Positions 1-42,615 of a stretch of DNA of 42,615 nucleotides are shown here, in pieces. The stretch is from Thalassobaculaceae bacterium (GTDB lineage: Bacteria > Pseudomonadota > Alphaproteobacteria > Thalassobaculales > Thalassobaculaceae): contig OZ245843.1 in assembly GCA_965228875.1 (NCBI GenBank), forward strand, positions 496,001-538,615, in the 5' to 3' direction. The notes beneath the pieces are model-generated. The model was given only the letters and a program-made list of their open reading frames with translations, had not been told where the DNA came from and did not search any database. Made by a program: the position numbers and the translations under genes. Positions within the stretch are counted from its first letter, which is position 1. The number at the start of each line of letters is the position of its first letter.

Positions 1-450
1 CCGGTTGCCGTAGACGAGGGTGACGGTCGACTTCGGCTCCTCGGCCAGCACGGTCCGGATGATGCCGAGGACCGGGGTGATGCCGCTGCCGCCGGCGAAG
101 GTGAGGTAGTGTTTGGCCTTCTCCGGCTCGATCGGGCCGTGAAAGGTCCCCGCCGGCGCCATCGCCTCGAGCTCGGTGCCGACCGCGAGGCTGTCGTTGG
201 CCCAGGTCGAGAAGCAGCCGCCGTCGACTTTCCTGATCCCCACCTGAAGCTGATCGCACCCTCGCGCGACGCAGATCGAGTAGGAGCGGCGCACCTCCTC
301 CCCCTCGAACTCGCGGCGGAACGTCAGGTACTGACCGTGGGTGAAGGTGAAGGCGTCACGATCCTGAGGCCGCGGCTGCAGGGTGAGGACGACGGCGTCG
401 CGGGTATCGCGCCGTATCTCGGTCACGCGGAGGGGAAAGAACGCTGCCAT
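1..450 (-). CDS. paaE: Phenylacetyl-CoA epoxidase reductase subunit (3' end runs off the window)
   Basis: Not in the ORF track. Manual translation from ATG at 450 gives MAAFFPLRVTEIRRDTRDA...RRSYSIC...FAGGSGITP...LVYGNR, which are ferredoxin-reductase FAD/NAD motifs. Lies directly downstream of paaD. Confidence 0.92.
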   Translation of the reverse strand, partial: MAAFFPLRVTEIRRDTRDAVVLTLQPRPQDRDAFTFTHGQYLTFRREFEGEEVRRSYSICVARGCDQLQVGIRKVDGGCFSTWANDSLAVGTELEAMAPAGTFHGPIEPEKAKHYLTFAGGSGITPVLGIIRTVLAEEPKSTVTLVYGNR

Positions 451-466
451 CAGTCTCGCCGGAGCC

Positions 467-940
467 TCAGATGCACTTGAACAGGTCGAAGGGCTCCAGG
501 CAGTCGTCGCAGCGATACTGGGCCTTGCAGGGGGTCGAGCCGAAGCGGCTGATCTCGGACGTCTGCGGGGAGCCGCAGCGCGGGCAGGCGGTGGTGCTCG
601 GCGGGGCGATGCCATAAGCGCGGAGGGCGGCGCGGCCGCGTTCGGTGATCCAGTCGGTGGTCCAGGGCGGCGAGAGCTGTCGTTTGAACTGCAACTTGGC
701 GATCCCGCGCCCGCGCAGCGCACGGTCGATCTCGATCTGGATGACCGTGCTGGCGGGACAGCCGGAATAGGTCGGCGTGAGGGTGACCTCCAGGGTATCG
801 CCGTGCCACGCGACGTCCCGGATCACCCCGAGGTCGACCAGGCCGATCACCGGAATCTCCGGGTCGGGCACCTCCGCGAGCCAGTCCCATACCGTGTCGA
901 CGGCCGGGAGCGAAGCCGCACCGGACACCGCCGCCGTCAC
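467..940 (-). CDS. paaD: Phenylacetyl-CoA epoxidase subunit PaaD
   Basis: VPDPEIP, TPTYSGCPA, PPWTTDW, CPRCGS and FGSTPCKA...C..C.EPF motifs; operon position. Confidence 0.95.
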   Translation of the reverse strand: MTAAVSGAASLPAVDTVWDWLAEVPDPEIPVIGLVDLGVIRDVAWHGDTLEVTLTPTYSGCPASTVIQIEIDRALRGRGIAKLQFKRQLSPPWTTDWITERGRAALRAYGIAPPSTTACPRCGSPQTSEISRFGSTPCKAQYRCDDCLEPFDLFKCI

Positions 941-1707
941 CAGGTGCCGCCCGGATAGGTGCGCTGGAGGACCTGCATCTCGGCGAGCATGTAGCCGAGA
1001 TACTCGGTGTGCAGGCCCTGCTTGCCGCCGCGCTGGACATATGCGTCCGCGGGCCGGATCAACGTCGCCTCGGACAGCGTGGCCTCGACATGGCTGGACC
1101 AGTCATCGGCGATCGCGTTCAGATCCGGCACGACCCCCGCCGCGGCAAGGCTTCTGTCGACCGCGTCCGCCAGGACCATCTCGCCGGTCCATGGCCACAG
1201 ATCGTCCAGCGCCCGCTGCATGCGGTCGTGGCTCTCTGCCGTCCCGTCGCCCAGGCTGACCACGAGGTCTCGGCTGCGGGTCAGGTGATACGCGGTTTCG
1301 CGCGACGCCTTGGCGGCGATCTCCGCGAGGCGGGGATCCGCGCAGCCGGCGAGCGCGGTGAGAAGGGGGTGGTGCCAGGCGTCGAACAGGTACTGGCGCA
1401 TCAGTGTGCAGGCGAAGTCGCCGTTCGGCTGTTCGACCAGGAGCAGGTTACGGAACCCGCCGGCATCCCGGCGATAGGCGAGGTCGTCGGCGCTGCGGCC
1501 CTGTCCCTCGATCTCGCCCGCCAGCGCCAGCCAGAGCTGGGCCTGGCCGACCAGGTCGAGGGCGATGTTGGCGACGGCGATGTCCTCCTCGAGCGCGGGC
1601 GCATGGCCGACCCAGGCGCCGAGACGCTGGGCCAGGACGAGGCAGTTGTCGCCGAGCCGAAGCGTGTAGGCGAAGAGCGCGTCGTCGCGGGAGCCCGCCT
1701 CGGCCAT
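937..1707 (-). CDS. paaC: Phenylacetyl-CoA epoxidase subunit PaaC
   Basis: LRLGDNCLVLAQRL, APALEEDIA.ANIALDL.GQ and the C-terminal PGGTW. The ATG at 1707 overlaps the paaB stop (TGATG). Confidence 0.95.
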   Translation of the reverse strand: MAEAGSRDDALFAYTLRLGDNCLVLAQRLGAWVGHAPALEEDIAVANIALDLVGQAQLWLALAGEIEGQGRSADDLAYRRDAGGFRNLLLVEQPNGDFACTLMRQYLFDAWHHPLLTALAGCADPRLAEIAAKASRETAYHLTRSRDLVVSLGDGTAESHDRMQRALDDLWPWTGEMVLADAVDRSLAAAGVVPDLNAIADDWSSHVEATLSEATLIRPADAYVQRGGKQGLHTEYLGYMLAEMQVLQRTYPGGTW

Positions 1708-1988
1708 CACATGGCGCCCACGTCGTCGGGGATGTCGAAGAAGGTCGGGTGACGATACACCTTGCTGTTCGACGGCTCGAACAGGGGGCCCTTCTCGCCG
1801 GGTGCGCTCGCGGTTATGTCGGTGGCGCGAACCGCCCAGATGCTCACCCCCTCGTTGCGCCTCGTATAGACGTCGCGGGCGTTCATGATCGCCTTCTCGG
1901 CGTCGGGGGCGTGCAGGCTGCCGACATGGCGGTGGGAGCCGCCATGCTGCCCTCGGATGAAGATCTCCCAGAGGGGCCATTCGCTCAT
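1707..1988 (-). CDS. paaB: Phenylacetyl-CoA epoxidase subunit PaaB
   Basis: WPLWEIFIR, HVGSLHAPD, ARDVYTRRNEGVSIW and K.YRHPTF motifs. Confidence 0.96.
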   Translation of the reverse strand: MSEWPLWEIFIRGQHGGSHRHVGSLHAPDAEKAIMNARDVYTRRNEGVSIWAVRATDITASAPGEKGPLFEPSNSKVYRHPTFFDIPDDVGAM

Positions 1989-2001
1989 CGTCGCCTCCGG
2001 A

Positions 2002-2997
2002 TCAGGCCGCGTCGGCGCGGCGGCCGGCCTTCTTCGCCGCGTGCGCCATCAGGCCCTCGCGGTACCAGGCGCCGTCCTCCCAGGCCGCAACCCGGTCGGC
2101 CAGACGCTGCCGGTTGCAGGGGCCGTGGCCCCTGAGCACCCGGTGAAACTCCTCCCAGTCGATCTCGCCGAAATCGTAACCGCCCTTCTCCTCGTTCCAC
2201 CTCAGGTCCGGGTCGGGAATGCGGAGACCCAGGTATTCGGCCTGGGGCACGGTCTGGTCGACGAATTTCTGGCGCAGCTCGTCGTTGGAGTTCTGCTTGA
2301 TCCTCCAGGCCATGGATTGGGCCGAATGGACGGACTCCCCGTCGGGCGGCCCGAACATCATCAGCGCCGGCCACCACCAGCGATCCAGGGCGTCCTGCGC
2401 CATGGCCTTCTGGTCGGCCGTTCCCTTCAGGCAGAGCTTGATCAGCGAGTCGTAACCCTGGCGCTGATGGAAGCTCTCCTCCTTGCAGATCCGGATCATG
2501 GCCCGGCTGTAGGGTCCGTAGGAGCAGCGCTGTAGCGGCACCTGGTTCATGATCGCGGCGCCGTCGACCAGCCAGCCGATGGTGCTGACATCGGCCCAGG
2601 TCAGGGTCGGGTAGTTGAAGATCGAGGAGTATTTGGCCTTGCCGCTGTGCAACTGCTCCAGCATCTGGTCGCGGCTGATGCCGAGGGTCTCGGCGGCGCA
2701 GTACAGGTAGAGCCCGTGTCCCGCCTCGTCCTGTACCTTGGCCAGCAGGATCGCCTTGCGCTCGAGCGTCGGCGCCCGGGTGATCCAGTTCGCTTCCGGC
2801 AGCTGGCCGACGATCTCTGAATGGGCGTGCTGCGAAATCTGGCGGATCAGCGTCTTGCGGTACCCGTCCGGCATCCAGTCTTTCGGCTCGATCTTGATGC
2901 CGTCGTCGATCCGCTCCTGAAATGCCCGTTCCTGCGGGTCCATTTCGTCGAGCGTGCGGATACGGCTGGAGTCCGTCTTGATCTGCTGTGCGTACAT
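2002..2997 (-). CDS. paaA: Phenylacetyl-CoA epoxidase catalytic subunit PaaA
   Basis: [27 protein letters not shown] and CKEESFH di-iron motifs. Start taken at MYAQ with GGAGGA upstream. Confidence 0.97.
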
Positions 2998-3367
2998 GAT
3001 CGGTCCTCCCGGGCCGGCGTCCTTCGGGACGTTCGCGCTTTTCCGTAAGGATGCGTCGCCAAAGGCCGGAATCCAAGCGGCACGATGGCGCAGGTCCACG
3101 ACCGTAGATAGGTCAGGATCAGTGTCGTTTTCAGAACAATCCTACCTGCCGCAGCGCCTCGCAACGTGCCGAAAGGGGCACAAAACCAAGGTCGTGCGGG
3201 TGTCGGCGATTTTACATGAATTTCTGCCGACGGGGACGACAGCCCGTTTCTTCAATGTTACGGTACGCCCTCGGACGGGACGATGGGGTCCAATAAACAA
3301 TCAAGTTCCAAACACGCAGAGACCCTCGACAATCGCTCGCAGAGTACCAATCGGAAGGGAGCTATCC

Positions 3368-4975
3368 ATGTCAGATAACAACCGCGACGAGTTGATCGAT
3401 CGCATGGCCGCGGAGGCGAAGCGCGGCCGTCTTTCTCGGCGTGACTTCATGCACTACGCGATCGCCGCGGGCGTCACGGCGTCGTCGGCCGGCGGCCTCT
3501 GGACATCGAAAGCGGCGCTCGCCGCGCCGAAGCGCGGGGGGACGTTCCGCCTCGGCACCCACGACGGGAACACGTCGGACACGCACGATCCCGGGACCTA
3601 TCTCAGCTTCTCCATCATTCAGCTGGCGCACACCTACCGCAGCTACCTGACCCAGATCACGCCGACCAATGAGCTGGGACCGGACATCGCGGAGTCCTGG
3701 AGTGCGACGGATGACGCGACCGAGTGGACGTTCAAGCTGAGCAAGGACGCGTCGTTCCACAGCGGCAAGCCGTTCACGGCGGTCGATGCGATCGCCTCGC
3801 TGAACCATCACCGGGGTGACAAGAGCACGTCGGCCGCCAAGGCCCTGCTCAAGGACGTCGTCGACATCACCGAAGTTGACTCGCACACCATCACCATCAA
3901 GCTGGCGACCGGCAACGCCGACCTGCCGTGGCTGATGACCGACTATCACCTGGCCATGTGCCCGGCGAACAGCGATGGCAGCATCGACTGGCAGAGCGGC
4001 GACGGCACCGGGCCGTACAAGATCGTCAAGAACGAGTTCGGCGTCGGCACGTCGCTGGTCCGTCATGACGGCTGGCACGGCGAGGGCGCGTATTTCGATG
4101 CGGTCGAGCTGATCACCCTGAACGACCCGAACGCGCGCCAGACGGCCCTCGTGACCGGTCAGGTGGACGGCATCACTCAGCTCGAGCTGAAGACCCTGAG
4201 CCTGCTGAAGCGCAATCCGAACATCGCGATCGACAATGTCCCGTCGGGCGCTGCGATCACCATGCCGATGATGTGCGACATGGCGCCGTTCGACAATGCC
4301 GACGTGCGGATGGCCATGAAGCTCGCGATCGACCGCGAGGAGATCATCAAGAAGATTACCTTCGACACGGCCATCCCGGGCAACGACTTCCACATTTCGC
4401 CCAACATGCCGTACTGGCCGGATCTGCCGCAGCGGACCTACGACCCGGAGCAGGCCAAGTTCCACCTCAAGAAGGCTGGAATGGAGAACCTGTCGGTCGA
4501 ACTGACCACGGCGGACAGCGTGTATTCCGGCGCCGTCGACATGTGCGTGCTCTACTCGGAGCAGGCCAAGAAGGCCGGCATCGACATCCAGGTCAACCGG
4601 GCGCCGAACGACGGGTACTATTCCGACGTGTGGCTGAAGGTGCCGTTCTGCATGGTGCAGTGGGGCGCGCGTCCGACGCCGGACGTGATGCTGAGCCTCG
4701 CCTACAAGGACGATGCGGCCTGGAACGAGAGCCACTGGCAGAACGCGCGCTTCAACGAACTCCTGCTGGCCGCCAAGGCCGAGCTCGATCAGGAGAAGCG
4801 GGCCGCGCAGTACCGCGAGATGGCCGAACTCGCCCGCGACGACGGCGGGACCATCATCCCGATGTTCACGAACTTCGTGTACGCGCGGAACAAGAAGGTC
4901 GCCCACAACGGGAACCTGGCCGCGAGCTGGCAGATGGACGGCGCCCGCGCCTGCAGCCGCTGGTGGTTCGCCTGA
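3368..4975 (+). CDS. ABC transporter substrate-binding protein, family 5 (DppA/OppA-like), Tat-exported
   Basis: SRRDF twin-arginine leader; FHSG..FTA.D, GTGPY and PFDN.DVR.A motifs. Confidence 0.92.
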   Translation: MSDNNRDELIDRMAAEAKRGRLSRRDFMHYAIAAGVTASSAGGLWTSKAALAAPKRGGTFRLGTHDGNTSDTHDPGTYLSFSIIQLAHTYRSYLTQITPTNELGPDIAESWSATDDATEWTFKLSKDASFHSGKPFTAVDAIASLNHHRGDKSTSAAKALLKDVVDITEVDSHTITIKLATGNADLPWLMTDYHLAMCPANSDGSIDWQSGDGTGPYKIVKNEFGVGTSLVRHDGWHGEGAYFDAVELITLNDPNARQTALVTGQVDGITQLELKTLSLLKRNPNIAIDNVPSGAAITMPMMCDMAPFDNADVRMAMKLAIDREEIIKKITFDTAIPGNDFHISPNMPYWPDLPQRTYDPEQAKFHLKKAGMENLSVELTTADSVYSGAVDMCVLYSEQAKKAGIDIQVNRAPNDGYYSDVWLKVPFCMVQWGARPTPDVMLSLAYKDDAAWNESHWQNARFNELLLAAKAELDQEKRAAQYREMAELARDDGGTIIPMFTNFVYARNKKVAHNGNLAASWQMDGARACSRWWFA

Positions 4976-5022
4976 TCCGAAGACCGGCCCCGGTCGTCTG
5001 TTGACCGGGGCGCGACGTGACT

Positions 5023-5069
5023 GGTGGACCTTCCGGCGGCATGCCGGAGGGTCCACCGGCTCCTTTTTT
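5023..5069 (+). terminator. GC-rich hairpin plus U-tract after the SBP gene (terminator or mRNA-stabilising stem)
   Basis: GGTGGACCTTCCGGC-ggcat-GCCGGAGGGTCCACC followed by ggctccTTTTTT. Confidence 0.6.
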
Positions 5070-5182
5070 GAAGATGTACGTTTGGCCGGGGGGCTGTCGC
5101 GTCGGTGTAATGCGAGCCGAGGGAATTCGGCCGGCACCATTGGCAGCAAGCCAACGAGAAGCGGTTGCAGAGGAGGCGGACG

Positions 5183-6139
5183 ATGACCGACGTGTTGAGC
5201 ATCGTGCTCAAACGGCTCGGACTAGGTGTGATCACGCTGCTTGTGATCTCCGTTTTGATTTTCTTCGCGGTTGAACTGCTGCCCGGCGACATCGCCGAGG
5301 CCGTTCTGGGGCAGGGCGCCACCGAGGAGAACCTGAAAGCCATGCGGGAGCAGATGGGGCTGAACCAGCCTGCGGTCCTGCGGTACCTGCAATGGCTTTG
5401 GGGCGCCGTTCAGGGCGATTTCGGAATCTCTCTGATTTCCCAGGAGCCGGTCGTCGACGCGATCGGGCCGCGGCTTGCAAAGACGCTGTTCCTCGCCTCC
5501 TACGCGGCGGTGATTGCGGTGCCCGTGGCGATCCTTCTCGGTGTCGTCGTCGCGCTGCTGCGCGACACGCTGTTCGACCGGGTCGCGAACGTCCTGACGC
5601 TGACGTCGATCTCCTCGCCCGAGTTCTTCCTCGGCTACGTCCTGATCCTGTATTTCTCGGTCAAGTGGGGGATGTTCGACGCGATCGCGCAGTTCGATGA
5701 CGACATGAACTTCTTCGAGAAGCTGCATGTCGCGTTCCTGCCGGCACTGACCATGGTGCTGGTGGTGATCGCCCACATGATGCGGATGACCCGGGCGTCG
5801 ATCATCAACCTTCTCGCCTCGCCGTATATCGAGATGGCGCGCCTGAAGGGGACGCCGGCCTGGAAGGTCATCGTCAAGCACGCCCTGCCGAACGCCTGGG
5901 CGCCGATCATCAACGTGGTTGCGCTGAACCTCGCATACCTGATCACCGGCGTGGTGCTGGTCGAGGTGGTGTTCGTCTATCCGGGGATCGGACAGCTGCT
6001 GGTCGACCGCGTCGCCAAGCGGGACTTCCCGGTGGTGCAGGCCTGCTGCCTGATCTTCGCCGCGACCTTCATCCTGCTGAACCTGGCGGCCGATATCGGC
6101 GCGATTCTGACGAATCCGCGTCTTCGGCATCCGAAGTGA
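5183..6139 (+). CDS. ABC transporter permease (DppB-like)
   Basis: LPGD.A, GDFG.S, EAA-type loop YIEMARLKG...KHALPNA, and VE.VF.YPGIG. Confidence 0.93.
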   Translation: MTDVLSIVLKRLGLGVITLLVISVLIFFAVELLPGDIAEAVLGQGATEENLKAMREQMGLNQPAVLRYLQWLWGAVQGDFGISLISQEPVVDAIGPRLAKTLFLASYAAVIAVPVAILLGVVVALLRDTLFDRVANVLTLTSISSPEFFLGYVLILYFSVKWGMFDAIAQFDDDMNFFEKLHVAFLPALTMVLVVIAHMMRMTRASIINLLASPYIEMARLKGTPAWKVIVKHALPNAWAPIINVVALNLAYLITGVVLVEVVFVYPGIGQLLVDRVAKRDFPVVQACCLIFAATFILLNLAADIGAILTNPRLRHPK

Positions 6140-6149
6140 GGGGCGCGCC

Positions 6150-7214
6150 ATGAGCACTTTCGTCATCGGCTACTACGCCCTGCTGATCGGGGCATCCTGT
6201 CTGGCCGCCTACTACAGGGTGCAGGGTACGTTCCTCACCCTGTTCTCGCTGACCCTGGTGTCGTTCATCGTCGGGATCGTCGGCGGCGTCGACGCTTTGT
6301 GGAACATCACGGTCTGCGTCGCCGCCATCGCGCTCGCCGCGGGGGTCGCCTATTCCCTGCGGGAGTTCCTGGTCATCGTCTGCCCCCGCGACCTGTCGCG
6401 GGCGTTCCGCACGGCGCCGCTGACCGCGACGTTCGGCATCTTCGTGATCGGGACCTACGCGATCGCCGGAATCTTCGCGCCGATCATCGCCCCGCACGGC
6501 GAGGCGGAGATCATCGGCCTCGCCTTCGAGGAGCCCAGCGCCAACATGCTGCTCGGGGCCGACCAGCTCGGCCGCGATATCTTCAGCCGTCTGATCTACG
6601 GCGCCCGCAACACCGTCGGCCTCGCCCTCATGGCGACCACGCTGGCGTTCGTCATGGGGGCCCTGGCCGGACTGCTGGCCGCGACCCATGGCGGCTGGTT
6701 CGATCAGTTCATGGGGCGTCTCGTGGACGTCATCATGTCGGTGCCGTCGCTGATCTTCGCGCTGCTGCTGCTGTCGATCTTCGGCACGGGCGTGACGGTG
6801 CTGGTCGTCGTGATCGCCGTGATCTACTCGCCCCGCGTTTTCCGCCTCACCCGGGCGGTCGCCGGCAACGTGGTGGTCATGGACTACATCGAGGCGGCAC
6901 GGCTGCGCGGTGAGGGGACCTGGTACCTCATCCGCAAGGAGATCCTGCCGAACTCGACCGCCCCGCTGATCGCGGAGTTCGGCCTCGAGTTCTGCTTCGT
7001 CTTCCTGCTGGTGGCGGGCCTGTCATTCCTCGGCCTCGGCCTTCAGCCGCCGACCGCCGACTGGGGCTCGATGGTGCGTGAGAACGCGACGCTGATCTCC
7101 TTCGGTGTCGTCACGCCGCTGTTCCCCGCCGCCGCCATCGCCCTGCTGACGGTGGCGGTCAACTTCGTCGTCGACTGGATGCTGTTCCGGTCCTCCGGCC
7201 TGAAAGGGGTGTGA
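6150..7214 (+). CDS. ABC transporter permease (DppC-like) with a hydrophobic N-terminal extension
   Basis: LLGADQLGRDIFSRLIYGAR, YIEAARLRGE and LSFLGLG.QPP..DWG.M motifs. Confidence 0.92.
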   Translation: MSTFVIGYYALLIGASCLAAYYRVQGTFLTLFSLTLVSFIVGIVGGVDALWNITVCVAAIALAAGVAYSLREFLVIVCPRDLSRAFRTAPLTATFGIFVIGTYAIAGIFAPIIAPHGEAEIIGLAFEEPSANMLLGADQLGRDIFSRLIYGARNTVGLALMATTLAFVMGALAGLLAATHGGWFDQFMGRLVDVIMSVPSLIFALLLLSIFGTGVTVLVVVIAVIYSPRVFRLTRAVAGNVVVMDYIEAARLRGEGTWYLIRKEILPNSTAPLIAEFGLEFCFVFLLVAGLSFLGLGLQPPTADWGSMVRENATLISFGVVTPLFPAAAIALLTVAVNFVVDWMLFRSSGLKGV

Positions 7215-7216
7215 TC

Positions 7217-8869
7217 ATGGCGGACAAGAAGAAAGAGGTCCTGCTCAAGGTCCGCGACCTGCGGATCGAGGGTTACACGGACGAAAAGTGGATCGAGATC
7301 GTTCATGGCGTCGACCTCACCCTGCATCGGGGTGAGGTCATGGGCCTGATCGGCGAATCCGGGGCGGGCAAGTCGACCATCGGGCTGGCCGCCATGGGCT
7401 TCGCCCGCGACGGTTGTCGGATCTCCAGCGGATCGATCGAGTTCGACGGTATGGAACTGACGACCACGCCGGAAGCGGACCGGAGGGCGTTGCGCGGCTC
7501 ACGGATCGCCTATGTGGCGCAGTCGGCGGCGGCGTCCTTCAATCCGGCGCACAAGATCATCGACCAACATACCGAGGCGCCGGTCCACTACCGGATCCGC
7601 AAGCGCATGGAAGCCCAGGAAGACGCGATGGAGCTCTATGAGCGTCTGCGTCTTCCCAACCCGTCGGAGATCGGCTTCCGCTACCCGCATCAGGTCTCGG
7701 GTGGGCAGCTGCAGCGGGCGATGACGGCGATGGCCATGGCGTGCCGTCCCGACCTGATCATCTTCGACGAGCCGACCACCGCGCTCGACGTCACCACCCA
7801 GATCGAGGTGCTGGCGGCCATCCGCGACATCGTCGAGCAGTTCAACACCGCCGCCATCTACATCACCCACGACCTCGCCGTCGTGGCGCAGATGGCGGAC
7901 ACCATCAAGGTGCTGCTCAAGGGCAACGAGGTCGAGGAAGCCGACACCGAGACCATGCTGAAGAACCCGAAGGAGGACTATACCAAGTCGCTTTGGGCGG
8001 TGCGCAGCTTCCAGCGGCCTCAGAAATCCCGGCCCGGCGGCGACGCGGTACCAGTGGTGTCGGTGCAGAACATCGACGCCGCCTATGGCGACACCAAGGT
8101 GCTCAGCGACGTCTCGTTCGATATCTATGCCGGCATGACGGTGGCGGTGGTCGGCGAGTCTGGGTCCGGCAAGTCGACCACGGCGCGCTGCATCACCGGT
8201 CTCCTGCCGCCGACCAGCGGCAAGATCATAATGAGCGGGGTCGAGATGCCGGCCAGCTACAAGCAGCGGAACAAGGAACAGCTGCGCCAGGCGCAGATGA
8301 TCTACCAGATGGCCGACACCGCGCTGAACCCGAAGGTGAAGATCTGCGACATCATCGGGCGGCCGGCGGAGTTCTACATGGGCCTCAAGGGCGGCGAACT
8401 GAAGAGCCGGGTCGACGAGCTTCTCGACCTGATCGAGCTCGAGCCGTCCAAGTTCTACAACCGCTATCCGCCGGAGCTGTCGGGCGGTCAGAAGCAGCGC
8501 ATCGGTATCGCCCGGGCGCTGGCGGCGGAACCGTCCTTCATCATCTGCGACGAGGTGACCAGCGCGCTCGACCAGTTGGTCGCGGAGGGTATCCTCAAGC
8601 TGCTGGACCGACTGCAGCAGGAACTGAACCTGGCCTACATGTTCATCACCCACGACCTGGCGACGGTCCGCTCCATCGCCGACGAGGTCGTGGTGATGAA
8701 ACAAGGAGAGGTGGTCGAGCAGGGACCGAAGGAGGAAATGTTCACACCTCCGCACCATCCCTATACCGACCTGCTGCTGTCGTCGGTGCCGGAGATGGAT
8801 CCCAATTGGTTGACCACCGTGCTCGAGGAGCGCGGCGTCGACAATATCGGCGAGGCGGCGAACGCCTGA
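7217..8869 (+). CDS. ABC transporter ATP-binding protein with duplicated ATPase domains (DppD/F fusion)
   Basis: Two Walker A motifs (GESGAGKS, GESGSGKS), two SGGQ signatures, and DEPTTALD / DEVTSALD. Confidence 0.95.
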   Translation: MADKKKEVLLKVRDLRIEGYTDEKWIEIVHGVDLTLHRGEVMGLIGESGAGKSTIGLAAMGFARDGCRISSGSIEFDGMELTTTPEADRRALRGSRIAYVAQSAAASFNPAHKIIDQHTEAPVHYRIRKRMEAQEDAMELYERLRLPNPSEIGFRYPHQVSGGQLQRAMTAMAMACRPDLIIFDEPTTALDVTTQIEVLAAIRDIVEQFNTAAIYITHDLAVVAQMADTIKVLLKGNEVEEADTETMLKNPKEDYTKSLWAVRSFQRPQKSRPGGDAVPVVSVQNIDAAYGDTKVLSDVSFDIYAGMTVAVVGESGSGKSTTARCITGLLPPTSGKIIMSGVEMPASYKQRNKEQLRQAQMIYQMADTALNPKVKICDIIGRPAEFYMGLKGGELKSRVDELLDLIELEPSKFYNRYPPELSGGQKQRIGIARALAAEPSFIICDEVTSALDQLVAEGILKLLDRLQQELNLAYMFITHDLATVRSIADEVVVMKQGEVVEQGPKEEMFTPPHHPYTDLLLSSVPEMDPNWLTTVLEERGVDNIGEAANA

Positions 8870-8913
8870 CCGGAGCGGCCTGCGGCCGACCGATTTGAAC
8901 CCGCCAGTCTCCA

Positions 8914-8951
8914 GCCGGCCCCGATCGCAAGACCGGGGCCGGCGGTGTTTT
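8914..8951 (+). terminator. Putative intrinsic terminator of the ABC operon
   Basis: GCCGGCCCCG...CGGGGCCGGC stem followed by ggtgTTTT. Confidence 0.45.
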
Positions 8952-9071
8952 CGCCCACCGTACGGGCGGCATCGTGCGATTGCCGCAATGAACGTTGAAG
9001 TCGATCCAGGTTCCCCGCCTCCGCGGTCGCCTGTACAGTCCCGGTGGCGTGCCTGAGGTGGGGGCTTGGTG

Positions 9072-12000
9072 ATGTCGCGGCGCTGGAGCGTGTTCTGGAT
9101 CGTTGCCGTTCTCGTGCTCGCGGGCAGCGGGACGATCTCCTACTGGGTCTACCACGCCCAACGCGATGAACTGATCCGGACCAACAGCGACGATCTGCGG
9201 GATGCGACGGCGGCGTTCAGGCAGACTCTCGCCGGCGTGTTCGAACCGGCCCTGACGCTTGGCGGCACGATTGCCGATTCGGGAATCCGTCAGGCCTCGG
9301 TCGAAGAGCGGCCGGAGCTGTTCTTTGCAGTGGCGACCGGGATCGTGCGCCAGTTCGAGCAGATCAACGGCGCGTTTCTCGGCTTTCCGGACGGCAGCTT
9401 TCTGCACGTGCAGGACCTGGAGTCGAGCCACGGCGGGGATGGCGCGCGAGGCGGCGGTCTGTATCGCAGGATCATCGACGATCCGCAGAACGATCGGCGT
9501 GGGCGCTGGCAGACCTACGTGCCGGAGACCGGGGAGGTATTCTCTTCTTCGCGGCGCAGCGAGCCTTACGATCCGCGGGTCCGGCCCTGGTACCAGGCGG
9601 TGCTCGAGGACGGCGAGGCGCACTGGACCGACGCCTATGTCTTCGCCTCCAGCGGCCGGTTGGGGGTGACCTACGCGCAGCCGATTTATGACGTGGACGG
9701 CGCGTTGTGGGCGATCATGGGGGTCGACCTGTCCCTCGGTTCCCTGTCGCAGACCCTGCTCACCACCTCGACGGCGCTGGCCGGCGCGGCCGACATCGTG
9801 TTCGCCACCGACTTTGCCGACAAGATCCTCGGGCACCCGGAGCTCGTGGCGCTGGGCGAGGACGTGGAGGTCAGCACGGCGGAATTCCTGGAACGTTACC
9901 GCGACCCGTCGAGCTTCGAGAGCATCGCCGCCCGCCAGCTGCAGTCGGGACCCGGTGTCCAGGTGGTCCTGGCCGAGGGCCGGCACCTGCTTACGACCAA
10001 GGCCGATCTCGATCCCGAGCGGGCGATGCCCATGCAGATCTATCTGGCGCGCGACCTCGACCACGTCCTCGTCGATGCCCGCGCCGTCGTCTATCGGAAC
10101 GTGGCGCTGGCCTTCATCGCCGTCGTCGTGTTCGGCGTGGTTGCCTCCTACGCGGTGAAGCTGAGGGTCGAGGTCGCCCTGCGCGAGAAGGCCGAGGCGG
10201 AACTGATCGAGGCGCGCGACGTCGCCGAAGCCGCGACCCAGGCGAAGTCCACCTTTCTGGCGACCATGAGCCACGAGATCCGCACACCGATGAACGGCGT
10301 GATGTCCATGGCGGAACTGCTCGGCCTTACCGATCTGGACGGCGAACAGCGGCGCATGGCGAAGATCATCACCGGTTCCGCGACGGCGCTGCTGACGATC
10401 ATCAATGACATTCTCGACTTCTCGAAGATCGAGGCCGGAAAGCTCGAGATCGAGGCGGTCCGGTTCTCGCTGATGGATGTGGTCGGCGGGTCGGCCGAAC
10501 TGCTGGCGACGCGGGCCGAGGACAAGGGACTCGACCTCATCGTCGAGAACGACCCCAGCCTGATCGACGGCCGGATCGGCGACCCCACCCGGGTCCGCCA
10601 GATCCTCCTCAACCTCGGCGGCAATGCCGTCAAGTTTACCGAGAATGGCGGGATAGCGATCCGCGTTCGCCGGGTCAGGGCGGCGGAAGATCTCCCGGGA
10701 ACTGTCGAGCGACTGCGCTTCGAGGTGTCCGACACGGGGATCGGTCTTACCGAGGAGCAGCAGGCCAAACTGTTCCAGGCATTCGTCCAGGCCGACAGTT
10801 CGACCTCCCGCAAGTACGGCGGCACGGGGCTCGGCCTGTCGATCTGTCAGAAGCTCACGGAACTCATGGGCGGCACGATCGGCGTCGAGAGCGTCATCGG
10901 CCAGGGATCGACGTTCTGGTTCGAGTTGCCGCTGGAACCCGTGGGCGATGCGCCGCCACGCTATCCCGACGACCTGTCTGCGGCTTCGGTGGCGCTGGTC
11001 GGCCTGTCGGAACCGGTCGCCGACGTGGCGGAGACCTATCTGCGCGCCACCGGTGTCGAACGGATCGATCGGATCGCCTCGCTGGAGGAAGCCTCAGGCA
11101 GCCGCACGGTGTGGATCGTGCGGGCGCGCGCGGCGGACCCATCGGGCGCCGGACTGGAGTTGCTCGACGGCCACGTCGCCTTCCTCGGCTACCGGGCCGA
11201 GGTGGCGGAGCTGGCGCCGGCACTGAAGGCGCGGGCGTCCGCGCTGTTGACGGTACCCGTGTCGCGCAACGCGCTGTGGCGTGCGACGGCGATCGGTCTT
11301 GGCCTGCGGCCGGCGGAAGAGATCGAGGCGGACGTCCGGGACGACCTCGCCTTCGCGCCCCCCGATGTGGAGGAGGCGCGGGCGGCCGGTGCGCTCATCC
11401 TGGTCGCCGAGGACAACGAGACGAATCAGATCGTGGTGCGCCAGATGCTGGGCCGCATGGGTTTCGCCTGCGAGGTGGCGGAGAACGGGAGGGTCGCGCT
11501 CGACATGCTGCAGGTGCCCGGTTACGGCCTGCTGCTGACCGATTTCAACATGCCGGAGATGGACGGGTTCGAACTGACCCGGACGATCCGTCGGGAGGAG
11601 GCGGCGGGCGGCGGGCGGCTGCCGGTGGTGGCCCTGACGGCGGATGCGCTGGCCGGAACCGAGGAGGCGTGTCTAGAGGCCGGGATGGACGGCTACCTGA
11701 CAAAGCCGATCGACAGCCGCAAGCTGGGGGCGATGTTGGCGAAGCACATGCCGCAGGCGCTTCCCCTGCGGCGCGAAGCCGGTGCTGGGTCCGAAGGCGT
11801 CGAGGCCGGGCCGGAAATGGATTGGGATCCGGACATCTTCGATCCCGAAGTGCTGGGGGCGTCCTTCGACGGCCTGGACGATGAGGCGAAGGCGTTGATC
11901 TCCGATGCCGCGGCAACGTGGAGCGACCGGATCGAGCGCATCGACGCGGCGATGGCCGCCGGCGACCTGAAGACCGCGCGTGACGTGACCCATGCCCTGA

Positions 12001-12167
12001 AGGGGGCGACGCTGTCCGTCGGGGCCAACCGCCTCGGACGCATCGCCTCGGACCTTCAGGACTGTCTCGACAACGGCGACGCCGAGATGGCGGCGATCAT
12101 GGTGGAGATTCTTCATCCCACTTTGGAAGAGTTCCAGGGAACTTTGCCTAAAATATTAGAGTTGTAA
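9072..12167 (+). CDS. Hybrid sensor histidine kinase (Cache-like sensor, HisKA, HATPase, receiver, HPt)
   Basis: Two TM segments flank YDPRVRPWY...WTD.Y (Cache-like). H-box [16 protein letters not shown] and G boxes (NAVKFT, DTGIG, GGTGLGL); receiver AEDN...[10 protein letters not shown]...KP; HPt HALKG. Confidence 0.93.
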
Positions 12168-12239
12168 CGATCGCGTGACCTGTGAAAATATTTTTCGATC
12201 TTTCATTTCACGACTGATCGCGACGCTGGAGCACTGAGC

Positions 12240-12656
12240 ATGGTCGCATACGGGCAGGCCAACCCTTACGAGAACACGCGGGTTCTCGTCCTGGAGGATG
12301 AGAGCCATATCCGGCAGATCATCTGCCGCTTGCTGCGCCAGATCGGGTTTCGCCTGATTCACGACGTCGCCAACGGGGCGGACGGCTTCAAGGAACTGCT
12401 CAGGGTGAAGCCGCAGGTTATCCTGTGCGACATCCACATGGAACCGATCGACGGCCTGACGTTCCTGCGCAAGCTTCGGGGCCTGGGGCAGCCGGAGTTC
12501 ACGCGGGTTCCGGTGATCTTCCTGACAGCGGACGCCCAGCGCGAGACCGTGGTCGAGGCCAAGGACCTGCGCGTCGACGGCTATCTGGTGAAGCCGGTGT
12601 CTCCGAAGCAGCTCAAGCAGCGCCTCGACGCCGTCCTGTTTTCCGAAGACGCCTGA
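12240..12656 (+). CDS. Single-domain response regulator (CheY-like)
   Basis: LVLEDE, CDIHMEPIDG, FLTA and YLVKP receiver motifs; no output domain. Confidence 0.9.
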   Translation: MVAYGQANPYENTRVLVLEDESHIRQIICRLLRQIGFRLIHDVANGADGFKELLRVKPQVILCDIHMEPIDGLTFLRKLRGLGQPEFTRVPVIFLTADAQRETVVEAKDLRVDGYLVKPVSPKQLKQRLDAVLFSEDA

Positions 12657-12753
12657 TTCCGGGTCCGCGCGGGCCACACCGACCCGTTGGCGCGTCCTTC
12701 CCGGCGCGCTATCGTTTCGGTAACGCGGGAAAAGCAGCGACGGAGAGGAAGAG

Positions 12754-13164
12754 ATGGGCAAGGAATCCTGGAAGTTCAGCCATAACGAAGCGGCCAACGC
12801 CGTGTTCACCGAGGGTATGCGCAAGATCTTCGAGTATCGCGATCTCGGGGTGAAGGACGCGACCAACGGCGATTACGTCGCCCATATCGTCAAGGCCAAC
12901 GGCCGCAAGGACAGCGACTCGGTGCAGCACTGGCATGTCCATGACTGCGACTTCCAGATGGTCTACGTGCTCAAGGGCTGGGCCAAGTTCGAGTACGCGG
13001 GCGAGGGTGTGCACACTATCCGCGAGGGCGACTGCATCAACCAGCGCCCGCTCATTCCCCATCGCGAGATCGAGTGTTCACCGGACATGGAACTGCTGGA
13101 GATCGTCTCACCCGCGAGTTTCGAGACCCGCATCGTCGACGCACCGGCCGACGCGGCCGAGTAA
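12754..13164 (+). CDS. Cupin domain protein
   Basis: WHVHDCDFQMVYVLKG...GDCI.Q...IPHRE cupin motifs. Confidence 0.85.
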   Translation: MGKESWKFSHNEAANAVFTEGMRKIFEYRDLGVKDATNGDYVAHIVKANGRKDSDSVQHWHVHDCDFQMVYVLKGWAKFEYAGEGVHTIREGDCINQRPLIPHREIECSPDMELLEIVSPASFETRIVDAPADAAE

Positions 13165-13170
13165 GCACGC

Positions 13171-14046
13171 ATGACGGTTCGGATCGGACGCTTCCGGATC
13201 GACCGGGTGGTCGAGTCCGAGGAACCTCTCGTCGCACCCGAGATCTTTTTCCCGGAGTCGACGCCGGACGTGTTCGAGGCTCATGCGGACTGGCTGGAGC
13301 CGCGCTACGTCGATCCGGTCAGCGGCAAGCTCATCATCTGCGTGCAGAGCTACGTCCTGCGGACCGGAAGGCACACCATCCTCGTCGACGGCTGCGTCGG
13401 CAACGACAAGCCGCGCGACGTCTTTCCACAATGGGACCGCCAGAGTTACCGGTACCTGGAGACCCTGGCGGAGGTCGGTGTGAGGCCGGAAGAGGTCGAT
13501 ATCGTCATGTGCACCCACCTGCACACGGACCATGTCGGCTGGAACACGCGGCTGGTCGACGGCCGATGGGTGCCGACCTTTCCAAACGCCCGATATCTGT
13601 TCGCCCGACGCGAAGTGGAAATCTGGCAGGAGCGGCTGCGGACCGAGGAGCCGGTCGGCCATGTCCAGGCTTTCATCGACAGCGTCGTGCCGGTGCTGGA
13701 TGCCGGATTGGCGACCCTTGTCGAGGATGACCACGAGATCGAGGACGGGCTGTGGCTGGAGCCGGCGCCCGGTCACACCGCGGGGAACGTGATCGTCAAC
13801 CTGCGCTCCGAAGGGCGTTCGGCGGTAATCTGCGGCGACGTGATCCATCACCCGGTGCAACTCGTCCGGCCGGACTGGTCGAGCCGGGCGTGCGAGGATC
13901 GGGTGAACTCGCGCCGGACCCGTCGGGCCTTGCTGGATCGATGCTGCGACACCGATACCGTGCTCGCCCCGACGCACTTCGCGTCGCCGAGCATGGGGCG
14001 GGTGGTCGGCGTTGACGACCGGTTCGGTTACGAGCCGGTGGAATAG
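13171..14046 (+). CDS. Metallo-beta-lactamase-fold hydrolase
   Basis: THLHTDHVG (HxHxDH), PGHT, GDVIH and the C-terminal THF. Confidence 0.9.
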   Translation: MTVRIGRFRIDRVVESEEPLVAPEIFFPESTPDVFEAHADWLEPRYVDPVSGKLIICVQSYVLRTGRHTILVDGCVGNDKPRDVFPQWDRQSYRYLETLAEVGVRPEEVDIVMCTHLHTDHVGWNTRLVDGRWVPTFPNARYLFARREVEIWQERLRTEEPVGHVQAFIDSVVPVLDAGLATLVEDDHEIEDGLWLEPAPGHTAGNVIVNLRSEGRSAVICGDVIHHPVQLVRPDWSSRACEDRVNSRRTRRALLDRCCDTDTVLAPTHFASPSMGRVVGVDDRFGYEPVE

Positions 14047-14160
14047 AGCAAATCACGATCAGATGGAAACATCCGATCGTGTGAATTCGCTTTATTTTTT
14101 AATAGTTTAGAGGTCGGTTTACGGTTCAGGTCGACTCGATCTGAACCGATCGCGCTCTAG
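14044..14160. repeat. Intergenic repeat element copy 1 (CIR/RIME/MITE-like, 117 bp)
   Basis: Ends TAGAGC...GCTCTAG. Hairpin A at 14054-14081, AT-rich spacer, hairpin B at 14122-14148 containing a GANTC site. Homologous to 21811-21926 and 34443-34523. Confidence 0.8.
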
Positions 14161-14192
14161 AAAAAAAAGCTCCGGAGCCGAGGCTCCGGAGC
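14161..14192 (-). terminator. Intrinsic terminator downstream of dctP
   Basis: On the minus strand: GCTCCGGAGC-ctcg-GCTCCGGAGC followed by T8. Confidence 0.85.
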
Positions 14193-14230
14193 GCGGGTGA
14201 TCTGCGACCGATAGGTCGCCGACCGGGCGG

Positions 14231-15265
14231 TCAGGTGTAACGGTAGGGCCGGCCGGCCTTCTCCATGTCCTCGTTGTACTGCTTGAAGATCTGGACGACC
14301 TTGGCCTTGAGCGGCGACTCCTTGGCGATCTCGTCCCAGAACACCCGGGCGGCGGCCTCGACCGTGGCCCATTCGGCGTCGGGAATCGTGGTCAGCTCCA
14401 TCTTGGTGCCGTTCACGCGCAGGCTGGCCTCGCCACCCCAGTACCAGTACTGGCGGTAGTAGTGCGACTGGTCGCAGCACACCCGGAACAGGGTCTGCAG
14501 GTCCTCCGGCAGTTCCTCCCAGCGGCCCATATTGGCGAAGAACGAGCCGCACCAGGCGCCGGAGATGTTGTTGGTCAGGAAGTAGTTGGTCACGTCGGCC
14601 CAACCGACCGTGTAGTCCTCGGTGATGCCGGACCAGGCGATGCCGTCGAGCTCGCCGGTCTGCACCGCGACCTCGATGTCCTCCCACGGCAGGGTGACCG
14701 GCACCACGCCGAACTGGGTCAGGAAGCGGCCGGCGGTCGGGAAGGTGAAGACGCGCTTGCCTTCCAGGTCCTTCAGCGAGTGAATCGGGTCCTTGGTCGC
14801 GAAGTGGCATGGATCCCAGGCGCCGGCGGAGATGTGCTTGACCCCGACCTTGGCGTACTCCTCCTCCCAGATCGCGCCGAGGCCGTACTGGTTGAACAGC
14901 ACCGGCACGTCGAGCGAGTAGCGCGAGGCGAAGGGGAAGTAGCCGCCGAACACGGTCACTTCGGTCGGCGAGGCCATGCTGTCGTCGTCCGACTGCACGG
15001 CGTCGATGGTGCCGCGCTGAAGAGCGCGGAACAGCTCGCCGGTCGGAACGAGCTGATCGGCATAGAACAGCTCGATCTGCATGCGGTCGCCGGCGATCTT
15101 GTTGAACATGTCGATGGCCGGCTTGACCACGTGCTCGGCCAGTGCCGGGCCGGCATAGGTCTGCATCCGCCACTTGATCGTCGACTGGGCGATCGCCGGC
15201 GTTGCGAGCGCAGTGGCCGGCGCCGCGGCGGCCGCGCCCTTCAGGAACGTCCGTCTGGTTGTCAT
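14231..15265 (-). CDS. dctP: TRAP transporter substrate-binding protein (DctP family), Tat-exported
   Basis: TRRTFLK Tat leader; WRMQT, GTIDA, DL.GKR and A.QTGELDG motifs; dctQ and dctM nearby. Confidence 0.9.
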   Translation of the reverse strand: MTTRRTFLKGAAAAAPATALATPAIAQSTIKWRMQTYAGPALAEHVVKPAIDMFNKIAGDRMQIELFYADQLVPTGELFRALQRGTIDAVQSDDDSMASPTEVTVFGGYFPFASRYSLDVPVLFNQYGLGAIWEEEYAKVGVKHISAGAWDPCHFATKDPIHSLKDLEGKRVFTFPTAGRFLTQFGVVPVTLPWEDIEVAVQTGELDGIAWSGITEDYTVGWADVTNYFLTNNISGAWCGSFFANMGRWEELPEDLQTLFRVCCDQSHYYRQYWYWGGEASLRVNGTKMELTTIPDAEWATVEAAARVFWDEIAKESPLKAKVVQIFKQYNEDMEKAGRPYRYT

Positions 15266-15335
15266 GAAGCCCTCCTAGTCTTTTGGTTGAGGACGATATG
15301 ATGACGCGATTTTGCGGTGCGGCGCGAATTATTTG

Positions 15336-15998
15336 TCAGCCGGCGGGAACCGGGAAGGCACGACCGTGGGTGGTCCGGGCGGCGCCCAGGTAGGCGTGGC
15401 ACATCACCAGCAACTGGTCTCTGATCTCTTCGGCCCGCGCCGGGGGGAGGTTCTGCTCGAAGACGTTGCGCACCGTACCGAAGATGACTGTGACGAGCGT
15501 GAGAGTCGTGGTCGCCAGATCCGCGTCGGGCATGTCCGGCGCGCTCGAGAGCATTGATCCGGTCGCGGCATTGACCCGGTCGGCGAACGCGGCGACGAGC
15601 GCACTGTTGTCCATCCCGGCCACCGACCGGTACAGCGCCCGCGTCACGTCGGCACGTTCGGTCTTGGCCTGCCAGTAGGCCTCGACGAGGGCCGCGACCA
15701 TCCGGTCGGCCGGCGCGCCGTGCCAGATCCGGCAGGTATCCTCTATCTTCTCGGCGAGAGCCTCCAGATAGCGTTCGTTCAGGGCGTAGATCAGCGCCTG
15801 TTTATGCGGGAAGTACTGGTACATCGTGCCGACCGACACGCCGGCCCGCTCCGCGACACGTGACGTCGTCAACCGGTCCAAACCCTCGCGCAGCAGAACC
15901 TGAACGGTTGCCTCGAAGATCGCGTCGACCGTGACCTGCGCACGGGCCTGACGTGGCCTTTTCCGGGGCTTCAGCGCGGCCGGGGTCGGGGGAGCCAA
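15336..15998 (-). CDS. TetR/AcrR family transcriptional regulator
   Basis: PRKRPRQAR...TVDAIFEA and VAERAGVSVGTMYQYFP HTH. The TTG start is uncertain. Confidence 0.9.
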   Translation of the reverse strand: MAPPTPAALKPRKRPRQARAQVTVDAIFEATVQVLLREGLDRLTTSRVAERAGVSVGTMYQYFPHKQALIYALNERYLEALAEKIEDTCRIWHGAPADRMVAALVEAYWQAKTERADVTRALYRSVAGMDNSALVAAFADRVNAATGSMLSSAPDMPDADLATTTLTLVTVIFGTVRNVFEQNLPPARAEEIRDQLLVMCHAYLGAARTTHGRAFPVPAG

Positions 15999-16011
15999 AT
16001 GCGAATCCCTG

Positions 16012-16031
16012 ATATGAACAATCCTTCATAT
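16012..16031. promoter_or_regulatory. Candidate TetR operator palindrome
   Basis: ATATGAA-caatcc-TTCATAT in the AT-rich gap between the divergent TetR and SDR genes. Confidence 0.5.
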
Positions 16032-16068
16032 ATTATGAGAGAACCGTTTGAAAACCAAAGGAATGTTT

Positions 16069-16788
16069 ATGGAAACCGAACGCATCGCGCTCGTCACGGG
16101 TGGCAACAAGGGGATCGGCCTGGAGATCGCCCGCCAACTCTGCCTGGAGGGGGTCACGGTCATCATCGGTGCCAGAGACGCGGGGCGCGCCCGGGCGGCG
16201 GTGCAGGCCCTGGCGGCCGACGGATTGGTCGCACAGTCCGTACACCTGGACCTGGACGATCCGGCGAGTGCCGCGACCGCGGCGACAGAAATCGGCGCGA
16301 CGCATGGGCGCCTCGACATCCTGGTCAACAATGCGGGCATCTTCGACTTCGCCGACGCGCCGCCGAGCAAAGCGTCACTCGATGCGGTGCGTCGGGTGAT
16401 GGACACCAACTTCATCGGCACGCTTGCCGTGACGCAGGCGATGCTGCCGCTGATCCGGTCGGCGCCTGCCGGACGGATTGTGAACCTGTCCAGCTCTCTG
16501 GGCTCGCTGACGCTGAACGGCGATCCGGACTCGACCTACTATGGGGCGCAGTTCATCGGCTACAACGCGTCGAAGGCGGCGCTGAACATGTTGACCGTCC
16601 AACTGAGCGAGGAACTGCGGGGAACCGGGATCAAGGTCAACTCGGTGAGCCCCGGCTTCGTGCGCACGGACCTCACCGGCCAGGGAACGATGACGGTCGA
16701 GGAGGGGGCGAGGTTGCCCGTCCAATACGCCCTCGGCGGCGAAGCGTCCGGCTCCTTCGTCGAGCCCGGCGGCGTCACGCCCTGGTAG
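16069..16788 (+). CDS. Short-chain dehydrogenase/reductase (carbonyl reductase-like)
   Basis: TGGNKGIG, NNAG, YNASK and PGFVRTD motifs. Confidence 0.92.
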   Translation: METERIALVTGGNKGIGLEIARQLCLEGVTVIIGARDAGRARAAVQALAADGLVAQSVHLDLDDPASAATAATEIGATHGRLDILVNNAGIFDFADAPPSKASLDAVRRVMDTNFIGTLAVTQAMLPLIRSAPAGRIVNLSSSLGSLTLNGDPDSTYYGAQFIGYNASKAALNMLTVQLSEELRGTGIKVNSVSPGFVRTDLTGQGTMTVEEGARLPVQYALGGEASGSFVEPGGVTPW

Positions 16789-16816
16789 GTTCACGCCCGT
16801 GCCCGCGGTCGTCACG

Positions 16817-18142
16817 CTATCTGCCGTACACCGTCTCCGGCAACCAGAGGGCGATCGCGGGGAAGATCATGACGATCGCCAGGGCGAGAACCATAACGGC
16901 CGCGAACGGCAGGATCGAGCGGTAGATGTCGCCGAGGCCGATCTCGGGTGGCGCCATGGCCCGCATCAGGAACAGGTTGTAGCCGAACGGCGGCGTCATG
17001 TAGGCGATCTGCGTGGTGATCGTGTAGAGCACCCCGTACCAGATCAGGTCGAAGCCCAACGCCCCGACCAGAGGCACGTAGAGCGGGGCGACGATCACCA
17101 GCATGGCCGTGTCGTCCAGGAACGTGCCCATCAGGATGAAGCTGAGCTGCATCAGGATCAGGATCGTCCAGGGGCTCAGGTCCAGTTGCTCGGTAAACAG
17201 GTCCTCGATCGCCTTGACCGCGCCGAGGCCGTCGAAGATCGCGCCGAAGCCGAGGGCGGCCAGGATGATCCACATGAACATGCAGGAAATGGCGAGGGTG
17301 TTGCGGGTCGTGTTCTCGAACACCTCCCGCGTCATCCGGCCCTTGAGGACGGCGGCGATGAAGGCCGCCAGGGCGCCGATCGCCGAGCTCTCGACCAGCG
17401 AGGTCCAGCCGTTCACGAACGGGACCATCATGGCGGCGAAGATCGCCAGCGGCAGCAGGCCGGCGCGCAGCAGGCGCAGCTTCTCCGCCGTCGTGATCTC
17501 CTCGCGCTCGGCCGGATCGAGGGCGGGGCCGAGATGCGGCTGGAGCCGGCAGCGCAGATAGATGTAGACGATGAACAGCGCCGCCATCATCAGCCCCGGC
17601 ACCACGCCGGCGAGCCAGAGCTGGCCGACCGGCTGGCGCGCGATCATGGCGTAGAGCACGAGGACCACCGAAGGCGGCACGAGGATGCCGAGCGACGATC
17701 CCGCCTGGATCACGCCGGTGACCATGATCTTGTCGTACCCGCGCCGCAGCAGTTCGGGCAGGGCGATGGTGGCGCCGATCGCCATGCCGGCCACCGACAG
17801 CCCGTTCATCGCCGAGATCAGCACCATCAACCCGATGGTGCCGATGGCCAGCCCGCCGCGCACCGGGCCCATCCAGACGTGGAACATGCGGTACAGGTCG
17901 TCCGCTATCCGGCTCTCCGACAGCACGTAGCCCATGAAGATGAACATCGGCAGGGTGAGCAGCGGGTACCATTTCATCAGCTTCATGGCGGCGGCGAACG
18001 GGATCTCCACCCCGCCCACGCCCCAGAGCAGCACCCCGGCGACCGAGCCGACGAAACCGATGGCGCCGAACACCCTCTGCCCGGTCAGAAGCATCAGCAT
18101 CATCGACGAGAACATCAGGATTGCGATCAGCTCGTACGACAT
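16817..18142 (-). CDS. dctM: TRAP transporter large permease
   Basis: Polytopic membrane protein with LPMFIFMG, GILVPPS and TPPFG motifs. Confidence 0.93.
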   Translation of the reverse strand: MSYELIAILMFSSMMLMLLTGQRVFGAIGFVGSVAGVLLWGVGGVEIPFAAAMKLMKWYPLLTLPMFIFMGYVLSESRIADDLYRMFHVWMGPVRGGLAIGTIGLMVLISAMNGLSVAGMAIGATIALPELLRRGYDKIMVTGVIQAGSSLGILVPPSVVLVLYAMIARQPVGQLWLAGVVPGLMMAALFIVYIYLRCRLQPHLGPALDPAEREEITTAEKLRLLRAGLLPLAIFAAMMVPFVNGWTSLVESSAIGALAAFIAAVLKGRMTREVFENTTRNTLAISCMFMWIILAALGFGAIFDGLGAVKAIEDLFTEQLDLSPWTILILMQLSFILMGTFLDDTAMLVIVAPLYVPLVGALGFDLIWYGVLYTITTQIAYMTPPFGYNLFLMRAMAPPEIGLGDIYRSILPFAAVMVLALAIVMIFPAIALWLPETVYGR

Positions 18143-18738
18143 CAGGCGTCTCCCGAGCGGATGCGGTCCACGTCTTTACACAGTTCCGCCAGCGCCTGAA
18201 GCAGCATCAGGAACACGCCAAGGCACAGAATCATCTTTACCGGCCAGATATGCGGGCGCCAGGCGGTGGAACTGCGCTCCAGATAGCCGATCTCCTCCGC
18301 CGCCGCGTCGGGGCCGCCGGTCAACAGCGTGGCGAACAGGTCGGCGAAGAAGGCGAACGGCTCCATGCCGAAGTAGCCGAGCGAATAGGCGGTCGAGCTG
18401 ACGGCGCCATAGAGGAGGACGCCGAGGTAGAACATCAGGAAGAGCACGGTGAAACAGTCGACCCAGGCCTTGGTCCGCGTCGACCAGGACCCGTAGAACA
18501 GGTCCATGCGCACGTTCGAGCCGAGCTGGATCGAGTACGGCCCGCCCAGCACGTAATAGGCGACCATGACGAACTGCGCGGTCTCCAGGGTCCACAGCGA
18601 CGGGTCGAAGAACGTTTTCGACGCCGACGACCACAGCAGGACGCCCATCAGGACGAAGACCAGATACATGGCACAGCGACCGATGACGCGGTTCATCGCC
18701 TCGATCGCGCGCACGTAGCCGCGCATCACACCCGTCAT
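18142..18738 (-). CDS. dctQ: TRAP transporter small permease
   Basis: About four TM segments and NVRMDLFY; its stop overlaps the dctM start. Confidence 0.88.
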   Translation of the reverse strand: MTGVMRGYVRAIEAMNRVIGRCAMYLVFVLMGVLLWSSASKTFFDPSLWTLETAQFVMVAYYVLGGPYSIQLGSNVRMDLFYGSWSTRTKAWVDCFTVLFLMFYLGVLLYGAVSSTAYSLGYFGMEPFAFFADLFATLLTGGPDAAAEEIGYLERSSTAWRPHIWPVKMILCLGVFLMLLQALAELCKDVDRIRSGDA

Positions 18739-18844
18739 CAGCCCCCGTTCGCCGCCCCGCGGGCGGTCCGCCTCCGTTCCTGGCCGAGACTATCGAGGTG
18801 TGGGCGCGGTCGTTCAACCCTGTTTGGGCGGGAGCGAAGACCGA

Positions 18845-19351
18845 TCAGGTGGACCCGATCGCCCGCTGCATCACGATCACGTCGATCCAGCGGTCGAACT
18901 TGAAGCCGATCCGCGACATGTGGCCGACCTTCTCGAAGCCGAAGCGCGCATGCAACTCCTCCGAACCGGACTCGAGGTCGCTGATTACCGCCATGATCTG
19001 CCGCCAGGGGCCGGCCTCGGCCAAGACCAGCAACTCGGTCAGCAGCGCGCGGCCGATTCCCTGTCGGGCTGCGTCATGGGAGACGTAGATCGAATTCTCC
19101 ACCGTGTAGCGATAGGCCGGCCTCGGCCGGTACTTGCCGAGATAGGCGTAGCCGACCACCGCGCCGTCGCGCTCGGCGACAATATAGGGAAAGCCCTCCT
19201 CCAGAACGCCGGCGCGTCGGGCGGCCATCTCCGCCTCGCCCGGTGGCTCCTCCTCGAAGGAGGCGATGCCATGACGCACGTGATGGGCGTAGATGGCGGT
19301 GATCTCGGGAATGTCGGCGGGCAGGGAGGGGCGGATGGTCACGGGCGTCAT
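18845..19351 (-). CDS. GNAT N-acetyltransferase (phosphinothricin/methionine sulfoximine acetyltransferase-like)
   Basis: IY...V....ASFE, R.AYRYTVENSIYV, GIGRALL, LH..FGF and G.KFDRW.D motifs. Confidence 0.88.
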   Translation of the reverse strand: MTPVTIRPSLPADIPEITAIYAHHVRHGIASFEEEPPGEAEMAARRAGVLEEGFPYIVAERDGAVVGYAYLGKYRPRPAYRYTVENSIYVSHDAARQGIGRALLTELLVLAEAGPWRQIMAVISDLESGSEELHARFGFEKVGHMSRIGFKFDRWIDVIVMQRAIGST

Positions 19352-19418
19352 CGCGGGCTTCCGGAAGCGGGTCTTCGATGCTTCAATCCTGGCACCGATC
19401 GAACTGGGAGGACAGATC

Positions 19419-19862
19419 ATGACGGTGATGGAAGCGGGCGTGACGCCGGCCGGCGAAGGGATCGACGGCGTCGTCTGGTCGATCCTGGGCCAGACCTACA
19501 AGCCGAAGCAGGAGAGCGACAGCTGCTTCTCCTTCGAGACGCTGTTCCCGGCCGGCACCTTCGTGCCACCGCACATCCACCCGACCCAGGACGAGTTCAT
19601 CTATATGCTGGACGGCACGTTCGATCTGGTGCTGGACGGCCAGGCCGCCAAGGCCAGCACCGGCGACCTGATCCGCATGCCGATGGGCATCCCGCACGGG
19701 ATCTTCAACAACTCCGGCGCCGACGTGAAGGCGCTGTTCTGGGTCTCGCCGGCCCGCACGTTGCGGCAGCTGTTCGAGAAAATCCACAACGTCGCGGATC
19801 CGCAGGAGGTGGTGCGACTCGCCGCCCAGCACGAGGTCGAGTTCCTGCCGCCGCCAGAGTAG
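19419..19862 (+). CDS. Cupin domain protein
   Basis: PPHIHPTQDE...GDLIRMPMGIPHG motifs; GGAGG RBS before the ATG at 19419. Confidence 0.88.
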   Translation: MTVMEAGVTPAGEGIDGVVWSILGQTYKPKQESDSCFSFETLFPAGTFVPPHIHPTQDEFIYMLDGTFDLVLDGQAAKASTGDLIRMPMGIPHGIFNNSGADVKALFWVSPARTLRQLFEKIHNVADPQEVVRLAAQHEVEFLPPPE

Positions 19863-19979
19863 GCGGGATCGACCGCGTGTGCAGGTGAAACTGGCGCTTC
19901 GCGAAGATACTTCTATCTTCTATCGTCGTTGGTCTTGATGTGCGTGAGTTAGCCGGTCGAAGAAACGGGCAGAGCGCTT

Positions 19980-20498
19980 ATGGTTTCGCATAGCGAACAT
20001 CCGACCCCTTTCTGGAGTCTGCCCAGCGTTCACATTCCGCTGGACATCGCCGATATCGATGCTTTTCCGTTGCTTGCGGAGGCGCTGACGGTCTGGCAGA
20101 GGGCGGCGTCGGACGGTCTGCCGAAGACGATCGATCCTCTGGATATGCCGCCGACGCTCATCAAGGGGATCAGCCTGATCGAATGGAGCGAGGAGGAGGG
20201 CGACTGGTTCGTGCGCCTTGCGTCTTCGCTTCTCATCCGTGGACATGGCGGTCCCCTCACCGGCGCGCGTCTGGCGGACGGTCTGAAGCCGGATCAGGCC
20301 GCCAGGATGCGTGAGCGCGTGCGGATCATGTTCGAGAACGAAGCGCCGGCCCTGGACCGTTTCACGTTCGACGACCGCAAAGGTCGAATCTGGTCCTATG
20401 TGCGCCTGGCGCTTCCGCTCAGCAGCGACGGGACCCGCCGGGATCGCTACGCGTTGATATTCGATCCCGAGACATTCGGGCAGCGGGTCGACGACTGA
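19980..20498 (+). CDS. Stand-alone PAS-like (PAS_5-like) protein, paralog 1
   Basis: W...LP..IDP.D, RL, G..L.G and RL.LPLS.DG pattern; clearly homologous to the next two ORFs. Confidence 0.75.
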   Translation: MVSHSEHPTPFWSLPSVHIPLDIADIDAFPLLAEALTVWQRAASDGLPKTIDPLDMPPTLIKGISLIEWSEEEGDWFVRLASSLLIRGHGGPLTGARLADGLKPDQAARMRERVRIMFENEAPALDRFTFDDRKGRIWSYVRLALPLSSDGTRRDRYALIFDPETFGQRVDD

Positions 20499-20662
20499 TC
20501 GTCGGCCCGCTGGTTGCCGCGTCGGCAGCCGACACCATCGCCGACTCTTGATATCTGGCCTGTGGCTCTTGAAACCGGATCCGTACGGATTCGTTCATGT
20601 CGGTCCGTCTCGTGTGATATTCTGACCGCGTAGAAGAGCTTCAGTGCCGGTACACGGAGCCG

Positions 20663-21181
20663 ATGGCGCCGAAAGAAAAATGGCCCGAACGTCTGCTGGA
20701 ATGGCCCAGCGCCTATATCGAGCTCCCGATCGAGCGGATTTCGGAGTTCCCGCTCCTCGCGGCCTGCCTGGAGGCGTGGCGCGCGGACAGCGGCGCCGGT
20801 TATCCCTCCACCCTGGATCCGATCGATCTGCCCCGGGAGGTCATCAAGGGGGTCAGCCTCCTCGACTGGGTGGAGGACAGGCAGGACTGGGTGATCCGCC
20901 TGTCCTCGACCCTGCTCGACGAGGGATACGGGCGCAGCATGCGAGGCATGGGTATCAACGGTGTGTTCCGGCAGGCGGAGGCGGCGGAGGTCCGTGATGC
21001 GGTCAGCGCGATCGTCGGGGCCGGCCGCCCCAATCTCATGCGCCGAGAGTACATGGACCCGCGGGGGCGGGTCTGGTCCTACGTCCGCCTGATCCTCCCC
21101 CTGAGCAGTGATGGCCGATCCCTGAACCGGTATGCGCTGGTCTACGATCCAATCACGTTCGGTGAGCGTATCGACCGGTAG
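20663..21181 (+). CDS. Stand-alone PAS-like (PAS_5-like) protein, paralog 2
   Basis: FPLLA.CL.AW, DP.D.P, IKGVSL and WSYVRLILPLSSDG...RYAL.YDP.TFG, shared with its neighbours. Confidence 0.75.
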   Translation: MAPKEKWPERLLEWPSAYIELPIERISEFPLLAACLEAWRADSGAGYPSTLDPIDLPREVIKGVSLLDWVEDRQDWVIRLSSTLLDEGYGRSMRGMGINGVFRQAEAAEVRDAVSAIVGAGRPNLMRREYMDPRGRVWSYVRLILPLSSDGRSLNRYALVYDPITFGERIDR

Positions 21182-21293
21182 AGGTGAAGTGCACGACATC
21201 GCAGACCGGTCGATGGTGACGTCGAACGGACAGTCGGAGAACAATTGCTGAGTGGCCGTCCGGTGGACGCCGATCAAGATCGAGAGCAACGGA

Positions 21294-21839
21294 ATGTCGC
21301 CGGCGCGCCTGCCAGATCGCCTCTTGTCGATGCCCCGTACCCACGTGCCCTTGGCGATCGATGAGATCGGGGCATACCCGGTGCTGGCAGGGTGCCTCGA
21401 AGCGTGGCGTAAGGCGGCGACCGGGCGCCTTCCGGAGACTATCGACCCCGTCGAGATGCCGATCCGCGCCATCAAGGGGATCAGCCTGGTCGACTGGAAC
21501 GAGGAGACCGACGAGTGGATCGTCCGGCTGTCGTCAACGCTTATGGACGAAGGCGTCGGCAGTCCGATGACCGGTCGCCCTCTGGCCAATGCCTTCCCGG
21601 CGGAGGAGTTCGAGGGCGTCGTCAATCGCCTGGACGAGATCCTGAACTCCGGCGAACCGAGCCTTGCCCGGCACGAGTTCACCGACCAGCGGGGGCGGCG
21701 CTGGTCCTACATCCGTCTGGTCCTCCCGCTGAGTAGGACGGGCGGAACCTCGGACCGATACGCCGTGATCTATGACCCCGATACGTTCGGTCAGCGGATC
21801 GGGCCCGAGCCCAGAGCGCGACCGCTTCCGATCGAATAG
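21294..21839 (+). CDS. Stand-alone PAS-like (PAS_5-like) protein, paralog 3
   Basis: Same motifs (IKGISL, WSYIRLVLPLS, YDPDTFGQR); the last codons run into repeat copy 2. Confidence 0.75.
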   Translation: MSPARLPDRLLSMPRTHVPLAIDEIGAYPVLAGCLEAWRKAATGRLPETIDPVEMPIRAIKGISLVDWNEETDEWIVRLSSTLMDEGVGSPMTGRPLANAFPAEEFEGVVNRLDEILNSGEPSLARHEFTDQRGRRWSYIRLVLPLSRTGGTSDRYAVIYDPDTFGQRIGPEPRARPLPIE

Positions 21840-21926
21840 AGATGGACCGTGAACCACCCTCTAAACCATTGTAGATAAATCTACTTCATCCCAGAAGGTG
21901 TTTCCAGATTATCGTGAGTGTCGCTA
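21811..21926. repeat. Intergenic repeat element copy 2 (degenerate, inverted relative to copy 1, 116 bp)
   Basis: CCAGAGCGCGACCGCTTCCGATCGAATAGAGATGGACCGTGAACCACCCTCTAAACCATT aligns without gaps to the reverse complement of copy 1 (CTAGAGCGCGATCGGTTCAGATCGAGTCGACCTGAACCGTAAACCGACCTCTAAACTATT). TGTTTCCA....ATCGTGA is also shared. Confidence 0.75.
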
Positions 21927-23180
21927 AGCCGGTGACCGGTTGACGTCGTCCTGACTGAATCTTGCCAGGGTGGCGTAGCCGCGAACGATGGCTTCCAGTT
22001 CGTCGCGACCGGCGACATCCTCGAGGTTCTCGAACCCGTCGGGGGCGCGACTCTCGACCAGATCGATCACGCCTTCCGGGCCGCCGGTGCGGTTCTGTCG
22101 GACGATCTCCGCCGTCATCGGCAGGCGTTCGTTCTCGTAGGCACGAAGAGCGTCCTCGACGTCGCCGCCGCAGTCGGCCAGGAGGGGGGCGAGGCAGCGG
22201 GCGTCGAGGATCGCCTGGCTCGCGCCGTTCGAGCCAACCGGATACATCGGATGGGCGGCGTCGCCGAGCAGGGTGACGCGGCCGAACGACCAGCGGTCGA
22301 CCGGATCGCGGTCGCACATGGGGAACTCGTAGAAATCCACGGTCTTGGTGATCAGATCGACGGGGTCGATCAGGTCGAGTTCGAAGACGCCGTCGACATG
22401 CGCCATGACATCCGCTCGTTCGCCGAGCTGGTTCCAGCTCTCGCGCCGGGGAGGCGGGCGGTTGCCCTCGCCGAGCCGCGCGACCACGGCCCAGTTTATC
22501 AGCGTCCTTCCCGGGCTGTCGGGGTCGTTGTAGATCGGATAGCAGACGAACTTGGCGTTCATGCCGCCGGCGATGATCATGGAGCGTCCGCTGAGGAAGG
22601 GTTCCCCCTCGACGGCGCCGCGCCACAGCATCAGACCGTTCCAGCGCGGCGGCCCCTCGTCGGGATAGTAGGTCGCGCGCACCTTCGAGTGGATACCGTC
22701 GCAGCCGATCAGCACATTGCCTTTCGCCGACACCGTGGTCGAGGTGTCGCGGCGCTCGAACCGGGCGGTCACCGTGGTGCCGTCATCCTCGAACCCGACA
22801 AGCTGGTGGCCGGTGTGAACGCGGTCGGCGCCCAGACGTTCGCGCACGGCGGCCAGGAGCAGTGCCTGGAGCTTGCCGCGGTGGATCGAGAACTGCGGGT
22901 AGTCGTAGCCGGCGTCGGTGCCGCGCAGGTCGCGCCAGACCTCCTGGCCGAACCGGTTCTGGTAGATCAACTCGTAGGTGCGGATGCCGACCTCGTCCAG
23001 CCGGTCGAGCAGGCCGAGGTCGGCAAGTTCCCTGATCGCATGGGGCAGGGTGTTGATGCCGACGCCAAGTTCCCTGATGGTCTGGGACTGCTCGTAGACA
23101 TGGGCTTCTATGCCCTGTTCGTGCAGGCTCAACGCGGTGGTCAGGCCGCCGATGCCGCCGCCGATGATGATCGCCTTCAT
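21924..23180 (-). CDS. FAD-dependent monooxygenase (group A, PhzS/salicylate hydroxylase-like)
   Basis: GGGIGG, ELGVGIN, DGIHS and RVTLLGDAAHPMYP.GSNGASQA motifs; start at MKAIII with GGGGAG RBS. Confidence 0.9.
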   Translation of the reverse strand: MKAIIIGGGIGGLTTALSLHEQGIEAHVYEQSQTIRELGVGINTLPHAIRELADLGLLDRLDEVGIRTYELIYQNRFGQEVWRDLRGTDAGYDYPQFSIHRGKLQALLLAAVRERLGADRVHTGHQLVGFEDDGTTVTARFERRDTSTTVSAKGNVLIGCDGIHSKVRATYYPDEGPPRWNGLMLWRGAVEGEPFLSGRSMIIAGGMNAKFVCYPIYNDPDSPGRTLINWAVVARLGEGNRPPPRRESWNQLGERADVMAHVDGVFELDLIDPVDLITKTVDFYEFPMCDRDPVDRWSFGRVTLLGDAAHPMYPVGSNGASQAILDARCLAPLLADCGGDVEDALRAYENERLPMTAEIVRQNRTGGPEGVIDLVESRAPDGFENLEDVAGRDELEAIVRGYATLARFSQDDVNRSPA

Positions 23181-23201
23181 TCTGCCCACTCCCCTTGATC
23201 T

Positions 23202-23254
23202 CCCGTGACACGGGCGGTCGCCAGTCTTGCCGACCCGGTCGCCCGTGTCACGGG
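23202..23254. repeat. Perfect 15-bp inverted repeat whose arms are themselves palindromic
   Basis: CCCGTGACACGGGCG (23202-23216) and CGCCCGTGTCACGGG (23240-23254). Confidence 0.75.
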
Positions 23255-23260
23255 GATGCG

Positions 23261-24382
23261 TCAGACATAGCAGGACCGGCAGGCCTTCGGGATCCGGCCC
23301 TCCAGATGGTCGCGGCGGAACGCCCTGAAACCGGTACCGTGCCATGTTTCCGCGACCGAAGCGCCGTGCCGCCGGATCTCCAGCACATCCGGATTTCCGA
23401 TCGTGCAACAGGGGACGATCCGCCCGTCCGAGCCCACGAAGGCCCGCTCGAACGGCCAGGGACAGATCCCCTGAGGGCTGTCGGTGGTGTACTTCTCGGT
23501 GGTGTGCCAGAACGCCACCGTTACGCCGAGTTCCGCGCCGAGCCGAACCAGATCCATCAGGTCCCGCGGATCGAGGGACTCCGCGACGCTGACCGCGTCG
23601 TTCGCCGCGCGCCAGTCCTCCAAGCCCCAGTCGACCAGTTCGAGGGAGAACACCTGGGACGTGAAGCCGAGCGTCGCCGCCAACCTCACCAGATCCGGCA
23701 ATTCCCCGACATTGGCCTTCTGGACGACCGTCCACATCTTCGTCGGGCTCTTGCCAGCCGCGGCGAAGGCCGCGTTCAGCGCGGCGACGTTCCGGGTCAC
23801 CCGCTCGAACACGCCACCGCGGCGGATTTCTTCATAGACGGCGGCTGTCGCGCCATCGATCGAGATCTGGACCTCGTTCGGGTCGGCGGCGACAAGCTTG
23901 GCAATGTTGTCGTTGAGATGCAGCAGCGAGCCGTTTGTCGTCGTGCGGACCCAGATCCGCCGGGCCCGGGCGTAGCGGATCATCTCGAAATACGGATCGC
24001 GCTGCATCAGCGGCTCGCCCATGCCCTGAAGCTTGATCTCGACCAGGCCGCTCTGGTCGTCGATCAGCGCCTTGAACGCCTCAAACGGCATATCCTGGGC
24101 GCGTTTGCCCTTGGGCCAGGCGCTGACGCTGCACATGGTGCAGCGGAAATTGCAGCGGCTCACGTTCTCAATGTCCAGCTTGATCGGCAGATAGTCCGGC
24201 TCGACCTCGCGTCGGGAACTGGCACGGTAGCGGGCATAGTTCATCCTGCGTCGGCGGTCGGCGCGCAGGCAGGCGGCCCGCTCGTCGCGATAAGCCTGCA
24301 GGCCGGCGGCGGGCTCCGGCTCGGGCAGGTTGCGCAGACCGAGCGCGGTCGGCGCGGTCTCGGTGGCGGGGGACATCGGCAT
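23261..24382 (-). CDS. Radical SAM protein with SPASM/twitch domain
   Basis: CNFRCTMC (CxxxCxxC), GEPL, TTNG and ISIDG; C-terminal CPWPF...DG...PCC...C..C. Confidence 0.92.
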   Translation of the reverse strand: MPMSPATETAPTALGLRNLPEPEPAAGLQAYRDERAACLRADRRRRMNYARYRASSRREVEPDYLPIKLDIENVSRCNFRCTMCSVSAWPKGKRAQDMPFEAFKALIDDQSGLVEIKLQGMGEPLMQRDPYFEMIRYARARRIWVRTTTNGSLLHLNDNIAKLVAADPNEVQISIDGATAAVYEEIRRGGVFERVTRNVAALNAAFAAAGKSPTKMWTVVQKANVGELPDLVRLAATLGFTSQVFSLELVDWGLEDWRAANDAVSVAESLDPRDLMDLVRLGAELGVTVAFWHTTEKYTTDSPQGICPWPFERAFVGSDGRIVPCCTIGNPDVLEIRRHGASVAETWHGTGFRAFRRDHLEGRIPKACRSCYV

Positions 24383-24481
24383 TGCACGCGCCTCTCGGCC
24401 GGTCATCCTCGACTGCGACAATCAATAACCCCGGTGCGGCGGCCGGACTTTGATGTGGATCAATCGCGCAGGGTCTCGCAT

Positions 24482-24520
24482 CAGAGCCCCGCAACAGAGC
24501 CCCGCAACAGTGGCCCGCAA
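24482..24520. repeat. 3 x 13-bp tandem repeat in a divergent promoter region
   Basis: CAGAGCCCCGCAA CAGAGCCCCGCAA CAGTGGCCCGCAA. Confidence 0.85.
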
Positions 24521-24601
24521 CCGTCGGGATCGATCCCTCGTCGTCGGCCGTGCTAGAACGCGGTGTCGGGACCAAGCGGATCTCGCCGGGGGATCGAACG
24601 T

Positions 24602-25213
24602 ATGGCAGCCATCGCCTCGAAGCCGGCCGACGATGCGGACCTCGTCGCCGCGCTCAAGGCCGGCGATGACCGCGCGTTCGAGCAACTGGTCCGGGACTAC
24701 GGTGCCAAGCTGCTCGCGGTGGCGCGCCGGATGATGCGGGACGACGCCGCGGCACAGGATTGCGTTCAGGAGGCGTTCCTGTCGGCGCACAGGGCGATCG
24801 CCCGCTTCGAGCCGCATGGCTCGCTCGGTGGGTGGCTGCACCGGATCACGGTCAACGCTTGCCTCATGCGCCTGCGATCGGCCAGGCGACTGGCCGAAAC
24901 ACCGATCGACGACCTGCTGCCGTCATTCAGCGCGCAGGGGCTGCGGCTCGACGAGCCGCGCACGGAGGTTCGCGATCCGGAAACGGAACTCGAGGTCACG
25001 CGCGTTCGGCAGTTCGTAAGGGCGAAGATCGACGAACTGCCCGACGGCTACCGTATCGTTTTGCTGCTTCGCGACATTGAGGGATACAGCACGCGGGAGG
25101 CGGCCGAGATCATGGGCATTGCCGAGGGGGCGGTGAAGGTTCGTCTGCATCGGGCCCGCGCCGCGCTGAAAACGCTCGTCGAGCCGCTCTGGAACGAGTT
25201 GGGGTTGGAATGA
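24602..25213 (+). CDS. ECF sigma-70 factor
   Basis: Region 2 (A.D.VQEAF, WLHRI.VN) and region 4 (LP...R.V.LLRD.EG.S..E.A......G.VK.RLHRAR). Confidence 0.92.
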   Translation: MAAIASKPADDADLVAALKAGDDRAFEQLVRDYGAKLLAVARRMMRDDAAAQDCVQEAFLSAHRAIARFEPHGSLGGWLHRITVNACLMRLRSARRLAETPIDDLLPSFSAQGLRLDEPRTEVRDPETELEVTRVRQFVRAKIDELPDGYRIVLLLRDIEGYSTREAAEIMGIAEGAVKVRLHRARAALKTLVEPLWNELGLE

Positions 25214-25536
25214 TCACCCGTAGAAAGCTGCGATGGCGCATCCAGCACTGGCTGGAGAACCACGTTCCAGGGCTGATGACGTGTGCCGAGTTCGGCGACA
25301 CCGTCGATGCCTATCTCGACGGAGAGCTTGGACCGGTGGCAAGCGCTCTGGTCGACCTTCACATCAGGACGTGTCCGGCCTGCGAACGCTATCTGGCGGC
25401 CTACCGCAAGACACGGGACCTGGCGGTCGCGACGGTGACCGCCGAGGACGACGCGGTGCTGGAGGATCTGCCGGAGGACCTGGTCACAGCCATCCTCGCC
25501 GCCCGCGATGCCGAGGCGGGTCGTCCGATGCCGTAG
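25210..25536 (+). CDS. Zinc-binding anti-sigma factor (zf-HC2/ZAS), soluble
   Basis: MTC...YLDGEL...HIRTCPAC (HxxxCxxC); ATGA overlap with the sigma gene; no TM helix. Confidence 0.85.
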   Translation: MITRRKLRWRIQHWLENHVPGLMTCAEFGDTVDAYLDGELGPVASALVDLHIRTCPACERYLAAYRKTRDLAVATVTAEDDAVLEDLPEDLVTAILAARDAEAGRPMP

Positions 25537-25587
25537 CGCGGCCGTCGATCGGTCGACGGCAGATCCGCGGCAACGGCGATCGTCGGT

Positions 25588-25905
25588 TCAGCCGGTCCCG
25601 CCGGAAACGGAATCCCGATGGTGATCGTTCGCCGCCGCGCTCAGCGTGTCCGGCCCGATGGGCTCGAGTTCAACGACATCGACGGCAACGACCACGTTGT
25701 CGGCGACCGGATTGGTGATCTGTTGCGCTTCGAGGGCGGCACGCCGCGCGGCACGGTCGTCGCGCATGCTGGACAGGATGGCGGCGGCGAACGGAATGAC
25801 CGCGCCGATCAGAAAGATTGCGCACACGATCGCGAGCAGCAGCGGGTCGACGCTGGTGGTCGGAGCGGCGAGGGAGTCCGGTCCTTGCGGCATGGCGCGC
25901 CTCAT
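25588..25905 (-). CDS. Hypothetical single-pass membrane protein
   Basis: Fills the intergenic gap and has one strongly hydrophobic helix (LLLAIVCAIFLIGAVIPFAAAIL). No recognisable family. Confidence 0.5.
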   Translation of the reverse strand: MRRAMPQGPDSLAAPTTSVDPLLLAIVCAIFLIGAVIPFAAAILSSMRDDRAARRAALEAQQITNPVADNVVVAVDVVELEPIGPDTLSAAANDHHRDSVSGGTG

Positions 25906-26145
25906 CTTCTAGGGCAACGGTTCAGGGGCGGAAAACAAACGTCGGCCCCCGTTACCGGCGACCGACGCCATACTATAGGAAGGTCGTTTCTGCATCGTTT
26001 GCCCGGGCGCGACGCGGTTGGTCTGCGGGCGACACGGGGTGTCGGTTTCGCTGGAAATTCGATCGTGTTTCTCGGGTAAACACCCCTGTCGCTTGAGGGC
26101 GGGTCGGCACGGCCCGGTCTCGGCGGCCTAGTCACATTTCGGGAT

Positions 26146-26185
26146 GCGTCGCCTCCGGCTTCCGGCCGGTCGTGCGGCGCTTTTT
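26146..26185 (+). terminator. Terminator-like hairpin just upstream of an ORF
   Basis: Outer stem GCGTCGC/GCGGCGC, inner stem CCGGC/GCCGG, then TTTTT. Confidence 0.45.
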
Positions 26186-26219
26186 CGTCCGACGCGCCGG
26201 TAGGGGGAGGCACGGGCTC

Positions 26220-26558
26220 ATGGCTATTCGTTTGGCGACGCTGCCGGTCGACGAGGTTAAGGTGCTGGCCGGCATTTCCGGGTTCCCCCGCTGGGCCGGC
26301 GATGTGACCGTCGACGAGGCGCTGATCGATCTTCATCTGGCCAATGATGCGCTGATCGAGCCGGACGACGCCCGCGACCCCAATGCACCGGTCCCGCCCG
26401 AGGAGCATGCGGGCCGTGTCGCATGGCTGGTCCGGCATGTCGCCCGCGACGCTTGCTCGCTGACGATCCGCGATGGCCGGATCCAGGACGGCAACCACCG
26501 TCTCGCCGCCGCCATGTACCGCGGCGATGCCCTGATCCGCGTCTGCTTTATGGACTGA
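26220..26558 (+). CDS. Small hypothetical protein with a ParB/sulfiredoxin-like motif
   Basis: IQDGNHRLAAA resembles the ParB/Srx DGxHR motif; GGAGG upstream. Confidence 0.65.
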   Translation: MAIRLATLPVDEVKVLAGISGFPRWAGDVTVDEALIDLHLANDALIEPDDARDPNAPVPPEEHAGRVAWLVRHVARDACSLTIRDGRIQDGNHRLAAAMYRGDALIRVCFMD

Positions 26559-26607
26559 CTCGTCCGCCCATCGGCTGACATACTCCCGGAAAAATCGGGA
26601 GGATGTC

Positions 26608-27450
26608 ATGGGCAGGATGCTGGATCGGGCGGCGATCGACCGCTACCGTCAAGAGGGTTACGCCTTTCCCGTGCGGGTAATGGATGCGGACGAGGCCGCC
26701 ACCTTCCGCCGGCGCTTCGAGGCCTACGAGACGGCGAACGGCGGTTGGTACGAGCTGTCCAAGGGCCAGAAACTGTACCTGTTGCAGACCTGGGTGACGG
26801 ACCTCGTGCTGCACCCCCGTGTGCTCGACGCGGTGGAGGACATTCTCGGGCCCGATATCCTGTGTTGGGGCACGTCGCTGTTCGTCAAGGACGCGCACAA
26901 CCCGAGTTTCGTGTCCTGGCATCAGGATGCGACCTACTGGGGCCTCGACCGACCGGACGTGGTCACCGCCTGGATCGCCCTGTCGCCGGCGACGCTGGAG
27001 AGCGGCTGCATGAAGGTGGTGCCCGGCAGCCAGCACTGGCAGCAGTTGGAACACCGCGACACCCTGGCCAGGGAGAACCTGCTGACCCGCGGCCAGGAAC
27101 TGGCGGTCGAGGTCGAGGAGGATCAGGCGGTGGCCATGCCGCTGGCGCCGGGCGAGATGTCGCTGCACCACGTGCTGCTGGCGCATGCGAGCGAGCCGAA
27201 CCGCAGCGACGATCGGCGCATCGGCGTGGCCATCCGCTACGTCGCGCCGCATGTTCGCCAGATCAACGGCGACCGGGATTCGGCACTGCTCTGCCGGGGC
27301 CAGGACCGGCACGGGAACTTCATCCATGAAACGCCGCCCAAGGCCGACATGGACGACGCCGCACGGGCCGAACACGCCCGGATCATGGCGTTTCGCCAGG
27401 GCGTTCTGTACAAGGGCGTCGAGGGCAAGCCTGCGCATACGGCGGTGTAG
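26608..27450 (+). CDS. Phytanoyl-CoA dioxygenase (PhyH) family Fe(II)/2-oxoglutarate dioxygenase
   Basis: WHQD (HxD), W.AL, G.M.VVPGS, distal H in LAHAS.PN.S and RR.G motifs. Confidence 0.9.
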   Translation: MGRMLDRAAIDRYRQEGYAFPVRVMDADEAATFRRRFEAYETANGGWYELSKGQKLYLLQTWVTDLVLHPRVLDAVEDILGPDILCWGTSLFVKDAHNPSFVSWHQDATYWGLDRPDVVTAWIALSPATLESGCMKVVPGSQHWQQLEHRDTLARENLLTRGQELAVEVEEDQAVAMPLAPGEMSLHHVLLAHASEPNRSDDRRIGVAIRYVAPHVRQINGDRDSALLCRGQDRHGNFIHETPPKADMDDAARAEHARIMAFRQGVLYKGVEGKPAHTAV

Positions 27451-27559
27451 GGGCCCCGTTCCCAGCCCCAGTCCACTGGCGTCCGCCGCCCCGGCATCTG
27501 CCACGCCCAGCGTCCGCCGTTCGGCTGTACGCCCCGCGGCGCCAAGAGTAGGATGGGGC

Positions 27560-28090
27560 ATGGTGGGGATGGTCGACCAGATCCTGGATGTGTTCCGGAC
27601 CCGCGGCGCCGAGCCCTATGGCGAGGACGTGTCGGTGGCCGACCATTGCCTGCAATGCGCTGCTCTGGCCGCCCGTGAAGGGGCGGCGGACGCGCTGATC
27701 CTCGCCGCACTCCTGCACGATGTCGGACATCTGGTGGCCGCGCCAGATGACGGGTTCGGCGTCCATCGTCACGACATCGTCGGCGCCGCGTACCTGGCCG
27801 ACAGGTTTCCGATTTCCGTTGTCGACCCCGTCCGCCTCCATGTCGAGGCCAAGCGCTACCGGGTGGCGCTTGATCCGGATTATCGCGCCCGGTTGTCCGC
27901 CGCCTCGACCCACACACTGGCTCACCAGGGCGGACCGATGTCGCCGCGCGAGATGAGGGCCTTCGAGGCCAATCCCCATCACCGCGCCGCGATCCGACTG
28001 AGGGCCTGGGACGATGCCGGGAAGGTCGAGGGGCTGGACGTGCCGCCGCTCGATACCTATAGGAATTTACTATCGGAGTTCGCGGTTTGA
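27560..28090 (+). CDS. phnZ: PhnZ/TmpB-like HD-domain di-iron oxygenase (phosphonate C-P cleavage family)
   Basis: YGE.VS..DHCLQ, LLHDVGH, H..VGA, LHVEAKRY, LS.AS..TL..QGG and LR.WDD.GK motifs. Confidence 0.82.
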   Translation: MVGMVDQILDVFRTRGAEPYGEDVSVADHCLQCAALAAREGAADALILAALLHDVGHLVAAPDDGFGVHRHDIVGAAYLADRFPISVVDPVRLHVEAKRYRVALDPDYRARLSAASTHTLAHQGGPMSPREMRAFEANPHHRAAIRLRAWDDAGKVEGLDVPPLDTYRNLLSEFAV

Positions 28091-28174
28091 ACGCGGTTGA
28101 GGCGCGGGAGCGATTGGCGTAGGGTCTCAGTCGGGAGGATTTCGACAAGAATCTCGATAAGAAGAGGGTACAGG

Positions 28175-28717
28175 ATGTCCTACACGTTCGAACAGTTCTG
28201 CCGCGATGCCCATGACGCTCTGAAGGCCGATCCGGGCTCCGGCGGCCGCGAGAAGATCCGCGTGCAACTCGAGCGTCTGCTGGGCAACAAGGATTTCGTC
28301 GAGCAGACCTGTGGCCCGCAGGCCGAAATCGGAACCCATGAGATCTATCGCGATCCGGAGTTGGATTTCGTCGTGCTGGCCCATGTCAACGACAGCGCGC
28401 GCAAGTCGCCGCCGCACGATCACGGGACTTCCTGGGCGATCTACGGTCAGGCTGCGGAATACACCGATATGAGCGAGTACCGCCGGACCGACGGTGGCGA
28501 GGGCGCCGGCGAGGCGCGGATCGAAAAGGTGAAGGACTACCGGCTGACTCCGGGCCATGCCGGACTATATGACGTCGGGGCGATCCATGCGATCGACTAC
28601 CCGGCGGGAGCGCGGTTCGTCCGCGTGACCGGAACCGATCTCGGCGCGCTCGACCGCCTGAAGTTCGACATGAGCGGCGGCAAGGCCGAGGTCATTCAGA
28701 GCGTTGGAACAAACTGA
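28175..28717 (+). CDS. Cupin-fold (cysteine dioxygenase-like) protein
   Basis: PPHDHG.SWAIYG...IHAI three-His pattern. Confidence 0.7.
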   Translation: MSYTFEQFCRDAHDALKADPGSGGREKIRVQLERLLGNKDFVEQTCGPQAEIGTHEIYRDPELDFVVLAHVNDSARKSPPHDHGTSWAIYGQAAEYTDMSEYRRTDGGEGAGEARIEKVKDYRLTPGHAGLYDVGAIHAIDYPAGARFVRVTGTDLGALDRLKFDMSGGKAEVIQSVGTN

Positions 28718-28727
28718 GGACGGACTG

Positions 28728-29186
28728 GTGGCGGTCGAAGTACCGGTAAAGAGCACGGACGCCGTCGAGACGCGGATCGAGGATCTGTGTGCGAAACGGG
28801 GCCTGCGGATGACGGAGCCGCGTCGGGTGATCGCGCGCGTGCTGTCCGCCTCGGAAGACCACCCCGATGCGGAGGCGCTGTACGATCGGGTGAAGGAGGT
28901 CGATCCGACGATCTCCATGGCGACGATCTATCGCACCATGAAGCTTTTCGAGGAGATGGATATCGTCTCCAAGCGCGATTTCGGCGACGGCCGGGCGCGC
29001 TACGAGCCGCAGTCGGGGCCGGACGACCATCACCACCACATGATCGACGTCGAGTCGGGCGAGGTGCTGGAGTTCTACAATCAGGAACTCGAGGACCTGA
29101 AGAAGCGGATTGCGCGCGACCTCGGATTCGAGTTAGTGGATCATCACCTTGAGTTGTTCGGCGTTCGCCGCAACAAGCAGCATTGA
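28728..29186 (+). CDS. fur: Fur/Mur family metal-dependent repressor
   Basis: GLRMTEPRR, DHPDAE, ISMATIYRT, HHHMID, EF...E.E and DH.LEL motifs; GTG start after GAGGA. Confidence 0.9.
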   Translation: MAVEVPVKSTDAVETRIEDLCAKRGLRMTEPRRVIARVLSASEDHPDAEALYDRVKEVDPTISMATIYRTMKLFEEMDIVSKRDFGDGRARYEPQSGPDDHHHHMIDVESGEVLEFYNQELEDLKKRIARDLGFELVDHHLELFGVRRNKQH

Positions 29187-29199
29187 GCCCGAAGAGATC

Positions 29200-29400
29200 A
29201 TGACGGACGTGCGAGAGATCGTCGCCTGCAGCCCGAGCGCAGAGTGCCACCAGGCCGTCACGCGGACCTACGCGCAGATGCGGGAGAACGGCGTGGACGA
29301 ACGGGTCGCCTTCGAGGCGGCGCAGAAGGTGTATTCCTGGCATCATCCCGAGGTGCCGAAGACCGTCGTGCCCTACGTCATCGCCGACTGGCTTCCTTAA
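29200..29400 (+). CDS. Small hypothetical protein (66 aa)
   Basis: Starts 13 bp after fur, has high GC3 and a Y.WHHPE motif, and is followed by a terminator. Confidence 0.7.
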   Translation: MTDVREIVACSPSAECHQAVTRTYAQMRENGVDERVAFEAAQKVYSWHHPEVPKTVVPYVIADWLP

Positions 29401-29428
29401 CGCCGCTTCTCGTCCAGCGATCGCTTCC

Positions 29429-29452
29429 AAGCCGGCGTCAAGCCGGCTTTTT
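29429..29452 (+). terminator. Intrinsic terminator of the fur unit
   Basis: AAGCCGGC-gtcaa-GCCGGCTT-TTT. Confidence 0.8.
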
Positions 29453-29558
29453 CGTGCCGATCGATGCTCACGATGCACCGCTGAGTTGCGGCAAGCGCGC
29501 TGGTTTCGGCCGGACGCGGGCGCCATCTCTGTCGGGTAACGAAGTGATGGAGTGTCGG

Positions 29559-29747
29559 ATGGCGACCTATCAGAGCTACTACCGCGTCAAGTACCACGAC
29601 GAGTTTCAGGTCCGCTGGTCGGTGGAGCAGCAGACCGCGGCCAACGAGATGGCCGGACGTCCGAGCCGGGCGGTTTCCGGCGTCGTCGGCGCCGTGTACG
29701 GCGGCTCGATCCAGGGCGACGACGCCCAGGCGGATCGCCGCGACTGA
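29559..29747 (+). CDS. Small hypothetical protein (62 aa)
   Basis: GGAG RBS then ATG; MATYQSYYRVKYHDEFQVRWSV with host-like third-position GC. Confidence 0.55.
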   Translation: MATYQSYYRVKYHDEFQVRWSVEQQTAANEMAGRPSRAVSGVVGAVYGGSIQGDDAQADRRD

Positions 29748-29816
29748 CCGGCCGGAGTCATCGTTGGTTCCCGCCCGCCGAACCGGCGGTTGCCGGGTGG
29801 CGGACGGGAACGGACG

Positions 29817-30605
29817 CTACCGTGCGGTCCAGCCGCCATCGACGAGAATGGACGAACCGGTGACGGACCCCGAGGCGGGTGAGATCAGGTAGAGCGTTGC
29901 CGCGGCGACGTCCTCGAGCTGGCCGAGTTCTCCGAGCGCGATCCGCGACAGGGTGTCGGCCTTGAATTTCGGATCCTCGAAGAACGGCCGGGTGAGGGGA
30001 GTCTCGACGAAGGTCGGACACACCGTGTTCACCCGGATGCCGTGGTCGCCGAGGTCCCAGGCCATGGCCTTGGTCAGCCCCTCGACCGCGTGCTTGCCGG
30101 CACAGTAGACGGTCCGGTTCGGGGCGCCGACGTGCCCCATCTGCGACGACATGTTGACGATCGTGCCGCGGATGCCGGCGTCGATCATACCCCTGACCAC
30201 GGCCTGGGCGACGAAGAAGCAGGCCCGCACGTTGACGCCGAACAGCCGATCATAGGTCTCGACCGCGACATCGGTGAAGGGTTCGGGCTGGTTCGAGCCG
30301 GCATTGTTCACCAGGCCGTCGACCGGACCGATCCGCTCGATCGCGCTCCGTGTTCCCTCGATATCCGTCACGTCCTGGACGATCGTCTCGGCCGTTCCGC
30401 CGGCGGCTTCGATCTTCGCACGCACATGGTCGAGCGGTCCGCCGCTGCGGCTCAGCAGGATGACGTGAGCGCCGGCCTCGGCGATCGCCTCGGCGCAGGC
30501 GGCGCCAAGGCCCTTGCCCGCGCCGGTAACGAGGATCCGCTTGCCGTCGAGGCGGAACCGGTGGGCGACCCGGATCGGCCTGTCGTCGCCACCCTGCTCA
30601 GGCAT
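29817..30605 (-). CDS. Short-chain dehydrogenase/reductase
   Basis: [20 protein letters not shown] and YCAGK motifs; start overlaps the stop of the upstream HisD-like gene. Confidence 0.9.
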
Positions 30606-31884
30606 TCCTGCCCCCGTAGCGGCGCACGCGGATGTCCGCCTGCTCCTTGTGACCGGCGAAACCTTCAAGGGCGCACAGGCGCGAGCAGACCTCGCCGACC
30701 TTGACACTGGCCTCATCGGTCAGCACCCGCTGATAGGTGCAGGTCTTCATGAACTTGCCGACCCAGAGCCCGCCGGTGTAACGCGCCGCCTTGCGGGTCG
30801 GCAGCGTGTGGTTGGTGCCGATGACCTTGTCGCCGTAGGACACGTTGGTCCGGGGACCGAGGAAGAGGGCGCCGTAGTTTGTCATCGTGTTCAGGAAGTA
30901 GTCGTCGTCGACGGTCATGATCTGGACGTGCTCGCTGGCGATGTCGTCGGCGACCGCGGCCATCTCCGCCAGGTCGTCGCAGACGATGACCTGGCCGTAG
31001 TCCTGCCAGGCCTGGCGGGCGACCTCGGCCGTCGGAAGCACGGTGAGCTGACGCTCGACCTCTGCCAGCGTGTCGCGGGCCAGCTTCTCCGAGTTGGTGA
31101 CCAGGATGGCGGGCGAGTTCGGCCCGTGCTCCGCTTGGCCCAGCAGGTCGGCGGCACAGATCTCGCCGTCCACCGTCTCGTCGGCAACGATCAGCGTCTC
31201 GGTCGGTCCGGCGAACAGGTCGATGCCGACCCGGCCGAACAGCTGGCGTTTGGCTTCGGCGACGAAGGCGTTGCCGGGGCCGACGAGCATGTCCACAGGT
31301 GCCACGGTCTCCGTGCCGAGCGCCATGGCGCCAACCGCCTGTATACCCCCGATGCAGTAGATCTCGTCGGCGCCGCCGAGGTGCTGGGCGGCAACGATCG
31401 CCGGGTTCGGTCGACCCTGATACGGCGGGGCGCAGGTGATGATCCGCCCGACGCCGGCAACTTTGGCGGTGACGACGCTCATGTGGGCCGATGCGACCAG
31501 GGGATACTTGCCGCCGGGGACGTAGCAGCCCACGGCGTTCACCGGCAGGTTTTTGTGGCCGAGCACCACTCCCGGCATGGTCTCGACCTCGATATCCTGC
31601 AGCGCCGCCTTCTGGTGCTCGGCGAATCCTCGGATCTGGGTCTGTGCGAAGCGGATGTCGTCAAGATCGGACGGCTCGACCTCGGCGAGGCAGCGATCGA
31701 TGTCCTCCGCGCTCAGGCGGAAACTGTCCGGCGACCAGCTGTCGAACTTGGCCGACAGGTCGCGGACCGCCGCATCGCCACGCGCGGCGATGTCCGCCAG
31801 CGTGGCCTCGACGACGGCGCGCACCCGGGCGTCGTCCTCCTGGCGTTCCTCTTCACTGCGGGCGGTCTTCAGCCAGCGGGCCAT
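30598..31884 (-). CDS. Histidinol dehydrogenase-family enzyme (HpsN/sulfopropanediol dehydrogenase-like paralog)
   Basis: [34 protein letters not shown] and [13 protein letters not shown] motifs; no his genes nearby. Confidence 0.88.
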
Positions 31885-31972
31885 GGTCGTCTTCCTCCAG
31901 AAATGTGCTTGTTGTCCGCGCGACGGTGCGCCGGTGGCGCGGCGGTTTCAACCGCGTTTCGGCGTGGAGCGC

Positions 31973-32962
31973 CTATCGCGTGTTGTCCTCTATGGCCTTG
32001 AGGAAGGCGTCCGGGCTGCTCGGTACGTCGCGGGCGCTGTCGTAGACGCTTCCGGGGACCGAGTAACCGGGCGTGGGACCATACTTCGGCTGGGGCGCGG
32101 GTGCCGCTCCTCCCTCTGTCAGGCCTTCGACGATGCCGTCGCCGATGATGTCCAGAATCGTGCCCACGAGATCCTCGCCGCCTCCCGGAGTCGGCGCTCC
32201 ACCCGCACCGCCGGGCTGTCCTGCGACCCGACCGGTGGCTGTCTTGGAACGGCAGTATGCGAAGTACGTGTCCTCGCGGTCGCCGTCGTCGTAGTGCACC
32301 CGGATAGCAGTCCCGTTCCGGGCGGCGATCACGCCGTCGTAGTAGGTGTCGCCCCCCTGCCACTTGCATTGGACCCGTGAGCCCGGGCGCCAGACGTGTC
32401 CGGAGATCCGGTTCGGACGCAGATCGGCGGTGTCTCCATCCTCGAAGGCCACATGATAGACCTCCGAGTTCCATCCTGAGATCCGCGCAGCGTACCACCA
32501 GCCGTTCGACCACTGGGCCAGGACGGGTTGGTTCCTGGCGTATCCGGTGCGTGCGGCGAACGCACCCGCCGTACGCGACCGGCAGTTATGCACACCGGTC
32601 GTTTCGTGGGCACCCCCGCCGTACCCGACCATGACCTGGGCACCGTTGACCATCGCCACCGTCGCTTCCCGGTAACCGCCCGATCCTCCGGGGCGGCACT
32701 GGATCTGCGAGCCGGCCCGCCAGTCGAAGCGGCCGATGCCGTCGGCACGGACCGACAGCCGGTCGCCGTCCTCGAAGACAAGGTCGTACACATCGCCCCG
32801 CACACCGGAAACGCGTGCCGGATACCACCAGCCGTTCGTCCACCTGCCGAGAATCCGCTGGCTGTCGGCGACTGCGACGGTACCGTTCGATACGCTGACG
32901 ATACCTGCCAGGAGGATTGCCGGAAGGATCGCCCAAACAGGCCCAAAGGTGGCGGAGCGCAT
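31973..32962 (-). CDS. Secreted protein with four Tudor/Agenet-like repeats
   Basis: N-terminal signal-like helix; duplicated A-B repeat (W.NGWWY.AR...Y...FEDGD followed by WR.GS..QC...CRS). Confidence 0.75.
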   Translation of the reverse strand: MRSATFGPVWAILPAILLAGIVSVSNGTVAVADSQRILGRWTNGWWYPARVSGVRGDVYDLVFEDGDRLSVRADGIGRFDWRAGSQIQCRPGGSGGYREATVAMVNGAQVMVGYGGGAHETTGVHNCRSRTAGAFAARTGYARNQPVLAQWSNGWWYAARISGWNSEVYHVAFEDGDTADLRPNRISGHVWRPGSRVQCKWQGGDTYYDGVIAARNGTAIRVHYDDGDREDTYFAYCRSKTATGRVAGQPGGAGGAPTPGGGEDLVGTILDIIGDGIVEGLTEGGAAPAPQPKYGPTPGYSVPGSVYDSARDVPSSPDAFLKAIEDNTR

Positions 32963-33070
32963 GCGGTTCCCTCCTGTCTGCACGTCGAGTGGTCTAACCC
33001 GGGTCTCGTGACGGTCGGCTTGGCCCTGTCGTGCGCGCCGTGCCGACGCCTTAGCCGTGTCGACGCGTTA

Positions 33071-34006
33071 TCAGTCCGCCGCGTCTCGTGCCCGCGCGGC
33101 GGATCGGTCGAGCCAGTACGGACGCGGGCCGTAGATCTCGACCAGGTAGTCGACGAAGGCCCGGACCTTCGGCGACAGGTGGCGGTTGGAGGGGTAGACC
33201 GCGTAGATCGGCACATCCTCGCTGACCATGTCGTCGAGCACGGAGACCAGGCGCCCGTCCTGGACGTACTCACCGACGACATGGGCCGCGAGCATGGCCA
33301 GCCCGGCGCCGGAGAGGGCCAGGGCCAGGATCGAGTCGCCGTGGTTGGTGGCGATCAGCCCGCGCGCCCGGACCACCCGTTCCTCGTCGTCGACCACGAA
33401 GTGCCAGTCGTTGATCGGGCTGCCCGGCTGCAGGGTGATGAGCGCATGGTCGGCGAGATCATCCGGCCGCGCCGGTACGCCCCACTTCTCGAGATAGCTT
33501 GGGGCGGCGACCAGCTTGCGGTGGTTCGGGGCGAGTTTGCGCGCGATCAGCGAGCTGTCCTTGAGCTGGGCGATCCGGATCGCGAGATCCATGCCTTCCT
33601 CGACGAGGTCGACCAGCCGGTCGGCCACCAGCAACTGGACCTGCACTTCCGGAAACCGGTCGAGGAAGCCGGGCAGGTGAGGCGCGACGTGGCGGTGGGC
33701 GAAGGTCGAGGGTGCCGTGATCTTCAGCAGCCCGCGGGGCGAGCTGTGGGCCGTGGTAACGGCCGCCTCCGCCTCGTCGACATCGGCCAGGATCCGCTTG
33801 CAGCGCTCATAGTAGGCGGAGCCGACCTCGGTCAGGCTCACCCGACGGGTCGTGCGGTTTAGCAGTCGCACACCCAACCGGTCCTCAAGCGCCGAGAGTT
33901 GCTTGGAGACCACGGAGGGCGACAGGTTCATATGCCGCGCCGCTCCCGCCAGGCTGTTGTTTTCCACAACCGCCACGAAGATCGACATGCCGGTCAGTAC
34001 ATCCAT
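33071..34006 (-). CDS. LysR family regulator (CrgA/DmlR-like)
   Basis: SLAGAAR...S.VSKQ...LE..LGVRLLNRTTR, DLVEEG.DLAIR and KVRAF.D motifs. Confidence 0.95.
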   Translation of the reverse strand: MDVLTGMSIFVAVVENNSLAGAARHMNLSPSVVSKQLSALEDRLGVRLLNRTTRRVSLTEVGSAYYERCKRILADVDEAEAAVTTAHSSPRGLLKITAPSTFAHRHVAPHLPGFLDRFPEVQVQLLVADRLVDLVEEGMDLAIRIAQLKDSSLIARKLAPNHRKLVAAPSYLEKWGVPARPDDLADHALITLQPGSPINDWHFVVDDEERVVRARGLIATNHGDSILALALSGAGLAMLAAHVVGEYVQDGRLVSVLDDMVSEDVPIYAVYPSNRHLSPKVRAFVDYLVEIYGPRPYWLDRSAARARDAAD

Positions 34007-34037
34007 CCCGGAACCGTCCTTGTCCGCGTTTAGAATT

Positions 34038-34058
34038 AATTCATCCGAAGAATGAATT
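34038..34058. promoter_or_regulatory. Candidate LysR binding site
   Basis: AATTCAT-N7-ATGAATT interrupted palindrome in the AT-rich divergent promoter. Confidence 0.6.
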
Positions 34059-34158
34059 CGGTGCCATCTTAATTGATTAAGGAAGTCGAGAAAAGGTTTA
34101 CGTCTCTCTCATCCAACCGCGCCGCCGCACTGGCCGCGGCGCAATCACGGAGGCAGAG

Positions 34159-34431
34159 ATGACCATCATCGATGTGACGACGGCGCAGGAATCCGGGCTC
34201 CGGGACGACCCGACGGCAGCGTGGGAAAGTCGCGATCCGGCGGTCTCGGGACTCTCGCAGAGGGTCGTGGACCGGGCGGTCGCGCGTGGCCGGCGGCTGC
34301 GGTCGCAGGCGATCCTCGAAGCCGGCGCCGGGCTCGGGCGCTGGGTCTTCTCCACCGTCAAGGCGGCCGTCGGCCGGCGCGCCACCAGCAAGCTCGGCTG
34401 CGGCGAGTGCGGGACCATGATGCGGGCCTGA
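34159..34431 (+). CDS. Small hypothetical protein divergent from LysR
   Basis: GGAGG RBS; A.ARGRRLRS.AI motif; C-terminal CGEC. Confidence 0.6.
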   Translation: MTIIDVTTAQESGLRDDPTAAWESRDPAVSGLSQRVVDRAVARGRRLRSQAILEAGAGLGRWVFSTVKAAVGRRATSKLGCGECGTMMRA

Positions 34432-34442
34432 CGCAGCCGCTT

Positions 34443-34523
34443 CTAGGGCGCGATCGCATCTAAGCCATTAAAGACAGAGAGAATCACGATCAGATGTTTC
34501 CATCTGGCCGTGACTCTCTCTAG
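34443..34523. repeat. Intergenic repeat element copy 3 (hairpin B deleted, 81 bp)
   Basis: CTAGGGCGCGATCG...TCTAAGCCATTAAA...CACGATCAGATGTTTCCATCTGGCCGTGA..CTCTAG matches the reverse complement of copy 1; contains two GANTC sites. Confidence 0.78.
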
Positions 34524-34648
34524 CAGACAACCTTCGGCGGCGCGGTTCCCCACGGACCGCGCCGCAAGTGTGTCCGGGACACATTGTCCCTTGTCGCGAC
34601 CGTCCTGCTGCCCGACCCTTCGCCGATCCCGATGCGATCGGAGGTGTC

Positions 34649-35347
34649 ATGGTCGGATCCACCCCGCATCTTCGAAACCTGCACTTTCGAAAAAAGCGTC
34701 CGCCCCGCTGGCGCAGCGCGGAGCGCCTGCGCGTCGATATGCTGGGCCACAACGGCGGACCACCGCTCGACACCGCGTCGAGCTGGAACGGGTTCTGCTG
34801 GCGCAAGGCGGTGAGGCGGGCCCGGGCGACGCCGGCGCGCGAGGTGCTTGCGATCCGCACCCGCCGGGCGGCGGCGCTCGGCCTCGATTGTGCGACCTAT
34901 GCCTCGATCCTCGCCGATTGCGGCGCCACGCCGGCAACGCTGGTGTTCGCCATCACCCGCGACTGGGTACTGCACGATCCGTTCGGACCGTCGGTCACGG
35001 CCGACGGCGCGCTGCGCGTGACCGCGCCGGCCCTCCGTCGACTGACCGCGCTTACCGTTCCGGCGGTCGTCGCAGTGACCCTGACGCCGGCCGGCGGTCC
35101 GACGGGGGAGGCGCTGGCGCGGGCGATCCCGGCGGCCGCCGCAACGGGAGGCTGGCGCCTCGACGGTCATGGCGTGCCGCCGGCGGGCGGACCCGGCGAG
35201 ATCGCGCGTTGGCTCGTCGGTCTTCTGAGCGACGCCGGGCTGTCTGCGCGCACCGCCCTGCTGATCGGGGATCCGGACCACCATACAGAGATCGCCACAC
35301 GGGCGCGGCTCGCCGGCGTGCTGTCGGCGGCGCGCTACTTCCGCTAG
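34649..35347 (+). CDS. Hypothetical protein with a GHNGGP motif
   Basis: GGAGG RBS; GHNGGPPLD...WRKA...RRAAALGL...Y pattern, which I recall from alphaproteobacterial hypothetical proteins. Confidence 0.65.
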   Translation: MVGSTPHLRNLHFRKKRPPRWRSAERLRVDMLGHNGGPPLDTASSWNGFCWRKAVRRARATPAREVLAIRTRRAAALGLDCATYASILADCGATPATLVFAITRDWVLHDPFGPSVTADGALRVTAPALRRLTALTVPAVVAVTLTPAGGPTGEALARAIPAAAATGGWRLDGHGVPPAGGPGEIARWLVGLLSDAGLSARTALLIGDPDHHTEIATRARLAGVLSAARYFR

Positions 35348-35438
35348 ACCACGACCGGTCCGGACCACCGCTCGAGAGCGTGGGCCGCGTTCCAGGCGCA
35401 TACGCTCCGCGCTTCCGTCGGAATCGATCTCGCTCTAG
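35344..35438. repeat. Possible repeat element copy 4 (related ends, different interior, 95 bp)
   Basis: Starts CTAGACCACGACCGGT and ends ATCGATCTCGCTCTAG; both resemble the copy 1 end ACCGATCGCGCTCTAG. Contains a GANTC site. Confidence 0.5.
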
Positions 35439-35470
35439 GGTCCAGCGCTCACCGAACCGAGGACACGCCT

Positions 35471-36616
35471 ATGAAGACCAACCGCCCGCTCGCACCCGAA
35501 ACCCTCGCCGCCCAGGCGCTCGGCTTCATCGATGCCGAGAACGGGGCGGTGGTGCCGCCGATCCACAACGCCACCACCTTCGAACGCCCTCCGGGCGGCG
35601 TGCCGGGGCCGGGCTACAACTACACCCGCAGCGACAACCCGACCTACGCCCAGGTCGAGGCGCTGCTGGCGCGGCTGGAGGGCGGCGCCGAGGCCATGGT
35701 GCTCGCCTCGGGCATGTCGGCGGTGACGGCGCCGTTCCTGGCCCTGGCGCCGGGCGACCACGTGGTGGTGCAGGACGTGCTGTACTGGGGCGTGCGGGCC
35801 TGGCTGAACGACTTCGCGACCCATTGGGGGCTCAGGGTCGACTATGTCGAGGCCGGGGATCTCGACGCGCTGCGGTCCACGGTGCGCAAGGGCGAGACCC
35901 GTCTGGTCTGGGTCGAGACCCCGGCCAACCCGCTGTGGAACGTGGTCGACATCGCCGCCGCCGCCGATATCGCCCATGCCGCCGGCGCCCGGCTGGCGGT
36001 CGACTCGACCGTTGCGACGCCAGTGCTGACCCGGCCGCTTGAGCATGGCGCCGACCTGGTCATGCATTCCGCCACCAAATTCCTGAACGGCCACAGCGAC
36101 GTGTTGGCCGGCGCGCTGATCACCGCGCGGGACGACGACTACTGGCAGCGCATCCGCATGGTCCGCAAGGACCTGGGCATGGTGATCGGGCCGCAGGAGG
36201 CGTGGCTGCTGCTGCGGGGCATGCGCACCCTGCACCTGCGGGTGCGCCGGGCGAGCGAAAACGCGCTCGCGATCGCCGAGGCGATGCGGGACCACCCGAA
36301 GGTGACGCAGGTGCTGTATCCGGGGCTGCCCGATCATCCGGGCCACGCGGTTGCCGTCCGTCAGATGACCGACGGGTTCAGCGGCATGCTGTCGATCCGG
36401 GTCGCGGGCGGCAAGGAGGCCGCGCTGGAGACCATGCGGCGCATGACGGTGTTCACCAGCGCCACGTCGCTCGGCGGCACCGAGAGCCTGGCCGAGCACC
36501 GACGCTCGACCGAAGGCGCCGACTCGCCGGTGCCTGACGACCTGATCCGCCTGGCCGTCGGCATCGAGGCGACCGCGGACCTGATCGACGACCTGACCCA
36601 GGCCCTGGCGTTCTGA
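35471..36616 (+). CDS. Cys/Met metabolism PLP-dependent enzyme (cystathionine gamma-synthase/lyase family)
   Basis: YTRSDNPT, SGMSA, ETPANP, DST, HSATKFLNGHSD (PLP lysine), SLGGTES and R.AVGIE motifs. Confidence 0.92.
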   Translation: MKTNRPLAPETLAAQALGFIDAENGAVVPPIHNATTFERPPGGVPGPGYNYTRSDNPTYAQVEALLARLEGGAEAMVLASGMSAVTAPFLALAPGDHVVVQDVLYWGVRAWLNDFATHWGLRVDYVEAGDLDALRSTVRKGETRLVWVETPANPLWNVVDIAAAADIAHAAGARLAVDSTVATPVLTRPLEHGADLVMHSATKFLNGHSDVLAGALITARDDDYWQRIRMVRKDLGMVIGPQEAWLLLRGMRTLHLRVRRASENALAIAEAMRDHPKVTQVLYPGLPDHPGHAVAVRQMTDGFSGMLSIRVAGGKEAALETMRRMTVFTSATSLGGTESLAEHRRSTEGADSPVPDDLIRLAVGIEATADLIDDLTQALAF

Positions 36617-36644
36617 GCGGCTCCCGCCGGCCGGCGCTGTCGGA

Positions 36645-36700
36645 CGGGCGCGATGCACGGGCACGATGCAGGGGGGCGATGCACGGGCGCGATGCACGGG
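36645..36700. repeat. 4 x 13-bp tandem repeat
   Basis: CGGGCGCGATGCA CGGGCACGATGCA GGGGGGCGATGCA CGGGCGCGATGCA CGGG. Confidence 0.85.
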
Positions 36701-36861
36701 GGCCGAAGTCTTGCCCGTACCGTGCCCCTGTCGTGCCGGTCGGCCCGTCGGTGGAGCGGCCGCCTGCGCACGGCGCTTGACGCCGTGGCCCGGCCGCCCG
36801 TAGAAGGGGCCGGCATACGCCGTGCGGGGTCGGGAGACCGCCCCGAATGAGCCCTCCCGGC

Positions 36862-36953
36862 GGAGGGGTGGCCGAGTGGCTGAAGGCGGCGGTTTGCTAA
36901 ACCGTTTTAGGGGGAAACCCCTAACGTGGGTTCGAATCCCATCCCCTCCGCCA
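36862..36953 (+). tRNA. tRNA-Ser(GCT)
   Basis: Acceptor stem GGAGGGG/CCCCTCC, D-arm GCCGAGTGG, anticodon loop TT-GCT-AA, long variable arm, GTTCGAATC T-loop, G discriminator and encoded CCA. Confidence 0.97.
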
Positions 36954-37236
36954 TCTCAAATCTTCGGCCAGCACCCACGGCTACCCTTCCCACGACCGGT
37001 TCGGCGTCGTCGGGTGCCAGGCGGGATCGCGGGCTGGCGGCGTTTTCCATCCCCCTTCCGGGCCCGTCGCAGCCGGCTGTCTTTGGCTGCCGCCGGTCGT
37101 ACCCCGGCCCGCCCGTCCTCTCGGCCACAAGGTGCTTGCCCGACGGACGGGTTTCGCGCCATGAAGGTGGCGACCGTGCCCGGCCTCGCGCGCCGGGCGT
37201 TCCGCGCCGTCCCGTCCACCGCCCGCCGGAGTGGCC

Positions 37237-37755
37237 ATGCCGTCCGACACGATCTGGATCACCGGCCTGTCCGGCGCCGGCAAGACCACGCTGGCCGAAG
37301 CGCTGGTCGAGCGCATGCGTCGGCGCGGGCGGCCTGTCGTGCTGGTCGACGGCGACGTGATCCGCGATCTGTTCGGGGCGTCGCTCGGCTTCGACGTCGA
37401 TGCGCGGCGGGTCCAGATCGGCCGGCTGCAGGCGCTGGCCAGGTTCCTTGCCGACCAGGGGGTCGATGTCGTCGTCGCGGCGCTGTACAGCGCGCCGGAC
37501 CTGCTCGCCTGGAACCGGGCCAATCTCGCCGGCTATTTCGAGGTCTACATCGAGGCGTCGCTGGCGCTGGTGACCGGCCGGAATTCAAAGGGGCTGTACG
37601 ACGGCACGACCCGGAACGTGGTCGGTGTCGATATCGACTGGCTGGCACCGCGATCCCCCGACCTGGTGGTCGAGGCCGACCGCGAGGAACCGGTCGCCGA
37701 GGTCGCGGCGCGGATCGAGCGGCACCTGGCGGACCGGGCCGGTTCCGAAACCTGA
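37237..37755 (+). CDS. Adenylyl-sulfate kinase-family protein (divergent)
   Basis: TGLSGAGKTT P-loop, DGD..R and KGLY motifs; has NVVGVDI in place of canonical NFTGID. Confidence 0.85.
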   Translation: MPSDTIWITGLSGAGKTTLAEALVERMRRRGRPVVLVDGDVIRDLFGASLGFDVDARRVQIGRLQALARFLADQGVDVVVAALYSAPDLLAWNRANLAGYFEVYIEASLALVTGRNSKGLYDGTTRNVVGVDIDWLAPRSPDLVVEADREEPVAEVAARIERHLADRAGSET

Positions 37756-37764
37756 AGGGATCCC

Positions 37765-38847
37765 ATGACCGCTGTCGACCTGACCAAGGCGCAATACCTG
37801 GAACTGGAGAAGATCGGGCTCGGGGCCTTCGACCCGCTGACCGGCTTCATGGACGAGGATACGTTCTGGGCGGTGGTGAACACCCTGCGGCTGCCCGACG
37901 GCAGTCCGTTCCCGCTGCCGGTGATCCTCGACGTCGACGACGCCACCAGGGAGCGGATGCGCGAGAGCGGCGATGTCGAGTTGCGCTACGACGGCGAGAC
38001 CGTCGGCCGGATGCAGGCGCGGAGCTTCTTCCAGGTGGACCGCGCCGCCGCGGCGCGCGAGATCTACCGCACCGACAGCCCGGACCACCCCGGCGTGCGG
38101 ACCTTCCTCGGCCTGCGGCCGTGGTTCGTGGGCGGGCCGGTGACGCTGCTGAAGCGGGCGGCGTTCCCGTTCTCCGGCGACGAGGTCACGCCACAGGAGA
38201 GCCGGGAGATCTTCCGCCGGCGCGGCTGGCGCACGGTCGTCGGTTTCCAGACCCGGAACGTCCCGCATCGGGCGCACGAGTACCTGCACCGGGTGGCCCT
38301 CGAGGTCGCCGACGGGCTGTTCCTGCAGCCGCTGGTGGGTCAGAAGAAGAAGGGAGACTTCACCCCCGAGGCGATCCTGACCGGATACCGGGCGATGATC
38401 GACGGTTTCTACCCGTCGGGCCGCGTGCTGCTCGGCATTCTTTCGACATCGATGCGCTACGCCGGTCCGCGCGAGGCCGTGTTCCACGCGATCGTCCGGC
38501 GCAACTACGGCTGTACCCACTTCATCGTCGGCCGCGACCATGCGGGCGTCGGCGATTTCTACGGCCTGTACGACGCCCACGCGCTGACCCGTGAGTTCGA
38601 CGGCGAACTCGGAATCGAGATCCTGCGGCTCTCGGGGCCGTTCTACAGCAAGGCCGCCGGCGGCATCGTCACCGAGAAGACCTGCCCGGAGCATCTGATC
38701 GGCACCGACGACATCATCGAGATCAGCGGAACCCGGATCCGCGGGATCCTGGAGGCGGGCGAGCCGCTGGACCCCCGTCTGATCCGCCCGGAGGTGGTGG
38801 CCGCGCTTGACGGCGTCCCGCTGTTCGTGAAAGAGACCGGCGAATGA
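37765..38847 (+). CDS. sat: Sulfate adenylyltransferase (Sat-type ATP sulfurylase)
   Basis: PL.GFM, FQTRNVPHRAHE, MRYAGPREA..HAI.R.NYGCTHFIVGRDHAGVG, ISGT..R and RPEV motifs. Confidence 0.94.
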   Translation: MTAVDLTKAQYLELEKIGLGAFDPLTGFMDEDTFWAVVNTLRLPDGSPFPLPVILDVDDATRERMRESGDVELRYDGETVGRMQARSFFQVDRAAAAREIYRTDSPDHPGVRTFLGLRPWFVGGPVTLLKRAAFPFSGDEVTPQESREIFRRRGWRTVVGFQTRNVPHRAHEYLHRVALEVADGLFLQPLVGQKKKGDFTPEAILTGYRAMIDGFYPSGRVLLGILSTSMRYAGPREAVFHAIVRRNYGCTHFIVGRDHAGVGDFYGLYDAHALTREFDGELGIEILRLSGPFYSKAAGGIVTEKTCPEHLIGTDDIIEISGTRIRGILEAGEPLDPRLIRPEVVAALDGVPLFVKETGE

Positions 38848-40283
38848 GCCTTACCAAGATTGTCGCGACGATCGGCCCCGCCTCGATCGCACCCGATACC
38901 ATTGCCGAGCTTCTCTCCGCCGGCATGTCGGTCGCCCGCCTGAACGCGAGCCACGCCGATCTCGACTGGCACGCCCGGGCGGTGGCGCTGCTGCGCGAGA
39001 CGGCGCCGCAGGTTCCGATCCTGATGGACATCCCGGGCAAGAAGATCCGCACGGTGGCCCTGGCCCACGAGCCGAGCTTCGACGTGGACGACCGGATCGT
39101 CCTGACCACCGACCTGTCCCATGACGGCACCGAGAAAGTCCCGGTCTCCTGGCCGCACCTGCACGACCGGCTGAAGCCGGGGGACCTGGTTCTGGCCGAC
39201 GACGGCACGCTGCGTTTCCAGGTGGAACGGGTCGAGGGGCAGGACATCGTCTGCGTCGCCGAAGCCGCCGGCCAGCTCAAGAGCCGCAAGGGCATCAACG
39301 TGCCCATGGTCCGGCTCGACATGGACCTGATGACCGAACGTGACCGGAGGATGATCGGCTTCGCCCGCGAGCAGGGGGTCGATTTCATCGGCGTCAGCTT
39401 CGTCGAGTCTGCGGCCCATGTGGACCTGATGCGCGCGGAGGCCGGCGCCGACGGCCCGGCGATCGTCGCCAAGATCGAGAACGCCGCCGGTCTGGCCAAC
39501 ATGGAGGAGGTGATCTCCGCCGCCGACGCCATCATGATCGATCGCGGCGACCTGAGCGTCGAGACCCGGCTCGAGACCGTGGCGATCGAGCAGAAGCGAA
39601 TCCTGGCGGCGGCGATCGACCGCGCCAAACCGGTGATCGTCGCCACCGAGATGCTGCATTCCATGGTCGAGAACCGCTTTCCGACCAAGGCCGAGGTCGC
39701 GGACATCACCAATGCGGTGCTCGACGGGGCGTCGGCGACGATGCTCTCGGGCGAGACCGCCGCCGGCCGGTTCCCCCGCGAATCTGTCCGCACCATGCGG
39801 GCGGTGGCGGACGCGGCGGAGACCTATCTGTTCGAGGCGGAATTGGCCGCCGCGCCGCGGGCCCTGCCCGAGGCGCCGGACAGCATTCCGTTCACCATGC
39901 GCCGCGCCATCGCGTCCGTCGTGTCCGACATGTCGATCACCAAGATCGTGGCGGTCACCGTGTCCGGCTATGCCGCCCGGGTCGTCGCCTCTACCCGGCC
40001 GCGCCAACCGGTCCTGGCGATCACCAACAATCCGCAGACCGCGCGCCGGGCGAACCTCTATGCCGGAACGACGGCGCTCTTCGTGGACATCCCGTTCACC
40101 AAGGTCAGCACTGACCATGTCAGCCGCTGTCTGGAGGCCGCCTGGCGGGCCGGCGACCTGGAGGACGACGACGTGATCCTGGTCACCGCCGTCGCCTATC
40201 CGCGTTCCGGCAACCGGATGAACATCCTGCAGACCCACCGCGTCGCCGACCTCGTCGAGAGCCTGAACTGGCGGCGGGACTGA
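38844..40283 (+). CDS. pyk: Pyruvate kinase-family protein (divergent)
   Basis: TKIVATIGP, RLN.SH, KGINVP, SFV, AKIE, RGDL and MLSGETA motifs; ATGA overlap with sat. Confidence 0.88.
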   Translation: MSLTKIVATIGPASIAPDTIAELLSAGMSVARLNASHADLDWHARAVALLRETAPQVPILMDIPGKKIRTVALAHEPSFDVDDRIVLTTDLSHDGTEKVPVSWPHLHDRLKPGDLVLADDGTLRFQVERVEGQDIVCVAEAAGQLKSRKGINVPMVRLDMDLMTERDRRMIGFAREQGVDFIGVSFVESAAHVDLMRAEAGADGPAIVAKIENAAGLANMEEVISAADAIMIDRGDLSVETRLETVAIEQKRILAAAIDRAKPVIVATEMLHSMVENRFPTKAEVADITNAVLDGASATMLSGETAAGRFPRESVRTMRAVADAAETYLFEAELAAAPRALPEAPDSIPFTMRRAIASVVSDMSITKIVAVTVSGYAARVVASTRPRQPVLAITNNPQTARRANLYAGTTALFVDIPFTKVSTDHVSRCLEAAWRAGDLEDDDVILVTAVAYPRSGNRMNILQTHRVADLVESLNWRRD

Positions 40284-40305
40284 CCGCCGCCGGCCCACGG
40301 GGGAG

Positions 40306-40956
40306 TCAGGCCAGGGCGGAGGTGTAGTCCTCCACCGATCGGATCACGGTTCCCCGCTGGATCGGGACGCAGTCCGGGGGAAAGTCCTGCCTGAACCGGG
40401 CACCGGCCTCGGTGGCCCGGTCGAGAAACCGCTCCAGGTGGTCCATGGCGCCGGTCGGGAGGTCATGCAGGACGATGAGGGTCCAGGGCTGGCGCCAGCA
40501 CTGGTCGAGCGCCCGTTCCACCCACCCTTCCGGATCCGCCCAGTCGCGCGGAATGGCGTTCCACAGGACGCAGGAATAACCCTCGGCCATCAGGTGATCG
40601 ACGACAGCGGGGCGGAGCAACCGGCGGTCGAGATTGCCGCCGCCGCCGAAGGGGCGGAACAGTCGGGATGTCACGCCGCATTCCTCCAGGAGGCGGGCGG
40701 TCGACACGATCTCCGTCTCGACGACATCGGGCGTCGGATCCTCGCCGAGTGGTGTCGTGTGGGAGAAGGTGTGATTGCCGACCCAGTGGCCGTCCCGCAG
40801 CGTCGCACGGACCAGGTCGCGCCCGGCGGACGCGGAGACCTGCCTGCCGACGACAAAGAAGGTCGCCAGGATCGAGCGTTCGCGCAGAATTTCCAGGACG
40901 CGCGGGGTCACGTCCGGGTCGGGACCGTTGTCGAACGTCAGCGTAAGATCGTACAT
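40306..40956 (-). CDS. Polysaccharide deacetylase (NodB/CE4) family protein
   Basis: LTFDNGP, ATFFVVG, NHTFSH, FRPF, DW and LHD motifs. Confidence 0.88.
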   Translation of the reverse strand: MYDLTLTFDNGPDPDVTPRVLEILRERSILATFFVVGRQVSASAGRDLVRATLRDGHWVGNHTFSHTTPLGEDPTPDVVETEIVSTARLLEECGVTSRLFRPFGGGGNLDRRLLRPAVVDHLMAEGYSCVLWNAIPRDWADPEGWVERALDQCWRQPWTLIVLHDLPTGAMDHLERFLDRATEAGARFRQDFPPDCVPIQRGTVIRSVEDYTSALA

Positions 40957-41148
40957 GGTCGGGCCTCGGTCGTCGGCGCGCGTCGACATCGTGGACGGGA
41001 TGTGATCCCACCATATTGACAACATCTTCGCCCGCCGCCACTCCTAGGCCGGATAAACCGCGATACACCAACACCGGCCGGATCCGGAGCTAGCCGAACA
41101 ACCGCTGGCCGGAGACCGACCGCGCCGCGCCGACCTGGGGAAACGCCT

Positions 41149-42615
41149 GTGAAAAACTCGAAGACCGTTCTCATCGACCGTCATCCGGGCCGCTCGGCCC
41201 AGACCATCGGGCTCGCCCGCGAACTCGGCACCGATCCGGCGCTGATCCACGAGCCCTCCGTCGGGGTCGTCGGCACCAAGGGCGACAGCCAGTGCTATCT
41301 CGGCGTCGCGGAGAAGGTCGAGGCGATCCACGCCTGCCTGAAGAGCCGGATCGGCATGGCGGACGGCCAGCTCAAGCTGCGTCTGGTGCAGCCGGAGTTC
41401 ACCATCGCGACCTCCGACGGCATCCGCAACGGCACGCGCGAGATGCGCTACTCGCTGATTGGCCGCGAGGTCACCCATGACGCGCTGTGCGAACACCTGG
41501 AGGCGACGGGCCTGGCCGGGACCATCGCCGTGGTCGCCTGCGACAAGCCGCCGGTCGGAACGCTCGCCGCCCTGCTGGAGCATAACCAGCCGGCGATCAT
41601 CATGTCGGACGGCCCGATCCATCCCGGCAAGGACCCGAACACCGGTGAGGCGCTCGACATCGTCAGTGCCTATCAGGTCGCCGGCAACCCGGACCCGGAG
41701 TTCCGTCACCACATCGCCTGCAACGCCTGCCCGGGCATCGGCAGCTGCGGCGGCATGTTCACCTACAACACCATGCAGACCTTCATCGGCGTCGTCGGCC
41801 TGCAGCCGCTGCACATGGTCGCTCCGGCTTCCGACGATCCGCGTCGGGTGAGCGAGTTCCCGCAGGAACTCGTCGGACATCTCGCCAGGCTGATCGAGGC
41901 CGACCTGAAGCCGCGGGACATCGTCGTGCGCGACTCGCTGCGCAACGCGATGATCGTCTCCATGGCGATCGGCGGCTCGACCAACGTCACCCTGCATGCG
42001 CCGGAGATCGCCCGGGCCGCCGGGTTCGCCGACTTCTGGAAGGAGGTCATGACGCCGGAGGAGTTCAACCATCTTTCCCAGCACGTGGTTCCCGTGCTGA
42101 CCGACGCCCGGCCCTATGGCCGGTACTCGATGGTCGACATCGACCGGGTCGGCGGCGTCCAGGTGATCGTGCGCGAACTTCTCGAGGCCGGGCTGCTCAA
42201 CGGCGACGTCATGACCTGCACCGGCGAGACTCTCGCCGAACAGGTCGCGCGGCTGGAGACCAGGCCGGTCGATGGCACTGTCGTCTACCCGGTCGAAAAG
42301 CCGTACAAGCCGACCGGCGGTCTGCGGGTGCTCGGTGGCAACCTGTCGCCGGATTTCTCGGCGATCCTGAAGCTGGCGGGCGTCGAGGTCGGTCTGGAAG
42401 ACAACCGGTTCGTCGGACGCGCCAGGGTGTTCGAGGGTGAGGCGGGACTGTTGACCGCCCTCGATGAGGCGCCCGAGAGCTTCGAGAACAACGACATGAT
42501 CATCGTGCGGTACGAAGGACCGAGCGGCGCGCCGGGCATGCCGGAGATGCTCGATCCGACCTCGCGCATCACGACGCTGTGCCGCGAGCGGGGGATTGCC
42601 GTTGGACTGATGACC
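41149..42615 (+). CDS. ilvD: IlvD/Edd family dehydratase (3' end runs off the window)
   Basis: Not in the ORF track. Manual translation from GTG at 41149 gives SDG, MRYSL..RE, CDK, GSCGGMFTYNTM, GGSTN..LH, GNL.P and RYEGP.GAPGMPEML. Confidence 0.88.
   Translation, partial: MKNSKTVLIDRHPGRSAQTIGLARELGTDPALIHEPSVGVVGTKGDSQCYLGVAEKVEAIHACLKSRIGMADGQLKLRLVQPEFTIATSDGIRNGTREMRYSLIGREVTHDALCEHLEATGLAGTIAVVACDKPPVGTLAALLEHNQPAIIMSDGPIHPGKDPNTGEALDIVSAYQVAGNPDPEFRHHIACNACPGIGSCGGMFTYNTMQTFIGVVGLQPLHMVAPASDDPRRVSEFPQELVGHLARLIEADLKPRDIVVRDSLRNAMIVSMAIGGSTNVTLHAPEIARAAGFADFWKEVMTPEEFNHLSQHVVPVLTDARPYGRYSMVDIDRVGGVQVIVRELLEAGLLNGDVMTCTGETLAEQVARLETRPVDGTVVYPVEKPYKPTGGLRVLGGNLSPDFSAILKLAGVEVGLEDNRFVGRARVFEGEAGLLTALDEAPESFENNDMIIVRYEGPSGAPGMPEMLDPTSRITTLCRERGIAVGLMT

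Follow-up and report, generated by a model that had tools for sequence, protein, structure and literature searches.

The window analysed here is a stretch of 42,615 nucleotides from a Thalassobaculaceae bacterium (contig OZ245843.1, positions 496,001 to 538,615). Downstream of a tRNA-Ser(GCT) gene (36862-36953), the ORF list places three co-directional frames on the plus strand, between positions 37237 and 40283. The first (37237..37755, 172 aa from its ATG) encodes an APS-kinase-like P-loop kinase of a non-canonical branch, the second (37765..38847, 360 aa) an ATP sulfurylase (Sat) with a PUA-like and a catalytic domain, of the short Thermus/Methanothermococcus type, and the third (38844..40283, 479 aa) a full-length pyruvate kinase (PK) with barrel, lid and C-terminal domain, from a putatively PAPS-linked subfamily. 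The kinase frame can start at GTG 37231 (174 aa) or at ATG 37237; the ATG is the better candidate because a Shine-Dalgarno-like GGAG (37228..37231, plus strand), read directly, lies 5 nt upstream of it and overlaps the alternative GTG. Kinase orthologues, when aligned, likewise start near the P-loop. A 9-bp gap (37756-37764) separates kinase and sat, and the junction sequence reveals that the sat stop and the pk start share an ATGA (38844..38847, plus strand), which is predicted to couple their translation. The gene calls, the gap, the overlap and the place after tRNA-Ser, all proposed in an earlier sequence-only reading of this DNA, were borne out by the ORFs and the family scores.

To define the gene content of the window, 38 GC3-supported ORFs were scanned against Pfam. 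None was a cysH/cysIJ, aprAB, sulfotransferase or glycolysis gene, in agreement with the earlier reading, whose statement that pyk is foreign to cys operons also holds. Among the same ORFs, no cysDN genes were linked to the trio, which thus does not have the make-up of an assimilatory cys operon, and no glycan-synthesis gene was found; no pyrophosphatase gene lies beside the trio in this window. A polysaccharide deacetylase gene (40306-41025), convergent to the trio, is the sole glycan hint of the window. Beyond the tRNA, on the upstream side, the trio is adjoined by a gene encoding a PLP enzyme of Cys/Met metabolism (35471-36616) and by a LysR regulator gene. A scan of positions 36500-41300 yielded no promoter-like site, and its terminator-like matches fell inside sat only. 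With Rfam at a permissive threshold, the tRNA alone was matched in positions 36400-41200. Two observations bear on a possible island insertion at tRNA-Ser: the 3' end of the tRNA is not repeated directly in the downstream DNA, and in G131, a genome of the same family, the trio is absent and synteny breaks at a contig end. The DNA stretch is present in sequencing runs of 11 studies (aquatic, seawater, coral and pond metagenomes), and the search of sequencing runs returned no RNA run containing it.

Analysis of the Sat protein revealed scores of 267 bits with PF01747 (cut-off 24.3), 119 bits with PF14306 PUA_2 and 420 with NF003166 (cut-off 387), and a score just below the cut-off of TIGR00339 (320.5 against 322.95). 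Among solved structures, it matched 1v47 (E 1.8e-87) and 8a8d (E 5.9e-87). The PUA-like N-domain and the QTRN-x-x-H-x-x-H and GRDHAG motifs are present, as in the homo-oligomeric Sat type, and the motifs FQTRNVPHRAHEY and GRDHAGVG show no variation in 16 orthologues. Since the ATP/sulfate motifs of this Sat are fully canonical, APS is its expected product.

The kinase passed the PF01583 APS_kinase model (92.3 bits, cut-off 21.1) and the NF004041 subfamily model (133.5, cut-off 127) and fell short of the TIGR00455 equivalog (105.4, cut-off 138.7). Its closest solved relatives are APS kinases (5cb6, 8a8h), and it was also aligned to 8i1m. The P-loop G10-L-S-G-x-G-K16, D38-G-D40, R43, R57 and R63 do not vary among 15 orthologues, and neither do the DGD-x-x-R and R-x-x-K-x-LY motifs. 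We take R57 and R63 to be the two arginines holding the phosphosulfate, with roles borrowed from the PAPSS1 and Penicillium structures. Around this core, the trio kinases carry ALY(A/S) in place of the canonical ISP, VVG-x-D in place of FTGIS, which holds the lid Phe, and Gln60 where the canonical ENIRR has Asn; a WNR motif is also present. The canonical motifs are retained in fusion proteins, namely the Sat-CysC proteins P0141 and P0244 and the CysN-CysC protein P0283. VVG-x-D and WNR are common to the trio kinase and a branch whose members carry fused PPDK-like, peptidase C26/GATase and NTP-transferase domains, and in P0400 a Sulfotransfer_3 domain is joined to a kinase from the non-canonical branch. 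These motifs place the trio kinase in a non-canonical branch of the APS kinases, within which the trio kinases form their own group, marked by the ALY motif. Because the equivalog score is missed, the canonical pocket motifs are absent and VVG-x-D and WNR are shared with this branch, it is the Sat partner, and not the kinase itself, that suggests APS as the substrate.

The third protein scored 287.7 bits with PF00224 (cut-off 30), 62.4 with PF02887 PK_C (cut-off 28) and 420.3 with TIGR01064 (cut-off 306.4). Residues R32, N34, D62, K210, E212, D236, T268, S302 and E304 are invariant in 17/17 trio PKs and 119/119 close homologues, S36 is retained in all 17 and in 114 of the 119, and the lid lysine K149 is invariant as well. 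The catalytic and ligand sites presumably correspond to Arg72, Asn74, Ser76, Asp112, Lys269, Glu271, Asp295, Thr327, Ser361 and Glu363 of the rabbit enzyme. The residues for PEP, the metals and the nucleotide phosphates are all intact.

The trio PK clade also bears a signature of its own (G/A35, P64, K67, S147, D233, S/A238, E269, K282, A377), in which four changes affect near-invariant positions: Phe to Gly/Ala35, Ala to Asp233, Gly to Ser238 and Arg to Lys282. Lys282 occurs in all 136 clade members, at a position where all 28 comparison PKs have Arg, and Asp233, Ser238 and Lys282 are found in none of these 28. The clade thus lacks the conserved interface arginine, and the facing helix reads D-RGDL-S/A instead of A-RGDL-G. 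According to the relevant part of a published study, this arginine reaches over the A-A interface to the next subunit's alpha6' helix RGDLGxE, and mutating its equivalent in Leishmania PK destroys activity (PMC3467265). Given the changes at near-invariant sites and the inactive Leishmania mutant, ordinary activity of the trio PK is not certain. The signature (Gly/Ala35, Pro64, Asp233, Ser238, Lys282) is predicted to rewire a known inter-subunit contact, and the Lys282/Asp233 pair may thereby uncouple the enzyme from glycolytic regulation.

To assess conservation, we considered the other loci with a PK identity of at least 54% to the window PK. In 17/17 of these, kinase, sat and pk follow one another in the same order, so the arrangement is not due to chance; the linkage spans at least 11 families of the class, and the trio is conserved in marine alphaproteobacteria. 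Lack of conservation, which the sequence-only reading had named as grounds against its own proposal, is thus contradicted. The neighbourhood analysis that it had suggested gave recurrent linkage of this PK clade to sat and kinase, with glycosyltransferase genes in the flanks. The sat-pk spacing stays between -8 and +4 nt in all 17 loci measured (the window and 16 others), with the 4-nt overlap in 12 of them and -8, -1, -1, +4 and +4 nt in the other five. A search for related loci by the window PK protein alone returned 8 loci, 3 of them with the trio; in the flanks of the other 5, whose PK is 35-37% identical, no kinase or sat match was found. Genome G319 carries a PK 39% identical to that of the window.

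A search from Sat led to P0136, a natural PK-Sat fusion of 935 aa. Its PK portion groups with the PKs of the trio (support 100/100), its Sat portion is placed as the sister of their Sats (SH-aLRT 99), and the same sub-clades recur in the PK and Sat trees. Among 13 long PK relatives obtained by searching from PK, mostly eukaryotic multi-domain PKs, no Sat fusion was present. A single frame of 759-810 aa across pk and sat in G242 was rejected as a high-GC artefact, the two genes being in different frames.

In the tree, the trio PKs and the PK part of P0136 form a clade apart from the housekeeping PKs that the trio genomes encode. The second PK of the window's own genome scores higher on the family model (358 against 289 bits), and a second PK is likewise encoded in 9/10 other trio genomes, contrary to the possibility, raised earlier, of a sole pyk. 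The trio pyk might be a second glycolytic isozyme that travels with sat and kinase, as a mobile cassette or under shared regulation, with no link to sulfate activation. Many bacteria possess two PK isozymes and the trio PK is full length with its C-terminal regulatory domain; moreover, G602 has a member of the same clade (46-49% identical) with neither sat nor kinase beside it, and G239 (96% complete) is the only trio genome examined without another PK. We nevertheless consider this reading very unlikely in view of the linkage in 17/17 loci and at least 11 families, the conserved start/stop overlap, the sub-clades shared by the two trees, the position of both P0136 halves as nearest outgroup and the clade-specific changes at the regulatory inter-subunit contact.

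The canonical route to PAPS is also encoded in the window's own genome. A cysD-cysN/C pair lies at ~1.003-1.005 Mb, where a canonical APS kinase is contained in a 916-aa open frame adjoining the cysD-type gene, and NIR_SIR genes are located at ~4.22-4.25 Mb; the trio copy is the one Sat of the genome. Canonical APS kinases (206-240 bits) were found in 13/14 trio genomes. The separate housekeeping pyk and cysDNC that the sequence-only reading had suggested looking for are therefore present, and the trio is accessory, because a second, more canonical pyk and cysD-cysN/C lie elsewhere in the genome. AprA was not found in the own genome, so this Sat does not belong to a reverse dissimilatory pathway. 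With PF01507, no cysH-type reductase was found there, the match being of the cysD type.

The surroundings of the trio in other genomes, for which 104 flanking ORFs were annotated, include GT4/GT2 glycosyltransferases, AsnB-like amidotransferases, NeuB, PMT_2, sugar-nucleotide epimerases and ABC exporters. In G029 and G338, two genomes of one genus, a Sulfotransfer_1 gene follows directly 3' of pk. In the own genome, 9 distinct places match sulfotransferase families, the nearest sulfotransferase-like gene being ~75 kb from the trio. PF13469 sulfotransferases occur in 11/14 trio genomes against 179/387, a modest enrichment among genomes that are related. The AlkP-family partners L037 and L039 adjoin the trio in other genomes; no homologue of either was found in the own genome, where L035 was matched by arylsulfatase-type proteins only.

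These neighbourhoods bear on whether the trio could serve as an alternative sulfate-assimilation route, providing APS/PAPS for cysteine and methionine and at times replacing CysDN, with ATP supplied by PK. The PLP enzyme and LysR genes just upstream would suit such a role, as would the fusion of some long Sat relatives (P0191, P0197) to a PF01053/PF01041 PLP enzyme and a window without a sulfotransferase. However, the tRNA gene separates the PLP gene from the trio, and this neighbourhood is not kept in the other 17 loci, where glycan genes and a sulfotransferase are neighbours instead. As a canonical cysN/C is already present in 13/14 trio genomes, among them all those of sufficient completeness, and the PF01507 search of the own genome gave a cysD-type match in place of a cysH-type reductase, we regard this role as quite unlikely.

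An altered chemistry, in which kinase and PK would act on substrates other than APS and ADP, such as another nucleotide-linked donor of the kind used in the Campylobacter phosphoramidate pathway, or with transfer of a sulfuryl or other group to or from pyruvate/PEP, also appears unlikely. The sub-cut-off equivalog score, the pocket motifs that match the multi-domain fusion branch and the PK substitutions at near-invariant positions around the active site would suit it. On the other hand, Sat is canonical in its ATP/sulfate motifs, the kinase retains the P-loop, the DGD motif and both phosphosulfate arginines, and PK retains every residue that binds PEP, metals and nucleotide phosphates. Furthermore, a PAPS-type sulfotransferase lies in the operon of one genus, the kinase of P0400 is fused to a sulfotransferase domain, and phosphoramidate-pathway partners were near the trio in 0/18 loci. 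The earlier suggestion that PK moves a sulfuryl or other group to pyruvate gained no positive support, as the catalytic residues of a phosphotransferase PK are all kept.

The trio is thus probably an accessory, self-contained operon dedicated to supplying PAPS for sulfation, with a PK that would regenerate ATP from ADP with PEP. We infer the substrates of the kinase, the ATP-recycling role of PK and the sulfate acceptor as follows. First, Sat would convert ATP and sulfate into APS. Secondly, the APS-kinase-like enzyme would turn APS into PAPS and release ADP. Thirdly, the co-translated PK would convert this ADP back to ATP with PEP as donor, and removal of ADP would avoid the blockage of APS kinases by a dead-end enzyme-ADP-APS complex. 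The net reaction would be sulfate + ATP + PEP → PAPS + PPi + pyruvate, and the PAPS would pass to sulfotransferases, for which nine candidate genes lie elsewhere in the genome, most likely to form sulfated surface glycans. A PAPS cassette with an ADP-recycling PK was one of two models in the sequence-only reading; it is favoured by the glycan neighbourhoods, the operon sulfotransferase of one genus, the PK-Sat fusion, the intact PEP, ADP and metal residues and the published in-vitro dependence on PK and PEP. That reading had also called the trio undescribed, and our literature searches found no paper describing a PAPS operon with a dedicated PK. Against this, ATP drawn from the cell-wide pool could in principle render a private PK superfluous.

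A more speculative scheme, which we consider highly improbable, is a PAPS-recharging cycle on 3'-phosphorylated adenine nucleotides, in which PAP would be re-sulfated without degradation. Here, the non-canonical kinase would phosphorylate PAP, the sulfotransferase by-product, to its 5'-diphosphate; PK, with its nucleotide region opened by Phe to Gly/Ala35, Pro64 and Ser147, would make the triphosphate using PEP; and Sat would swap the terminal pyrophosphate for sulfate, de novo PAPS being left to the canonical cysDN/C. In a milder version, the three proteins could form a physical, self-fuelling PAPS synthase, with PK locked active by the Asp233/Lys282 pair.

Sulfation, in biology as in industry, is limited by the supply of PAPS, and the combination of ADP and APS is a notorious inhibitor of APS kinase. 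If the dedicated-supply reading is correct, bacteria overcome this inhibition as enzymologists do in vitro, through a private PK. In other lineages the PK-Sat linkage also exists as one fused polypeptide. The dedicated-supply reading would also define a PK subfamily for pathway-specific ATP recycling rather than glycolysis, marked by Asp233, Ser238 and Lys282 at the inter-subunit lock, and the trio would offer ready-made parts for PAPS regeneration. The trio further points to an unstudied, non-canonical branch of APS kinases.

Several known systems can be compared with the trio. Bifunctional PAPS synthases (PDB 2gks, 1x6v; NF004040) likewise join Sat and APS kinase for PAPS, and both trio counterparts match the 2gks and 1x6v chains as well as NF004040, where their two scores (255 and 86) stay well under the cut-off of 669. 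The trio differs from them by its separate proteins, its kinase-sat order, its non-canonical kinase and the added PK. In rhizobia, NodP/NodQ with NodH form a second sulfate-activating set, placed within a sulfation locus beside the housekeeping cysDN(C), and feed a sulfotransferase that modifies a surface or secreted glycan. NodPQ, as CysD/CysN-CysC paralogues, depend on GTP hydrolysis, whereas the trio uses the homo-oligomeric Sat type, no GTPase, and a PK.

Cj1415 of Campylobacter jejuni, a cytidine diphosphoramidate kinase, is an APS-kinase homologue. The relevant part of one report describes how Cj1415, together with Cj1416, Cj1417 and Cj1418, makes CDP-phosphoramidate 3'-phosphate (PMC11800397). 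As far as that description allows the likeness to be drawn, Cj1415 and the trio kinase share an APS-kinase fold outside the canonical CysC family, and the fusion domains found in relatives of the trio kinase are of the same types as Cj1418, Cj1417 and Cj1416. The trio kinase, however, is coupled to a canonical Sat and not to a cytidylyltransferase, an amidohydrolase or a glutamine kinase.

Regarding the PK, extracts from work on K+-independent bacterial enzymes describe a Lys117 cluster, 77% of whose members carry L113/Q114/(L,I,V)120 (PMC8835810, PMC5501398, PMC4284704). Compared with these extracts, the trio PK similarly has Lys (K67) at the position of rabbit Glu117 and a hydrophobic residue (Ile63) at 113, but its clade is distinguished by I113/P114/T120 and by Asp233, Ser238 and Lys282. 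The housekeeping PKs of the trio genomes are also of the Lys117 type.

A functional parallel exists in laboratory PAPS-synthesis cascades that regenerate ATP with PK and PEP, such as one of PAPSS1, pyruvate kinase and pyrophosphatase, which, according to the relevant part of the report, yields practically no PAPS when the PK module is left out (PMC9885120). Like the trio, this cascade unites ATP sulfurylase and APS kinase with a PK that clears ADP and renews ATP. The cascade is an engineered mix of unrelated enzymes, whereas the trio is a conserved natural operon with its own PK subfamily.

Open reading frame and family searches agreed with the sequence-only reading that three co-directional genes follow a tRNA-Ser(GCT) (36862-36953), with a 9-bp gap and an ATGA overlap between them. 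The first, APS-kinase-like, starts at 37231 or 37237 and ends at 37755; position 37237 is the likelier start because a GGAG (37228-37231) lies 5 nt ahead of this ATG and the orthologues begin near the P-loop. The ATP sulfurylase gene sat (37765-38847) starts 9 bp further on and overlaps the pyruvate kinase (PK) gene pk (38844-40283) by ATGA. The kinase matched PF01583 (92 bits) and NF004041 (133.5, cut-off 127) and scored below the cut-off of TIGR00455 (105.4 versus 138.7). Sat carries PUA_2 and ATP-sulfurylase domains (NF003166, 420 versus a cut-off of 387), and PK a barrel and a PK_C domain (TIGR01064, 420 versus 306). The closest solved structures were the APS kinases 5cb6 and 8a8h, the ATP sulfurylases 1v47 (Thermus) and 8a8d (Methanothermococcus), and, for PK, 2e28 and many other pyruvate kinases.

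The 38 ORFs scanned in the window include transporters, regulators, an IlvD/Edd-family dehydratase and a polysaccharide deacetylase (40306-41025) convergent to the trio; as the same reading had stated, none is a cysH/IJ, aprAB, sulfotransferase or glycolysis gene. Upstream of the tRNA sits a Cys/Met PLP-enzyme gene, and between its end and the tRNA a 13-nt unit (GGGCGCGATGCAC-like) is tandemly repeated about four times (36646-36697). A 336-aa ORF on the minus strand (31973-32983) gave weak matches to the eukaryote-type Tudor families PF18104, PF18115 and PF21743, which is odd for a bacterium.

In the simplest account, Sat and then the kinase would yield PAPS, and PK would turn the ADP released by the kinase into ATP at the expense of PEP. 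A co-translated private PK, sometimes fused, would be an answer to the problem of ADP release in PAPS synthesis.

The trio is accessory in its own genome, a single contig of 4.96 Mb. Both housekeeping systems whose presence had been left to check were found: a second PK, so that the trio copy is not the only one, outscores it in the family search (358 versus 289 bits), and a canonical APS kinase lies within a 916-aa open frame adjoining a cysD-type gene. The only Sat-type sulfurylase is that of the trio. Sulfotransferase-family matches (PF13469 or PF00685) occur at 9 distinct places; about 75 kb separates the trio from the closest of them. AprA was looked for in the genome and not found. NIR_SIR genes are present at 4.22-4.25 Mb; despite these, a PF01507 search of the genome gave no cysH-type APS/PAPS reductase. 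As a rival reading, the trio could serve an assimilation route, which we regard as quite unlikely. The single PF01507 (PAPS_reduct) match in the genome (G000:C1) is the cysD-type gene beside cysN/C.

The trio recurs in other genomes. Among the named genomes scanned, alpha proteobacterium BAL199 has two copies and a Nisaea MAG has one. Of 400 genomes sampled evenly from the same class, 13 encode a PK 54-61% identical and one more encodes a PK at 39%; sampling the phylum brought in a further genome at 58% and, at 46-49%, one from another class. Up to 20 kb was fetched around each locus. Conservation, which the sequence-only reading had left in question, was complete: the order kinase-sat-pk was kept in all 17 loci whose PK is at least 54% identical. 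Across the window and 16 other loci, sat and pk overlap by 4 nt in 12 of 17 cases (-8, -1, -1, +4 and +4 nt in the others), which implies that a translational coupling of the two genes has probably been conserved. A second, canonical PK was present in 9 of 10 other trio genomes, and a canonical APS kinase (206-240 bits) in 13 of 14, the exception being a genome 65% complete. Any Sat-type gene occurred in 46 of 401 class-sample genomes, 14 of them with the trio type. Two genomes labelled as the same genus (single contigs of about 1.5 Mb, 99% complete, versus 4.96 Mb) have neither the trio PK nor Sat. Transposase genes (DDE and ISL3) flank the second BAL199 copy (locus L008, ABHC01000039.1, 4847-9074), in which pk is split by about 1 kb holding an opposite-strand 338-aa ORF (6936-7952); this copy is likely insertion-inactivated and mobile. 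At another locus (L031, G142:C64, 11885-12409) the kinase matches as two pieces in different frames, owing to a frameshift or else to a sequencing error.

Phylogenies of PK (34 rows) and Sat (39 rows) were compared. The trio PKs and the PK of the other-class genome (G602:C5, 9714-11120, locus L108; 46-49% identical, with the Asp233/Lys282 signature) form one clade (support 100/98), joined at 100/100 by the PK part of P0136, a natural fusion whose long, compositionally odd branch calls for care with this placement. The housekeeping PKs encoded in these genomes fall into a clade of their own (100/100). In the Sat tree, which was built by a quick method and took in 15 of 30 further alphaproteobacterial Sat loci, the trio Sats are a clade (SH-aLRT 98), with the Sat part of P0136 as its sister (99), and the other alphaproteobacterial Sats fall into two distant clades. 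The two trees show matching sub-clades; PK and Sat have thus been passed down as a pair, split or fused. P0136 (935 aa) is an HTH-PK-Sat protein (PK 88-552, Sat 589-929); the trio Sat's 120 best long relatives include no other of this kind. The others carry an AlkP-family domain (PF01663/PF00884, about 860 aa, e.g. P0134; 98/120), an APS kinase (10/120), Sulfotransfer_5 (P0157 group, about 644 aa; 8/120), a PLP enzyme (P0191 and P0197, about 800 aa; 2/120) or ComA, phosphosulfolactate synthase (P0243, 661 aa; 1/120). A PK isozyme that merely hitch-hikes with the sulfur genes would suit the G602 PK, beside which there is no sat or kinase and a LysR-type gene is the neighbour; it fits poorly with the shared sub-clades and the fusion, and we consider it very improbable.

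All PEP-, metal- and nucleotide-phosphate-binding residues of PK are invariant in the 17 trio PKs and in 119 close homologues; the lid lysine, too, is invariant. Lys67 of the trio PK corresponds to rabbit position 117. PMC8835810, PMC5501398 and PMC4284704 describe Lys117 PKs as the K+-independent class, which places the trio and housekeeping PKs here in that class. The clade has a signature that none of 28 PKs taken for comparison shows (10 housekeeping, 5 from other phyla, 13 long eukaryote-type). Asp replaces Ala at position 233, and Lys replaces Arg at position 282, in 136/136 members versus 0/28; position 35 is Gly/Ala versus the Phe/Met of N-F-S-H elsewhere, 64 is Pro, 147 is Ser, 238 is Ser/Ala instead of Gly, and 377, in a C-domain loop, is Ala instead of Thr. 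P0136 shares Gly35, Pro64, Ser147, Asp233, Ser238 and Lys282. As described in PMC3467265, the Arg at the Lys282 position crosses the large interface to hydrogen-bond the backbone of the neighbour's alpha6' helix (RGDLGxE), highly conserved in all PKs, and its loss inactivates Leishmania PK. Both sides of this contact have therefore changed together in the subfamily, and we infer that the activation lock has possibly been rewired, maybe to effector independence. Such substitutions could also signal an altered chemistry in place of ATP recycling, which we judge unlikely beside the invariant binding residues.

The linkage of this PK clade with sat, kinase and glycosyltransferase genes, which had been proposed for checking, was recurrent. 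Pfam searches of 104 flanking ORFs revealed GT4 and GT2 glycosyltransferases, several AsnB-like amidotransferases, NeuB, PMT_2 and, directly 3' of the trio in three loci, a sugar-nucleotide epimerase, together with FkbM methyltransferases, ABC exporters, and sulfatase/AlkP-family and Na+/H+-exchanger-family proteins. A surface-glycan locus is therefore the usual setting. One genus has, in two of its genomes, a gene for a 456-aa Sulfotransfer_1 protein 3' of pk with a start/stop overlap; the PAPS consumer thus belongs to the operon in at least one lineage. PF13469 sulfotransferases occur in 11/14 trio genomes versus 179/387 others, genomes that are related to each other (the overall tally, 190/401, takes in the unpublished G240). 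The exchanger-family membrane protein (about 410-420 aa) lies beside the trio in four loci (L007:9474-10337; L034:12456-13697; L037:13233-14498; L039:400-1632) and may serve the pathway as a transporter. AlkP-family genes adjoin the trio in some loci (L037:6758-8359 and L039:8362-10812, 44% identical mutually); these two proteins gave no BLAST match to the P0134 domain and have no homologue in the own genome, and could act as pyrophosphatase or PAP phosphatase.

No natural pk-sat-APS-kinase operon or fusion came up in full-text literature searches, in keeping with the earlier view of the module as undescribed. New here are the alphaproteobacterial full-length form, the linkage in 17/17 loci, the PK and Sat trees that pair up with the fusion as outgroup, and the Asp233/Ser238/Lys282 signature of the PK subfamily.

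Also new is the position of the kinase. Its 15 orthologues share an invariant P-loop, D-G-D-x-x-R, Arg57, Arg63 and R-x-x-K-x-L-Y. Where canonical APS kinases have ISP, FTGIS and ENIRR, the trio kinase has ALY(A/S), VVG-x-D and Q-I-x-R. A profile of these orthologues, run on 1.84 billion representatives, matched 1,065 proteins at E ≤1e-30. Among 29 long matches, 16 have the kinase domain alone; the partners elsewhere are PPDK-like domains (4), peptidase C26/GATase (2), NTP_transf_3 (2), Fe-ADH (2), CDP-alcohol phosphatidyltransferase (1), Sulfotransfer_3 (1) and CysN (1). VVG-x-D and WNR are common to the trio kinase and the phosphoramidate-type fusions (P0348, P0395, P0304, P0385, P0353 and P0396), and were not found in the canonical Sat-CysC and CysN-CysC fusions compared. 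The trio kinase is therefore a member of a non-canonical, functionally plastic branch of APS kinases. APS is the inferred substrate of the trio kinase, given a fully canonical Sat as its partner and the sulfotransferases that accompany the cassette. PMC11800397 describes Cj1418, Cj1417, Cj1416 and Cj1415 as making CDP-phosphoramidate 3'-phosphate. Cj1418, Cj1417 and Cj1416 have the same domain types as the PPDK-like, C26 and NTP-transferase partners. Proteins of the P0348 type, which join a non-canonical APS-kinase-like domain to a PPDK-like, peptidase C26/GATase or MobA-like nucleotidyltransferase domain, resemble enzymes of the Campylobacter O-methyl-phosphoramidate pathway in fused form.
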